Positions 1 through 64,000 of a stretch of DNA of 64,000 nt are shown here, one piece after another (positions within the stretch are counted from its first letter, which is position 1; each line of letters begins with the position of its first letter). The notes under the pieces are model-generated. The model was not told the origin of the DNA and did no database searches. It saw only the letters and a list, made by a program, of their open reading frames with translations. The stretch is from an uncultured Nitrososphaerales archaeon (lineage in GTDB: Archaea > Thermoproteota > Nitrososphaeria > Nitrososphaerales > Nitrososphaeraceae): positions 960,001 through 1,024,000 of the forward strand of contig CAVOHZ010000010.1 in the NCBI GenBank assembly GCA_963695855.1, given 5' to 3'. The position numbers and the translations under genes were made by a program.

Positions 1-135
1 AAAAGATATCGTGACATTTCTAATATTTTACAATATCTCGAATTACAGAATCATGAATAATAATAACATTTCACTATAACGACATTACATGAAGGAGTAA
101 CATGATATCTTAAAGATTGTATTATTACGCAAGAT

Positions 136-807
136 CTAACTAGTTGGGAATATGTTACCCTTTGAATCTTCCGATTTGTCCTTACCCTTTGAATCTTTCG
201 ATTTGTCCTTACTCTTATTCTTATCTGACTTTTTATCTTCATTTTTAGTATCAGATGAAGATGATAAGGCTCCTTTGTCTTTAACCTTGCATATTCCTAT
301 CTTGGTATCGCCTTCATCAGAATTAAAACCAATTATTTTATCCATCTTATCACAAATATATTTATCAGCACCTTCTCCACCAGTAAGTTCATCATTTCCT
401 GGTCCACCATCAAGTTCATCAGCACCGGGCCCACCATCAAGTTGATCATTCCCCTCATCTCCATTTAATATATCATTTCCTTGGTCACCTTTTAATCGAT
501 CATTCCCCGTCTTACCACTTAGTAGATCATCTCCTCCAGCACCCAATATCTCATCATTGCCTTCACCCCCTCTGATCTTATCATTATTAACAGTTCCCTC
601 AATTATGACGTCCACCTTTATGGTTCCGTAAGAGTTGGAATCAGAAGTATTAACCGAATTTACAGCCTCATTTTCAATAATAGTAGTAGAATTAACCTGA
701 CCATTTACCTCACTTAAAGAGATAACTACGTTAATTGTTACTATAAATAAAATAATGGTTGTTATAAAATACACTCTTATAAAATACATATGATTTAATA
801 TAAACAC
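136..807 (-). CDS. Secreted RTX/hemolysin-type Ca2+-binding repeat protein
   Basis: N-terminal hydrophobic signal, tandem GGxGxDxL nonapeptides, Lys/Asp/Ser-rich tail. Confidence 0.85.
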   Translation of the reverse strand: MFILNHMYFIRVYFITTIILFIVTINVVISLSEVNGQVNSTTIIENEAVNSVNTSDSNSYGTIKVDVIIEGTVNNDKIRGGEGNDEILGAGGDDLLSGKTGNDRLKGDQGNDILNGDEGNDQLDGGPGADELDGGPGNDELTGGEGADKYICDKMDKIIGFNSDEGDTKIGICKVKDKGALSSSSDTKNEDKKSDKNKSKDKSKDSKGKDKSEDSKGNIFPTS

Positions 808-1127
808 TATATTCTCATTATACTGAATTACTAAAAAATTGATCTATCTTTTAATATTGATTCTAGCAAGCTTTCTTATTTCCGTTACGGCATCAAATTA
901 ATAAATTTTATTTTATATCTTTTTCATATTGCCATATTCTATTTAAAAGAGAGACTGTGAAGGCATTTATACAAATCATATATTATAGTAAATTGTTTGG
1001 ATCTATAAATGAAATTCCAAATATGAAATAATAAAAAAGAATTAAAAAAATTCATCAATAATTTTAGGTGATCATTCTAGATAAGATATAAATAAATCAT
1101 TTATATACATTGACAATCAAATAATGG

Positions 1128-1736
1128 TTATCTCCTAAATGAGTTACCAAGGAACGAATTTTTCGGATATTTATATTTGGGTATTTTTGGTACTATTATT
1201 CCTTTATCCACATATTTGCAATTACCCGATACGCGGTCATGTTCCAAGGAATTAAAATCTTTGATTTTGTCTTTTTTATCACATATAAATTTATCAGATC
1301 CTCCACCGCCAGACATCTGATCCTTTCCGAGTCCACCTTCTAGAACATCATTCCCTTTACCTCCGTCTATTTCGTCATCTCCTTCTGCACCGTAAATCTG
1401 GTCGTCTCCAGAGTCGCCATTAACTTCATCGTCACCCGGTCCACCTTCTAGAACATCATTCCCTTTACCTCCGTCTATTTTGTCATTTCCTTCATTTCCA
1501 TGCAGGGTATCATCTCCTTTACTACCATCAATTGTATCATCTCCCGAACCACCTTTAAGTTTGTCATCTAATTCCGTTCCTTCTATTATAACATGAGCTG
1601 TTGGTGTAGCAACTCCAGGAAAACTGGTATTTTCGGATTCGTTATCTACGACCTCTTGGGCTTCTATATTAGTATAACCTATGGCTACCAATATTATTAA
1701 TGAAATGATGAAAAGGTATGACTTCACAGATATCAA
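1128..1736 (-). CDS. Secreted RTX-type Ca2+-binding repeat protein (paralog of 136..807)
   Basis: Signal peptide ending IEA-QE, GGxGDD repeats, shares VIIEGT...DK(F/Y)ICDKxDKI..FNS with neighbour; internal repeat with 108-bp period. Confidence 0.85.
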   Translation of the reverse strand: MISVKSYLFIISLIILVAIGYTNIEAQEVVDNESENTSFPGVATPTAHVIIEGTELDDKLKGGSGDDTIDGSKGDDTLHGNEGNDKIDGGKGNDVLEGGPGDDEVNGDSGDDQIYGAEGDDEIDGGKGNDVLEGGLGKDQMSGGGGSDKFICDKKDKIKDFNSLEHDRVSGNCKYVDKGIIVPKIPKYKYPKNSFLGNSFRR

Positions 1737-2403
1737 TTATTTTTATCGACATTTTACTAATAGCATTCCCATTTAAAATAGGTATGTTAAAATTATTCTA
1801 AAAAAAATATCTTAAAAATCTTATATCATTGTTTATAGTAACTTTTTTCCTTAATTTAAGATTTAGTGATACATATTTCCAATAAAGCTAAATACGAAAG
1901 GATCACGTTTGTTTTAATTTTATTCAAAATATTTAAAATAACAATATTAACAAAATAAATCTGTCAACAAATATTTTATATTTGTGCAAGTAAATATTAT
2001 AATAAACTTAAAATTATACAGTGTTTTTTTTATTTCATTTTTCATTTTGAAGGATTAGATTTTATCTTTTTATTTTTTTAAGAACTCGATATAATATTGC
2101 TGTTATTTCATCTCTTTCAATAATAAATGCTACAAACAGAATTAAAAATTTATAAAAAAAATTTTAAATACGGATTAAATCGAATTTAAATTCTCATAAT
2201 ATCTAATCGCTACCCTTATATTAATTAGGTTACATTTATTCAATAAAAATATTTTTATCTTTGATATTTATCTGAAATCATAATTTTTCTAAATGAATGT
2301 TTTTTATTATTTGATCATCAGTTCGCATATTCCCAAAATTTGTATCAACATATTGGTTACTTCCATTTCCTTTTCTCAAATAGCAGAATAACAAGATTTT
2401 GGT

Positions 2404-3258
2404 CTATCCTTTCAATGAACCTGCTGTAAGACCTTGGATGAGTTGTTTTTGAAACAATAACATCAACACGACAATGGGTATCAATGCTATGTTAATTCCA
2501 GCAGTCAGATAACCCCATTCTATTCTGTAAATAGAAATAAATTGATATAATGCTACCTGAAAAACTAGTGAATCAGGTCTATTTGACAAAACTATTGGAA
2601 GAAGAAATTCGTTCCAGGAAAATCTAAAAGCTAAAACTGATGCAATAGCAAGTCCTGGTGTAGATAATGGGATGATTATTCTTCTCAGTATTCCAAACCT
2701 AGAACATCCATCTACCAGGGCAGCCTCTTCTAGCTCCTGTGGTATAGTTTCAAAATAGTTTTTCAAAAGAAAGATGTTAAGGGGGATAATCAAAATCTGA
2801 AAAGTAATCATAAGTGTAAATATAGAGTTTAGTAATCCTACTTGTGATAACATAAGGTATAAAGGAATTATATTTATGATGATAGGGATCATAAAAAGAC
2901 CAAGCACTATACTTAAAAGTATGTTCTTTCCTCTAAATTTGAACCTGGCAAAAGCATAACCTCCTAGGGCACTTATGAGCACGCTTAGTCCAGTACTTCC
3001 TAAACTAACAAGTAGGCTATTTATCAAACTATGAAGCAGACGCGGTTCCGTAATTACAAAAATATAGTTTTCTAAGGTTGGATCAGAAGGGAGAATCTTT
3101 GGAGGAAGAGAGACAGCCACATCATTAGATTTTAAAGAGGCAGAGAATACCCATGCTAGAGGAACCAAAGTTATAAAGATGTAAATGAATATGACAGAAT
3201 AAATCAGCCATTTATCAGTCAAGACTAATTTTGATTTATTTCCAGAACTGTTTTTCAT
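2404..3258 (-). CDS. Carbohydrate ABC transporter permease (MalG-like)
   Basis: EAA loop IPQELEEAALVDG, WNEF motif, multiple TM segments. Confidence 0.92.
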   Translation of the reverse strand: MKNSSGNKSKLVLTDKWLIYSVIFIYIFITLVPLAWVFSASLKSNDVAVSLPPKILPSDPTLENYIFVITEPRLLHSLINSLLVSLGSTGLSVLISALGGYAFARFKFRGKNILLSIVLGLFMIPIIINIIPLYLMLSQVGLLNSIFTLMITFQILIIPLNIFLLKNYFETIPQELEEAALVDGCSRFGILRRIIIPLSTPGLAIASVLAFRFSWNEFLLPIVLSNRPDSLVFQVALYQFISIYRIEWGYLTAGINIALIPIVVLMLLFQKQLIQGLTAGSLKG

Positions 3259-4133
3259 AACTCGCTTCTCCTATTAAAAATTTTTATGTAAGTTAAAGTT
3301 AGAAGCAGATTCATAATTATCAAAAAAATGCCGATAGTTGCTCCACCCGAGAATGAACCAAATTCAAATGCCTGCCTGTACATGTATAGCGAGATGGTGG
3401 TAGTCGAAAACAACGGACCTCCTCCAGTCATGATAAGCTGTAAATCAAAGAAATTTATACTCCATACTGTTATAAGAATAAGATTTGTAACCATAAATTG
3501 TCTTAAAAGTGGGATCGTTATGAAAAAAAACCTCTTTATCTTTGTTGCTCCATCTATTAGTGCAGCTTCATAAAGAAGAGGGTTAATTGACTGAAGGCCT
3601 GCAGTCAAAAACAAAATCGTGAAGGGAGTACCGTACCAAATATTTGTTAAAACTATAGACCAAATGGCGATATTTGGATCGGAAAGCCATCCGACAGTGT
3701 CCAATCCTATCTGCTTCAAGAGATAATTCAGAATTCCAAAATTATCATCATACATGAATTTAAAAGAGAAAGCAGTTATTACGGTTGAAACACTCCATGG
3801 AATTATTAACAACATTCTGAAGATATTAGTTCCTTTTATTTTTTGATTGAGTAAAATAGCTAGAACAAGTCCTATGGTAAATTGAGCTAGAACCGACCCA
3901 CCAGCAAAAAATAAAGTTAGTTTTAAAGATTCATAAAATTTAGGTTCTGTTAGAAGGTCAATAAAATTTTTTAATCCAACAAATTCCCAATCTTTTAAAA
4001 TGGTCAAAATCGACACATTATGAATTGATACATAAATATTCCATATTAGAGGAAACAATAATAATACAACTAGAATTAGTAAGCTCGGAAGCAGATATAA
4101 ATATGGTTCAATGGTTGCTCTGTTACTTGGCAT
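3255..4133 (-). CDS. Carbohydrate ABC transporter permease (MalF/UgpA-like)
   Basis: FVGLKNF, LYEAALIDGA, MTGGGP motifs; 4-bp overlap with next permease. Confidence 0.92.
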   Translation of the reverse strand: MPSNRATIEPYLYLLPSLLILVVLLLFPLIWNIYVSIHNVSILTILKDWEFVGLKNFIDLLTEPKFYESLKLTLFFAGGSVLAQFTIGLVLAILLNQKIKGTNIFRMLLIIPWSVSTVITAFSFKFMYDDNFGILNYLLKQIGLDTVGWLSDPNIAIWSIVLTNIWYGTPFTILFLTAGLQSINPLLYEAALIDGATKIKRFFFITIPLLRQFMVTNLILITVWSINFFDLQLIMTGGGPLFSTTTISLYMYRQAFEFGSFSGGATIGIFLIIMNLLLTLTYIKIFNRRSEL

Positions 4134-4217
4134 TTCGAATATCGTAGTTAAAATATTTAAAAAATTACGGACGTTAGTTTAATATTACTTTTTATTTTAA
4201 TTTGAATTTTGTTTTCA

Positions 4218-5582
4218 CTACTTCCATCCAAGCACTTTCATTGAATCTTCTACTGCTTTATCAAGAGACTGTTTCGGATCCGCTCCTTGATAGACTTCTT
4301 CAATTGCTGTGCGTATGTGATCTGCAATTTGTGGATATTCAGGAATGTTGGGTCTACCTTTGGCGTAAGGAATAAGTGAAATCAGCTCTTCATAATATGG
4401 AATAGTAGATTTCATTTCTTTCGAGTAATTTCCTTCTGCAATGCTCTTCTGCGTAGGTAGATAGCCTTCTTTCAAAAGCATAGGCATAAGAACATCAGGA
4501 TCTAACATAATAGTGATTAATTCCCATGCAAGGTCTTTATGTTTGGAAGTTTCAGGAATGCTAAATAGCCATCCTCCCATCATGGTAGATGTTTTAGTGC
4601 TATTTTTAGGAACAGGAAACATTGTTATCAAACCTATTTTATCTTTCAGATTCTTCCATTCTTCTTTTGGGAAATGACCTAGAATCCATGATCCTTCTAA
4701 CATTACAGCAAATTTTTTATCTGCAAACTCTTGACCCCAAAAATGGTTTATTTGAGGTTTAATGCCGGTGTTAATTTGATCCCTTAAAAATTCAAGTGCC
4801 ATTACACCTTGTTTACTATTGTACGTTGGAAACCAGTAATTTCCTTTTGATGGATGACCATCTCTTAATTCTAATATGTTACCACCTAACATCCATAAAT
4901 ACGGATACCACATATCAGGTACATGATTTGCACTGGTCAGATGTATTGGTTGAATATTCTTATCAGGTAGTTTTTCCGATAATATTTTAAATCCTTGTAG
5001 ATATCCATCCCATGTTTTTAGTTTTTCAGGTGATAAGCCGGACTGATTCAACAGGTCTTTCCAATACCATAGTGCTCTGACATCTGTCCATGCCCATATT
5101 CCATATACTTTGTCTTTATATATGCCTCCAAGCCAGTTATTTTCGTACCAGTCTGAAGACTTATTCCATACTTTTGTCTTTTCAGTTATATCCGTTAGAA
5201 ATCCTGCCTCGGCAAATTCACCCAGCCAAATCTGATCAAGTGAAACAAGATCCAATTCTGACTTGCCAGCCATAGCCGTAAGAATTTGTGTTCTTGTATC
5301 TGAATATGGTAGAATACTATATTCAATTTGTATTTTTTTGTCAGGATGTTTTTCGTTTAATTTCTCTAGAGCCTTTTCAACGAGTATATCCCATCTATCT
5401 TTGGGTTCAGCAAAAATGGCAGTCAGTGTAATGGACTCTTGCTGACTATAAGAATCAATTATCATTACTGGATTGAAAACAGAAATACTACAAAATAGTG
5501 AAAGTGGTACGAGTAATAAAATTGCTATATTTTTCGGTTGAGGAAATTTTATAATATGAGTTTCATTACTACTAGACATCAA
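4218..5582 (-). CDS. Sugar ABC transporter substrate-binding protein (family 1)
   Basis: N-terminal hydrophobic anchor, LDQIWLGEFAEAG, MGGW, RP..PEYPQI motifs; co-oriented with permeases. Confidence 0.88.
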   Translation of the reverse strand: MMSSSNETHIIKFPQPKNIAILLLVPLSLFCSISVFNPVMIIDSYSQQESITLTAIFAEPKDRWDILVEKALEKLNEKHPDKKIQIEYSILPYSDTRTQILTAMAGKSELDLVSLDQIWLGEFAEAGFLTDITEKTKVWNKSSDWYENNWLGGIYKDKVYGIWAWTDVRALWYWKDLLNQSGLSPEKLKTWDGYLQGFKILSEKLPDKNIQPIHLTSANHVPDMWYPYLWMLGGNILELRDGHPSKGNYWFPTYNSKQGVMALEFLRDQINTGIKPQINHFWGQEFADKKFAVMLEGSWILGHFPKEEWKNLKDKIGLITMFPVPKNSTKTSTMMGGWLFSIPETSKHKDLAWELITIMLDPDVLMPMLLKEGYLPTQKSIAEGNYSKEMKSTIPYYEELISLIPYAKGRPNIPEYPQIADHIRTAIEEVYQGADPKQSLDKAVEDSMKVLGWK

Positions 5583-5707
5583 ACAATAACCAAGACGATA
5601 TTTTTTAAGGTTATCTATAGGCTATTATGATCTAGAAATGATTAGATAAAGCTAATGAAAATGACTAAAATTAAATAATATAGAAAGTCTAGATAACTTG
5701 ATATTAT

Positions 5708-6820
5708 CTGTCAAGGGTCAGGGTAACGGGATTAAGCAAGAAATACGGAAACTTTACAGCAATTGAAAATTTTTCAATCCAAATAGCAGATGGTGAATTC
5801 TTAGTATTATTGGGTCCTTCTGGATGTGGGAAAACAACAATCATACGATGTATATCTGGACTAATAAACCCTACTGATGGACAAATATTTATAGACGACA
5901 AATTGGTGAATGGAATTCCTCCAAAAGATCGCGATGTTGCGGTAGTTTTCCAGAATTATGCACTATATCCTCATATGACAGTCCACGACAACATCGCATT
6001 TCCTCTGAAAATGAGAAAATTATCTAAAGAAGAAATTAAAGATAAAGTAATAAAAATCTCTCAAATGCTGGGCATTTCAGAGTTGCTAAAAAGAAAACCT
6101 AGAGAATTAAGTGGAGGTCAAATGCAGAGGGTAGCATTAGGAAGAGCGTTAGTCAGAGAACCTAAACTATTTTTGTTAGATGAACCTCTAAGCAATCTAG
6201 ATTCAAAACTGAGGATACAAATGAGATCAGAAATAAAAAAACTTCAAAAACGTGTCGGCGTTACTACAATATACATTACTCATGATCAGACAGAAGCAAT
6301 GGGTATGGCGGACAAAATAGTTATCTTAAATGAGGGAATAATTCAACAGGTAGGTACTCCAGAGGAAGTTTATAAAAAGCCACAGAATATTTTTGTTGCA
6401 AATTTTATAGGAAATCCTCAAATAAATATCTTGAATTTTGAGACAATAAGAAAGGAAGATGGTCAACTAATTTCCTTGAAATCTGAGAATATGTCGATAA
6501 ACATTCCTAAGATATGGTATGATGTACTTTCGTCTTTTGGAGACTCTATAAAAAATATATCCCTGGGTATCAGGCCAAAAGATATATTTTTAGCTGATTA
6601 TAGTAATTCTAATTCTATGCATTTCAAAGGAGAACTTTGCTTTGTGGAAATGCTAGGAGATGAAACAATATATGAATTTAAACTTGAAAATAATAGTATC
6701 ATTCATGTAAGTAATTTATCTGTAGATTCTTCTCTTAAAAATGGCACCACACTCATTTTGGAAACCAAGTATGAAGATATCCTCCTCTTCAATGCCGATA
6801 CCGGAATTAGAATTTTATAA
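5708..6820 (+). CDS. Sugar ABC transporter ATPase (MalK-like); probable CTG start at 5708
   Basis: Walker A GPSGCGKTT, VFQNYALYPH, LSGGQ, LLDEP; frame open upstream of 5810 (LSRVRVTGLSKKYGNF...) back to TGA at 5699. Confidence 0.9.
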   Translation: MSRVRVTGLSKKYGNFTAIENFSIQIADGEFLVLLGPSGCGKTTIIRCISGLINPTDGQIFIDDKLVNGIPPKDRDVAVVFQNYALYPHMTVHDNIAFPLKMRKLSKEEIKDKVIKISQMLGISELLKRKPRELSGGQMQRVALGRALVREPKLFLLDEPLSNLDSKLRIQMRSEIKKLQKRVGVTTIYITHDQTEAMGMADKIVILNEGIIQQVGTPEEVYKKPQNIFVANFIGNPQINILNFETIRKEDGQLISLKSENMSINIPKIWYDVLSSFGDSIKNISLGIRPKDIFLADYSNSNSMHFKGELCFVEMLGDETIYEFKLENNSIIHVSNLSVDSSLKNGTTLILETKYEDILLFNADTGIRIL

Positions 6821-6821
6821 T

Positions 6822-7448
6822 CTAAAAGATAAATCTTCTAGGCTTGATAAATCCAAATTTTTTTTGGAAAATTAATTTATTCCAATCAATTAATAGTATT
6901 AGGATAGTCATAATTATACCTGCAACATCTATCCATATTACAGAAGCAAAGCTCAGATCTATGTTTTCTGTAATTGAAAGTAAAATGTTTTTTGATAAAT
7001 AAATCATTAGCAGATATACCGAGAATCTTCCAATCCAGAAACCTGCTATTACCTGTAATGATCGAACTTTCATAAGTCCGTAAGAAACAAAGAGCATGTT
7101 GCTTGGCAATGGTAATAAGGCAAAAAGCATAGTTCCTAAAAAGTATCCATATTTTTTCCTTTCCAAATAATCTTTTAGTTTGGCCAGACTAGATTTACGT
7201 TCGTCATTTATTACTTTTCTTCCTATAGAAGAAAATCTCATCAGTAAAAATCTTCCTAATGTAGCAGCTGATGCACCAATTACTGAAAGAAGAACAGCAT
7301 CCAAAGAAGGATTTAAAGTATAAGACATAACCACTATTGCCCATGTTGGGGGAGTGAGAATGGGTATGATACTTATAACAAATATAATTGCAAGAACGAA
7401 TAGATATGAATTTTCTGAAGACAAGAATAGTTCATTTAGGAAGTCCAA
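6822..7448 (-). CDS. DedA/VTT-like membrane protein
   Basis: Multiple TM segments, GASAATLG, LLPLPS..LFVSYG, FWIGRF. Confidence 0.6.
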   Translation of the reverse strand: MDFLNELFLSSENSYLFVLAIIFVISIIPILTPPTWAIVVMSYTLNPSLDAVLLSVIGASAATLGRFLLMRFSSIGRKVINDERKSSLAKLKDYLERKKYGYFLGTMLFALLPLPSNMLFVSYGLMKVRSLQVIAGFWIGRFSVYLLMIYLSKNILLSITENIDLSFASVIWIDVAGIIMTILILLIDWNKLIFQKKFGFIKPRRFIF

Positions 7449-7946
7449 ATAATACTAGTTCTTTAAAGGTTGGCGGGTCTATTATTTCTTGAGCAATAAT
7501 CTATAATAAATATCTATGAATCCACTGAAATGATCTTTTCAACGCGTATAATTGTCTTTCCAATTATAATTAGATGGATTATTTTATTATTATAAGACAT
7601 TATGATTCAGATATTTTGTTGAAATTTTAATTTGGTTTTAAGAATATAGATTCAGTGATTGATGACCATGCTCATATAATTTGATGGTTGTATTAGAATT
7701 AATCTTTAAAAATTAAGTTTTCATTATAAAGGTTATTTTAAAACGAACTGGAAACTACTATTTTTTGACACTGGACGAATGACCTAACTAAATATATGTT
7801 TCGTCATAAAAATCGTTGTAAAATAATTATTGTAGTGAATATCTGGTTGTAGTACTTCTGTGATTCTCCAATCCTCTACATAAAATATATAAAAAAATGA
7901 CAATTTTTGGATTTTTTTATCTGACTTAAAAATGGAAAAGATTTTC

Positions 7947-8504
7947 CTATTTTTTTGTCAGTCTTATTTTTCTTCCAGAAATTCCCTGTGTTATACTATC
8001 TATTCCTATCACCAGTAAGCTGATTGATATTATCAAAGCTAAGAATATAACTCCTATCAGAGGCACTGCAAATACTATTATAGAAGCTACGATTGCAAAG
8101 CTTCCAGAAATTACTTGAAATATTCTTAACCATTTTGCTATCTCCTTTTGAGATAATCCAGTGATCACTCTAGCCACACCTATGAATAAAAGTCCTAATG
8201 CCATTAATATTAGTAAAAAGCCAGTGGTAAATCCAGGATACGTAGCAACAAGAATTCCAAATCCAATTCCAATAATTCCTAGAATAATATTTCCCATCTT
8301 TGAAGTTTTCGCAGCCGACTCTGAGGAGCTTAAACCATGAACAATCCTTTCGATACCTATAATAATCAAAATGATGGACAGGATTGTTATCATATATGCC
8401 AAAACAAGAGCAGGATTTAAAATCACATAGAGAGATAACCCTATAGCAATAATTCCAAGTATAATTTGGGCAATTCTTAAATAAGTATTACTCATATTCG
8501 TCAA
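7947..8504 (-). CDS. HdeD/DUF308 family membrane protein
   Basis: Repeated short TM hairpins with GIERIVHG / GVARVITG. Confidence 0.75.
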   Translation of the reverse strand: MTNMSNTYLRIAQIILGIIAIGLSLYVILNPALVLAYMITILSIILIIIGIERIVHGLSSSESAAKTSKMGNIILGIIGIGFGILVATYPGFTTGFLLILMALGLLFIGVARVITGLSQKEIAKWLRIFQVISGSFAIVASIIVFAVPLIGVIFLALIISISLLVIGIDSITQGISGRKIRLTKK

Positions 8505-9226
8505 CTTTAAGAAAGCATAATAAAATGCTTTGCTTAGCCCACATTCAAAAATTCTTTAGTTGCGCCATATTATCATTTCATTATATACCTTCTTAAATGT
8601 CACACTCATATAAGAAATCCATTTTGTGAATTTGTTCCTGTAAACAATTTATATCATAGTATCAATTTTCATAGTTGCAACAAATAGCATATATTTAAAA
8701 TAAAAAATAGTTTCATTAAATGGAATTCCTTTTCTGAAAATCGAAATAAATATACAAAAGTATTACCTTTTAAAACGTGAGATACATATACAAGGAATTA
8801 AATGCAATAATATATATTTCTAGGATTGTAAATTTATAACATATTAATTCGATAACACACATCTTAAACTTTAAAAAAAGGACTGGTTCTTATTATTCAT
8901 CAAAATTCATCCTAAATACACTATCTAACATAAATTGATACCATACAGAAGTATGTTATAATCAAACCTATCAATTTTTGACCATATTTAAGATAATATA
9001 AAATAATTTGAGTACGAGATTAGTCTAATGATGAAGATTTTATTTCAAATCCTTAGAAGGTTTATAGAATAAGAAAAACAATTAGACAAATTTAAGTTAA
9101 GCAGTATCTGGTCCTTTATTATATTATCAACATTCTCGTAATCAAGTAACAAAAATAAATATATTCAATGTATGAAATTTCTACACACTTAATAGTAATA
9201 GATATTACAACGATTTTGAATAATAA

Positions 9227-10396
9227 TTATCCTATGAAGTAGAATCCAATTGCAATAATGACATACACCGCAGTTAGCATTACTCCCTCAAACCAATTAC
9301 TTTTTCCATCGTGTGCAATTAGATTAAGAATAATGGCAGCAAGGAATAAAGTGACTAATTCATAAATCGTAAATTCGAGTGTAAATGGTTGATTCGTCAT
9401 TATTCCAAATATTACCAAAATAGGTACCACAAATAAAGCTATTTGAGTACCAGAACCAGCTGCTATTCCTATTGATAGATCAATCTTTCCTTTTCTTGCA
9501 AGAATAATAGCACTACTATGTTCTGCTGCATTTCCAACTATTCCAACTATGATAGCTCCTACAAATAATTCCCCAAAACCAAATTCTTTGCTGGTTTCTT
9601 CTACCGATCCCACTAAAATTTCACTTATCACAACTACACCTATCATACTTACCGCTAACATCAAAAAAGCCTTTTTCTTACTCCAGTGTTTTGCATACTT
9701 GTGATCACCAGAAGTTTCATTTTCCTCTTCTGACTGAGGAGACACAAATAAATATTTATGCGTAACAAATGTAAATATTATTCCTGCTATGTATACACCT
9801 AATAGCAAAAACGCCAGAGCATCACTCAAAAATTGAATTTTAATTTGATTCTCGATATCGACAGGTTTCAGTACAGTGCTGGATAGAACAGTTGGAATTG
9901 CTAATCCTATTATTGCCAAGAAGATCATCGTTGACTGAAGTCCTGCATTTTGTATACTGAAAAGTTGTTCCTTTCTTCTAATACCTCCAACAATCATACT
10001 CAAACCGAAAATTAACATTATATTTCCAAGGATGGCGCCAGTTATTGATGCCTTCACTAGATCTAATAAACCAGCATTAATAGCTACTACTGCAATTATT
10101 ATTTCCGCAGCATTTCCAAATGTCACATTTAGTAGAGAACCTAGAGTAGAACCGTAATGAGTAGAAAGATGTTCAGTAGAATCTCCTATTAACTTTGCAA
10201 GTGGTAATAATGCTATTACTGCAATAATAAATAAGATAATGTGATTTGCATGGAGTAAATCTAATATAATGGCAACAGGCACAAAGATTAAAAGAAAGAA
10301 AAAGATAGATGATTTTGTAAATTTTATCATTGTATTTTTGATACAAGTATACTGTAATATTTGAGTGTTTATTAGATTTTGCATGAATTTCTGCAA
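9227..10396 (-). CDS. cax: Ca2+/H+ exchanger (CAX family); true start probably ~10330
   Basis: Two alpha-repeats: TFGNAAE and VGNAAEH; SNWFEG. Confidence 0.92.
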   Translation of the reverse strand: MQKFMQNLINTQILQYTCIKNTMIKFTKSSIFFFLLIFVPVAIILDLLHANHIILFIIAVIALLPLAKLIGDSTEHLSTHYGSTLGSLLNVTFGNAAEIIIAVVAINAGLLDLVKASITGAILGNIMLIFGLSMIVGGIRRKEQLFSIQNAGLQSTMIFLAIIGLAIPTVLSSTVLKPVDIENQIKIQFLSDALAFLLLGVYIAGIIFTFVTHKYLFVSPQSEEENETSGDHKYAKHWSKKKAFLMLAVSMIGVVVISEILVGSVEETSKEFGFGELFVGAIIVGIVGNAAEHSSAIILARKGKIDLSIGIAAGSGTQIALFVVPILVIFGIMTNQPFTLEFTIYELVTLFLAAIILNLIAHDGKSNWFEGVMLTAVYVIIAIGFYFIG

Positions 10397-10654
10397 TATT
10401 ATTGAATAGAATATTTGTGATTGTTTTATCTTTAATTATCTTTACAAAAAATATTTATTAAAAAAATTATATTAAAAATTTTAAGATTTGACATTACTTC
10501 CCAGAAAATAGATCATCACATAAACTAATAAACATTATAATTTAATTTATCATTTATGTTTATTCTAATAGCCACTTATTACATTATATTATATATTACT
10601 CATAATAAAAATTAATTAAATTTTATAAAATATTTAAAAACCCCTTTTTATATT

Positions 10655-11353
10655 TTAGATAATTGCTAAAGCTCTAATAGGAGAACCAGTTGCACCCATA
10701 ATTTTCAGAGGAACGGCGATGAATGTAAAATTATTTTTAATAATCTTTTCTAGGTTACAAAGATTCTCTATTATAATAATATTATTTTTTAGGAGTGCCT
10801 GATGTGCTATAAAGGAATTATCTTTACCTACATCTATACTTGGACTATCTATCGCCACTGTATTGATCTTATTATCTATCAAATAAGTAGCAGCTTCTAT
10901 CGATAGACCTGGATTAGAAGACATATAATTATCAGAATAATAGTGTTTTTCCCATCCAGTTGAAAATACGATTGAATCTCCTGTTTTGATGGATACACCA
11001 CTATTGACAATATCTTCTAACGAGATCAATTCATTTTGATCCTTATGAATTCTAATTATATGTGTACTTGACATAAAGAACCTATTCACGTCTATCTTAT
11101 CAACAGAATAACCTTCCTTGATAAAATGAGATGGTGCATCCATATGCGTCCCTGTATGAGTACTTAAAAACATTGCTTCTAAATTATAACCTTGAATTTC
11201 ATATTTTGACCATTTTATAAATGCGACCTCAGGCGAACCTGGAAATTGCTTGAGTGTTTGAGAGATTGATTGAGTTAGATCAATTATCATCAAAATAGGA
11301 CTCCATCTCTTAGTTATAAATTCTCTTGTAAATTGAAAAAATAGGAATTCCAA
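10655..11353 (-). CDS. Cyclase family / kynurenine formamidase-like metal hydrolase; start probably ~11290
   Basis: HTGTHMDAPSHF motif, IIENL, GATGSPIRA. Confidence 0.88.
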   Translation of the reverse strand: MEFLFFQFTREFITKRWSPILMIIDLTQSISQTLKQFPGSPEVAFIKWSKYEIQGYNLEAMFLSTHTGTHMDAPSHFIKEGYSVDKIDVNRFFMSSTHIIRIHKDQNELISLEDIVNSGVSIKTGDSIVFSTGWEKHYYSDNYMSSNPGLSIEAATYLIDNKINTVAIDSPSIDVGKDNSFIAHQALLKNNIIIIENLCNLEKIIKNNFTFIAVPLKIMGATGSPIRALAII

Positions 11354-11697
11354 GATTTAAAAAAAGCATTTTACAATCTTTTTGCTTGTTCTTGTAATGT
11401 TATATTTGTATTTTTATGACTGCTATATCAATATCCCGTACGGTGATAGCACAATATGTTACCGTTTTTAATTAGTATATCTGATTATATTATAAAAGGA
11501 GAATTTGGATCAGAAATAATATCTGCTGTATAACTGCTATTACTTGTTTATAATGTGCTCAGTGGTATTTTTTCGTAAGATCTGTTTAATAAATATTATT
11601 GTAATAAAGTATAAAATAAAAAAATTTACATTTATCCCAATGGAATTAATACAAAATCTAATGTATTAATTCCTAAAAATTATATGATATTCTTTGT

Positions 11698-12027
11698 CTA
11701 AATATTCAATCCACTATTTCTGGAAGGGCCAAAATGTTTCTCCACTTCCTCTAACCTTTGTATTACACCCTCTTTTTTTCGTAGATCAAAAAAAGAAGAA
11801 TCATCATGAATTTTCTGCAAAAAATCTTGAACTTCTTCACTTGTTACTCCATGTTTAATATCGTGATTTATTTTTCCACAAGTGCGATATATATTATTAA
11901 ATCTTTTATGTTGTCTCTTTTCCCAGTGTGATGGATTAGGAGATAGTCCTGTTACAAACTTTACAATAGTTTTCTCCATATGTTTAATATGCCAGTCTCT
12001 CATTGGAAAATTATTATATACTGTCAT
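11698..12027 (-). CDS. Hypothetical protein
   Basis: 109-aa ATG ORF with globular composition. Confidence 0.65.
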   Translation of the reverse strand: MTVYNNFPMRDWHIKHMEKTIVKFVTGLSPNPSHWEKRQHKRFNNIYRTCGKINHDIKHGVTSEEVQDFLQKIHDDSSFFDLRKKEGVIQRLEEVEKHFGPSRNSGLNI

Positions 12028-12349
12028 AATTTATAAACGCCAATCTTGTATATATATTAATCTATCAAGTGATTCTCGTAAGAACATATTTTCTCAATTT
12101 AATTATTATAAAATTCACGTAATGTATTTGCTTTCATTTGATTCATTCAATTTATAATTCTTACATTTTATATGAGAAATGGTTTGTTATCGATTTACCT
12201 TTTTGCCGATTGAAGTTGGAATTTCTTATTATTACAATAATATAAGAGAAATGATGATTTATCCAATTTATCTTGAAAATCCTGAAGGAAATGGCGATAT
12301 TTAGATGATATCTAACATTATATTATAGATAAGTAGTAATTATGATACA

Positions 12350-13024
12350 ATGAATTTTAATGGATACACTCTCCCAAAAAAATTCTTTTCTTCTGATAAC
12401 GCATTAACATATGACCTCGTAGTTAAATATACGACTTTCGGAAAGGATTCATCGTGGAAAAAACATATTGTGAAAAATGTTAAAGAAGAACATATACGTA
12501 TTCTAGACCTTGCGTGCGGAACAGGGATCTATTCTACATTTATTCCAAGCTCAAATTTAGAGATCTTTGGAGCTGATATGACATATGATTATATTACAAA
12601 GGCAAAAAATAGAATGAGATACTCATTTCTAACAAATTGTGTGGCAGAGTTTTTGCCATTTCAATCTGACACATTTGATATAGTACTATCATCATACTTA
12701 GCTAAGTATGCAAATATTCCTCTTTTGGTGGACGAACTATGGCGCATTATCAAGAAAAATGGATCGATAATTGTTCATGACTTCACATATCCTACTAATT
12801 TCTTTATGCAAGCCATGTGGAAGTTATATTTTGTAATATTAAATGTAATTGGAAAGATATCTAAATCGTGGGAATTAGTTTTTTCTGACCTAGACGATGT
12901 AATCGAAAAAAGTGAATGGGTTAAGGATCTTGTAGAGGAATTAGATAAAAAGGGATTCAAATCTGTTACTTACAAGCATTATACTTGCGGAACGGCTGCA
13001 ATTGTATCGGCTATCAAGTCATGA
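12350..13024 (+). CDS. UbiE/MenG-like class I SAM methyltransferase
   Basis: YDLV..TFG.D..WK, ILDLACGTG, AEFLPFQSDTFD. Confidence 0.82.
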   Translation: MNFNGYTLPKKFFSSDNALTYDLVVKYTTFGKDSSWKKHIVKNVKEEHIRILDLACGTGIYSTFIPSSNLEIFGADMTYDYITKAKNRMRYSFLTNCVAEFLPFQSDTFDIVLSSYLAKYANIPLLVDELWRIIKKNGSIIVHDFTYPTNFFMQAMWKLYFVILNVIGKISKSWELVFSDLDDVIEKSEWVKDLVEELDKKGFKSVTYKHYTCGTAAIVSAIKS

Positions 13025-13725
13025 ACGAGTTTACCAGAATTAACGAATGGTTTGTACCAAATTTTGGTCCAGTAAAATTCAGAGCATTCATTGGATTGTT
13101 GTTTCTCCCGTATACTGGAATGTGTATTTCATTTACCATTATAGGATCTATGCTTTCACCTACGATATACTGGGATAGAGTAGTAGCTATATTTACAATA
13201 TACTTTTTGGCACTAGGAATATCAGCTCATGCGGCAGACAATCTCGGTTCAAAAAAAATTAAACCGTGGGGTAGCTACTTTTCAAAGTTAGAGCTAAAAA
13301 TAATGATTATAGTTGGTCTTTCTATTGCATATATTATTGGAATTTACTATGTAATAACTTCGGTAAATTTGTTATTATTTATTGGAATCATAGAAGGATT
13401 TTTCTTATTTGCTTATAATTTCGAGCTTTTTAGAGGTGTTTTTCATAACAATTTTTGGTTTGCCTTATCTTGGGGAAGTCTACCCTTATTAGCCGGTTAT
13501 ATCATGCAGACAAATACTATTTCTGAGCTGCCTTTAATATTAGCTCTATTTACGTTTTTAGTTTCTTTTCTTGAAATAAGATTTTCCAGAGAATACAAGG
13601 AAATTAAAAGAAAAAATTGTGATAATAAAAAATCAAGGAAATTAGAGTTAAATCTCAAACTTCTCAGTGCCTCCACAATTTCAATTTGCATAATACTAGT
13701 TATTTACAGAATTTTCTTTTTATAA
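13021..13725 (+). CDS. Polytopic membrane protein, distant UbiA prenyltransferase-like
   Basis: ATGA overlap with upstream stop at 13021-13024; ~7 TM segments; LPYT, AHAADNL, AYN, FHN..WFA.SWG motifs. Confidence 0.6.
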   Translation: MNEFTRINEWFVPNFGPVKFRAFIGLLFLPYTGMCISFTIIGSMLSPTIYWDRVVAIFTIYFLALGISAHAADNLGSKKIKPWGSYFSKLELKIMIIVGLSIAYIIGIYYVITSVNLLLFIGIIEGFFLFAYNFELFRGVFHNNFWFALSWGSLPLLAGYIMQTNTISELPLILALFTFLVSFLEIRFSREYKEIKRKNCDNKKSRKLELNLKLLSASTISICIILVIYRIFFL

Positions 13726-13757
13726 GATTTTAAATTTCAGTAAATACTATATAATAT

Positions 13758-14249
13758 ATGAAAAAAATTTTACAGATAGCAAATCCTTATCAAGTTACAT
13801 TGAATGATATTTCTAAACTCGAACAAGCAAGTAACACTAAATTTAATATTTATGAAAAAGTCTTGTTAGTGAATAATGGTACTACGGAACAAGTGCTTCA
13901 GGTTTTATTAAATACTTCCACCAAGATTAAAGTAATTAGACAAAATGAATCGAATTTTATTATGAGGCGTGAATCTAATATTATATCTAACGATAAAATA
14001 AAAAAAGTATTAGCAACAGCTATTTCGAAAATTTATGTGAAAAGAATTCCATTAGAAATAATAAATGAAATAAGATTGGGTAGAATTGGAATTGGTATGA
14101 TAATGATGAAATATCAATTAGAAATATTTAAGAAAATATTAAAAATAGGATATAATTCTAGTAAACAAAATATTTTTAGGGAATATAAATTGTTTCATAA
14201 TTATCTTAATATATGCGACATAAATGAAACATTCCTAATGAGATTTTAA
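13758..14249 (+). CDS. Chorismate pyruvate-lyase-like (UbiC/DUF98) protein
   Basis: LL..NGTTEQVL, VIRQ, RES, A.S.I, GIG, REY, INETF pattern. Confidence 0.6.
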   Translation: MKKILQIANPYQVTLNDISKLEQASNTKFNIYEKVLLVNNGTTEQVLQVLLNTSTKIKVIRQNESNFIMRRESNIISNDKIKKVLATAISKIYVKRIPLEIINEIRLGRIGIGMIMMKYQLEIFKKILKIGYNSSKQNIFREYKLFHNYLNICDINETFLMRF

Positions 14250-14616
14250 TTTATAATATCGTTAAATTGTAGAGTGTATTGTATATTTTAGTATAATATA
14301 GTTTCTACTCTTTATTCCAAAGATTATTACCTTAATTATTTAACATTTTCTTCTCAATCAAACTCTTGCTGAAGATTAGTTAAAATATTATATTACTTTT
14401 ATAGTAAATATTTTATAATAAATATCGATCGTTCTTATGATGAATTTACTTAGTTACAATTATTATTTTTTCTTTACAGAAGGCAAAAAGTATTAACAGC
14501 CAAAATATCTATTTCTGATTATCGAATAATTGTTATATTTCATCATAATGTAGAAACGATCAGGATTCTGTTATGCTGCAACACTCTTTAATTTTTGATA
14601 AATGACCTTGTGACTA

Positions 14617-14787
14617 TTACGGAAGCTCCTTGTCCGCACATATATCACAATATCTTTCTATGAGAATAGCCCCATCGCCTACATTGAAAAAGGCTTCTTG
14701 AGTAGCTAAGTTACCACAGGTTACACAAAATTTTGCCTTTTTACTCGTTTCGATAGATGGTCTTATCAATGAAAAGGTTTTTTCCAT
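14617..14787 (-). CDS. 56-aa Zn-finger microprotein (not in ORF track)
   Basis: Manual translation MEKTFSLIRPSIETSKKAKFCVTCGNLATQEAFFNVGDGAILIERYCDICADKELP; two CxxC; AGGAGGGG upstream. Confidence 0.7.
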   Translation of the reverse strand: MEKTFSLIRPSIETSKKAKFCVTCGNLATQEAFFNVGDGAILIERYCDICADKELP

Positions 14788-15394
14788 TTTATTATTCCCC
14801 TCCTATGCATCTTCTATTAGATGAGATGACCAGAGGAGATATGATTAGAGCAATTTCATCAATCAATTTCGTACTTTCGTTCATTGATCTATGTGGTTGA
14901 TATGTCTATATGAACTTGTCTAATACAAGGTCAGTTATAGATACATTAGGATCTAGTATTCAGTTATATTGAATAAAAATTTTTTATAAACTTATGCAAA
15001 TTGGTTAATACAAATCTGTGAAATGCATATAATTTATACAAGAAATCTCTTTGAAAAGAAGATAGCACTTTTAATGGGAAAGTCTTAATTATTCCGAAAA
15101 TATTTTTTGTATGTACTAGGTAAGAATATTCACATATAATAAAATATTTCCGGCATTTTCTATATGTTTATCGTATTTTAGAATTATCGTATTTTAGAAT
15201 GAGTAATTTAGTTAAAATAGAATGCTTTACTCAAGATCAAGAAAAGTTGGTAATACTATTGTTAACGCAATATTACCCTAATATGCATATTTGTGGATGT
15301 AATCTTCTAATGGTTGTAATTGTGATTTGCGCAGGTTATAAAATATTTTTTCAAAACTCGTTAAATATGTTACTAATCATATAAATTGAAAGAA

Positions 15395-16297
15395 TCACAT
15401 TTTCACGCACTTTATTATAACATATTCAATAATTTTATCCTTTGATAGTGTATCCATCTTTAATATTGATCTGTATAGAATGTATTCTAGAACAGGATGG
15501 TATTCGCAACAAATTTTATCCTTTAATTTTTTTCTGTTTTTAATATAGAATTCAGCCAATGGAGAATAGACGTGTGGACCTATTTTAACTATATCAATTA
15601 CTTTAAACTTTTCATTTGTTATAGTCGAGGAAACATAATCTAATAAATAATGCTCAGATGCCCAACTAAAAGATAAAATACCAAGTTTTAATAAATTCTT
15701 AACCGGATTGAATAATTTCGTGATAACTGGTAGAGCTATAACCATTATTCCTTTCGGTTTTAAGATGTATCTTGTTTGTGTGATAAAATTAGTTAACGGT
15801 TTGAAATGTTGTGCTGCCTCTAAACAAATTATTCGATCAACTGATTCCTTGTTGAATGGTAAACTAATAGAAGAACTATTAATTAGACAAATATCATTTG
15901 AATATCTTTTTGACGTTTTTGAATTAAAAAAATTATCTTTTATTTTATTAGCTATTACGTGTTGATTATAATTGATATTTATACAACAGAGCCCTAAAGA
16001 ATTATATCTATTTTTCCACCATATGGCAGGGGATGATAAACCACTTCCCACATCTACAAGATTTCTTGCTGTATCAAGTTCTGCCATTTCTCCAGTTATT
16101 TTACACAGGTTCATTTGAGCTTCGTTAGGCTTTCGAATTTCATCAGACCAATATCCAAAATTTAACATGGTACTTCCTGTGGTAATGTACATTAGTGGAG
16201 AAAGAACATCATACAAATTAATTACATCTCTTTGATCTCGTCTAATTGACCATAGCAGAGCATTAATTGGATTAATAAAAATCATAATTACATTCAT
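15395..16297 (-). CDS. SAM-dependent methyltransferase (sterol/tocopherol/RebM-like)
   Basis: MLNFGYW, LVDVGSG, LEAAQHF, LKPKG motifs. Confidence 0.8.
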   Translation of the reverse strand: MNVIMIFINPINALLWSIRRDQRDVINLYDVLSPLMYITTGSTMLNFGYWSDEIRKPNEAQMNLCKITGEMAELDTARNLVDVGSGLSSPAIWWKNRYNSLGLCCININYNQHVIANKIKDNFFNSKTSKRYSNDICLINSSSISLPFNKESVDRIICLEAAQHFKPLTNFITQTRYILKPKGIMVIALPVITKLFNPVKNLLKLGILSFSWASEHYLLDYVSSTITNEKFKVIDIVKIGPHVYSPLAEFYIKNRKKLKDKICCEYHPVLEYILYRSILKMDTLSKDKIIEYVIIKCVKM

Positions 16298-16591
16298 TTT
16301 AGAGATTTATAAAATTAATAATCGTTTGTATATCGGTTCGTATAAAGTTTATTTTTTATTACTTCTTTTCTTGAGCAATCATAATGTGATTAGGCTCTGA
16401 CAGTTCTGAGTTATAAAATATTCCATCCATCCTGAATGAAATGACTAGTATTTCTCTTTCAAATCATTAAAATATATTTCATCAATTACTTTTTTGTTCC
16501 GTTATAACTGAAAACGGATAAATACACATGAAATGAAACTAATTAGAAAATTAGAAAGCCAGATATTGTTTCATATCCCTAGTATATTGTC

Positions 16592-17467
16592 GTGCACTTT
16601 CATTTTTCTAATGGATCTCAAATAAAGAATTTAAAATTAGTTCTCATATTAACCAGCTCTTTTATTTCTGTTGAGATTTTTGCCGGATTCTTATTAAATA
16701 GTCTAGTTTTGATAGCCGATGCAGGGCATATGTTTATTGATATATGTGGTTTGTTTCTAGCTTGGTTTGCCATCAAGTTTTCACAAAAACCTCCTACACC
16801 GCAGAAAACCTATGGATTCTATAGATTTGAAATACTAGCTGCCCTAATAAACGGAATAATAGTATCTCTTTTAACATCATATATTATTTACGAGGCTTAT
16901 CGTAACTTTTTTTATTTTGAAAAGACATTAGATTCAATATCTATAATTTCTATTGGAATATTTGGTTTGATAATAAATCTTATTGGAATATTGTTATTAC
17001 AAAAAGACGCCAGAACTAACCTGAATATAGAGGGAGCCTATCTTGAAGTTATTAAGGATGCGATAGGTTCGGTCGGTATAATAATAACTGGAATTATAAT
17101 CTTTTTTACAAATTTTTCTTTAATAGACCCGATTGTCAGTGTTATTTTGGTATTATTTATAATTCCTCGTATATGGTCACTTGTTAAGAAGTCGATTCAT
17201 ATATTGATGGAAGGTGTTCCTCCAAATATATCATATGAAAAGGTTAAAAAATCTATCTTGGAAATAAAGGGAGTGACAGGCGTTTTTGATCTTCATATTT
17301 GGACAATATCTTCAAATCTGGATGCCTTAACGGCTCATGTGGTTATAAGTGATAAGAATAAATCAGATTTAATATTAAGAGAAATAATGTCATTATTAGA
17401 CAAGAAATTCAATATCTCTCATAGCACTATTCAAATAGAAACGTACCACGAGGCGGATTCAAATTAA
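16592..17467 (+). CDS. czcD: Cation diffusion facilitator (CzcD-like Zn/Co/Cd exporter)
   Basis: ADAGHM..D, TYGFYRFEILAA, DLHIW, HSTIQIE. Confidence 0.88.
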   Translation: MHFHFSNGSQIKNLKLVLILTSSFISVEIFAGFLLNSLVLIADAGHMFIDICGLFLAWFAIKFSQKPPTPQKTYGFYRFEILAALINGIIVSLLTSYIIYEAYRNFFYFEKTLDSISIISIGIFGLIINLIGILLLQKDARTNLNIEGAYLEVIKDAIGSVGIIITGIIIFFTNFSLIDPIVSVILVLFIIPRIWSLVKKSIHILMEGVPPNISYEKVKKSILEIKGVTGVFDLHIWTISSNLDALTAHVVISDKNKSDLILREIMSLLDKKFNISHSTIQIETYHEADSN

Positions 17468-17556
17468 AAAAGTTGGTTCTTTTTTTGTTGTTTTAATCTT
17501 TTTCCTATAAATTATTTGTTGCTTTCTTCCTGAATTTTGTATTGCCTTTTCTGATA

Positions 17557-18957
17557 TTATTCTACATGGTGATTACGTATCAATTGATCATAGAATCTCA
17601 CAGATTTTATATTTACAAATTCAAATAACCCGTATTTTGATAATTCCCTACCAAACCCACTATTCTTTATACCTCCAAATGGGACCCGTGGATCTGATAC
17701 TACTACGCTGTTGACAGTCACAATTCCGGATTGAACCAGTCTAGATAGTCGTTCGGCCTTATCTAGATCTTGTGTCCATATACTGCCTCCAAGTCCAAAT
17801 TCTGATTCGTTGGCAAATTTAATCGCCTCCATTTCGTTTTCTACGATTGTTATTGGTGCTACTGGACCAAACGTCTCTTCTTTTGCAACGGGCATTTTTG
17901 GAGTGACATTCTTCAGTATTGTCGGTTCATAGAAATAGCCCTTTCTAGACAACCTTTCTCCTCCCAATAAAAGGTCTGCTCCATCCTTTATAGAACTATG
18001 AATCACTTCATGTATAAACTCGAGACTCTGGAGATTGATCATTGGTCCTATGTCTGTATTTTCATCAAGTGGATCCCCAACACGGAGTTTTTCTGTATTT
18101 TGAGTAAATTTTTCAATAAATTCATTTGCTACTTTTTTTACTACGAAGAATCTTTTACTTGCAATACAACTTTGACCACAATTTATAAAACGGCCCTTCA
18201 CAGCTCCTGCCGATGCCTTGTCAATATCAGCATCGTCACATATTATAAACGGGTCGCTGCCTCCAAGCTCTAATACTGTTTTCTTTAGATGAGATGTCGC
18301 TCGCTGTGCTACTTTTGAACCAACTGGAACACTACCTGTAAATGTAACTGCGTTAACATCACTAGAATCTATCAGATATTCAGCGATATTTGAATTTCCA
18401 ACTACTGTTTGAAATACTCCTTCCGGCAATCCAACTTTGTTAAATATTTTCTCAATTTCTAAGCCACATTGGACAGTGGCGCTTGCAGGTTTAAGAACTA
18501 TGGTATTTCCTGCTATTAACGAAGGAGCAGCAAATCTCAAAGCTTGCCAATAAGGAAAATTCCATGGCATTATACTTGCGATAACGCCTAATGGCTCAAA
18601 AGTTATAAAACTCTTTCTTGCATCAGTATTAACAATCTCGTCAGTCATAAACACTTGGCCGTTATCAGCATAATATTCCATGGTCCAAGCACATTTTTCT
18701 ATTTCCGTTCTTGCTTCTTTTATCGGTTTTCCCATTTCCATGGTCGCAATCTTAGCTAGATTCTCCTTATTCTTTCTAAATTCAGTAGCAAAAGAATGTA
18801 GATAATATTCTCTTTTTTTAAAATTATCCTTCCAAGTATTAAACGCATTCTTAGCTTTAATTATACTTTTATTAATATTATCATATGACATATTCTCATA
18901 TTCATTAAGAATTTCTTCTGTAGTTGGATTAGTTGTTTTGAACTTTAATGATAGCAT
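17557..18957 (-). CDS. NAD(P)-dependent succinate-semialdehyde dehydrogenase-like ALDH
   Basis: MPWNFP, FTGS, LELGGSD, GQSC catalytic Cys, EETFGP. Confidence 0.9.
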   Translation of the reverse strand: MLSLKFKTTNPTTEEILNEYENMSYDNINKSIIKAKNAFNTWKDNFKKREYYLHSFATEFRKNKENLAKIATMEMGKPIKEARTEIEKCAWTMEYYADNGQVFMTDEIVNTDARKSFITFEPLGVIASIMPWNFPYWQALRFAAPSLIAGNTIVLKPASATVQCGLEIEKIFNKVGLPEGVFQTVVGNSNIAEYLIDSSDVNAVTFTGSVPVGSKVAQRATSHLKKTVLELGGSDPFIICDDADIDKASAGAVKGRFINCGQSCIASKRFFVVKKVANEFIEKFTQNTEKLRVGDPLDENTDIGPMINLQSLEFIHEVIHSSIKDGADLLLGGERLSRKGYFYEPTILKNVTPKMPVAKEETFGPVAPITIVENEMEAIKFANESEFGLGGSIWTQDLDKAERLSRLVQSGIVTVNSVVVSDPRVPFGGIKNSGFGRELSKYGLFEFVNIKSVRFYDQLIRNHHVE

Positions 18958-19523
18958 CTATTCAAATTGTCAAAATTTACTTATATAAATTGTTATGAGC
19001 AAATAAAGATATAATATAGTTTGATTTATATTAATTATTTATTTTTTAGTTTTCTGTCAAGTTCTGTAAACAACCTGTTGTCAGTTTCCTGCATGTATAC
19101 GCAACTTAACATTTTTCATTTTTATCAGTAAATTTCAATATTAATAAAAATCCACCATTTTCCCTTTTACTATTGTACCACCAGTATTTTAACTTAATAC
19201 CAATTATCGAGTAATAAAGAACAGTTGAATTAGATTTTAGAAACTTTCCGGTTCGAATTATTTTAATTCGTCTTTCAAATATTCAATTTTTGTGTCATTT
19301 TTCAACTATTTCATATAGTACATACAAAACCTGCTAATAACTATATTTGATTATATTTATTAACGATAGGTAATATATTATTCTATTATATTGTTACAGT
19401 ATAATTCCATACCAATTAATCTACTCTTAATTATCCTGTTGATTTGATAAATTGTCCTTGAATAAGTTTGTAAAATGATCTTAAGAAGACATAAAAAGAA
19501 TCGAATTAATTTTATAATGAATC

Positions 19524-20051
19524 TCATTTTCTTATTCTTTGACAATTTTCTTTTTGACCAATAAAGTTCATTATTTTTTCAAGATTTTTTTCTAAAGATT
19601 TAGATGTATCTATAGTCAAATGCTTTTCTGACATTTTTTCATAAAATTTTTTCATCTTTAGATATACAGAAATATCTGCATCTGAATAATCCTTTTTTCT
19701 AGATTGCAGTCTTGAAATTATAATATCTTCTGGGCAGCTACATTCAATAATATATATATCATTTCTTTCCGAATCTAGTTTTTCGATAGCTTCATCCCTA
19801 GATCTTTTCCGGTTGAATGTTCCATCCAAAATACAATTAGTTCCTGCAGAATGTAAGTATTTGGATATTAGAAAAAGTACATCATAAACCAAAGCCCGTT
19901 CCCATAAACTATATTTGGGTTTTTGAATTATTTCCTTTCTTATTTTATCAGTTGATAGTAATACTGCGTTGATCTTTTCTGATAGTTTCCTAGCTAGAAA
20001 TGTTTTTCCTGTTCCTGGTAATCCACAGATTATTATTATCAAATAGATCAA
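19524..20051 (-). CDS. P-loop kinase (AAA_33-like)
   Basis: GLPGTGKT, STDKIRK, ILDGTF, SDAD. Confidence 0.8.
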   Translation of the reverse strand: MIYLIIIICGLPGTGKTFLARKLSEKINAVLLSTDKIRKEIIQKPKYSLWERALVYDVLFLISKYLHSAGTNCILDGTFNRKRSRDEAIEKLDSERNDIYIIECSCPEDIIISRLQSRKKDYSDADISVYLKMKKFYEKMSEKHLTIDTSKSLEKNLEKIMNFIGQKENCQRIRK

Positions 20052-20080
20052 AAAAATAACATGTTCCTTAAAAAAGGAAA

Positions 20081-20368
20081 TTAACGTTTACGCGCTATGA
20101 TAGTGTGAGTTTTCTCTACATACCATCTGATTTCATCTTTAAAAGTTGACCACCATTCCAAAAACTGATCACTTGTATTTGATTGGAACATTAGAAATCC
20201 ATTGTATTCTGTTCCCCAAGCGTGATCATACTCTCCAATAAGTGCTATATCCTTAGGTAAGCTACTCTTTATTTCGTCCCATTTGTGTTTTGCTATGCTT
20301 TTTTCTTCAGAATCTAATGGTCTGAATCTATAAAATACCATAAATGTAGTTTCATTTCCCATGTGCAT
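20081..20368 (-). CDS. Small hypothetical protein (possible dimeric alpha/beta barrel)
   Basis: 95-aa ORF, HAWGTEYNGF, co-oriented with kinase. Confidence 0.65.
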   Translation of the reverse strand: MHMGNETTFMVFYRFRPLDSEEKSIAKHKWDEIKSSLPKDIALIGEYDHAWGTEYNGFLMFQSNTSDQFLEWWSTFKDEIRWYVEKTHTIIARKR

Positions 20369-20671
20369 ATTGATTAGGCTGGTGATAAATAAATGGATCA
20401 GTATAGCTTAGATTTCACACTATTTTTTCACATATGTTAAGGAACTGCAAGTGATATGACCTACTTTTTAACCATCTTGAAGACATAATAAAGATAAATT
20501 ATCAATTTTTCAATTTGTAATTCATTATTTCGATGATTTAATGTTTGTAAAATATAAATGAATTATTAAATGAATTATTAATTTTATACTTTATCTATGA
20601 AAGAATATTTTGTCATGTTATAATGTGCTTACCATTTCATTTAAATATCTTTTTAGGTATAAAATAGCATA

Positions 20672-21253
20672 ATGTCTTCAAATAGTGGATTTAATGAAAG
20701 TCCAAACCACTTTATGGTTTTGGACGCTATATCGAGAGGAATGAAAAAAATAGACTCTATCTCTAAGGTTACTAAACTTTCTAAAGCTGAAGTGGAGTTA
20801 ATTGTTAATGATCTGATTAGCCAGAGATTGATAGTAAAAAGCGTAAAAAAGGGTTTCTTTGGTAATAAAAAGGTGGAACTTGATGTCGCCAAAACTGGAA
20901 TAGAAATTCTTCACACAAAAAAACAAGAATTGTATGAAAAATCAGAACGTCTTCAACAGTTATACCAAACTGGCGACAAAACTCAAATGCAAAGCTTTAT
21001 GGATTCTAATAGAATGTGGATACCGATGATGTTATTTTCAGGAATTATGAATATGATGTTTTTTGCTTCTATGATGTCTTTTATGGGAATGACAATGAAT
21101 CCAACCGAAAGTTCAATGACAGATGGACAGATAGACCAATCAGGGGCTGAAGGAGCAGCGACAGATACTGGTGATACTGGTGCGAGTGATATGGATACAA
21201 GTGCTGGCGGAGATTTTGGTGGCTTCGATGGTGGAGGTTTTGGCGATTTTTGA
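20672..21253 (+). CDS. wHTH protein with Met-rich segment and acidic Gly-rich tail
   Basis: N-terminal HTH-like region; WIPMMLFSGIMNMMFFASMMSFMGM; GGDFGGFDGGGFGDF end. Confidence 0.75.
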   Translation: MSSNSGFNESPNHFMVLDAISRGMKKIDSISKVTKLSKAEVELIVNDLISQRLIVKSVKKGFFGNKKVELDVAKTGIEILHTKKQELYEKSERLQQLYQTGDKTQMQSFMDSNRMWIPMMLFSGIMNMMFFASMMSFMGMTMNPTESSMTDGQIDQSGAEGAATDTGDTGASDMDTSAGGDFGGFDGGGFGDF

Positions 21254-21491
21254 TTTTTTTTCCTGAAAAGAATTCATTGGGATTCAAATGAAACTTATTT
21301 TTATTTTAGAAACACAATATAGCTGAAGTAGACATTTTACAAAAAAATTAGGTTTATCATTATTATTTATTATAAAATATTAAATTTGAACGATTAGAAA
21401 TAGAATAAATATACTATAATTTGAAATGAGGTGGTGCTCATATTATATATGGAAGAGTATTTTCAAATTTGCCAATCATTTGTATGACTCC

Positions 21492-21740
21492 TCATAAGTC
21501 CTCTGACGTAACTAAAGTCAAAGTTGAGATTGATCCATCTATATTTTTAATATCATTTTGAAATTTTTCTCTCAAATCATCCATTGTTTTAACCATTATT
21601 TCCAAGATTAGATCATAAGCGCCGTTAATAACATCAACATTTATCACATTGTCTATTTTTTTAAGACTGTTGGCAATCCTATACTTATTAGCGGGTTCAC
21701 AGATAATCAAGATATACGCCTTTATCATACTAATATACAA
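21492..21740 (-). CDS. Lrp/AsnC ligand-binding (RAM) domain protein
   Basis: KAYILI..E, GAYDLI, STLTLV. Confidence 0.85.
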   Translation of the reverse strand: MYISMIKAYILIICEPANKYRIANSLKKIDNVINVDVINGAYDLILEIMVKTMDDLREKFQNDIKNIDGSISTLTLVTSEDL

Positions 21741-22557
21741 TTATTCCATCTATAAAAAAATACTAGTTTTTTTAACATAATAACTGATAGAAAAAGTGAA
21801 TAATGTTTAATAAGATAAATTATATGCCGTTTGTAGCGGATATAAACAATTTCAAAATGGATTTGGATATATTTTTTGGTATTTAGACCAATTTGAGATA
21901 AACATCACAGGAATGGCATACTAAAACTATTATCTGATTATTCATTAATTCTGAACAACTGCAAGTTGTCTATGATTGTATGTGTTGTAATATATTTTAA
22001 AATAAATACATGAAAAATTTTTATATCGATTATAGAGATTCAAGAATCGAAACGGATATTATTTGCGGGCCTGTAAAAATTTAACTTTTGATGTAAGGCA
22101 AAGATGTGTTTTCCATACTAGATATACACAATTTCATGGATATCCTGTACCTAAAACTATCTTGGAAATTTAGGATTTAATCATTTCATGAAAATGACAA
22201 AATTCAAAGATGGTACGATATCAAAATAGTTAGCAAGAATTGAAGAATTTTGATGAACTTAAATCCGTTGTCTAGCTTAAACGATTAAAATGGATATTAC
22301 AACTAACCATTTACTAACCTTGAGTATATTCATATGCTGATATTGTGTTTGGATGTTCGCAATAGTCAAACAATTTTATTCCGGCAATCATTTTTAAGTC
22401 TGATTTCACAGATACTTCGTTTGTAGCGTGTGTGATAAGCATATTTCTTATACCTTACTCTATATTTTGGATGATTAAAATATCTGGTAAATATAGTGTG
22501 TCTACGATATCAAAGTAAACATATTAAAATATGAATTTATTATACAAATCTTATAGC

Positions 22558-22899
22558 ATGATCACTCAGTGTCCTGACTGTTCTAAAACCGGAAATAAGG
22601 ATAACTTTTGTGATAATTGTACTAAATTGGCAGATTACTTTGATGTTTATAAATATACCGAAAATAGTAATAATACTGAATTTCTTGGAAGAATCAAAGC
22701 TTATAGATGGAAGGATGCATTAAAATTTATAAAAAATTCCTTCTTTAAGAATGAACCCGAGATTGTGACAAACTGTGAAAAAGATTTTGCTTTTGTGGAA
22801 AAAAGATACGTTGAAGATAATATGTTAATTGGCTACAAACTTTATTTAAATAATATTTCATCTCAAGAAAACATCTCGCTCTGGAATTTGACTTTATAA
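22558..22899 (+). CDS. Hypothetical protein with N-terminal Zn ribbon
   Basis: CPDC...CDNC; second ATG (22558) chosen as likely start. Confidence 0.55.
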   Translation: MITQCPDCSKTGNKDNFCDNCTKLADYFDVYKYTENSNNTEFLGRIKAYRWKDALKFIKNSFFKNEPEIVTNCEKDFAFVEKRYVEDNMLIGYKLYLNNISSQENISLWNLTL

Positions 22900-23094
22900 T
22901 TAGTTTTATCAAATTGCCAGAAAAAGAGATCGTTAGACAGTTATGCTATAGCCTAAGACTATTTGTCTGCTAGTTTCTATTCTTAAAATGTAAAATCCTA
23001 GTTAGTGTAAAATTTCGATGTTATTCGATTAGACAAAAAAATCTATTTAATAATACACTTCGTCGATAATTTAATATAATAAACTTTTTATGTC

Positions 23095-23216
23095 ATAAAA
23101 TTAGAATAAAAATATTATATTTTATTTATAGAAAATATTTTGTATAATTTAACTTTATAAAATTAGAATAAAAATATTATATTTTATTTATAGAAAATAT
23201 TTTGTATAATTTAACT
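23095..23216. repeat. Direct tandem duplication, 60-bp unit, 62-bp period
   Basis: ataaaattagaataaaaatattatattttatttatagaaaatattttgtataatttaact at 23095 and 23157. Confidence 0.9.
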
Positions 23217-23291
23217 AATAGAAATTTTCTTAAAAAAATCTTTAATAATGTACCTAAGCTCAAATATATCTATAAAGATCATAGATAACTA

Positions 23292-23543
23292 ATGAATATA
23301 ACAAACTATAGTCTAATTTTAAGTGTAGTATTGATTACGGGAGTAGTTGCAATGACCTTTTCTTCTAGTATTGCAAACGTATATGCAAGCGAAGATTATA
23401 AACATAAAAAAAATATAAATGTCCAAAAAGACATATGTATAAACAAAAATGTAAATATCAATGGTGAGGCAGTATTCTCATCTGATAATGAAGACTTTCC
23501 ACATTGTTTCAATTTAAATATACCACAAAATTCTGACGACTAA
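23292..23543 (+). CDS. Small secreted protein
   Basis: Signal peptide ending VYA-SE; two Cys in mature part. Confidence 0.65.
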   Translation: MNITNYSLILSVVLITGVVAMTFSSSIANVYASEDYKHKKNINVQKDICINKNVNINGEAVFSSDNEDFPHCFNLNIPQNSDD

Positions 23544-24052
23544 CATCAAAATTCATATACACATATGAGAGAATTAGATGAGTTACTCACAAATTCATTT
23601 TTTCTTTTGAACGATATAACTGTTGTTCAATCTTATTTACGATTTAATTATATGGAATTGTCATTAAGAATCTCTTCTGTACAAGCAAAATCTTTAGAAA
23701 GACTTATCAAGAGTTGAACTAATTATTTTAGCTAAATTCTAGTTTAAGGTAAAAAATTTAAAGTTAAAATCTAATATCCTAATTTTTAGACCATATTTAT
23801 AGTCCTTGGGTTAAATATATTGCCAGTTTATCGATATGTTATTTCTGTCAATTAGATCTTTTATTACAGAATACTGAAAATCTGTTAGATTTATGAAATA
23901 ATGTTACCGATGGTAGAAGCAGAGCTCTAAGAAGTGTTAAGTATTGATCTTGTTATATTGAAGAGCAAAAATAAATAATGGAATACAATCTAACTATCTA
24001 TTCCTAGCCAAGTTATTTACTAATTCTCTATCTGTGATGAGAAAATGTATTA

Positions 24053-25054
24053 TCAATAGTTTTTTATCACCTGTGATTGAAATAATTTTAAACTTTTGAC
24101 ATTCAAATTTAAAAAATGCATTATAAAGTGACTTACTCCCTCATTCACATATTCGTTCAACCCTTTAATTATTTTTTCAGGAGTTCCTATCGTAACTCCG
24201 TTGACAAGATACTCTAAATATTCTTTCATGGTTTTGTCTTTCCTTTTCTCTGTGATCAAGATTCTATCGACCTCATCTTCAGATTCTCTAATAAGACAGG
24301 GAAGTACGATAGAATATTCTATCTCTTCAGGATCTCTTCCTATATCCTTACAATAGCCTTTCAAAATCGAAATTTTTCTTTTCATCTTCTTTGGAGACCC
24401 AAAAAAGAGATTGTATCTATCAGCATGTTTTGCGGCAACTTTAAGAAGATATTTTTCTCCAGAACCTCCTATCATTATTACAGGATGCGGTTTTTGAATA
24501 GGTTTAGGGTTACATATTGCGTTTGATATTTTATAGTAATTACCTAGAAAAGAAGTCGTATTTTCCTTCCACATTTTTTTCATTATCTGTAAAGATTCAT
24601 CCAATTGAGAGATTCGTGTAACGTGTGATGCAAATTCATATCCATATGACAAATACTCTTCTTGATACCATCCAGCACCCAATCCGACCTCAGCCCGACC
24701 ATTACTGATTATGTCCAACGTCGCAATCATTTTTGAAAGAAGACCGGGATTCCGATAAGAATTACACGTGACAACCTGTCCTATCTTAATTTTCTGTGTT
24801 ATTGGTGCAATTGAAGAAATCAGTGTAAAACATTCAAAAATATTTTTTTCAACATCATCTCTAAAATGCGGGATAAAATGATCGTAAGCATAAATGGAAT
24901 TGAATCTAGCCTGCTCTGCAGCAAGGGCTATCTTTTTCGAAAACTCGTATTGTTTAATCGGATCATTTTCTTCTTCTAATGGTAGATCTCCACCTCTCCA
25001 ACCTTGTGGAATAGTTAGTCCAAATTCTATATCTTTTTTATCTTTTATTTGCAA
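24053..25054 (-). CDS. LLM-class probable F420-dependent oxidoreductase
   Basis: YDHF, CNSYRNP, LDIISNGR, GAGWY, PKPIQKPHP..IGG.GE. Confidence 0.88.
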   Translation of the reverse strand: MQIKDKKDIEFGLTIPQGWRGGDLPLEEENDPIKQYEFSKKIALAAEQARFNSIYAYDHFIPHFRDDVEKNIFECFTLISSIAPITQKIKIGQVVTCNSYRNPGLLSKMIATLDIISNGRAEVGLGAGWYQEEYLSYGYEFASHVTRISQLDESLQIMKKMWKENTTSFLGNYYKISNAICNPKPIQKPHPVIMIGGSGEKYLLKVAAKHADRYNLFFGSPKKMKRKISILKGYCKDIGRDPEEIEYSIVLPCLIRESEDEVDRILITEKRKDKTMKEYLEYLVNGVTIGTPEKIIKGLNEYVNEGVSHFIMHFLNLNVKSLKLFQSQVIKNY

Positions 25055-25506
25055 GCTGTATTTTAATGATAATTTATCTAGATATAAATAATTTGTAATA
25101 CTTTTTAAATATTAAAAAGATTGACAATAACCTCGAACAAAAAAAGAAATATGTTAAACCTCAGTGATAAGTAACTAAAACTGATTGCATAAATGTCTGT
25201 ATTTTTAAATGATGTAAATAATAACATTCAAATAAATTTATGCGCAACTTTTTAAATATCTTCAGCACTTTTCAAACTAACAAGTCTTTTGTTATTTTAT
25301 TGACATCGTTTATTTCTCAAAGTGGGTTAAGAAAACCTTTATTTTAATATAATTTTCTGCATCGAATTACCATAGTAGATATAACTAATATGACAGGTTA
25401 CCACGAAATGACGCAGACATAAGCACATATAGAAAATATACAATTATGAATAAAAGATTAAAAATTGAATATTCCGTAAAGAATTAGAGGAGGGGATAAT
25501 ATAATC

Positions 25507-27495
25507 GTGAAATACAGCGTAGGTTTCGCGGGATGGCAAAAGATAACAGTTCCATCTAATAAACAAGAAAAAGAAGGAAAAGATATAATTGAAAATCTTT
25601 CCAAGACAACTTTTAAATCAAAAGATTATTTATGGCATTATTCTCAATTTTTTAACTTTGTACAAATTGATTTTCTCGATATTTTCAAGGATAAGAAGAT
25701 ATTGTCAGATTTACGTAGATTTAGACAAGCCCTTAGAGAATGGGCAGAATTTGGTCCTACTGATTTTAAATTCTCTATAATAGTCCCAAAACAATATATA
25801 GATATTAATAATGATAACCATGACAAGCTAGAAAGATTTCTTCAAGAACTTGAACCAATTCAAGAAAAGATTATTGCGATAGTGTTAAAAGTGCCATCGA
25901 CTTTTACTTTAGCAAAAGATAGAGAATGGTTGAATACGCTCTTAAAATTTTGTAAACAGTTTAAATATTCAATTGCAATAGAATTTGAACATCAATCTTG
26001 GTATCAAGACCTTACCTACAACATTTTAAAAAAGTACAATACTTCGCTGATATGGTCTGATCGACATAAATATCATGTAATTACATCCAATTTTTTGTAT
26101 TTACAGATAAGCGAAAATCTGGAAAAGTGGATACAAAAGTTAAAAGAAAAAGAGAAAGAGATTGAAAAAGAAAATAATAAAAGTACAAACTCTTATTCTA
26201 ATACTGATACAGGTTATTTTGTAGGTATAGTACTAGAAAATAATAATATCTCAAAAATAAATTTTATACAGAAATTATTAAATTCAGGGCAGGTTCAAAG
26301 CGTCAATAATTATAATAATCCGAAAAATGAGATCAAAGCATGGAAAGGTAAAGCGATTTTGCATGTTGACACTAACTCGTTTTATTCGTCATGTGAAGAA
26401 ATAAGAGATCCATCTTTAAAAGGAAAACCTCATGCTGTCATAATGACCGATGAAGAAAATAATAATATTACAAAAGGTGTGGTAGCAACCTGTTCATATG
26501 AGGCTAAGAGATTGGGAGTACAGTCTGCAATGCCTTTATACAAAGCTTTAAACCTATGTCCTAATTTGATTCTACGAGCTGTGGACAAAAGATACTATAA
26601 TATGATCTCAGAAAAAGTAATGGAAATACTGGAAAGATATGCAGATACTTTGGAACAAGCTAGTATAGATGAAGCATATTTGGACTGTACAAGAAAGATT
26701 TCTTCAATGAATATGACCGTAGAGTGGTATTCTAAAGAGATTAAAAAGAAAATTCGAGACGAATGCCAGGGGTTGTTAACCTCTGTAGGTGTAGCAACTA
26801 CAAAATCTGCTGCGAAAATAGCATCCGATTATCAAAAACCTGATGGTCTAACCATTGTTCATTTTGATGAATTGAAAAAATTTCTTGAACCATTGGAGGT
26901 TGAAAGAATTTCGGGGATTGGAAGTAAGACACAAAAAATCTTAAGAGAAGAGTTGAAAATTAAAACCATAGGCGAATTGGCAAGAGCCAATGTTCAGGTC
27001 TTGATAGAAAGATTTGGAAGGAAAACAGGAACGTGGATGTGGCAAGTGGCTAATGGAGAAGATAATGATAAGGTCATTCCAAGAGGAGAACATGTTTCCT
27101 TGAGTAATGAATCTACACTGGAGAATTTTACTCAAGACAGAGAGGAAATAAAAACGGTTTTACACGACATAGTTGATGAGCTGTATGATAGAATTTCTAG
27201 TTATGGTTATGAGTATAGAACTGTAGGAATAAAACTCGTTAGGACCGATTTTAGCATTGAAACAAGAGAAACATCTTATAATAGCTACAAAAATGATAGA
27301 AAAAGTATTGAGTCAGCTATCGATAAATTATTGGATAGATTCAATTTAACAAAAAATGAAGATAACAATGAAAACGAATTAGCAACCAAGAAAATACTAC
27401 TTATAAGGAAAGTTGGACTGAGAGTATCCAATTTGATTAGATTTCAAAATAAAATGAAAATTAACTCTCAAAGGACACTGTTTGATTACATTTAA
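25507..27495 (+). CDS. dinB: Fusion: N-terminal DUF72-like domain + Y-family DNA polymerase IV
   Basis: C-half HVDTNSFY, CSYEAK..GV.SAMP, SIDEAYLD, KPDG, GIGSKT, little finger; N-half VGFAGW, YSQFFNFVQID, FKFS, AIEFEHQSW, FLYL; GAGGAGGGG upstream of GTG. Confidence 0.88.
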   Translation: MKYSVGFAGWQKITVPSNKQEKEGKDIIENLSKTTFKSKDYLWHYSQFFNFVQIDFLDIFKDKKILSDLRRFRQALREWAEFGPTDFKFSIIVPKQYIDINNDNHDKLERFLQELEPIQEKIIAIVLKVPSTFTLAKDREWLNTLLKFCKQFKYSIAIEFEHQSWYQDLTYNILKKYNTSLIWSDRHKYHVITSNFLYLQISENLEKWIQKLKEKEKEIEKENNKSTNSYSNTDTGYFVGIVLENNNISKINFIQKLLNSGQVQSVNNYNNPKNEIKAWKGKAILHVDTNSFYSSCEEIRDPSLKGKPHAVIMTDEENNNITKGVVATCSYEAKRLGVQSAMPLYKALNLCPNLILRAVDKRYYNMISEKVMEILERYADTLEQASIDEAYLDCTRKISSMNMTVEWYSKEIKKKIRDECQGLLTSVGVATTKSAAKIASDYQKPDGLTIVHFDELKKFLEPLEVERISGIGSKTQKILREELKIKTIGELARANVQVLIERFGRKTGTWMWQVANGEDNDKVIPRGEHVSLSNESTLENFTQDREEIKTVLHDIVDELYDRISSYGYEYRTVGIKLVRTDFSIETRETSYNSYKNDRKSIESAIDKLLDRFNLTKNEDNNENELATKKILLIRKVGLRVSNLIRFQNKMKINSQRTLFDYI

Positions 27496-27781
27496 TTTGG
27501 TCGCATTATAATAATGTATTTATACGTGACCATTATATATTGCATACAGCATTTTTAGCTTTATTGAGTTAAATTGTAACTAAAAAATTAAAATATATCC
27601 AATTCATATAGATTAGAAATTTACTAGGTTATGAGTATGAAATATTACTTATATAAAAAATTATTATAATAGTAAGAATATAATTTAAAAATTTTTTGAA
27701 AAAACATTGACTGCCTTCATAGATTAATTATTTACATTTGATTTTTCTACCCGAAATATATGTAATTGATAAATATACAAA

Positions 27782-30700
27782 ATGTACAATTTCTGGATGA
27801 TAAAGTCATTATTTCTTATCTTTATGTTAGTTTTATCATTAATTCCTTTTTCTTCAGTGTACGGTCAAGAGTCTCGTAATACTATTATACATTCAGCAAT
27901 AGATGGTGATGACAACCCTGTGCCTAACGGAGGTGTCACGACATCGACTTCTATAACTTTCAATTATAGTGAACCTATAGACAACCAACCACAGGTTGAT
28001 TTGTTCAAGTGTCGATTAGATGGAACAGGAATGGACCCATTTGTTCCCTGTACTAATTTTGTACCTCCAGGGTTCTTTTTCAATACAAAAACCTACACTT
28101 TGCTGCCATTGGGAATGCATACATTTGAGGTGATTGCATGTTTGACTCCAGGTCCTCAGGAGATTTGTGATGAAACACCTGCTACTTGGACATGGTTTAT
28201 AGTTGATTTTGATACCTTCATAACCTCAGCGATTGATGGACAGAATAATACAGTATCCAATTCTGGGACATCTTTTTCTGATAAGATAACGTTTACATTT
28301 TCTGACAATGACTTGAACCAGCCTATAACTGTAGATGGCTTTGAGTGTTCTCTGGATGGTTCAATGTTTGCAGAATGTGATGATCCTGCATCCCAAACAT
28401 ATTCAGACCTTACTGCAGGTGCCCATCACTTTGAGGTAAGGTCCTATGTCTTTGATAATGGGGAGGAGCCTACCAAAATATACGATCAAACTCCAGCTAC
28501 ATGGGACTGGACAGTTATTACAGATACTGTCATAGATACTGCGATAGACGGAACCACTGCCAATATACCAAACGGGGTACTCTGTTTCTCGGATATGATC
28601 ACCTTTACCTATCATGCCACAATAGTAGATGACGGAGGACCAGGAACAATAACAGTAACACCAGATGGCTTTGAGTGTTCTCTGGATGGTTCAATGTTTG
28701 CAGAATGTGATGATCCTGCATCCCAAACATATTCAGACCTTACTGCAGGTGCCCATCACTTTGAGGTAAGGTCCTATGTCTTTGATAATGGGGAGGAGCC
28801 TACCAAAATATACGATCAAACTCCAGCTACATGGGACTGGACAGTTATTACAGATACTGTCATAGATACTGCGATAGACGGAACCACTGCCAATATACCA
28901 AACGGGGGTACCTCTGTCTCGGATATGATCACCTTTACCTATCATGCCACAATAGTAGATGACGGAGGACCAGGAACAATAACAGTAACACCAGATGGCT
29001 TTGAGTGTTCTCTGGATGGTTCAATGTTTGCAGAATGTGATGATCCTGCATCCCAAACATATTCAGACCTTACTGCAGGTGCCCATCACTTTGAGGTAAG
29101 GTCCTATGTCTTTGATAATGGGGAGGAGCCTACCAAAATATACGATCAAACTCCAGCTACATGGGACTGGACAGTTATTACAGATACTGTCATAGATACT
29201 GCGATAGACGGAACCACTGCCAATATACCAAACGGGGGTACCTCTGTCTCGGATATGATCACCTTTACCTATCATGCCACAATAGTAGATGACGGAGGAC
29301 CAGGAACAATAACAGTAACACCAGATGGCTTTGAGTGTTCTCTGGATGGTTCAATGTTTGCAGAATGTGATGATCCTGCATCCCAAACATATTCAGACCT
29401 TACTGCAGGTGCCCATCACTTTGAGGTAAGGTCCTATGTCTTTGATAATGGGGAGGAGCCTACCAAAATATACGATCAAACTCCACTACATGGGACTGGA
29501 CAGTTATTACAGATACTGTCATAGATACTGCGATAGACGGAACCACTGCCAATATACCAAACGGGGGTACTTCTGTCTCGGATATGATCACCTTTACCTA
29601 TCATGCCACAATAGTAGATGACGGAGGACCAGGAACAATAACAGTAACACCAGATGGCTTTGAGTGTTCTCTGGATGGTTCAATGTTTGCAGAATGTGAT
29701 GATCCTGCATCCCAAACATATTCAGACCTTACTGCAGGTGCCCATCACTTTGAGGTAAGGTCCTATGTCTTTGATAATGGGGAGGAGCCTACCAAAATAT
29801 ACGATCAAACTCCAGCTACATGGGACTGGACAGTTATTACAGATACTGTCATAGATACTGCGATAGACGGAACCACTGCCAATATACCAAACGGGGGTAC
29901 CTCTGTCTCGGATATGATCACCTTTACCTATCATGCCACAATAGTAGATGACGGAGGACCAGGAACAATAACAGTAACACCAGATGGCTTTGAGTGTTCT
30001 CTGGATGGTTCAATGTTTGCAGAATGTGATGATCCTGCATCCCAAACATATTCAGACCTTACTGCAGGTGCCCATCACTTTGAGGTAAGGTCCTATGTCT
30101 TTGATAATGGGGAGGAGCCTACCAAAATATACGATCAAACTCCAGCTACATGGGACTGGACAGTTATTACAGATACTGTCATAGATACTGCGATAGACGG
30201 AACCACTGCCAATATACCAAACGGGGATACTCTGTCTCGGATATGATCACCTTTACCTATCATGCCACAATAGTAGATGACGGAGGACCAGGAACAATAA
30301 CAGTAACACCAGATGGCTTTGAGTGTTCTCTGGATGGTTCAATGTTTGCAGAATGTGATGATCCTGCATCCCAAACATATTCAGACCTTACTGCAGGTGC
30401 CCATCACTTTGAGGTAAGGTCCTATGTCTTTGATAATGGGGAGGAGCCTACCAAAATATACGATCAAACTCCAGCTACATGGGACTGGACAGTTATTACA
30501 GATACTGTCATAGATGATGCTATCGATGGGGACAACGATCAAGTTTTGAATGGAGGTTCTACCTCCTCTAATGATATCACCTTTACCTATCATGCCACAA
30601 TAGTAGATGACGGAGGACCAGGAACAATAACAGTAACACCAGATGGCTTTGAATGCGAACTGGATGGCAATGGTTCAATGTTTGCAGAATGTGATAGTCT

Positions 30701-33700
30701 TACTAGTCAATCTTATATAGATCTTACTGCAGGTGCCCATCACTTTGAGGTAAGGTCCTATGTGCTTGACGATGAAATGAACAAGATATATGATTCTTCA
30801 CCTGCAACCTTCAATTGGAACATAAAGCAGTTCGATACAGTTATTAATTCAGCAATAGATGGTAACGGTGCCAATGTTACAAACGGCGGGTCCACTCCAT
30901 CTAACAACATAACATTTACTTTTTCAGCTATTGAGATTAATACTCTCCAATTAATGGGTAGCACTTTACAAATTTATACCGAAGATAATGAACAAATAGC
31001 AACACCATTTAATTCGTCCGAGATTGAAAATGATAATTCTAAAGAAATTCCTAATTCTCTATCTTCATTATTTAAATTAGTGATTCCACTGTTTACTTAT
31101 TTGAATTTCTCACCATTTTATACAACTCAATCGCTGGTGTCACCAGCCATTGCTCAGGAGATTTTTAATGTTCAACCAGGACTTCAGTGTATGTTAGATA
31201 ATGGACCATTCGAGGACTGTTCAACTGGTACTAAGAACTATCTTAACTTGTCTGCAGGTCAACATGTCTTTAAGGTTAGATGGAACATTAGTGAAACCGA
31301 ATTCAATCCATCTCCAGCTAACTTCACTTGGACAGTAGAACCAAATACCATTATAGACTCGGCAGTAGATGGAAATGGTGCGAATGTTACAAACGGCGGG
31401 TCTACAAATTCAAGCTCTATAAATTTCACATATCATGCAGAGGTTTCTGAAGGACCAATAATAGTAGATGGTTTTGAATGTTCTATTGATGGTGCTATGT
31501 TTGAAGACTGTACTTCGGGTGCCACCAAATCCTACACTAACCTTACTGCAGGTATCCACACGTTTGCAGTAAAATGGGTCAATGATGGATATGAGGCACA
31601 AACTCCAGCTAACTTCACTTGGACAGTAGAACCAAATACCATTATAGACTCGGCAGTAGATGGAAATGGTGCGAATGTTACAAACGGCGGGTCTACAAAT
31701 TCAAGCTCTATAAATTTCACATATCATGCAGAGGTTTCTGAAGGACCAATAATAGTAGATGGTTTTGAATGTTCTATTGACAGTGGATTATTTACTGAAT
31801 GTAACAGCGGCACTCAATCATATTCTGGTCTTCCAGCAGGTGTGCATACGTTTGCAGTAAAATGGGTCAATAATGACCATGAAGATCAAACACCTGCAAC
31901 ATGGAGATGGACCATTTTACCCGATACTGTTATAGATGCGGCTGTTGACGGAGTCGACGCAAACGCAGATCCAATTCCAAACGGCGGATCCACTTTATCA
32001 CATTCCATACTATTTTCATTTTCTGCCCAATTTAATGGTCTTCCAATTATGGTTGATGGCTTTGAGTGTTCTCTTGATGATATGACGTTTGCTGATTGTC
32101 CAATAGACAATCAAATTTTGTTCGAGGATTTATCACTTGGTCCACACACATTTGAAGTAAGAGCATTTATCGTTGAAAATGGAAATAGATTTTATGACCC
32201 AACACCAGCAACATGGACGTGGAACATTCTTCTGCCAAATACCGTTATAGATTCTGCAATTGACGGAAACGGTGATGATGTTTCAGATGGCGGATCCACT
32301 TTATCAGATTCCATAGAATTTGCGTTTTCTGCAGCGTTAGATGGTGTAACAGTTGATGTTGATGGTTTTGAGTGTTCTCTTGATAATGCAGAGTTTGTTG
32401 ACTGTTCTAGTCCCTTTTTGTTCGAGGGTTTGTCAGTTGGTCCACACACATTTGAAGTAGTAGCATTTATCGTTGTAGGTGAAACTAGATTACCCGATCC
32501 ATCGCCAGCCACTTTTAGCTGGATTATAGATGAAGCTGGAGGCGGCGGAGGTGGAGGCGGAGGTGGAGGCGGCGGAGCTGCAGGTGGCGGCGGAGGTGGA
32601 GGCGGCGGAGCTGCAGGTGGCGGCGGAGCTGCAGGTGGCGGCGGAGCTGCAGGTGGCGGCGGAGCTGCAGGTGGCGGCGGAGCTGCAGGTGGCGGCGGAG
32701 CTGCAGGTGGCGGCGGAGCTGCAGGTGGCGGCGGAGCTGCAGGTGGCGGCGGAGCTGCAGGTGGCGGCGGAGGCGGCGGAGGCGGCGGAGGCGGCGGAGG
32801 CGGCGGAGCCGGTGCAGGAGCTGGAGCCGGTGCAGGAGCTGGAGCCGGTGCAGGAGCTGGAGCCGGTGCAGGAGCTGGAGCCGGTGGTGGACAAGTAGGC
32901 AATGAGGCAGCTGGAGCCCCTGCCATAGGTTTCACTCCATTATCTGCAAGTTCAGGAAAGGATCTCAATGTTAAGATAGTTAAAACATTCGTGCTATCTG
33001 ACGAATGTAAAAAATTGTTTGGTCAATCTGTTGCCTCACAATATATCTTTACTATAAAACAGAATGTAACCGCGGATCCTTTTGTCATATCAGATAAGTA
33101 CAAGGAAGAGGGAGCTGAAATTACCAAGGTATATAACCTGACCGCTTTCAAAGGATTCTCTGCGTATATCGATGATAATGTACTTTTGCAAAAGATAAAA
33201 AGTGACCCGAGATTAGAATTATTTGAAAACAAGTATGGACTTTCTGGCCAAAATTCCCTTTCCTCTACCACCAATGCAACCACGATAAATACAACAGATG
33301 TTAAGGGTAATCAGACAATCAAAGATCAAAAAGAAAATGACTGTAAAATAGATTATGATAAAATACATTACCTTGCACAGAATTTCACAGCAAGAGAAGA
33401 AAACTTTACAGCCGTAAAAACGAATATTACAGCCGTAAAAACGAATATTACAGCCGTAAAAACGAATATTACAAAAGTCCCAGATATAGATATTGCAATT
33501 ATTGATACTGGAATAGATCTACTGCATCCAGATCTAAATATATATAAAGCAATAAATTTTGTCAATGATAGTCTGTCTGCAAATGATGATGTAGGACATG
33601 GCACTCATATTGCCGGCATAATTGCTGCTAAAAAGAATTCGCAAGGAATTGTTGGCATAGTACCTGGGGCAAAACTATGGGCTCTAAAAGTCTGTGACTA

Positions 33701-34607
33701 TAGAGGTGTATGTAATATGGCTGACGTATTGGATGCGATACAATATGTGACTGACCATAAAGATGAAATAGATGTGGTCAATCTCAGTGTTGGTTTTCCA
33801 AATTCAGAATTACTAAACTCAGCAATAAATGCATCAGTTCAACAGGGAATAACATATGTAGTTGCAGCAGGTAACAAGGGACTTGATTCTATCAATTCGA
33901 GTCCTGCAAATAATCCCAATGTAATTACTGTTTCAGCAATAGGAGACAGTGATGGGAGATGTGGAGGACAAGGACCAATTCTAGAAGATAATCTCATTGA
34001 CGATACATTTGCTAATTTCAGTAATTATGGTTCTGATATTGATATAGCTGCTCCAGGTGTACAAATATTTTCTACATATACACAAGAGGGATATGCGGTA
34101 GATACAGGTACAAGCATGGCTGCTCCTCATGTTGCAGGTTTGGCGGCTAAAATAAAAATGGATAATCCTGATGCCACACCACAAGAAGTTAAGAAAATCA
34201 TCTTATCATCTTCCATTGAGCCTGGAAAGATCTGCGCGAATGATAATAAAGGATACTTTAAAGGTGATAAAGACGCATATCATGAACCATTGCTTTACCT
34301 AAGCTCATTTTTGGCGCCAAAAATAGAATTACCTCCTGCAAACGCTTCCGTACAAAATGAGAATTCACCTTTGTTGAATTCTATGAATAACACATCTGAA
34401 AAGTCAGTACAAAAAAATGTTACAAAAATAGATAATAAAAACATAAAACTGGACAGCAACTCTACAACACCAGCGATTGTAGATCCATATAAATTGATTG
34501 TAGATCCATATAAAGTGTTTGTAGATCCATCTAAACTGGACATCAACTCTACCAAACCAGCCATTGCAGATTCAATTCAAAATTCTACTACAAAAAATAG
34601 ACAATAA
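27782..34607 (+). CDS. Giant secreted S8 (subtilisin-like) protease with Ig-like repeats, ~2275 aa if two single-base deletions (~29486, ~30227) are corrected
   Basis: ORFs 27782, 29584 and 30150 continue the same repeat; signal peptide VYG-QE; I9-like propeptide; triad IIDTG / HGTHIAG / GTSMAAPHVAG; AAGN. Confidence 0.85.
28333..30640 (+). repeat. Seven near-identical 330-bp coding tandem repeats (110-aa Ig/FnIII-like module), last unit partly diverged
   Basis: agatggcttt recurs at 28333, 28663, 28993, 29323, 29652, 29982, 30311 and 30641. Confidence 0.95.
31312..31780 (+). repeat. Second coding duplication with 291-bp period
   Basis: ctccagctaacttcacttggacagtagaaccaaatacc... at 31312 and 31603. 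Confidence 0.9.
32535..32891 (+). repeat. GC-rich low-complexity repeats encoding poly-Gly, (AAGGGG)n and (GA)n
   Basis: 18-bp units gctgcaggtggcggcgga and gccggtgcaggagctgga, 9-bp ggcggcgga. Confidence 0.95.
33406..33473 (+). repeat. 21-bp x3 coding repeat (TAVKTNI)
   Basis: ttacagccgtaaaaacgaata repeated three times. Confidence 0.9.
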
Positions 34608-34784
34608 ATATTGTTTTTTGATGCTGTAAATATACCAAAACCACCTATATGTATGAATTTATCTTTTAAACCATAAAATCGAATATGTCTTCTAAATCAC
34701 TGAAATAATAAAATCATCCAATAATTCTTATGAACAACATATAACTACCACAAAATGTCCAAAAAAAATCCTCTTCAGTATGAT

Positions 34785-36164
34785 CTAGGCAGTAGTTGCT
34801 TTCTTTTTTGACTTTAGAATTTCTTGCATTACCTGCTCCATGTAATCCTGAACATTTTCCTCTGAAAGAGAAGCAGTTTCTATGCCAGTCTTTTCTTCTA
34901 GCTCTTTTTCTTCTTTGTCTACCACTTCCTTTACATCTTTTACCGCTCTCTGAAGTTCTGCCGTCATTTGAGCAGTACCAATACTTCCAAGGAGATTGGA
35001 ATTGTTCTTTGTTTTTTCCCTAATTTTCTCTCTCAATGTTATGTTATGGGAAAGTGAAAGAGCTGATGAATAAAGTCCAAAATTGACTAGATATGTACAT
35101 ACTATTATGAATGAAACTGTTGGTAATGCATATGGGGGATAAGGGGCAATGATAAGTGTTGATTGTGTTACTGTAAAAAACATTATAAGTCCGTTGGCAG
35201 TAACAATCAAGTATTTTCTAATCGGATTATTATGTTCTAGTTTGCTAGCTACCTTCCAAAAAGAATATCCAAAAATAATACCACTAAATGCAGTACCCAA
35301 ACCTTCAAACATATAGTATAGTATTAAACTCTCATCAGTGTCAGGAACTTCAATTATATTGAAAGAATCTAATGATGTCGACAAAAATAAAATAAAGGAA
35401 CTTACTAAGCCAACTAATAGTCTTATACGTTGAATTTTTTCTGTATATTGAGACAATAGCATGTAGGATCCAACCAAAAGCAAAATCAATGATATTCCCA
35501 ATAGATACTTATAATATTCATAAAACTGGTCAAAAATATTACTTTCGATATCCGGATAAACCACTTTCATCATAGGTGTTATCCATGATGGCTTTTTTAT
35601 GATTATGGCATTTTCTCCGATGTATACGACAAAAATACTTACTGACAAAATCATAAATCCCAGTCCATAAAAAAAAATTACCGGCGAATTTCTCTTTGAA
35701 AAATACCAGAATAGAAACTTTAGAGCCAGCAAAAACAATATTGACGAACCTATTAGTGCATTAATATTCTGAGCCAGTAATAAATTTGCCAATGAATATT
35801 CAGAAAGAAACAGAATCATTAGTACAACTAAAACTAGATTTCCGATCAAAATGTAACTCGAATATCTAGCAATTTTTGATAAATTGAACAAATATTTGGA
35901 TTTTGATAAAAGCGCTTTATTGTCTTTTTCTGCAAATTTCTGTAAATATATTTGTGCAAATATTGCTACACAACAAATTAAAATAAAAGTAAAGATTCCA
36001 AATGGCGTCTTAATTTGTTCACTTATAAAATCAGGTATTCTGCCTATTTCTAGATCAATTATTAAACAAGCATTTATGATAATTATTATAAAATAATTCT
36101 TTTTGAGGTCATAAAAGGAAGCTAGTAAAAATTTGTTGAAAGGCAAAAATCTAGGATTATTCAA
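34785..36164 (-). CDS. Polytopic membrane protein (~10 TM) with charged C-terminal helical tail
   Basis: Many hydrophobic segments; tail LREKIR...LLGSIGTAQMTAELQRAV...YMEQVMQEI; no catalytic motif recognised. Confidence 0.8.
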   Translation of the reverse strand: MNNPRFLPFNKFLLASFYDLKKNYFIIIIINACLIIDLEIGRIPDFISEQIKTPFGIFTFILICCVAIFAQIYLQKFAEKDNKALLSKSKYLFNLSKIARYSSYILIGNLVLVVLMILFLSEYSLANLLLAQNINALIGSSILFLLALKFLFWYFSKRNSPVIFFYGLGFMILSVSIFVVYIGENAIIIKKPSWITPMMKVVYPDIESNIFDQFYEYYKYLLGISLILLLVGSYMLLSQYTEKIQRIRLLVGLVSSFILFLSTSLDSFNIIEVPDTDESLILYYMFEGLGTAFSGIIFGYSFWKVASKLEHNNPIRKYLIVTANGLIMFFTVTQSTLIIAPYPPYALPTVSFIIVCTYLVNFGLYSSALSLSHNITLREKIREKTKNNSNLLGSIGTAQMTAELQRAVKDVKEVVDKEEKELEEKTGIETASLSEENVQDYMEQVMQEILKSKKKATTA

Positions 36165-36312
36165 GTAGATTATCTGCTAGTATTTGAATAACTAAATTTT
36201 TATATTTAATTAATTTTGTCATGCTTTATCACGCAAGTTCAAAAAAATTAAAAATATGTGAAAATCAATGAAATGATTCTATACCAATATTGATATCAAG
36301 TATTTGTATAAT

Positions 36313-36501
36313 TTATCTATCGTGTAATATTTCTCCTTGCATTTCCAATTGATCAGTCATATTTGATACTTTATTGTCGGTCATGTTATTGTTCTCATCT
36401 GACTGGGCCATTGCTACAGATAACGGAGATGTCTGTACTATTCCAAATGAGAATGCTATTGATGCTATTAGAAATGCCAAAATGAATAATTTTTTATTCA
36501 T
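36313..36501 (-). CDS. Small secreted peptide precursor
   Basis: MNKK + hydrophobic core + AMA-QS cleavage site; 30-aa mature part with two NMT sequons. Confidence 0.75.
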   Translation of the reverse strand: MNKKLFILAFLIASIAFSFGIVQTSPLSVAMAQSDENNNMTDNKVSNMTDQLEMQGEILHDR

Positions 36502-37190
36502 GCTAGCATTATAGTTTGGATCTTTATATTGTTTTTGGAATTATATTATGTGTATAGAGGTTCCATTTACATAAACAATAAATTGTAATGATATCAATAT
36601 TACTCTATATTATCTTTAGCCAAATTTTAGTATGATGTTGTTATGTATGAACTGAGTAATTAAACTAGAATTATTCATTGTCCCGAAATGTTAAACCAAA
36701 TTTCAAGCGAACGAAAACTAAATAAGATTATAAAATCTCAGGTGCTGTAAAATATGAAAAATGAATCAGATTAGTAGGAAGGAATATTTGATATAAACTA
36801 TCAAAATGTCTATAGATGAATAAAAAATACGAGGTACTTATTGATTATAGGATAGGAAAAAGAATAAAGAACTTTCATGAAGACAAACGAACAGATTAAT
36901 AAAATTTCATTTCTTTCTAATGGATAAAATGCTCAATTCAAGCATCTCGAAAATAGAGACACTGTTCCAAATTCTATTTCTTTATTTTGTCCCGAATTTT
37001 CCCTACATAAATATTCAAATTCCTAAAAAACAGAAAAGTAATCGTTTTCCAAAGAGAAAATTCGTCTAGGTGACAGAAAGAAACGAATTTCAAAATGAAC
37101 TACAGAGTATAAAAGGATCTTTATTCTGTGTAATAATTGAGTAAAGAGAACTTTTTATCCCTCAATCACCCCATTTAGCTAACAAATACT

Positions 37191-37733
37191 ATGAAAGAAG
37201 AACATCGTGGGAAACCATATGTCTTGAAAATATTTCAATTAATCTTTGGTATAATGTTGGTTATAAATTCAGGTCTAATTCTAACTAATCCAATACATGC
37301 TTCTAAATCTCTTGTTTTATTACTTGTTATTACTCTGATAATTTCTGGAATGGAGAGACTTGGAATTGGAATTATTGCACACTGGATTGATAAACGTTCT
37401 AGGATAACAAATATTGGTCTTGGAATAATAGCAATAATTTTATCTATACTTGCTATCACATACCCTGGAGTTACTATATCATTGGTAATAATGCTTATGG
37501 CATTTTCCTTATTGATAGTTGGAATTTCTAGAATCATTTTAGGTTTTAATGATTCAAGCAGGAACAAATTGAGTCGATATATGATCGTCGGTACTGGAAT
37601 CATATCTGTAGTAATAGGTGGAATGATATTTGGATCTACGTTATTTGGGATTGAATTAGTTTCTATGATCTTGGGAACAGCAGTAATGATAAATGGAATT
37701 CAAAGTATAGTTTCATCAATATCATCGAGATGA
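37191..37733 (+). CDS. HdeD/DUF308 family membrane protein (paralog of 7947..8504)
   Basis: GMERLGIG / GISRIILG repeats, multiple TM segments. Confidence 0.75.
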   Translation: MKEEHRGKPYVLKIFQLIFGIMLVINSGLILTNPIHASKSLVLLLVITLIISGMERLGIGIIAHWIDKRSRITNIGLGIIAIILSILAITYPGVTISLVIMLMAFSLLIVGISRIILGFNDSSRNKLSRYMIVGTGIISVVIGGMIFGSTLFGIELVSMILGTAVMINGIQSIVSSISSR

Positions 37734-39344
37734 AGTAAATCATAATATAACCAATTTACATTATTTCTTTATTCTCAAACCTCATTTTGTATATCTTATA
37801 GTTTAGATCAGATCCCAATTTCCTTTACATTTTTGTTATATGTTCTCTTGGTCGGTATATTTGTAGTTAATGATGTCGTCTCTATCTTTTTAATTGACAA
37901 GAAAACATAAGATATAGAAAAACTATAATCCATCACTAGTTTATTTGTACGTTTATAAATAAACATTTTATTTCTTACTGATATAGATGAAATGTTCGAA
38001 TATTACTGATTTATGTATTATCTCTTCTCTTTGCGTTTCTCTTTTCTGTTCATAAGTTTCCATAACAATGGAGATGAATTATGATAATTATCAAAGGAGA
38101 ATATGTCTGAAAAATCCCTCATTTATAGTTTGTATTCTTACAAGAAAACTGTTTAATAACAAGATACATCTAAATACTCAACAAAATATGAGACAGAAAA
38201 TTTTAGTAATGTTGATATATTCGGAATAAGAAATCTATCCTACTAAAAAAATGGTTTTGAATGATTTATGAATAATTATGATCCAGAATCAGACTGATAT
38301 AAAAAGATCAACTCATTCTACTATAATAAACTCTCTAATCTCCTTAATCTTTTTATATTCCTTCTTCTAGGAACTTTATAACTAATTTTTGGGTTGCTTT
38401 CCTAGGCATTAAGTATAATTCAATATCTTTCTACAAGCAGTATGCAGTTACTAGGGTTTACCTTAAAACTTATCTTCTGGGAGCCGTATCAATACAATTT
38501 CAAGTGTATTTTTTTTATATTCTTCGATCTATTTGTAATTGATATAAGATTGATTTATAGATACTGTGACCATTATTAGGTAGTTATTATTACTTTATAC
38601 CTATTTTAATATAATCTTAATTATATTGTAGGGAATTTTTATCATATCCATATAAAACACAGAAGAGAGGTGTGTTTCTTCTTATCTGTTGCAATAAGAT
38701 AAGATAATAATTTGATTTAATTTAATTATGCAGTTATTCAAAAAAAATTTGATTTGCGGTTAATGCTGTATTTGTTACCAATGGTTTAGATTATTTAAGC
38801 ATACCTAAGGCAAACTTTACCTTCATTTACTATATTTTCTCGTAATCACTAATAAATTTGCACAAATTATTTAATTTGCAAACCAGTAGAACAAGATTCA
38901 ACTTTGTAAGAAATGTTTTAGAGAATTTGACCAGATTGAATAATCTGATTTCAGCTACCAACATATATCGTTTTCATTAAAATTATAGATAAAATTTGGC
39001 ATATAAACAACTGTTAATGTAGAAATAATCAATACAGTTTATCAATAAACATGTTGTTATTTTTAAACAAGTACAATTTAGATAAATATTTGAAAGCATT
39101 ATTGGATTTTTATGATTATCTGCAAATGAGAACAAGAAACATTCACGAGTTTCCTTTCTATAAGTAGATAATAAATTCCGAAGATAATGAGGATAATTTA
39201 ATTTAATTCATGAATATAGTAGCCGGTTTCGTAAATCGACTGTCTATCCTGCTATATGATTCAATGGTAGTAAAAGATAATATTAGTAAAATAAAATCAC
39301 ATTCAAATTTGACAAGTGATCTGAAGGAACACAAAATATAAAAT

Positions 39345-39767
39345 CTAAGAATATAATGATACAATAGGTTTTTTTGATTTCTTGCTTGGGACAAGAGAAT
39401 ATACTTCTTTGGCAGAAAACTTCCATACCCTTGCAGGTTTAGCATCAATACCAAATTCCTTAAGTTTGGCTCCGGCTTTAGAAAATAACTGTGGGTCTGT
39501 CACCTCCTCTACTTTTCCCTTTAGTTGATATCCCCCTAGATTATCGATATCTAATATCGCGACTGCCACTATGGGACATGATATTATATTGTTGAATGTC
39601 TTATTTCCAAATGCATCGGCAAAAAGTAGATCATTACCTTCTAGTATACCTAGAACAAATCTTGGAGAAATGTTTGGTATACCTTTTGAATCAACGGTTG
39701 CTATCCAAACCAAATTTCCCTGCTTTACTATTAATCGTATTATTTCTTCGTTGACTAAATACAACAA
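39345..39767 (-). CDS. Pyridoxamine 5'-phosphate oxidase (split-barrel) family protein
   Basis: WIATVDSKGIPNISP, KTFNNI, GYQLKG, VYSLVP. Confidence 0.85.
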   Translation of the reverse strand: MLYLVNEEIIRLIVKQGNLVWIATVDSKGIPNISPRFVLGILEGNDLLFADAFGNKTFNNIISCPIVAVAILDIDNLGGYQLKGKVEEVTDPQLFSKAGAKLKEFGIDAKPARVWKFSAKEVYSLVPSKKSKKPIVSLYS

Positions 39768-39984
39768 GACACATAATGGAGAGGATATAGTTAAAAGTTA
39801 TGTAGTCATATAATTCATTCTTATCTCCAAAATTCACATTGTCATTGATTAGTTTATATTAAAATAATCATGAATACTTAGTTTGTAATTATAAAATTTT
39901 CATCTTTATAATTCAAAAATATAACCAATAGACTAGAATAAGATTTAATCAATTTGTATATGATGATTATAAAGCTCGTTCATA

Positions 39985-40435
39985 TCAAACTTCTTCCGTA
40001 TTAACGACAATATCTTTCATCCGATCAGAATAGTCGTAAGAAAACATAGATAGTGGTGTGATTTCGATTGCCATTTCATTTTCATTTCTTCTCAACAAAA
40101 AATAAGCTAACGACGATTTTTCATCTCTTAAATATTTTTTGATGAGCATGCAGAGGATTTCAACTCCTCTGACTTTGTCTAATATTGCATATCCCCATCC
40201 GCTTACCCCACGATATGAAGGTAGATCACCAGCCACTTCGAAGCCGCATTTTGGATTTCCAGATAGATATTCTATGATCTTGGCATTTCTTTGAGTAGCA
40301 CAAAAAATTCTCTCTTCTAGATATACATACCACAAGGATACTGTTATTTGGCCATCCATCAACATTAATACACGCAAGTCTTATTGGAATACACGAATCC
40401 ATTAGATATTCTCGTACATTCATATTTCTCAACAT
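39985..40435 (-). pseudogene. PPOX-class split-barrel protein split by one extra base at ~40348
   Basis: IPIRLACINVDGWP in one frame joins ITVSLWY...CAT...KI in another. Confidence 0.75.
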
Positions 40436-41157
40436 TCACCTTGAGTTTCATATCTTTAGGGTATTGTAAAAAAATATATCTCTTCATAGATTCCTTAATT
40501 ACTATTATAAATTACTAGATACAAATTATTATGATCTCGTCTTCCAATGTGATGAAGAAGTATTAGATTATAGACAATGATTAGACTATAATATTTACAT
40601 CTCGCAATTAACCTGTCTCTACATTGATAATGAATTCAAGCTAACAAACCATATATACCACAATGAAAAGTCTACAATGTAAATAATACTATTAAATCTA
40701 CATTAAGTTAAATTGGATGTCTTTCTCAGCCTAATTTTATAACATAAAATCAGTTACTTAAGCTCTACTATAGAAATTATTCCCAAATACTATCACTACC
40801 CGCAATAGATAATAGAGAATGGTGAAAGTAATTGCATGTAATTGCATGACTCATGTGTATTACATTTGAGACTAAAATGTAGGAATTTTACTTAAACAAA
40901 ATTATAAAATGTGAAAAATATCCTAATAGTTTTTGATATAATCCAAAATTTTGTCTACCAAACTCCCTTGTAAAGCATTGTACTTTATTCAGTATGTAAC
41001 ACATTCATTTACTAAAATCAGCAATCATTCTTATAAGCTAGATCATCATGATGCCGTCATGATCATTTAATCTTACTTTAGAAAGAACAGTTATTGTGAT
41101 TATATGGAATTCAATTTAGAAGAAAAGGATTAACTGAATATAATTATACCAGTGGTT

Positions 41158-42150
41158 TTATTGTAAATTCACTGCAGGAATTACCTTGTCTGATAATAAA
41201 TCTATCAATTTATATCTAGATGGGCTTGAATTAGTTAGAACTATTTCAGTAAATCCAAGATCCTTGTATTGTTTTATTTTTTTGATTGCCTCTTCTGCAT
41301 CAGATATCACAAAAAAATTCTTTTCTAAGCTGTCGTCTTGAATTACTCGACAGTTTTCCTCGATTTTTCTAGGATCATGAATATCTAACTCGAAAAATGC
41401 TTTGATAAGAACACCTCTCCAAAATCGCAGAGACTCTAGTGCTTTATTTCTATCTTCATCATAAGAAGTAATCATAAACAATATCCTACTAAATTTCTCA
41501 TAATCTTTCCCAGATTTTTTTAATCCTTTTTGTATTGCGGGAATTAAACGGGTTTTTAGAATTTCAGGATCCGCTGAAGTAGTTATAAACCCATCACCTT
41601 CTTCTCCAGCAAGTTGGGCCGATTGAGGGCCATTGCCTGCAATATATATGGGGATATCTCCTTTGGGCTTTGTATACAGATTAGAGTCCTTTACCCAATA
41701 ATATTCACCATCAAACGTTACCCAGTCTTCTTTCCATAATTTTTTGATAAGTTTTATGGCCTCCTTCAATCGTTTATGTCTCTCCTGATTTGATGGCCAC
41801 GGATTACCTGATGTGATTTCATTTAAGGCTTCTCCTTTTCCCAAACCCAAAAATACTCTATTTGGAAACATGAAACTTAGCGTTGAAAATACCTGTGCAA
41901 CAATTGCAGGGTGATATCTTAGGATAGGTGCAGTCACTCCTGTTCCTATAGCGATATTGCGAGTTTTGGCTAATGCTGCCCCAATCCATGGCCATGCAGC
42001 ACCCCCTGAAGCACTGCTGTGCCACCATGGCATATAATGGTCACTTGTCCAACATCTTTGTATACCTTTGTTATCCATATACGTTACATGATCTAGTAAA
42101 TCTGAAGGACTGTTTTGTTCATGCGCTGCTTGAACGCTGATTTTAACCAT
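41158..42150 (-). CDS. F420-dependent LLM oxidoreductase, Fgd/G6PDH-like
   Basis: AAHEQ, SDHYMPW, GTGVTAP, RYHPAIVAQ, GEALNE. Confidence 0.9.
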   Translation of the reverse strand: MVKISVQAAHEQNSPSDLLDHVTYMDNKGIQRCWTSDHYMPWWHSSASGGAAWPWIGAALAKTRNIAIGTGVTAPILRYHPAIVAQVFSTLSFMFPNRVFLGLGKGEALNEITSGNPWPSNQERHKRLKEAIKLIKKLWKEDWVTFDGEYYWVKDSNLYTKPKGDIPIYIAGNGPQSAQLAGEEGDGFITTSADPEILKTRLIPAIQKGLKKSGKDYEKFSRILFMITSYDEDRNKALESLRFWRGVLIKAFFELDIHDPRKIEENCRVIQDDSLEKNFFVISDAEEAIKKIKQYKDLGFTEIVLTNSSPSRYKLIDLLSDKVIPAVNLQ

Positions 42151-42399
42151 TTGATTATACCATGTATATAATCACAACTAAATAATAATTTAAAGTCAAG
42201 GATCCCTTGCATTTTTTAATATCTTAATTATTATATTATCACTTTTGAAGAAATAAGGAAATTTTTAATAGAAAATCAATAGTAAAGGAAGAATTTAACT
42301 GTAATCTTTGTCTATTAAGTGAGAAATACGAATCTTCAGTATTATTTTATAAAATTTTTAATAGAAAAATTAAATAACTAAAAGATCTTACTATCAGAT

Positions 42400-42657
42400 A
42401 TGAAATACAGAAGTAGAACAGAAATAGTAGGAATGATTCTCGATGCAGCTAACGGAGGAACAACCAAGACAAAAATTATGTATAAAGCTTTTTTAAGTTA
42501 TGCACAATTAAAAGAATACCTTGCGGTTCTGATTGAAAATAAGCTTTTAGACTATATTGATGGAACACAGACATACAAGACAACAGAAAAGGGATTGAAT
42601 TTTCTAAAGATGCATAATGAGATTGGCGATCTATTGCGAATTCCTACAAGGTTATAG
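42400..42657 (+). CDS. Winged-helix transcription regulator (archaeal HTH_45-like)
   Basis: RSRTEI, KTKIMYKAFLSY, YKTTEKG. Confidence 0.9.
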   Translation: MKYRSRTEIVGMILDAANGGTTKTKIMYKAFLSYAQLKEYLAVLIENKLLDYIDGTQTYKTTEKGLNFLKMHNEIGDLLRIPTRL

Positions 42658-43005
42658 TATTTAACTACAGTTTACTCTTTTCTTCTATTAAATATTTGAA
42701 CATTATATTTTAAACACAAAAAGAAACAAATGATATTAAAGTATTATCTAAAATAAATGATATTGTAGTAAAGTATTATCTATTTTTTAATATTTCTTGA
42801 TGTGTTTTTTATTGTGACAATCATACTAATAAGCAATATATCTGAAAGAAATTTTATAATTCATTAAAAAATGTCAATTTTATCCTCAAGATAGAATTGC
42901 CTTAGAAATCCAGTTTTTTAGAACTATTTTATAATAAAATAATATTGCAGGTCATTTATAAAAATCTACAGCTTTTATTATATGCTAATTTAGTTATAAA
43001 AAAAC

Positions 43006-44100
43006 TTGTTAATATTTACAATGAGAATTATTGTTATCATTGTACTATTGTGTTCCTTGACTTTCTCTTTATTTTTAGAGCAAGAAATAATAGATGAGGT
43101 TGCAGATGATACTTATTATTATGAAGATGATTATGTAAAAGACTATGAAGATGAATACTTTCACAAAAATCAGGTAAAAATTAAGGAAATAAATGAAATG
43201 ATACTCCATAATAATGAAATCATTGCAAAACAAGATTTAGACAAAGAGAATTTTCGTGATGGTTTTTCAAACCGTGAATCGAAGATAATTGATATAGTTT
43301 TTGTTTCGCCTACTTTTACGATGGGTGCATATGATGATTCTTTTTATAATTTCTTTCGATCTCATTCTGATATACAAGCTGGACAATGTGTATCTGCAGA
43401 TATTCATCTTTTGTCCTCTCAAGTTCCATCAGGAATAGACGCTATGAATAATTACAAATCCATAGCATTACACAAGATAGAGATCATCTTTCTTTTCTTC
43501 TTCCATAGTCATTTTTTGATTATCTGGACGATAAAATGGTCCAAGGGTTAATCTTTGAAGCAAATAATGCAAATATGTATGACATTATCATTCTAGTTCA
43601 TCAAGAATATGTTCCTCAATAAGGATATAGTAATTTTAAAACAATTGTAGAAAATGGAGGAATAACGATCCTTTTATACTCAAACACATTTTATGCAGAA
43701 GTTGACTACGATAATATTAATAATCAAATTAATCTAATCAAGGGACATTATTGGACCTTCTATGGACAAAAAGCGTGGAGAGATGTTAAAGAAAGAGAGG
43801 CACAAAAGACTACAGAATGTGTAGGTAGTAATTTTGGCTGTGCTAGTTGTACAGTTACTTTCCATAATAATCCAATTTCGTATACTCATTATGAAGGAAA
43901 TTATGTTATAATCTGAATGTTAGGATTTTAATAGATTACCAAGATAAATCAGATTTTGATTATTTTATAGCAGCTTATGACTTAGGATATGGTCAAGGAA
44001 AGGTAATTAATCTGGGATATTTGGTGAGGATATAATAAATAATCACAGTTTCTTGAATTTTTTTGATAATGTAATACTGTCTAATATATAGAATTACAGT
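43006..44100 (+). pseudogene. Degraded secreted protein, possibly N,N-dimethylformamidase beta-subunit-like
   Basis: PTFTMGAY in ORF; another frame continues YDIIILVHQEYVPQ*...GG...SNTFYAEVDY...KGHYW with TAA at ~43620 and later disruptions; family assignment from memory. Confidence 0.55.
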
Positions 44101-44286
44101 CATAAAACTAAAATTTTAATGAAAGTATTTTAGGATTGAAATATCGGTATAAAATACTATATTGCTTTACCGTATTTTTTTATCAACTATAATAAGCTTC
44201 AAATGGAGATTAATTTCATTTACATTATTGCTCGAACCTTCACTCTAGAACCAAGACTTTCTATGATAACAATGTTCAAGGAAAAT

Positions 44287-44583
44287 TTATTTTTTCTCTT
44301 TCCTTTCTATCAATTCTTTAAAAAATTGAATTAATCTGCCATCAAATCCATAATTATAAGTTAACAAGTCTTTAATTTTCTCTATACAATCTAAACATAC
44401 GTTGTAATATTTTACTGCATCATCGTTATCAATATCTTGTTTAATGTCACCTGGGATCATTTTGGTTTTAGTACTAGTTACAGTAAGATATTCTGCTGTT
44501 TTAATTTCATTATTACAAACATCGCAATTATTGTCTTGTTCTTCTGTTACTACATCTTTTGTACTTGAAATATCTTCAATCAT
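44287..44583 (-). CDS. Hypothetical Zn-binding protein
   Basis: CDVC...CLDC. Confidence 0.55.
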   Translation of the reverse strand: MIEDISSTKDVVTEEQDNNCDVCNNEIKTAEYLTVTSTKTKMIPGDIKQDIDNDDAVKYYNVCLDCIEKIKDLLTYNYGFDGRLIQFFKELIERKEKK

Positions 44584-45011
44584 ATTAGATTGTTAGGTAT
44601 AACGATCCCAAATAGTTTTTCTTTTATTTTTAGTCAATTCAATTCATTGTTTCGATTAACATTGCTTTTTAATCTGGAGAATCTGTCTATTTGCGATCAA
44701 GTAAATTCAAGATTAATTTGGCTGTTATTTTGGATGAAATTATATTTTTTTGTTGTGGTTTTGTAAAAATAGATGAATAATCTATTTCAATTGTATCTTT
44801 GTTATAGAAAATAATCTGTTTTGTTCTTTTTACAGATATACTATGCATAAGGTTTTCTGTCCTTTTCTTGAAATACAGCATTATATCTAAATAAGGTTTA
44901 TACCTAAAATAACTTAATCTAAGTTTTGGATGTGAAAAAGCATAATCGTGTGGATGCAGGTATTAACAAAAATGATAATAGCCTTATTAGGTTTGATAAT
45001 CCTTTAAATTC

Positions 45012-45614
45012 ATGACTCAAGAATTCGAATCAATAAAAAAAAGAAACCTCCGATACAATATAAATCCAATATTTGTAAATAGATGGTCTCCACGATCAAT
45101 GTCAGGAGAGGAAATTTCTCACGATGATCTTATGGGACTATTTGAAGCTGCAAGATGGGCTCCTTCCTCATACAATAATCAACCATGGAGATTTATTTAC
45201 GCGAAGAGAAATACCGAAAATTGGGATAGGATTTATTCTTTAATGGTCGAAGGAAATAAAATTTGGGCTAAAAATGCTTCTGTGTTAGTTGTTGTCGTTT
45301 CAAGAAGAGATTTTGAATATAACGAAAAACCTGCCAGGACCTATCAATTCGATGCTGGTTCTGCATGGGAAAATCTAGCTTTAGAAGCTACATCACGTGG
45401 CTTAGCTACTCATGCAATGCAAGGATTTGATTACGATAAAGCAAAAGTAGATTTAGAAGTTCCCGAAAATTTTGATGTTATGACAATGATTGCAATTGGA
45501 AAAAGAGGTCAAAAAGAAAGTCTTCCATCCAATCTTCAGAAAAATGAATATCCAACCGATAGAAAACCATTGGAAGAAATAGTGATGGAAGGTAGATTCA
45601 AAACAAAGAAGTAG
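45012..45614 (+). CDS. Nitroreductase family protein
   Basis: RWSPR, ARWAPSSYNNQPWRF, FDAG, H.MQGFD. Confidence 0.93.
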   Translation: MTQEFESIKKRNLRYNINPIFVNRWSPRSMSGEEISHDDLMGLFEAARWAPSSYNNQPWRFIYAKRNTENWDRIYSLMVEGNKIWAKNASVLVVVVSRRDFEYNEKPARTYQFDAGSAWENLALEATSRGLATHAMQGFDYDKAKVDLEVPENFDVMTMIAIGKRGQKESLPSNLQKNEYPTDRKPLEEIVMEGRFKTKK

Positions 45615-46540
45615 AAATAGCATAAAATAGCTTCCTCGCTTTTCTTTGAGAATTCATATTATTAATTATAGCAATAAAAAATTTTACAAATATAAGAAAG
45701 TTATAATATCTTTAAATTTTTTCAAATTTAGGAAAATTGATATTGAAAAATATATCATATATCTAATCCAACAGCCACATATTATCAGACATAAAGTCGC
45801 ATGTCTTCCCATAATGCGAATTAAGATACAGAGCAAGGGAATTAAATTAGTATTTTATGTGAAGCAATTTTCTACTGTCAAGTGAAAACAATATTATTTG
45901 AAAATATATGTTGTATATCCTAGGAGAAAACTATGAATTGTGACACAGAGAGCTAAATAGATATGGTTTCAAATTTTGATATAAACAGAAAATCTTTCTT
46001 GGATTTTGTTTGTGTCGGAGATTCTAAATTTTCTCATATTATGCCATCGTCGCAAATTTATATTCTTAATAAAAGATATTAATTTTACTTTTATAGCCTC
46101 TTCTGGCTAGATTTCTTGTACTGGAGATATTGATACTTGTTTCAAGATTTTATATGTCTGTTGAATAATTCAAATATAAAATCTAAAAGTTTGCACAATC
46201 CTTTAAACAAAAAATGTAGACAACATTTTGGAGTTACATATTATCTATCTTTCCCACCTTGTGTATTAATATAAAATTATGATTTTTGGTTATTGGATAG
46301 CTCTTTATTTTTTGAAATGTTTATATTTATCAGATTATAGGCTTATGAAGAAACTCTAGAAAAATGGAGTAAAAATTTAGTTTAAGTATACCTACAAAAT
46401 CGTTACTACCGTGTTCCTACCTAAAAATCATAAACCCTAAAGTATTATTTATATTCCAGATATTCTGATTCTTATGTATACTTCTAAAGATACATATTAG
46501 TATATAAAATAATTATTTGGCCTTGTCTAAAATTTTGTTT

Positions 46541-47227
46541 TTACGGCTTTTTATTTAAGACGATAGTTGTGGTAAGCATTGAAGTGTTGGGAATAAGGAC
46601 TGTTTTATTATCATTAGTCATTAATTTTGTTGAAATCAATCCAATATCAAAAATTATACCCGTATTGTTAAATGCAGTAATTTCTTCTCCGATTTTAAAT
46701 GGCCTAATTATTGCTAGATATAATCCTGCAATGATATTTCCTAATATATTCTGGGAAGCGAATCCTACTACTAACGCAGAGATAGTTCCTATCGATGCCG
46801 CAATGATAGGATCGTGACTTAAATATGTAATTATAATTGCGATTATTATTACTGCACCTAAAATTCTCATGAGAATTCTTATGGAATTAGATGCATCCTT
46901 CAAATAATCAATTGTGAGATCACGAAATGCATTACTAACTACCTCTATAACAAAATAACCTATTAACGCTACTTCGAGAGATTGTAATATCGTAAGATAT
47001 TCTTTAGATATTATAGCCGTTAAATAATAATGGATTGTAAGAGATATTGCTGTGAAGATAATTGCCAAAACAATAATTCTTTTTACGAGTTTTAATTTAG
47101 TTTGTCTTATTTTTTGTTGATCATTTTGTGAATCCTCAATGGTATTCTTGTCGAAATGTTCATATTTGTCATCACCGGCATTCATACAAAATAACCTAGA
47201 ACCAAGCGAAATAAGTTTGTTGGTCAT
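46541..47227 (-). CDS. mscS: Small-conductance mechanosensitive channel (MscS)
   Basis: VGFASQNILGNIIAG, RPFKIGE, IPN. Confidence 0.85.
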   Translation of the reverse strand: MTNKLISLGSRLFCMNAGDDKYEHFDKNTIEDSQNDQQKIRQTKLKLVKRIIVLAIIFTAISLTIHYYLTAIISKEYLTILQSLEVALIGYFVIEVVSNAFRDLTIDYLKDASNSIRILMRILGAVIIIAIIITYLSHDPIIAASIGTISALVVGFASQNILGNIIAGLYLAIIRPFKIGEEITAFNNTGIIFDIGLISTKLMTNDNKTVLIPNTSMLTTTIVLNKKP

Positions 47228-48668
47228 AAAAATATTGAGATACAGAAGCTAAAAAAAATTAATCATAAAGATTTGATATTATCTTCTCGTTGGTAGAATA
47301 AACTAAGGAATAGAGAACGGGTAATTTCGTAATTAATAATAGAGTAGGACTTTGAATACATGAAAATCTTTGGTAACAATTCCAATTGTATTCAGGCTAA
47401 ATTCAAAATTAATATATTCCGTATAAGAGGGAGGATCTAACTGAACCGATATATAAGTTCGATTTTATATACATTAACATTTTCTTTAATATAGAGTAAA
47501 TCTATGCTACCTCTGTTTGGAAGCACCTAGTAAGAGAACGAGTATGCAGCAAGAACGCTATATCTTTTATGGCTTAAATTCAACATCCATGAAAATACAT
47601 TGGTCACAGATCATTTTTATGTTCCTGTCAAGCGTATATTCTATTATAATTCATAGTATTAAAAATTGTCTAAAATAGCATATGCTAGTTTTCTATATTT
47701 TACTTATTCTTTGTTTTCTTTTACGTTATTTTTATTTGGGCTTGAAAGTGGCAAAAATCCATTGACTTTCTTTATGAGGTAATTGTACAGTCGCTCAACT
47801 TTGGGATAAATCTATTATCATTTGTATGTTTTTGTGTGAAAAAGGAGGAATCATAACTTTTAGTAATTCCGGAGTTAAAAAAGAATAAAATAAATTATTC
47901 ATTTTCTTCGTTCATGAAATCTGTGCGTTGGTGGGTCTCAATAATGAGTTTATGCTAAATGTACCTTCCTTCAATTAGCTTATCTTTTTTTATAACAGGA
48001 AATATTATCTGCATATTGACTTAAATGGATTAAGGGTAGAATTGCATCTTAATGGTAAAAGTTCTAGTTACGGTTTACAAGCCAAAGTGATCTCTGATAA
48101 CACTGATCAATATAAATCCTATAAATGCAAGTGAAAAGATAGAGATTGTATATGATAATATTTTACTTTTAAAGTTTTTACTAATTTTTGTTGTGAATGA
48201 AAATACGCTCATGTTATCTATATAGGTCTAAAAGTAGTACATACATATGAATTTTTAATATTTAATAATGTTATATAAGAATAGTATATTGTCAGATAAA
48301 AATGTTCTATGAAACTAAGCCCTAATTTTCACTCTACTCTTTGTATAAGATGGGAGTATATGGGAAGAGCCAAGTTCAGCTCATCAACTGTCAGGCGAAT
48401 AGTCATAGTCACATAAATTGACTGTGATGCCATGTACTATTAATGAATATTAAATTTATAATATAACAATTTTAATTTTTATATAAAAATTACGAGAAAT
48501 CATGGATACTATAATGATTAAAACCAAATTATCATTTTTACATGTCTTATTCATCTAATTAGCAGTAATTCCTATGTCTGTTATGTTTTTAAACTAAAGA
48601 AATATAGAAATTTAACATCTTTTACTCATTATTTGTATTTTTGTTCAAAAATTTAAGTGCGACCATTG

Positions 48669-49853
48669 TCAATTCCAATGAACTAGACTTTTTGCTTTTT
48701 CGCGTAACTTCTCATCAAATGTTTTAATATCAATGTCTTTGAAGGGCTTTATTTTTTCAAGTACAGGTGGTTCACCTCCTTCTTCTATTGTGGATTTATT
48801 CCTCAATTCCTCAATTATTTTTTCCTGCAATTTGGGATGACAGATCTTGCTATGATAAATACATCCCAAAGAACCATTGATCATCTCTTTCAAATGAGCG
48901 TCTCCTTTCTCCTCATGAAAATGGGGGTTTCTTGTTTCGACTTGCATAACTTCTATTCCTTTATCCATTGCATCTTGATAATCAGTAGGTAAAATTCCTC
49001 CAAATTCCTCTAATAAATCCACTATTTCATAAGTCTCAACAGAGAACCCCGACGAGAAACTCATCAATTCTGCAAGCTTGAGTGAAATACAATGTTCACC
49101 AGAATTTCCTGTCCTGACAACTTCTGTTTCAAATCCGGTATAATAGGAAATAAGTGAATTTAAAAAATAGTTAGTTATCTCTGACACTCTTCCCCATTTT
49201 GAAAAATAAATTCCGCTTTCAGATATTTTTGGTTTATAAATCCAAGACACTCTTATCATTTTGTATGGTGTATTGGACATAGCTATTCCTGCAGAGAATA
49301 TCTTTACATATTCATTAACAGCTCCTGGAACATAATTATCACCATCAATAAAACCAACATAATCTTTTTCAGCCATTTTTGCAAGTAACATTCCCAATAT
49401 CATGCCTTCTGCCTTTCCATTTCTCACTAAATTATCCTGCCCAAGCAAATCAGTGTAACCTACATCTCTTAATGTCTCCGCAACTCCCTCGTCTCTCTGG
49501 TGAAGAATTAATGCATTCTTATTTGCGAATCTGTTGAATTGTTCGAGAGATTCTTTTTCTAATTTGTATCTGTCTACTGGTTGTCTTGGACTATTAGATA
49601 AAATTATTGTCATACAATCATGAGGAATACCGCTTAAAACTCCTTCTAATAACTTTAATCTCTCATTCCTGATGGGAATAACAATGGCCATTTTACTTTC
49701 AATTTCAGATATTTCTTCATCTCCTATCGCAACAATATGCTCGGAAACTTTTTTTCCTTTCTCCATTCCTGAATCAAGTTCAAAGACTCTCTGAACGCCG
49801 TGCAAACTTATAGAACCAAATCTTTCAGTATAACGTGGTAAATCTAATTTCAT
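48669..49853 (-). CDS. mpgS: Mannosyl-3-phosphoglycerate synthase
   Basis: GVLSGIPH, RNGKAEGM, GFIDGDNY.PGAV.EY, WGRVSE, TRNPHFHE. Confidence 0.92.
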   Translation of the reverse strand: MKLDLPRYTERFGSISLHGVQRVFELDSGMEKGKKVSEHIVAIGDEEISEIESKMAIVIPIRNERLKLLEGVLSGIPHDCMTIILSNSPRQPVDRYKLEKESLEQFNRFANKNALILHQRDEGVAETLRDVGYTDLLGQDNLVRNGKAEGMILGMLLAKMAEKDYVGFIDGDNYVPGAVNEYVKIFSAGIAMSNTPYKMIRVSWIYKPKISESGIYFSKWGRVSEITNYFLNSLISYYTGFETEVVRTGNSGEHCISLKLAELMSFSSGFSVETYEIVDLLEEFGGILPTDYQDAMDKGIEVMQVETRNPHFHEEKGDAHLKEMINGSLGCIYHSKICHPKLQEKIIEELRNKSTIEEGGEPPVLEKIKPFKDIDIKTFDEKLREKAKSLVHWN

Positions 49854-50297
49854 TTTATTCTGACCCCAGCAAAACTTTTATAATTTAAGAAAGAAATAAT
49901 GAATATCATAATATTACTATCAATTAGACAAGTCAGACATTTTAATAGTTTGCTAATTATAAAATTGATTTAATTTGTTTTTGAAAGGCTTTCTATTTTC
50001 TCTGATTTTAATTTTCTTACATTTATAAATCGATTCTTCTTTTTCTAAAATTTTTAACAGTTTAATTAAAGATCTTTCATCAATTAATGATTTTAATACT
50101 CTCTCTACATCCTTATCGTTCAATATATTTTAACAAGAAATATGTTATTTAACGAGTATTCAATCAAATAATAATACTTTTTTCAATACTTTTTTCGATA
50201 TAAAAATTCAAAAAAAAGTTATATGTTTTAATGATTATTAAACATCGTTTAATATGGCTTAAATAATTCTTAATCTTCATAATTACCATTCATTTGA

Positions 50298-51131
50298 TTA
50301 CATTTTTTTGTGAGACTTAGCGAAATTCATTCTTAAACTTCTGGCTATTAAAAAGGGAGTAATTAGAAGCACAGGAATGCTTAATAATATAAATAAAGTT
50401 TGGAAAGGAGCCAATAAAGATACAGATGCAGTACCTGCAGAGAATCCGAATATTGTTGTTATGATACTTCCTGCACATGTAGGACAGCCAATAAAAAGAC
50501 CACAAGTTGCACCTACACTACCTAATAAATGTGATTTTTTTTCTTCTTTTAATTTTCTTAAGGTAAAAATATTCAAGGAGGCATTAAATCCTACTAACAT
50601 GGATACGATTAAAGCTAATAACATATTGATTGGTATCAATAAAATAAAAAAATGTGTTGTTAAATAAATATAGGCCATAGGAACATAACCTATTGTATTA
50701 CAACAGGGAATAATCTTAATATATGGATATTTACTTGCTGTTTCGGGTAGCAATTGAGTGGAATTATAAACAAATATCTGTGAAAGAAAAGCAAAAATTA
50801 AACCATATAGGATTGCAATTAAAATCATTATCAAAATGTATTTCTTATTTTTTTTAAAAGGTAACGAAATATAGGATAATACCAGATCTTTCTTATATTG
50901 ATTATTACTAGTATAAAGTTTCCATAATCCAAAACAAATTCCCAATGATGAAATAAAGGTAATAGTTATTACAGCTACTGATAGATTATATAATGACTCT
51001 GTAAAGATAATAGTATCACTGAAATTTGGATTAGTAAGTTTTGAGAAGAGAAAAAAGGTAATACCAATTGAGATAAGACTGGTAAGAATAACTCTTAAAC
51101 CCTCTATACGAACTAATCTCTGAATTTTCAT
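50298..51131 (-). CDS. Membrane protein with CC and GCPTC motifs
   Basis: Several TM segments; IIPCC, GATCGLFIGCPTCAG. Confidence 0.7.
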   Translation of the reverse strand: MKIQRLVRIEGLRVILTSLISIGITFFLFSKLTNPNFSDTIIFTESLYNLSVAVITITFISSLGICFGLWKLYTSNNQYKKDLVLSYISLPFKKNKKYILIMILIAILYGLIFAFLSQIFVYNSTQLLPETASKYPYIKIIPCCNTIGYVPMAYIYLTTHFFILLIPINMLLALIVSMLVGFNASLNIFTLRKLKEEKKSHLLGSVGATCGLFIGCPTCAGSIITTIFGFSAGTASVSLLAPFQTLFILLSIPVLLITPFLIARSLRMNFAKSHKKM

Positions 51132-51260
51132 TCTTTATATTTAATCATAAGATAAAAAGAAACCGCAATTAAATTTTTTCACATAAATAATTACTACTGT
51201 ATTAATTGAATTAATTAAAATAAGACTTATTTTTTAGTTCATATATATAAAAATTGTAAT

Positions 51261-51688
51261 ATGAATAATTTTCCAACTTTAGATGATGACTTTATTGATG
51301 TAGAGATTACGAATATTGGTTATGCCGATAGTATGGGACTAGAAGGTTTCTTAGTTTTAAATCACTTGAAGGGGACGAATTTCCAATTAATGCTTTTTCT
51401 GGTGAAGTTGCTAAACATATTTTAAGATTTAGACAAGGTGATAAGAATACTATTCCTACCATTTACAACCTAGTGGAGGAAATAGCAGTACTCCAGGATC
51501 TTTTACTAATGGAGATTAGAATTTATTTAAGTGGTTCAGTATTGCGTGCGAATTTGTATTTTCGAGGAAGAAAGGACAATCTTATATTGAGAAATTACCG
51601 TGCATCTGACGCCATTGCATTAGCTTCATATTACGAAGTTCCAATTAAAGTGAGAAAAAACCTTTTCAAAGAAAAAATACAACAATAG
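51261..51688 (+). CDS. Bifunctional nuclease (DUF151) family gene interrupted by a frameshift at ~51360
   Basis: ATG 51261 frame ...EGFLVL; -1 frame continues KSLEGDEFPINAFSGEVA...PTIYNL...RASDAIALA...PIKV. Confidence 0.75.
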
Positions 51689-51815
51689 ACTTACCATCTT
51701 CAATAAAAACAAAAATAAGATTATATTTGCAGAATGATGCGCAAGTAAAAAAATATTTAATATTACATATCTTGCATTATAAAAACAATTAATACTTTTT
51801 TTATTATGTTAAATT

Positions 51816-53051
51816 ATGTTAAATTTTATAGGCGAAATAACTGATCCCATTCATAGATATATCCGATTTACAGAGTTAGAAAGAGAAATTATCGATACGC
51901 CTGTCTTTCAAAGACTGAGAAAAATTAGACAGCTTGCTGGTGCCCATTTGGTTTATCCTAGTGCACAACACACAAGATTCGAACACTCATTGGGAACTAT
52001 GCATTTAGCGGGACTAGCAGGACAAACTCTTTTAGACAAAGGATATATAGAAAAAAAAGATCAACTTGAAGGTCTACGTTTAGCTGCACTTCTTCATGAC
52101 ATTGGTCATGGGCCCTTTTCGCATCTATTTGAAGAAGTTCTAATTGGTAGTGGCATGCCAACTAATAGTCATGAAAATATGGGGAAAAAAATCATAAGAG
52201 AAACAATGATCAAAGATATATTGGAAAAATATGGATATGATTCTGACTGTATATGTAATCTATCTTTTGGAGAATCTCCGATTATGTTTTATAATGAGAT
52301 AATAGCTGGTGGACTTTCTTCTGATATAATGGATTACTTGCCCAGAGACAGCTTTTTTACTGGGGTAGAATACGGTAAAATTGATTATTATAGGCTAATA
52401 AGCTCCTTTGAGGTTTTATCTAATGGTCATCTAGGAATAAATAAATCTGCCATAAATTCCCTCGAATCCATGCTAATTTCTAGATATCAGATGTTTAAGG
52501 CAGTTTATTTTCATAAAACGGTTAGATCTGCAGAAGTCATGTTACTTCATTCACTTTTACTCGCAGACAGACAACTAAATTTCTCTGATTTATCTGTGGA
52601 TGAATATATTGAATACACTGATGATAAAACGATTGATATCATACTCTCTCTAAAAAATAACGATCGTGCTGTAAAATTAGCTAAGGATTATAAAAATAGA
52701 ATATTATTAAAATGTGTTTATGAAAAGTTTCTTCAAAATAAAGATAGATCAAATAATATAAAATTAACAAAAAGTCAAAATGATGTTTTTAACAGAATAA
52801 TAAAATCACTGAAAATTGAAAATGATATCGTCTTTATAGATATCTCCAGGGCCCCATCCATGCCTTTGACTCCGTCAAAAGAAGAACTGAATTCAATAAT
52901 GTTAGTAGATAAAGATTCAGAGTTTGAAACCCGTACATCTGAAATTCCATTAATAGATTCGATAACTGGATTTCTAGATATGATTAGGATATATACCACA
53001 CAGGCTAATAGGGAAAAACTAGAAAAGGCTTTAAAAAATATTGATATATGA
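51816..53051 (+). CDS. HD-domain phosphohydrolase (SAMHD1/dNTPase-like)
   Basis: DPIH, FQRLRKIRQL, HTRFEHSLG, LLHDIGHGPFSH, DY..RD, VYFHKT. Confidence 0.92.
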   Translation: MLNFIGEITDPIHRYIRFTELEREIIDTPVFQRLRKIRQLAGAHLVYPSAQHTRFEHSLGTMHLAGLAGQTLLDKGYIEKKDQLEGLRLAALLHDIGHGPFSHLFEEVLIGSGMPTNSHENMGKKIIRETMIKDILEKYGYDSDCICNLSFGESPIMFYNEIIAGGLSSDIMDYLPRDSFFTGVEYGKIDYYRLISSFEVLSNGHLGINKSAINSLESMLISRYQMFKAVYFHKTVRSAEVMLLHSLLLADRQLNFSDLSVDEYIEYTDDKTIDIILSLKNNDRAVKLAKDYKNRILLKCVYEKFLQNKDRSNNIKLTKSQNDVFNRIIKSLKIENDIVFIDISRAPSMPLTPSKEELNSIMLVDKDSEFETRTSEIPLIDSITGFLDMIRIYTTQANREKLEKALKNIDI

Positions 53052-53054
53052 TAT

Positions 53055-53765
53055 ATGGAAGGAACAATGCATAATTACCAGAGAAACCGTGTTGTGATAA
53101 AATTAAGTGGAAGCGTTTTTCACAATGATAAAAATCAAGACCAAATTGAAGTTCTAAAAAAATATAGTTCCATGCTTATTGATATTAGTAATACTATTCA
53201 ACCAGTAGTAGTTACTGGCGGTGGACAAATTGCAAGGTTTTATATTAATACCGCCAGGAAATTAGGCCTAGATGAATCCAGTCTTGACCTAATGGGTATA
53301 GATGTATCCCGATTGAATGCTAAATTACTGATTTCATCTTTGGGAAGCCATGTTTATCCAAATGTTCCGAAATCATTAGATGAAATAAGCAATTTTATCG
53401 AAAGTAATAAAATAATAGTCTCAGGGGGATTGCATCCTGGTCAAAGTACTAACGCAACATCTGCCCTTATAGCTGAAAAAATAAAAGCAAACCAGTTTAT
53501 TAATGCGACAGATGTTGAAGGAATTTATGATTCTGACCCAAGGAAAAATCAAAATGCGAAACTTTATGAGAAAATTGAATTAGGAAGTTGTGTGAATATG
53601 CTATTAAATAGTAGTTCGATGGCTGGCGAATATGATTTGATGGACATTGTAGCTCTAAAGGTGATTGAAAGATCTAGAATTAGAACTAGAGTGATTCTTT
53701 CCTCACCTGAAAATATCAAAAATACTGTTGAAGGAAAAATCTTGGGAACAGAACTAGTAATATAA
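53055..53765 (+). CDS. pyrH: Uridylate kinase, archaeal type
   Basis: KLSGS, TGGG..AR, PGQST, ATDVEGIYDSDP. Confidence 0.92.
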   Translation: MEGTMHNYQRNRVVIKLSGSVFHNDKNQDQIEVLKKYSSMLIDISNTIQPVVVTGGGQIARFYINTARKLGLDESSLDLMGIDVSRLNAKLLISSLGSHVYPNVPKSLDEISNFIESNKIIVSGGLHPGQSTNATSALIAEKIKANQFINATDVEGIYDSDPRKNQNAKLYEKIELGSCVNMLLNSSSMAGEYDLMDIVALKVIERSRIRTRVILSSPENIKNTVEGKILGTELVI

Positions 53766-53767
53766 TT

Positions 53768-54085
53768 TTAAGATACAGTCTTTATTTCTCCTTTGTATGG
53801 ATGTATGCCGTCATCAATCATTTTCTTTATAATTTTTTTTCCTTCATTGAGACTCATTGGTTTAGACTGTGCTTTTGCGAATCCTTCGCTATCACATATG
53901 AAAATGATAATTTCATTTCCATTATTCAATTCTCCCACTAACATCTCTTCCCCTACTGGCTCAAATGACGATGCTCCAGTCTTTATCGTATATGTAAGCA
54001 TTGAAAAACCAGTATAGTCAAACAATTTCATTTGGGCCTTTCTTGACCTTTCTTGCCCTAGATGAGCTGCTTTATGATATTGCAT
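53768..54085 (-). CDS. Hypothetical protein
   Basis: 105-aa ATG ORF filling the gap between pyrH and tatA. Confidence 0.7.
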   Translation of the reverse strand: MQYHKAAHLGQERSRKAQMKLFDYTGFSMLTYTIKTGASSFEPVGEEMLVGELNNGNEIIIFICDSEGFAKAQSKPMSLNEGKKIIKKMIDDGIHPYKGEIKTVS

Positions 54086-54232
54086 GATATTTATTGTTTA
54101 TTCTGGATTTTATACTTATTTTTTAATTAGATTTTGTTTTTTTATAAAATAATCAAAATAACATTTAAAATAGTTGTTAATTCAAATTTAACACTTAAAT
54201 TATTATTCATATTACACTATAATGGAAAAATT

Positions 54233-54556
54233 ATGGTAATTGCAGATAATTTTTTAATGCAGATTCCCCTTGGTGTTGAATGGATATTTATAATAATAAT
54301 AATAGTCGTGTTGTTCTTTGGAGTTAAAAAAATTCCTGAATTAGCAAAATCTTTTGGGAAAGCCAAAGCTGAATTTGAGAAAGCCAAGTTAGAAGCAAAA
54401 AGAGAGCTTGAAAAGTATAAAAACGAAAATCCGAATGTTGGTAGAGAAAAGCTTGAATCAATAGCAGAAACATTGGGAATTGATTATACCAATAAAAATG
54501 ACGAGGAATTAAAACAAGCGATTGAGAAGGAAATTAATAAGAATAAGACAACCTAA
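54233..54556 (+). CDS. tatA: Twin-arginine translocase TatA/E
   Basis: TM + FFGVKKIPELAKSFGKA..EF; start estimated at ATG 54233. Confidence 0.88.
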   Translation: MVIADNFLMQIPLGVEWIFIIIIIVVLFFGVKKIPELAKSFGKAKAEFEKAKLEAKRELEKYKNENPNVGREKLESIAETLGIDYTNKNDEELKQAIEKEINKNKTT

Positions 54557-54626
54557 TTATTTTAATTAAATTATTATTTTTAAAAAAAACATTTTATTGC
54601 ACTAAAACTAATAATTTTTCATCATA

Positions 54627-55727
54627 ATGATTGATCGAAATAGCATAATGGATATTGTAGGAAATTATGATCACAAAAAGATAAAGATAGGTGTTCTTGG
54701 AAGTCATTCTGCATTAGAAATTATGGATGGTGCAACCGATGAATCAATGAAAACGGTTTGTATATGTCAAAAAGGAAGAGAGACACCCTATTTGAGATTT
54801 AAAAGAATATCCAATGATATTCTGATATTAGATAAATTCGCAGATATACTGGATGAAGAAATTCAGAAAAAATTACGAGATTTGAATGTTATAATGGTAG
54901 CTCATAGAGCATTCTCAGTCTATTTGGGATACGATAACATTGAGGGTAATTTTTTAATTCCTATTTTTGGCAATCGAAACCTTTTGAGGGCCGAAGAGAG
55001 AACATATCCAAAAAACCAATACTATTTACTAAATAAATCTAATATTAAACATCCAAAGATATATCGAGATCCTTCAGAGATCTCAGGTCTATCTATTGTA
55101 AAAGTTCAAGAAGCAAAGAGAAAATTGGAGCGAGCATTTTATTTTGTACACTCTTATGATGATTATAAAGAAAAAACGGAAAACAAGATAAAAAATGGAT
55201 TAATCGATAAATATGATGTTGAATCTGCAATAATTGAAGAATATGTTATAGGAACATATTTCAATTTTAATTTTTTCTATTCTCCTCTGAATAATGATAC
55301 AGAATTTTTGGGAATCGAAAGAAGATTACAAACCAATTTACATGATTTCACTACATCATTAACTGCTAAACAACAATTGGAATTAGACATCGAATTACAA
55401 AATATAGAGATAGGACATACACCAGCGAGCATTCGTGAGTCTATGCTAGAAAAAGTATTTGATTTAGGAGATAAATTTTCACGAACATTGAAAGAAGAAT
55501 ATGCTCCAGGTTTAATTGGACCTTTCTCCCTACAAAGTGTTGTTACCAGAGATCTGGATATATATGTTTATGATGTTTCATTTCGAGTTCCAGGAAATCC
55601 GATATTAGCAACCACAAGTCCATACACTAAATATTATTACGGTTTTTCGATGGGCGTAGGACGGAGGGTTGCAATGGAGATAAAACATGCTATTCTAGAA
55701 AATAGAATCTCTGAAATAGTTACATAA
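54627..55727 (+). CDS. purP: PurP-family FAICAR synthetase (ATP-grasp)
   Basis: GSHSAL, FGNR.LL..E, GH.P...RES, IGPF.LQ, GRR.AMEIK. Confidence 0.88.
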   Translation: MIDRNSIMDIVGNYDHKKIKIGVLGSHSALEIMDGATDESMKTVCICQKGRETPYLRFKRISNDILILDKFADILDEEIQKKLRDLNVIMVAHRAFSVYLGYDNIEGNFLIPIFGNRNLLRAEERTYPKNQYYLLNKSNIKHPKIYRDPSEISGLSIVKVQEAKRKLERAFYFVHSYDDYKEKTENKIKNGLIDKYDVESAIIEEYVIGTYFNFNFFYSPLNNDTEFLGIERRLQTNLHDFTTSLTAKQQLELDIELQNIEIGHTPASIRESMLEKVFDLGDKFSRTLKEEYAPGLIGPFSLQSVVTRDLDIYVYDVSFRVPGNPILATTSPYTKYYYGFSMGVGRRVAMEIKHAILENRISEIVT

Positions 55728-55754
55728 TTTTTTTGTAGTATCTCAATTGTTAGG

Positions 55755-56456
55755 CTACAGCTTTCTATATATACCTTCAATTATTTCTATTGTATCTTTC
55801 AGTTTTGTAACCGAATAGGTGGGTATTTCACAAGCGCGCTGCGGCGATTGCAAATTAAAAATAGAATCAGTTATACGGATTGTTGTAATTCCCACTTTAT
55901 TGGCAGGATAAATGTCTGTATCTAACCTATCTCCTATTACAACACATTCAGCAGCAGTAACATTAGCTTTTTTCATCAAATATAAAAACACCGTTTCATC
56001 CGGTTTGGTAGTATTTAATTCAGACGCGATAACAATAAATTTAAACAGATTATACAGATGATCTTTTTTTAGTAATTCAAGAGAAACGTTTGAATAATTA
56101 TTAGATATCATTGCTAAAGTATGATTTTTTGATAGGGTTTCTACAACTTTTTTTACCTCTTCAGATATCTGATAATATCTTTTTTCTCCTTCAGTTATTT
56201 CTAATTCTATTCTGTTTAAAATAATTTTTTCGTATCCTTGTGGTAGAATAAGTTTGCAGATTTCTATAATAACTTGCCTCAATTCTCCATTCAAAATTCT
56301 CCTAGTTTTTATAACATTGTTTTTTAATGTGAGATAATTCCTAAAATCAATCCTAGCTCCAAAACCATTGATCTGTTCCATGACCTTTTTATCGATATAA
56401 TGAATAAATTGCCATTCGTCAATTAATGTTTGACCTAGACAGAATATAAGAAACAA
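55755..56456 (-). CDS. HAD-superfamily hydrolase-like protein (motif I degenerate)
   Basis: ISN, KPD, IGDRLDTDI; motif I reads IFCLGQTL. Confidence 0.75.
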   Translation of the reverse strand: MFLIFCLGQTLIDEWQFIHYIDKKVMEQINGFGARIDFRNYLTLKNNVIKTRRILNGELRQVIIEICKLILPQGYEKIILNRIELEITEGEKRYYQISEEVKKVVETLSKNHTLAMISNNYSNVSLELLKKDHLYNLFKFIVIASELNTTKPDETVFLYLMKKANVTAAECVVIGDRLDTDIYPANKVGITTIRITDSIFNLQSPQRACEIPTYSVTKLKDTIEIIEGIYRKL

Positions 56457-56577
56457 TCTTCCTATTTGAAACTTTGATCATTATTATATTTAATTTTTTT
56501 ATTGAATATTTTTGCTATCTATATTAAAAGATATTTATAAAAAAACAAATAAAACATGATAAAACACACTAATAATT

Positions 56578-57096
56578 ATGAATATAGGGGTAATATCTGA
56601 TACTCATGACGATATTAATAATGTCAAAAAGGCAATAAAAATTTTCAACGATCATAATGTAGACTATGTAATCCATGCTGGTGATTATGTATTTCCTGGC
56701 ATTGTGCTTGAGTTTGGTAACTTAAATAAAAATATAAAGTTTCTAGGAGTGTTAGGAAATAATGATGGAGAAAAGATTGGACTTGCCAATAACTTTCAAC
56801 GAATCGGAGGTAATATAAAATGGGATTTTGGGGAAATTATTTTAGATAGTCTTTCAATAGGGATTTACCATGGTACAAATACTGAGTTAACTAATTCTCT
56901 AATTTTAGGTAATAGATTCGATGTTTTTATTTATGGTCATACGCATAAAAAAGACAACAGGGTAATAGGAAAGACTCAATTGCTAAATCCAGGTAGTGCC
57001 CATCAGGATCTTCAAAAGGATGAACCAAATAAAGGACCTTCTGTTTTAATTTATAATACAATTTATAAGAGATGTGAATTTATTCTTTTGAATTAA
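56578..57096 (+). CDS. YfcE/MJ0936-type metallophosphoesterase
   Basis: SDTHD, HAGD, GNND, HG, GHTH, NPGS. Confidence 0.92.
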   Translation: MNIGVISDTHDDINNVKKAIKIFNDHNVDYVIHAGDYVFPGIVLEFGNLNKNIKFLGVLGNNDGEKIGLANNFQRIGGNIKWDFGEIILDSLSIGIYHGTNTELTNSLILGNRFDVFIYGHTHKKDNRVIGKTQLLNPGSAHQDLQKDEPNKGPSVLIYNTIYKRCEFILLN

Positions 57097-57156
57097 TTAT
57101 GTTATTCATTAAAAATTTATAACCCTCACTATATTCTGTTTTTTCAAAAGTAAAAA

Positions 57157-57546
57157 TCATAATCCTGCATGTGTATACCTATGAATAAATAGATCTTCTT
57201 CATAAAGAGTCTTATAACCGCATATCTCACACGATAAAAAATCAGTCAATTTTTCTAGATTTATAGGTTTTCCTACAATAATTGTATTCTCAAATTCAGT
57301 TATTTTATATTCTAATAGGTTTGGATCTTTTTTAAACCATTCATTTATTTTATTTTTAATGATAGTCTTAATCAAGAACAAGTTTGATGGTTCTGTACTG
57401 ATTATAATACTAGTTTCATCTTCACTGATTTCAATATCATTACTTTTAAGAGAACTTATCTTGATGACCTCCAGAATTAACATTTTATATATTCGTCTTG
57501 CTAAATCTAAATTTCCTGCAAAATTAACCACAATTGAGCTTTTCAT
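57157..57546 (-). CDS. Hypothetical protein with C-terminal C2H2 zinc finger
   Basis: CEICGYKTLYEEDLFIHRYTH. Confidence 0.7.
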   Translation of the reverse strand: MKSSIVVNFAGNLDLARRIYKMLILEVIKISSLKSNDIEISEDETSIIISTEPSNLFLIKTIIKNKINEWFKKDPNLLEYKITEFENTIIVGKPINLEKLTDFLSCEICGYKTLYEEDLFIHRYTHAGL

Positions 57547-57642
57547 TTAGTTATCTTTGCTATAAAAAATATTTATTATCTTTATCAATGTCACGAAATT
57601 CTTATTTTAGAAATAATAGCCTTTGATTGATAACTTTTATCC

Positions 57643-58128
57643 CTAGAGAAATCCATCATTATTTAATTGATTTAATAAAGGAGTAATACTTGATAATATT
57701 TCTTTTTCGTCTAAGATTGTTCTTTTATTAATTTCTAAAATTATAGCTAACATATTTCTATCCTCCCTAGAAGTTGAGACGAAATGGTCATTTATATAAA
57801 ATTTGCTCATGTTATTTGTTATCCAAGATTTCCATTCTATAGCTCTATTGACACTTTTTTCTAATTGCAAAATAGTTTTATCTAATTGAATATATTCAAC
57901 ATCTAACAGATCTAATTTAAGCATTGGTACCATTAAATGACCTCCTTCAACCTCCATCTTATCTTCTTTCATTTTAATGATAATTTCTTCTTCTTGGCTT
58001 TCATTTTTTGTATTAGCATTATATTTTGGATAATAGTATCCAGCTAAATTATTATTCCAATCATATATTTTGTAGACTGTATCTTCATATTCGCATTTCC
58101 AATTCTTAGTATTTACTTTACCAAACAA
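57643..58128 (-). CDS. Hypothetical protein
   Basis: 161-aa ORF co-oriented downstream of EF-2. Confidence 0.65.
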   Translation of the reverse strand: MFGKVNTKNWKCEYEDTVYKIYDWNNNLAGYYYPKYNANTKNESQEEEIIIKMKEDKMEVEGGHLMVPMLKLDLLDVEYIQLDKTILQLEKSVNRAIEWKSWITNNMSKFYINDHFVSTSREDRNMLAIILEINKRTILDEKEILSSITPLLNQLNNDGFL

Positions 58129-58228
58129 CTGCTGTTATTCCTATAACATGAGATTTAAAAAATCTATCGAATAACAATTGCTAAGAGAAGAGGAAGGTGT
58201 TTTTAAGCTTGTCTATTGCTCAAAAGAT

Positions 58229-60430
58229 CTATTCTTTATCTATAAATTCGTCTGGATTTGGCGGTTCTGGATTAAGACCTTTTCTTTTCCTAACATCGGT
58301 CACCAAATTTTTAAATACTGATTGAGGAACAGATTGCCAACTTTTGAAATATGTATTCCACATAGCTTTTCCAGCTGTCCCTCCTCGCATTGCTTCTGAT
58401 AAATCAAAAGTTTCGGATGCAGGAACTTCTCCTAACATAATCGCAATGACACCTTTTTGATCAACATTCAATAATTTTCCTCGTCTTCCAGAGAGAATCC
58501 CCGCTACAGTCCCTATCTGCTCTTGAGGGCATTTGACTTCTATCCCCAATATTGGTTCCAATAAAACAGGGTCAGCAATTAACATTGAACCTAACATTGC
58601 TCTCCTCGTTGCAGGCATTAATTGAGCTAAACCCCTATGAGCTGGATCTTCATGAGGAACAAAGTGATGAAGAATGAATTTGACTCCACGAAGCGTTTCG
58701 TGCGCCAAACCGCCAGAATGTACTACATCGTCAAAACCAGATTTAATTGAATCCATAGATTCTTGTATAAATTGTACGCCCTTAGTTTCATCTATCAACA
58801 TATTACCAGATGGATCAATGGCGCTAACATTCCTAGCTTGATCTGCACTCCACCCTTTTTCTCTGAGAATCCTAGCAAGTTCTTTTTTGTCCATGTCTTC
58901 TCGTATTTGTCCAGTTTTAATCATCTCGATTATATTTTCCTCGAGTGGCTCTACACGCATAAATATTTTGTTGTGTCTATTTGGAGATTTACTCATTATA
59001 GGACCTGCAGGTGAACGAATTGTTTCTCTATAATTAATTAAAGGTTGTGATGTTGAAATTTCTAGATTTGCTTCTTGTAAAAGGGAAGTTGCGATTTCTA
59101 AATGCAAAACTCCCATTCCCGCCATTAGTGTTTCTCCTGTCTCTTCATTTATCTTAACTATAAGATTTGGATCCTCAACAGTTATTTTACGAAGACCTTC
59201 TACAAGTTTAGGTAGATCTTTTGGATGTTTTGGTTCAACTGCTATAGTTACTACAGGCTCAGAAACATATTTAATTGATTCAAATGCAATATTATTTTTT
59301 ACACTTGAAATAGTTTCCCCAGCAACAGCATAATCTAAACCTAAAAGTGCAGGAATATTACCTGCGGGTAATACACTTACTACTTCCCTAGTATTGCCCA
59401 TGTAGATATTTACAGACTGTACTTTTCCTGATCTTTTTGCATCTATAAGGTAAACTTCATCACCGTCTTTAACGGTTCCAGAAAAGAGTCTGCCTGTTGC
59501 TATTCGACCGGCCTGAGGATCTACGTTTATAGTTGTCACCATCATTATGGCAGGACCGTTTTCATCACAATTTATTAATGCTTTTCCAATATCAGAATTA
59601 AGATCCCCTGTCCAAATCTTTGGAATCCTATATTTTTGTGCCACATGTGGAGGAGGATGGTGTTGGACTACCATTCCAAGAACTGCTTCATGAAGTGGAG
59701 CTCGTTCAGAAAGAGACTTAATTCTATTAGGATCGTCAGAAGTATAGGCATCATATACATCTTTAAAACTAAATCCTTTTTTCTGTGCTACTTTGAAGTT
59801 GAAACCCCATCTATCTTTTGCAGAACCAAAGGCTACAGTATTTCCTTGAATACTAACTTTCCATTTTTCTTTCAGCTCAGGTTCGGCATATATATCTACA
59901 AGCTTATTAAATTCTGCTATGATATTAGATAACCATTTTTGCATTGCAGGAGGATCAAGACGTAATTCTTTTACTAATCGATCAATTTTGTTAATATATA
60001 GAACGGGCCGAACTCTTTCCTCTAATGCTTGTCTTGTTACAGTCTCTGTCTGAGTCATTATCCCTTCTACTGAATCAGACACTACAACTACACCATCTAT
60101 TGCACGAAGAGCTCTTGTAACTCTCCCAGTAAAATCTATGTGTCCTGGAGTATCTATCATATTAATGACATATTCTCTTCCCTCATGCTCATAAAATAAA
60201 GTTACATTGGCACCTCTAATTGTCATCTGTCGATTTTGCTCTAGCTTCATAGAGTCTAAAGCTAATGCTTGCCCTGCTATAGAAGGCGATATTATACCAG
60301 ATGCAGCTAAGAGACTATCACTCATGGTCGTTTTACCATGGTCGACGTGAGCAATAACACCAAAATTTCGGATTTGGTCTTTATGATCAATAATCCTTAG
60401 AATATCTTGTGTTGATTTGAATTTAGGCAT
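58229..60430 (-). CDS. fusA: Translation elongation factor EF-2 (archaeal)
   Basis: AHVDHGKTT, DTPGHIDF, NKID, SPNRHN, diphthamide-site HEDPAHRG. Confidence 0.97.
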   Translation of the reverse strand: MPKFKSTQDILRIIDHKDQIRNFGVIAHVDHGKTTMSDSLLAASGIISPSIAGQALALDSMKLEQNRQMTIRGANVTLFYEHEGREYVINMIDTPGHIDFTGRVTRALRAIDGVVVVSDSVEGIMTQTETVTRQALEERVRPVLYINKIDRLVKELRLDPPAMQKWLSNIIAEFNKLVDIYAEPELKEKWKVSIQGNTVAFGSAKDRWGFNFKVAQKKGFSFKDVYDAYTSDDPNRIKSLSERAPLHEAVLGMVVQHHPPPHVAQKYRIPKIWTGDLNSDIGKALINCDENGPAIMMVTTINVDPQAGRIATGRLFSGTVKDGDEVYLIDAKRSGKVQSVNIYMGNTREVVSVLPAGNIPALLGLDYAVAGETISSVKNNIAFESIKYVSEPVVTIAVEPKHPKDLPKLVEGLRKITVEDPNLIVKINEETGETLMAGMGVLHLEIATSLLQEANLEISTSQPLINYRETIRSPAGPIMSKSPNRHNKIFMRVEPLEENIIEMIKTGQIREDMDKKELARILREKGWSADQARNVSAIDPSGNMLIDETKGVQFIQESMDSIKSGFDDVVHSGGLAHETLRGVKFILHHFVPHEDPAHRGLAQLMPATRRAMLGSMLIADPVLLEPILGIEVKCPQEQIGTVAGILSGRRGKLLNVDQKGVIAIMLGEVPASETFDLSEAMRGGTAGKAMWNTYFKSWQSVPQSVFKNLVTDVRKRKGLNPEPPNPDEFIDKE

Positions 60431-61292
60431 ATTTAGACATAACAAAAAAAAATGCGCAGGGTTATTAAACTTTCCTTATATAGACTATCCGCAAGTTGGA
60501 AGTAAACAAGTATGAAATGGCTAATATAATGAAGCGATATTTTGATGGTAATTTGGATATCTGGTTGGTATCCAATTTTCAGAACAAAGGGGCCTTATAG
60601 CAGAGAATTTTATCCCTTCGTTAGTTGACGAATCTAGAAGATATCAATTTGCAATCGGTGTCGTAAATATTACCCATAAGCATGTACTTCTCTATACTGA
60701 AAACTTCAGTTGAATTCGCCTCTAGAAAATATCTGGATAGAAAAATAAAGCTGTATTTCATAGCTGGAACCGAATTATCTGGTGTTTATTGAAGTGCATC
60801 AATAAACAAAATTGTGATCAACAATATATATACAATTAGAACAAGTTGTCTATCTATTCATATAACATTATCACTACAAATATTCGATTTCTGAAAGGAT
60901 GTGAAATTCCATCAAGGTAACAGTTGATATAAATTATACTGACGAGCAAAAATTCATTTACAAATTGTTTCAAATAAAAATTTTTAATATGCTTGAAAAT
61001 CGATCCTTCCAATGTTTACTGAATACACGAAATTTAGTTAGCCAATATATATGATTAAAAGTTGATGATCCATATTATCAATTTTAGACAATTATTTATT
61101 GAAATACAAAATAATAATGTCTATAAATCAAATTGAGAAATTAAGGTTCTAAAGAGTCTTATGCAGTACTCAAAATCCAGTAAAGATATGGTTCATTAAT
61201 CTCAATCATTATACGAATTTTTCTATATGGAACTTCATTTTTTAGCATGTGAACAGACTTATATTAGTCGCTATAAATAAAAATTTGATCGT

Positions 61293-62072
61293 ATGAACAT
61301 AAGTGACAAGTCAAGAAAAGCAATGGAGACTATTGGCTTGACAAGTTACGAAATTAAAGTATATTTATCTTTATTGGAACATGGATCTTTAACTGCTTCT
61401 GATATTTCTAAAAAATCAGGTGTGCCTTATTCAAAAATATACGAAGTACTAAATTCCTTACAAGATAAAGTATGGCTAGAATCAAACAGTTCTAGGCCTC
61501 AAAAATTTTTTCCTAAATCTCCTTCAACAGCCTTAGAAGCGATAAAACTGCAGAAAGAGAATGAAATAAGATACAATGAAGAAATTATTAACAATGAATT
61601 GATGCCCGTATATGAAAAAAGCGGAATTAAGGAAAAACCAGAAATCTGGGTAGTTAGAGGATTTTATAATATAGCTAGTAAAGTAAATGAGATAATTCAA
61701 AACAGTCAAAGGGAATTGCTAATTGCCTTACCGCAGATCGCTCAGGAAATCGCCAAACCATTACAGCCACTTCTTAGAACCTTACATGACAAAGGAATTA
61801 AAATAATAGTCTTGGTGTCCGAAGGAACCAATATAGAAATAGTAAGGGCAATCTCCAGAATAGCTGATGTCAGAATCAAAGACAACATGTTTGGAGGAGG
61901 AGTCATTGGAGATGGTAAACAGGTGTTAATTTTACTGGGTGAAGAAAGAATAGAAAAAGGTAACTTTGAACCAATAGCAATATGGGCAGAACATCCTGGA
62001 TTAGCTGGCTATGCAAAAGATTATTTTCAATATTTATGGAATGACGCAAGATCTGATAAGGATCGAAATTAA
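61293..62072 (+). CDS. TrmB-family transcriptional regulator
   Basis: GLTSYEIKVY, SGVPYSKIYEVLNSL, IWVVRG. Confidence 0.9.
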   Translation: MNISDKSRKAMETIGLTSYEIKVYLSLLEHGSLTASDISKKSGVPYSKIYEVLNSLQDKVWLESNSSRPQKFFPKSPSTALEAIKLQKENEIRYNEEIINNELMPVYEKSGIKEKPEIWVVRGFYNIASKVNEIIQNSQRELLIALPQIAQEIAKPLQPLLRTLHDKGIKIIVLVSEGTNIEIVRAISRIADVRIKDNMFGGGVIGDGKQVLILLGEERIEKGNFEPIAIWAEHPGLAGYAKDYFQYLWNDARSDKDRN

Positions 62073-62271
62073 TGAATAATTTATTTAGTTGAGAAGATTT
62101 ACTAATTTCAATAAATAGGTTTTATGAGTTAAATTTTTATCTTATTTTATAGTGTGGATTTTGGCAAACGATGACTAAACTAGCCCTACTGATAAATAAA
62201 AATGATGAAGATCTTGAGTTTGGAGTTTGTCAAATCCATCATTGATTTAGTCTACTGTAAATACTACTATA

Positions 62272-63342
62272 TTAGATATCTTTTCTTCCTTTAACAAACT
62301 CTTGAAAGTTTTCTTTTGCTTTTGTATATGACATTTGAATTGGTGGATGTTTAAAGCAATATGCCGAAACACTTTCAAGTGAACCAGATAATCCTCTGTC
62401 AATGCCAATTTTAGTAGCTCTTATTGCATCTATCATTATACCTGCACTATTGTAGGCATCTGCTACCCTTAATTTCAAGTCTAATTCAATAGGAATATTT
62501 CCAAATTTTTTACCGCGGATATTGATATAACATATTTTATCATTCTTTAAAGAACTAACATAGTCCGAAGGACCTATCCTCATTGGAATGGTATATGGAG
62601 ACATTGCTTCTACAGCACTTGTTTTACTAATTCGTTTATCCTCTAACCGTTCATCATCAAGCATGTTGTAAAAATCCATGTCACCACCTATATTCAGTTG
62701 ATAAGTATCGTCTACCTTGACACCTCTATCAATAAAAAGCTTGACCAAGGTTTTATGAACAACTGTTGCACCCACCTGGCTCATTATATCATCACCAGCA
62801 CACAGAACATTATTATCTTTAAATGCAGTTTGCCAATGAGGTTCTGATGCTATGAAAACTGGTATTGCATTTATGAATGACACTCTTGCATCCAAACATT
62901 GTTGTGCATAAAACTTTGTTGCTTCTCTACTACCTACAGGCAGATAATTCAGAAGTATATCAGTGTTCGTATCCTTCAAGATAGTAGAAACGTCTGCAAC
63001 AGGAATATCGGAAATACGAATCTTCTCCGCAAGATGTTTTCCTACTCCATCCAATACTTCTCCCTTATTGACCTTTACATCCAATCTATCCAGTGAAATT
63101 ATCTTCATGGCATTATTAGGTTCAGAAAAAATAGCCTCAGATACGTCCAATCCGACCTTTGAGTCAGATACATCAAAAGCTGCTACAAACTCAATATCTT
63201 CAGGAGTATAACCTGCCAAATTATATGCGGTTAAACCAGTAGGATCCTTTTCTTTCATTGATTGGTAATAATGAATCCCCTGGATAAGAGCTGAAGCACA
63301 ATTTCCAACTCCAGCAATTGCAACCTTAATTTTTTCTGTCAT
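62272..63342 (-). CDS. ino1: myo-Inositol-3-phosphate synthase
   Basis: GVGNCAS, NYLPVGS, GDD, YQLNIGG, SKT, IGPSDYV. Confidence 0.93.
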   Translation of the reverse strand: MTEKIKVAIAGVGNCASALIQGIHYYQSMKEKDPTGLTAYNLAGYTPEDIEFVAAFDVSDSKVGLDVSEAIFSEPNNAMKIISLDRLDVKVNKGEVLDGVGKHLAEKIRISDIPVADVSTILKDTNTDILLNYLPVGSREATKFYAQQCLDARVSFINAIPVFIASEPHWQTAFKDNNVLCAGDDIMSQVGATVVHKTLVKLFIDRGVKVDDTYQLNIGGDMDFYNMLDDERLEDKRISKTSAVEAMSPYTIPMRIGPSDYVSSLKNDKICYINIRGKKFGNIPIELDLKLRVADAYNSAGIMIDAIRATKIGIDRGLSGSLESVSAYCFKHPPIQMSYTKAKENFQEFVKGRKDI

Positions 63343-63426
63343 TCCTTTTTATTAACCTAAATTGATCATTCATTTATATTTTTTTAAGAATTCCAAAAAA
63401 GAAAGAAAAACCAGATCTTAGATAAC

Positions 63427-64000
63427 CTATGTTTTCAACTTAAATAGAACTACCGAAATAGTGCTATCTGTAAAATATTCTTTGGGGATAGAGGATTTCG
63501 GAAAATAAACACAATGTTCTTCCAAAGGACATATCTGCAATCGATACCGATCTGCTATTGAAACGATCTTAATAACAAATTCACCTGATTGAGGCAAATT
63601 GATTAATAGTTGCAATATTCCAGTAGTTTTTATTGCAGTCGACACACCATGGAAAATTAAATGAAATTTATTAATTTCTAAATCAAAATCAATTCGATCG
63701 CCAGCAGGTGTAGAAAAATTAAAAAAAATATTGTCTATTGAATTATTCTAAATATTAGGTAATAATTTTATTGCGTCACCCCAAAAAATTGTTGCATTTT
63801 GAGGCTTTAGCACCGAAATTCTATTTTTTATATTTATTACCGATTCCTGGTCTGTATCTATTCCAATGAAGTATTCTTCAGGATGATCCGAAGATACATG
63901 AAACAAAAGGTCTCCAGTTTTTAAACCTATTTCCAAATTTATTTTAGAATAAGATTTTTTGGCATTTACAATTATTCTGTTGATTTGATTTGACGAGTTA
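63427..64000 (-). pseudogene. Class I methyltransferase (tRNA m7G46 TrmB-like) with one in-frame TAG at 63748-63750; 5' end beyond window
   Basis: LEIGLKTG...FIGID...GDA...PNI*NNSIDNIFFNFSTP...IKTTGILQL all in one frame. Confidence 0.6.

Follow-up and report, generated by a model that had tools for sequence, protein, structure and literature searches.

A secreted-peptide gene paired with a sensor-like membrane protein gene in Nitrososphaeraceae: a candidate peptide-signalling module

Results

A small secreted peptide and a polytopic membrane protein at one locus

We analysed a window of 64,000 nucleotides from the genome (G000) of an uncultured Nitrososphaerales archaeon, in which a small ORF for a putative pre-pro-peptide precedes the co-oriented gene of a polytopic membrane protein, while a subtilase gene converges on the pair from the opposite strand (Table 1). 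A first-pass annotation had described the small ORF as carrying a Sec signal ending AMA-QS, an acidic spacer with two NMT sequons and the C-terminus MQGEILHDR, and as lying 148 bp upstream of a co-oriented protein with about ten transmembrane (TM) helices. All of these features were found where it had placed them.

Table 1. Positions of the features of the locus within the window.
Feature	Position	Strand	Basis or remark
S8 subtilase, convergent, three ORFs (27782-29524, 29584-30246, 30150-34607)	27782..34607	+	PF00082, 1.3e-48
Membrane protein ORF, 459 aa, TTG start	34785..36164	-	co-oriented with the peptide gene and 148 bp downstream of it
10-TM domain, residues 1-366: 3 N-terminal helices and a 7-helix bundle	35067..36164	-	hydropathy and AlphaFold
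Conserved cytoplasmic helical tail, residues 367-459, with stop codon	34785..35066	-	helices 353-392, 397-426 and 435-458 (AlphaFold)
Spacer between peptide and membrane genes, 148 bp	36165..36312	-	T5 and T7 runs at about 36240-36254; A/T-rich TATA-like stretch at about 36198-36212; by eye
Pre-pro-peptide gene, 62 aa	36313..36501 (stop codon included)	-	ATG-start ORF; same architecture at 22 other loci and 6 metagenome loci
Predicted Sec signal peptide, residues 1-32, ending SVAMA before Q	36406..36501	-	putative cleavage site from the -3/-1 rule
Acidic spacer with two N-M-T sequons (N39, 36379-36387; N47, 36355-36363)	36340..36405	-	glycosylation putative
C-terminal core QGEILHDR, residues 55-62, with invariant Gly56	36316..36339	-	Gly56 in 23/23 aligned peptides
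TATA-like box, ~26 nt 5' of the peptide ATG	36522..36534	-	by eye; putative, from the usual archaeal promoter geometry

The hydrophobic N-terminus of the peptide runs to SVAMA, followed by QS, and the mature part of 30 aa is acidic (7 D/E vs 2 K/R). Neither Pfam nor NCBIfam gave a match for the peptide at E<=0.01. Two other kinds of export signal were rejected by eye for these peptides, the class III (pilin-type) signal because no K/R-G/A cut site precedes the hydrophobic stretch and the Tat signal because there is no twin arginine. As a check on chance, we surveyed the 15,574 small ORFs (35-130 aa) of G000, among which 161 combine a hydrophobic N-terminus with at least two sequons; a loose G-x-[IV]-[SL] tail occurs in 6 of these 161, and only the window ORF resembles the peptide family described below. 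Crude pN/pS values for the peptide ORF, 0.39-1.11, lack the precision to speak either for coding or against it. In the 148-bp spacer, the T runs may form an archaeal terminator and the TATA-like stretch a second promoter. The first-pass reading supposes that the small ORF is expressed, and on this point the evidence is weak: soil metatranscriptome contigs contain pieces of the small ORF and pieces from RNA libraries bridge the 148-bp spacer, but the contigs are those of relatives and the libraries may contain DNA. Cover of the stretch by RNA contigs is incomplete, and its uncovered parts are uninformative.

A sensor-like membrane protein family confined to Nitrososphaeraceae

Hydropathy scanning and AlphaFold (pLDDT 93.3, pTM 0.91) together give the membrane protein an N-in/C-in topology of 10 TM helices followed by a charged helical tail of ~95 aa. 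Such a tail, and the absence of enzyme or transporter motifs, had been proposed for it at the outset, and both hold: the protein has no Pfam or NCBIfam match at E<=0.01 and no kinase or other output domain. Across 120 family members, R378, G396, Y441 and E448 of the tail are nearly invariant, while no conserved His, Cys or Ser and no conserved catalytic residues were found. Foldseek returned nothing from the PDB at E<=0.001 for the model (best E 0.026), and the A1 profile found no match among PDB sequences (best E 0.13). As the first-pass annotation anticipated, the model appears to match no known transporter or enzyme fold.

In the AlphaFold model, helices 4-10 resemble a 7TM receptor bundle. 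Residues ~120-380 align with 3x3b_A at Z 11.6 (rmsd 4.6, 230 aligned), a value to be read with caution since a Z under ~13 can reflect a common helical-bundle arrangement. The 50 listed structural matches, mainly microbial rhodopsins and GPCRs, span Z 8.4-11.6 and so lie below the level decisive for helical bundles. The conserved retinal-binding Lys in the last helix of microbial rhodopsins has no conserved counterpart, as there is no Lys in the invariant or nearly invariant columns of the 120 sequences. The nearest named ESM Atlas cluster is HisKA_7TM (PF16927), whose score of 0.82 is a lead only; a search for PF16927 gave no match in the membrane protein at E<=1 and none in G000 at E<=10. 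Independent support for a receptor-like nature comes from relatives (L020, P0130, P0201 and P0223) in which the same domain forms the N-terminus of proteins with HisKA and HATPase_c domains, that is, the N-terminal part of histidine kinases.

The family was found in 75 of 81 Nitrososphaeraceae genomes vs none of 147 genomes from other families of the class, and it is large, with 1028 clusters at 50% identity. The first-pass annotation took similar membrane proteins and NMT-rich small proteins to be multicopy, and this proved correct: G000 encodes 5 paralogues of the membrane protein, and other small secreted ORFs of the (GNMT)n type are present in Nitrososphaeraceae. This is a large, Nitrososphaeraceae-specific family of sensor-like, unannotated membrane proteins, and for most of them a secreted partner is encoded by a linked gene.

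The peptide gene accompanies two clades of the family

A peptide ORF lies upstream of 23 of the 109 family genes that have at least 350 bp of upstream DNA. On the family tree, the peptide is present in 15/15 and 7/7 members of two neighbouring clades and in none of the 83 other rows; a further member of the second clade, at the end of its locus, also has an adjoining peptide match (G009:C63:25680-25874). All six metagenome relatives, found by a single-protein scan of metagenome contigs, likewise have an upstream peptide. The adjacency proposed by the first-pass annotation is therefore complete within two clades (22/22 members) and in the metagenome relatives, but it does not extend to the rest of the family. 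Co-oriented pairs span 6 of 18 genera, with gaps of -29 to 184 bp, and the peptide stays in frame even in pairs whose receptors share as little as ~25% identity. When the 81 genomes were searched with a peptide profile, 22 of the best 23 matches adjoined a family gene; because the profile was built from the same sequences, the news from this search is only that there is a single strong match elsewhere. The G047:C64 peptide has the motif, but no family gene lies in the next 560 bp.

The peptides share one architecture: a signal peptide ending in Ala or Ser before Gln (22 of 23 aligned peptides), 2-7 N-x-T sequons, and a C-terminal G-x-I/V core. A conserved C-terminal motif of the G-x-I type had been predicted, and it is borne out by a Gly that is invariant in 23/23 peptides; in the same alignment N39 is also invariant, and T41, N47 and T49 are conserved in at least 90%. 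Among close relatives the core is constant and the spacer and signal peptide vary: GEILHDR is unchanged in 6/6 close variants and becomes GEILHNR in G026, the next relative, and the tail GMISRKD is identical in 3/3 relatives at ~51%. At greater distance a G-x-I-S-G motif is common to several clades and genera, and some tails contain Cys pairs, for instance ..ISGCADRGC and ..ISGCDTRC. Five genomes (G045, G066, G067, G069 and G009) each have two pairs with differing tails. We found no archaeosortase-type sorting signal (PGF-CTERM and the like), in which a motif precedes a C-terminal TM helix and a basic tail; the peptides end 3-14 residues past G-x-I with no hydrophobic stretch.

On the receptor side, only I26, S160, F170, K191 and Y220 are specific to the peptide-linked clades, and they show no clustering on the outer face. 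A complex prediction for the mature peptide (residues 33-62) and the receptor (residues 1-400) scored 0.00 in a run without controls and carries no weight either way.

Neighbouring genes

The first-pass annotation took the convergent neighbour for a secreted S8 protease. The ORF at its 3' end (Table 1) matches Peptidase_S8 with 166.2 bits against a cut-off of 21.8, and it does converge on the membrane gene, ending 177 bp from that gene's stop; the signal peptide, on the other hand, is not on this 1485-aa ORF but on the most upstream of the three, which has the same ~110-aa repeats. Given the shared repeats and the position of the signal peptide, the three ORFs are probably a single giant gene that is broken or mis-assembled. 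An S8 protease adjoins the pair in 5/21 loci, and G000 has only 4 S8 loci in its 3.55 Mb. In two genera, represented by G005 and G022, the S8 gene adjoining the pair is orthologous, by best hits, to that of the window.

Signalling genes recur nearby. In 10/21 loci we found genes for a KaiC-ATPase::nucleotidyl-cyclase fusion and a MinD/ParA-like ATPase, which in G000 are on another contig than the pair. L127 encodes a soluble histidine kinase immediately downstream, L132 and L129 have adjoining receiver genes, and a TPR gene lies near the pair in L121 only. A Pfam scan covering 50 (17 + 33) of the 160 neighbour ORFs revealed no ABC exporter, C39 peptidase or modification enzyme among those 50.

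Elsewhere in the family, a gene for a secreted protein of ~240 aa lies within 600 bp in 36 of 111 family rows, as the divergent upstream gene in 27, and 6 more rows adjoin another secreted protein. No Pfam family matches the ~240-aa partner, which also lacks a G-x-I-S-G tail; its model (pLDDT 90.5) gives only weak beta-sandwich matches (TM<=0.4). A globular secreted protein of this size would be an improbable pheromone and points to a bound extracytoplasmic subunit as the usual partner in the family.

Discussion

What we observe is a pair of genes conserved throughout two clades, peptides of a common design, fusions of the sensor type and neighbouring genes for signalling. We tentatively favour, at a confidence somewhat short of even, the interpretation that this is a peptide-ligand/sensor module whose two genes are cognate. 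The 62-aa product would be exported by Sec and its signal peptide cut after SVAMA, and the acidic spacer would be N-glycosylated at the N-x-T sites. The adjacent 10-TM protein would then recognise the G-x-I core, QGEILHDR in the window, at its outer face, perhaps once the neighbouring secreted S8 protease had freed the core from the spacer. From the 7-helix bundle the signal may pass through a helix continuous with TM10 into the conserved cytoplasmic helical tail. This tail may engage soluble transducers such as the KaiC-ATPase::nucleotidyl-cyclase with its MinD/ParA-like ATPase, histidine kinases or receivers, all of them encoded beside the pair in other genera. The peptide would be the cell's own signal, of autocrine or quorum type. 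Cleavage, glycosylation, binding, processing and output are inferred. Several findings count against the module: the window protein lacks an output domain, the cyclase and MinD genes of G000 are on a different contig, the motif-bearing G047:C64 peptide has no family gene close behind it, overall constraint on the ORF looks weak, and the receptor residues particular to linked clades are few and not clustered on the outer face. The first-pass comparison with pheromone/receptor/convertase systems gains from the pairing, the motif, the receptor-like domain and the S8 linkage, but the ~240-aa partner of other clades keeps another reading alive.

According to that reading, the glycosylated peptide is not released but remains bound through its G-x-I core to the outside of the 10-TM protein, in the space beneath the S-layer, where it helps the sensor perceive a cue or controls its activity, and the ~240-aa protein does the same job in other clades. 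The secreted-partner genes beside 36 and a further 6 of the 111 rows suggest an extracytoplasmic partner across the family. The spread of G-x-I-S-G through clades and genera is more readily explained by a shared docking site than by pherotype-specific recognition, and the peptide-linked clades have few receptor residues peculiar to them. Yet the peptide, once cleaved, would have no membrane anchor, and a common docking mode is unsupported, as the ~240-aa partner lacks the G-x-I-S-G tail. A variable spacer around a constant core, the recurring S8 protease and the presence of several pairs with differing tails also fit a released signal better, so we regard such a docked co-receptor as a serious but somewhat unlikely explanation.

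Two further explanations receive lower weight. The peptide could be an antimicrobial or other exported product, with the membrane protein as its immunity, export or maturation factor, much as in bacteriocin systems. Some bacteriocin loci do consist of a small Sec-exported peptide and a polytopic membrane protein, and the Cys pairs in some tails and the fast evolution of the peptide sequence, as gauged by crude pN/pS, point the same way. This is nevertheless improbable, since histidine kinases of relatives carry this membrane domain as their input part and the neighbours are signalling proteins, whereas export and modification genes are absent from the 50 neighbour ORFs and the membrane family has no conserved catalytic residues; moreover, the acidic mature peptide of the window is unlike most pore-forming peptides. 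Still harder to maintain, and in our estimate very improbable, is the view that the small ORF is no partner at all, being either an unrelated (GNMT)n-type secreted protein or a non-expressed ORF that travels with the membrane gene. Small secreted ORFs rich in NxT are indeed common in these genomes and mostly stand apart from family genes, 11/11 weaker peptide-profile matches examined have no family neighbour, and the crude pN/pS suggests weak overall constraint on the ORF. Against this stand the co-oriented adjacency in every member of the two clades, across 6/18 genera and at varying gaps, a motif that is invariant and, apart from G047:C64, confined to linked peptides, and a reading frame preserved to ~25% receptor identity.

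Taken to its full extent, the peptide-ligand/sensor interpretation would make this the first ribosomally encoded archaeal peptide pheromone: an N-glycosylated, Sec-exported pro-peptide trimmed by a dedicated S8 'convertase', with a core perceived by a new family of 3+7-TM receptors that pass the signal either to histidine kinases or, by way of a cyclic nucleotide, to the KaiC-ATPase::cyclase and its MinD-like companion. We consider this complete scheme unlikely, though worth stating. If true, several orthogonal peptide/receptor pairs per genome could underlie kin- or density-dependent behaviour in soil ammonia oxidisers.

In the abstract of a 2026 Haloferax study, archaeal quorum-sensing mechanisms are called poorly characterized (PMC13464002), and a 2024 study of marine ammonia oxidisers rests on homology to bacterial systems (PMC11442133). 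Our literature search, which left most subscription journals outside its scope along with the supplements of a paper on archaeal kinase architectures that could mention the fused forms (PMC5847659), found no description of the pair, the membrane family or the KaiC-cyclase/MinD link in Nitrososphaeraceae. Archaeal communication is little known, and the pair is a good candidate for peptide-based signalling that is both concrete and testable: a short peptide with a conserved core can be synthesised, and the cognate membrane protein has a confident model. The pair also belongs to ecologically important soil nitrifiers and is conserved across several of their genera, and the membrane family is linked to the unusual KaiC-cyclase/MinD gene pair.

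Comparison with known systems

The arrangement at the locus recalls several bacterial systems. ComX-ComP of Bacillus and AgrD-AgrC of Staphylococcus are peptide quorum-sensing pairs in which the precursor gene lies beside the gene of a polytopic receptor. The archaeal pair is similar in that a small precursor gene immediately precedes, in the same orientation, the gene of a polytopic putative receptor, in that relatives of the receptor carry a HisKA/HATPase_c kinase, and in that several distinct pairs occur per genome. Unlike these systems, to which it has no sequence relation, it is found in an archaeal host, its peptide has a Sec signal and N-x-T sequons, and the window receptor has 10 TM helices (3+7) without a kinase domain of its own; no AgrB/ComQ-type maturation gene was detected by Pfam among the 50 of 160 neighbour ORFs scanned. 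Class II bacteriocin loci, with a double-glycine leader and an ABC/C39 exporter or a small immunity protein, differ as well: the archaeal peptides have a Sec-type signal, and no ABC or C39 family appeared among the scanned neighbours.

The Phr pro-peptides of the Bacillus Rap-Phr systems are released outside the cell by subtilisin-family proteases, and the resulting peptides are re-imported and bind cytoplasmic TPR receptors. The archaeal peptides resemble these members of the RRNPP group in their Sec signal peptide, spacer and short C-terminal core, conserved over the 23-peptide alignment. An S8 gene, whose product may free the core, is linked to the pair at 5/21 loci. Here, however, it is a membrane protein that is encoded consistently beside the peptide, and TPR genes are restricted to L121. 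With HisKA_7TM (PF16927) the membrane family shares a helical membrane bundle that is N-terminal in histidine kinases, but it differs by three additional helices at the N-terminus and by a conserved cytoplasmic tail peculiar to it. Finally, in LuxP-LuxQ and TorT-TorS a periplasmic partner, and in MgrB-PhoQ a small regulator, acts on the outer face of the sensor. The partner in our pair differs from these in being a probably glycosylated peptide of 30-55 aa without a known fold, yet here too a secreted or extracytoplasmic partner is encoded beside a putative membrane sensor, which fits the family-wide pattern of the ~240-aa partner.

A conserved gene pair with a putative exported peptide

The first-pass annotation had proposed a secreted prepro-peptide and a multi-TM receptor-like protein beside a subtilase, and the two co-oriented ORFs and the 148-bp gap between them that it described are all present in the sequence. 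The peptide has a hydrophobic N-terminus ending in SVAMA|QS, and the mature form would be 30 aa long and acidic, with two N-M-T sequons (N-x-T sites) and QGEILHDR at its end. For the membrane protein, hereafter the receptor, 10 TM helices are predicted with both termini inside, small outer loops (12, 7, 30, 15 and 7 aa) and a ~95-aa charged helical tail following the helices. Neither protein matched any family in Pfam or NCBIfam. Inspection by eye shows a TATA-like A/T-rich box ~26 nt 5' of the peptide ATG, runs of T5 and T7 after the peptide stop, and another TATA-like stretch ahead of the receptor start; these may act as a promoter, a terminator and an additional promoter, respectively. The opposite strand carries, upstream of the peptide gene (window 37191-37733, +), a gene for a DUF308/HdeD-like membrane protein (PF03729, 2.3e-11), which was also found in genome G048.

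Coordinates of the peptide-receptor pair, its neighbors and related loci
Feature	Location	Strand	Basis or note
Peptide ORF, 62 aa	36313..36501	-	ORF reading
Receptor ORF, 459 aa, TTG start	34785..36164	-	ORF reading
S8 subtilase	30150..34607	+	Pfam, PF00082 at 1.3e-48; convergent with the pair
Two ORFs upstream of the subtilase ORF, with the same near-identical ~110-aa repeats	27782..29524 and 29584..30246	+
Two tail-to-tail peptide-receptor pairs, one per peptide-linked clade (L016 / L122)	G009:C63:22300-25874
Peptide with no receptor gene in 560 bp downstream, tail GSISAAA (L152)	G047:C64:3328-3522
KaiC-like ATPase::cyclase and MinD/ParA-like genes (L123)	2014-3594 and 5535-6455	+
G000 paralogue loci with a ~240-aa partner (L002, L003, L005)	G000:C10:1168717-1169430; G000:C4:10324-11109; G000:C4:67415-68143	+; +; -

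Family genes were found with an alignment-derived profile in 115 loci taken from 81 genomes, and the DNA upstream of each was scored for a small ORF in the same orientation that has a hydrophobic N-terminus and at least 2 sequons. Such an ORF precedes 23 of the 109 family genes that have at least 350 bp of upstream DNA. In a FastTree of 111 domain sequences, which includes several long branches, the peptide-linked rows form two neighboring clades: the peptide is present in 15/15 members of one (support 97) and in 7/7 of the other, which holds one further row of unknown state (support 100), and it is absent from all 83 scored rows elsewhere in the tree, these counts being taken over related genomes and so not independent. 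Both clades are nested in a 29-row clade (support 100) that additionally includes two kinase-fused members and four without a peptide. The row of unknown state is the second family gene of a contig in genome G009 and has a peptide-profile match just upstream, so this contig bears two tail-to-tail pairs, immediately preceded by genes for an S8 protease and a GH5 cellulase-like protein. Pairs were found in 6 of 18 sampled genera, five genomes carry two (one per clade), and the peptide stop lies -29 to 184 bp from the receptor start. A metagenome scan added six further loci, all with the peptide (one truncated by a contig end). Two unpublished genomes, G077 and G035, are included in the 81-genome tallies of family range and peptide-profile matches; G077 adds L024, a tree row of unknown state, and L155, which is among the eleven weaker matches described below, and no claim depends on either genome alone.

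When the 81 genomes were searched with a peptide profile, 22 of the best 23 matches were the linked ORFs. The remaining one, in genome G047, has no family gene in the remaining 560 bp of its contig, and in another frame this stretch contains a short piece similar to the ..ISGVEDPF tail seen in other peptides; the locus may therefore be decayed. Across an alignment of 23 peptides, N39 and G56 are invariant, Q33, T41, N47 and T49 are at least 90% conserved, and the predicted cleavage site is [A/S] then Q in 22; most continue as G-x-I/V-S-G followed by 3-14 residues, and the core in the window's lineage is GEILH[D/N]R. Among six close variants (the window, G048 and four metagenome loci with receptors 94-97% identical to the window's), GEILHDR is constant and the signal peptide and spacer vary. 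Likewise, GMISRKD is constant in three relatives with ~51% receptor identity, and the number of spacer repeats varies. None of eleven weaker matches, the G047 locus included, has a family neighbor; the ten besides that locus are small secreted ORFs of the (GNMT)n type that lack the core motif. These archaea thus commonly encode small secreted proteins rich in sequons, as the first-pass annotation had suggested, but the core motif and receptor linkage go together. A broader set of small secreted ORFs carries (G)N-M/A-T repeats and has neither the G-x-I core nor linkage to the membrane family (L155-L164; G000:C8:550604-550846, -).

Pieces 90-99% like the window stretch occur in four soil or rhizosphere metatranscriptome runs assembled as contigs. 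In run X3, three pieces inside the peptide ORF cover 36375-36485 at a summed depth of 25 and receptor-gene pieces have a depth of 3-5, contig depth being a poor measure; one X3 piece crosses the receptor start, and in X10 and X11 pieces span the junction between the 3' end of the peptide ORF and the spacer. As such libraries can contain DNA, these pieces lend weak support to expression in relatives.

A receptor-like family restricted to the Nitrososphaeraceae

The receptor is one of five family paralogues in G000, the genome holding the window, and HMMER, run in full against 1.84 billion representatives, retrieved 1028 clusters at E<=0.001, 641 of them at E<=1e-10. All source names seen were 'hypothetical protein' and all were from Nitrososphaeraceae. 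The family is present in 75 of 81 Nitrososphaeraceae genomes with up to 20 copies each, and in a class-wide sample it occurred in 4/4 genomes of this family versus 0/147 genomes of eleven others. No His, Cys or Ser is conserved across a 120-member alignment; among the positions that hardly vary are D37 of TM1, the Y342-P343-P344 stretch of the last outer loop and four tail residues (R378, G396, Y441 and E448). A confident AlphaFold model (pLDDT 93.3, pTM 0.91) gave nothing at E<=0.001 in a Foldseek search against the PDB. In an exhaustive structural scan, helices 4-10 (residues ~120-380) aligned with microbial rhodopsins and GPCRs, with Z values of 8.4-11.6 (best match 3x3b_A: Z 11.6, rmsd 4.6, 230 residues), but because such values for helical bundles can reflect a common arrangement, we go no further than calling these helices '7TM-receptor-like'. 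Neither a transporter nor an enzyme fold stood out in these comparisons. In locus L020 a histidine-kinase H-box comes after the family domain, which in three proteins (P0130, P0201 and P0223) precedes HisKA and HATPase_c; kinase-fused forms sit at two separate places on the tree. In some members, therefore, the domain provides the input module of a kinase.

Signalling genes also surround the peptide-linked loci. We surveyed the wider flanks of 21 such loci, with Pfam scans on 50 of 160 neighbor ORFs; since many contigs are short, missing neighbors mean little. A MinD/ParA-like ATPase (AAA_31) and a KaiC-ATPase::class III nucleotidyl cyclase fusion are found together in 10 of the 21 loci, receiver-domain genes adjoin the receptor in two (L132 and L129) and lie nearby in a third (L121), and a soluble HisKA/HATPase_c kinase is directly downstream in L127. 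The KaiC-cyclase and MinD-like genes of G000 are on another contig than the pair (C3:303285-307748), with a transposase-like fragment between them (C3:304804-305109). One genus (L010-L014, L027) has a conserved ~234-250-aa membrane protein with no Pfam match just upstream of the peptide gene (for instance, L116 2704-3456, +) and a DUF6659 gene just downstream of the receptor. Overall, the evidence shows a clade-wide, co-inherited pair, set amid signalling genes, that joins a predicted exported peptide to a membrane protein of sensor type.

The S8 protease and the role of the peptide

The subtilase ORF lacks a signal peptide; among the three protease ORFs (580, 220 and 1485 aa, spanning 27782-34607, with repeats in tandem and a long Gly/Ala tract at ~32530-32900), only the first begins with one. 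The three probably make up a single giant secreted protease, with a frame break or an assembly error within the repeats. A Y-family DNA polymerase gene (IMS, 5.3e-42; window 26095-27495, +) lies upstream. An S8 protease accompanies 5 of the 21 peptide-linked loci (the window, G048, G009, G005 and G022), and G000 has only four S8 loci in total. The G005 and G022 proteases scored 426 and 414 bits against the window protease versus at most 247 against the other two intact G000 proteases, so we regard them as orthologues of the window's; the G009 protease is ambiguous (295 versus 289 bits). In G005 and G022 the order on a single strand is S8, KaiC-cyclase, peptide, receptor, MinD.

Our favored but tentative reading is that the peptide is a self-made signal whose C-terminal core would be recognized by the receptor, perhaps once the S8 protease has freed it. 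In support of this, the peptide as predicted to be cleaved has no anchor, its spacer varies while the core is constant, the protease recurs next to the pair, and some genomes carry more than one pair, the tails differing between pairs. A co-receptor role, with the glycopeptide stably bound, is the main rival and somewhat less likely; it gains from a peptide motif common to different clades and from the partners found in other family clades. There, a ~240-aa secreted-protein gene lies within 600 bp of 36 of the 111 tree rows, in 27 cases as the divergently transcribed upstream gene, and it occurs beside three of G000's four other paralogues. Another small secreted protein lies beside six rows and 47 have no partner in the DNA examined, giving an exported-partner gene at 64 of 111 family genes. 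The ~240-aa protein is unmatched in Pfam, and its AlphaFold model (pLDDT 90.5) has a helix-plus-beta-sandwich domain with no clear structural relative. Kinase fusions and 22/22 linkage fit poorly with a bacteriocin/immunity or cargo role, which we consider improbable, and with the lack of any functional link between peptide and receptor, which we rate lower still.

Comparison with known systems

A profile search rejected a HisKA_7TM identity for the receptor. We found no description of the pair in the full-text literature searched, and the portion of an archaeal two-component census consulted (PMC5847659) makes no mention of the family domain. The gene layout resembles ComX-ComP or AgrD-AgrC and the peptide architecture resembles Phr pro-peptides; these systems have no sequence relation to the pair. 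Unlike ComP or AgrC, the window receptor has no kinase, and no AgrB/ComQ-type enzyme is present among the 50 neighbor ORFs scanned; unlike the Phr system, there is no cytoplasmic TPR receptor. A module of a peptide or partner with a membrane sensor is a known idea; here it would be built from a new protein family and in archaea.
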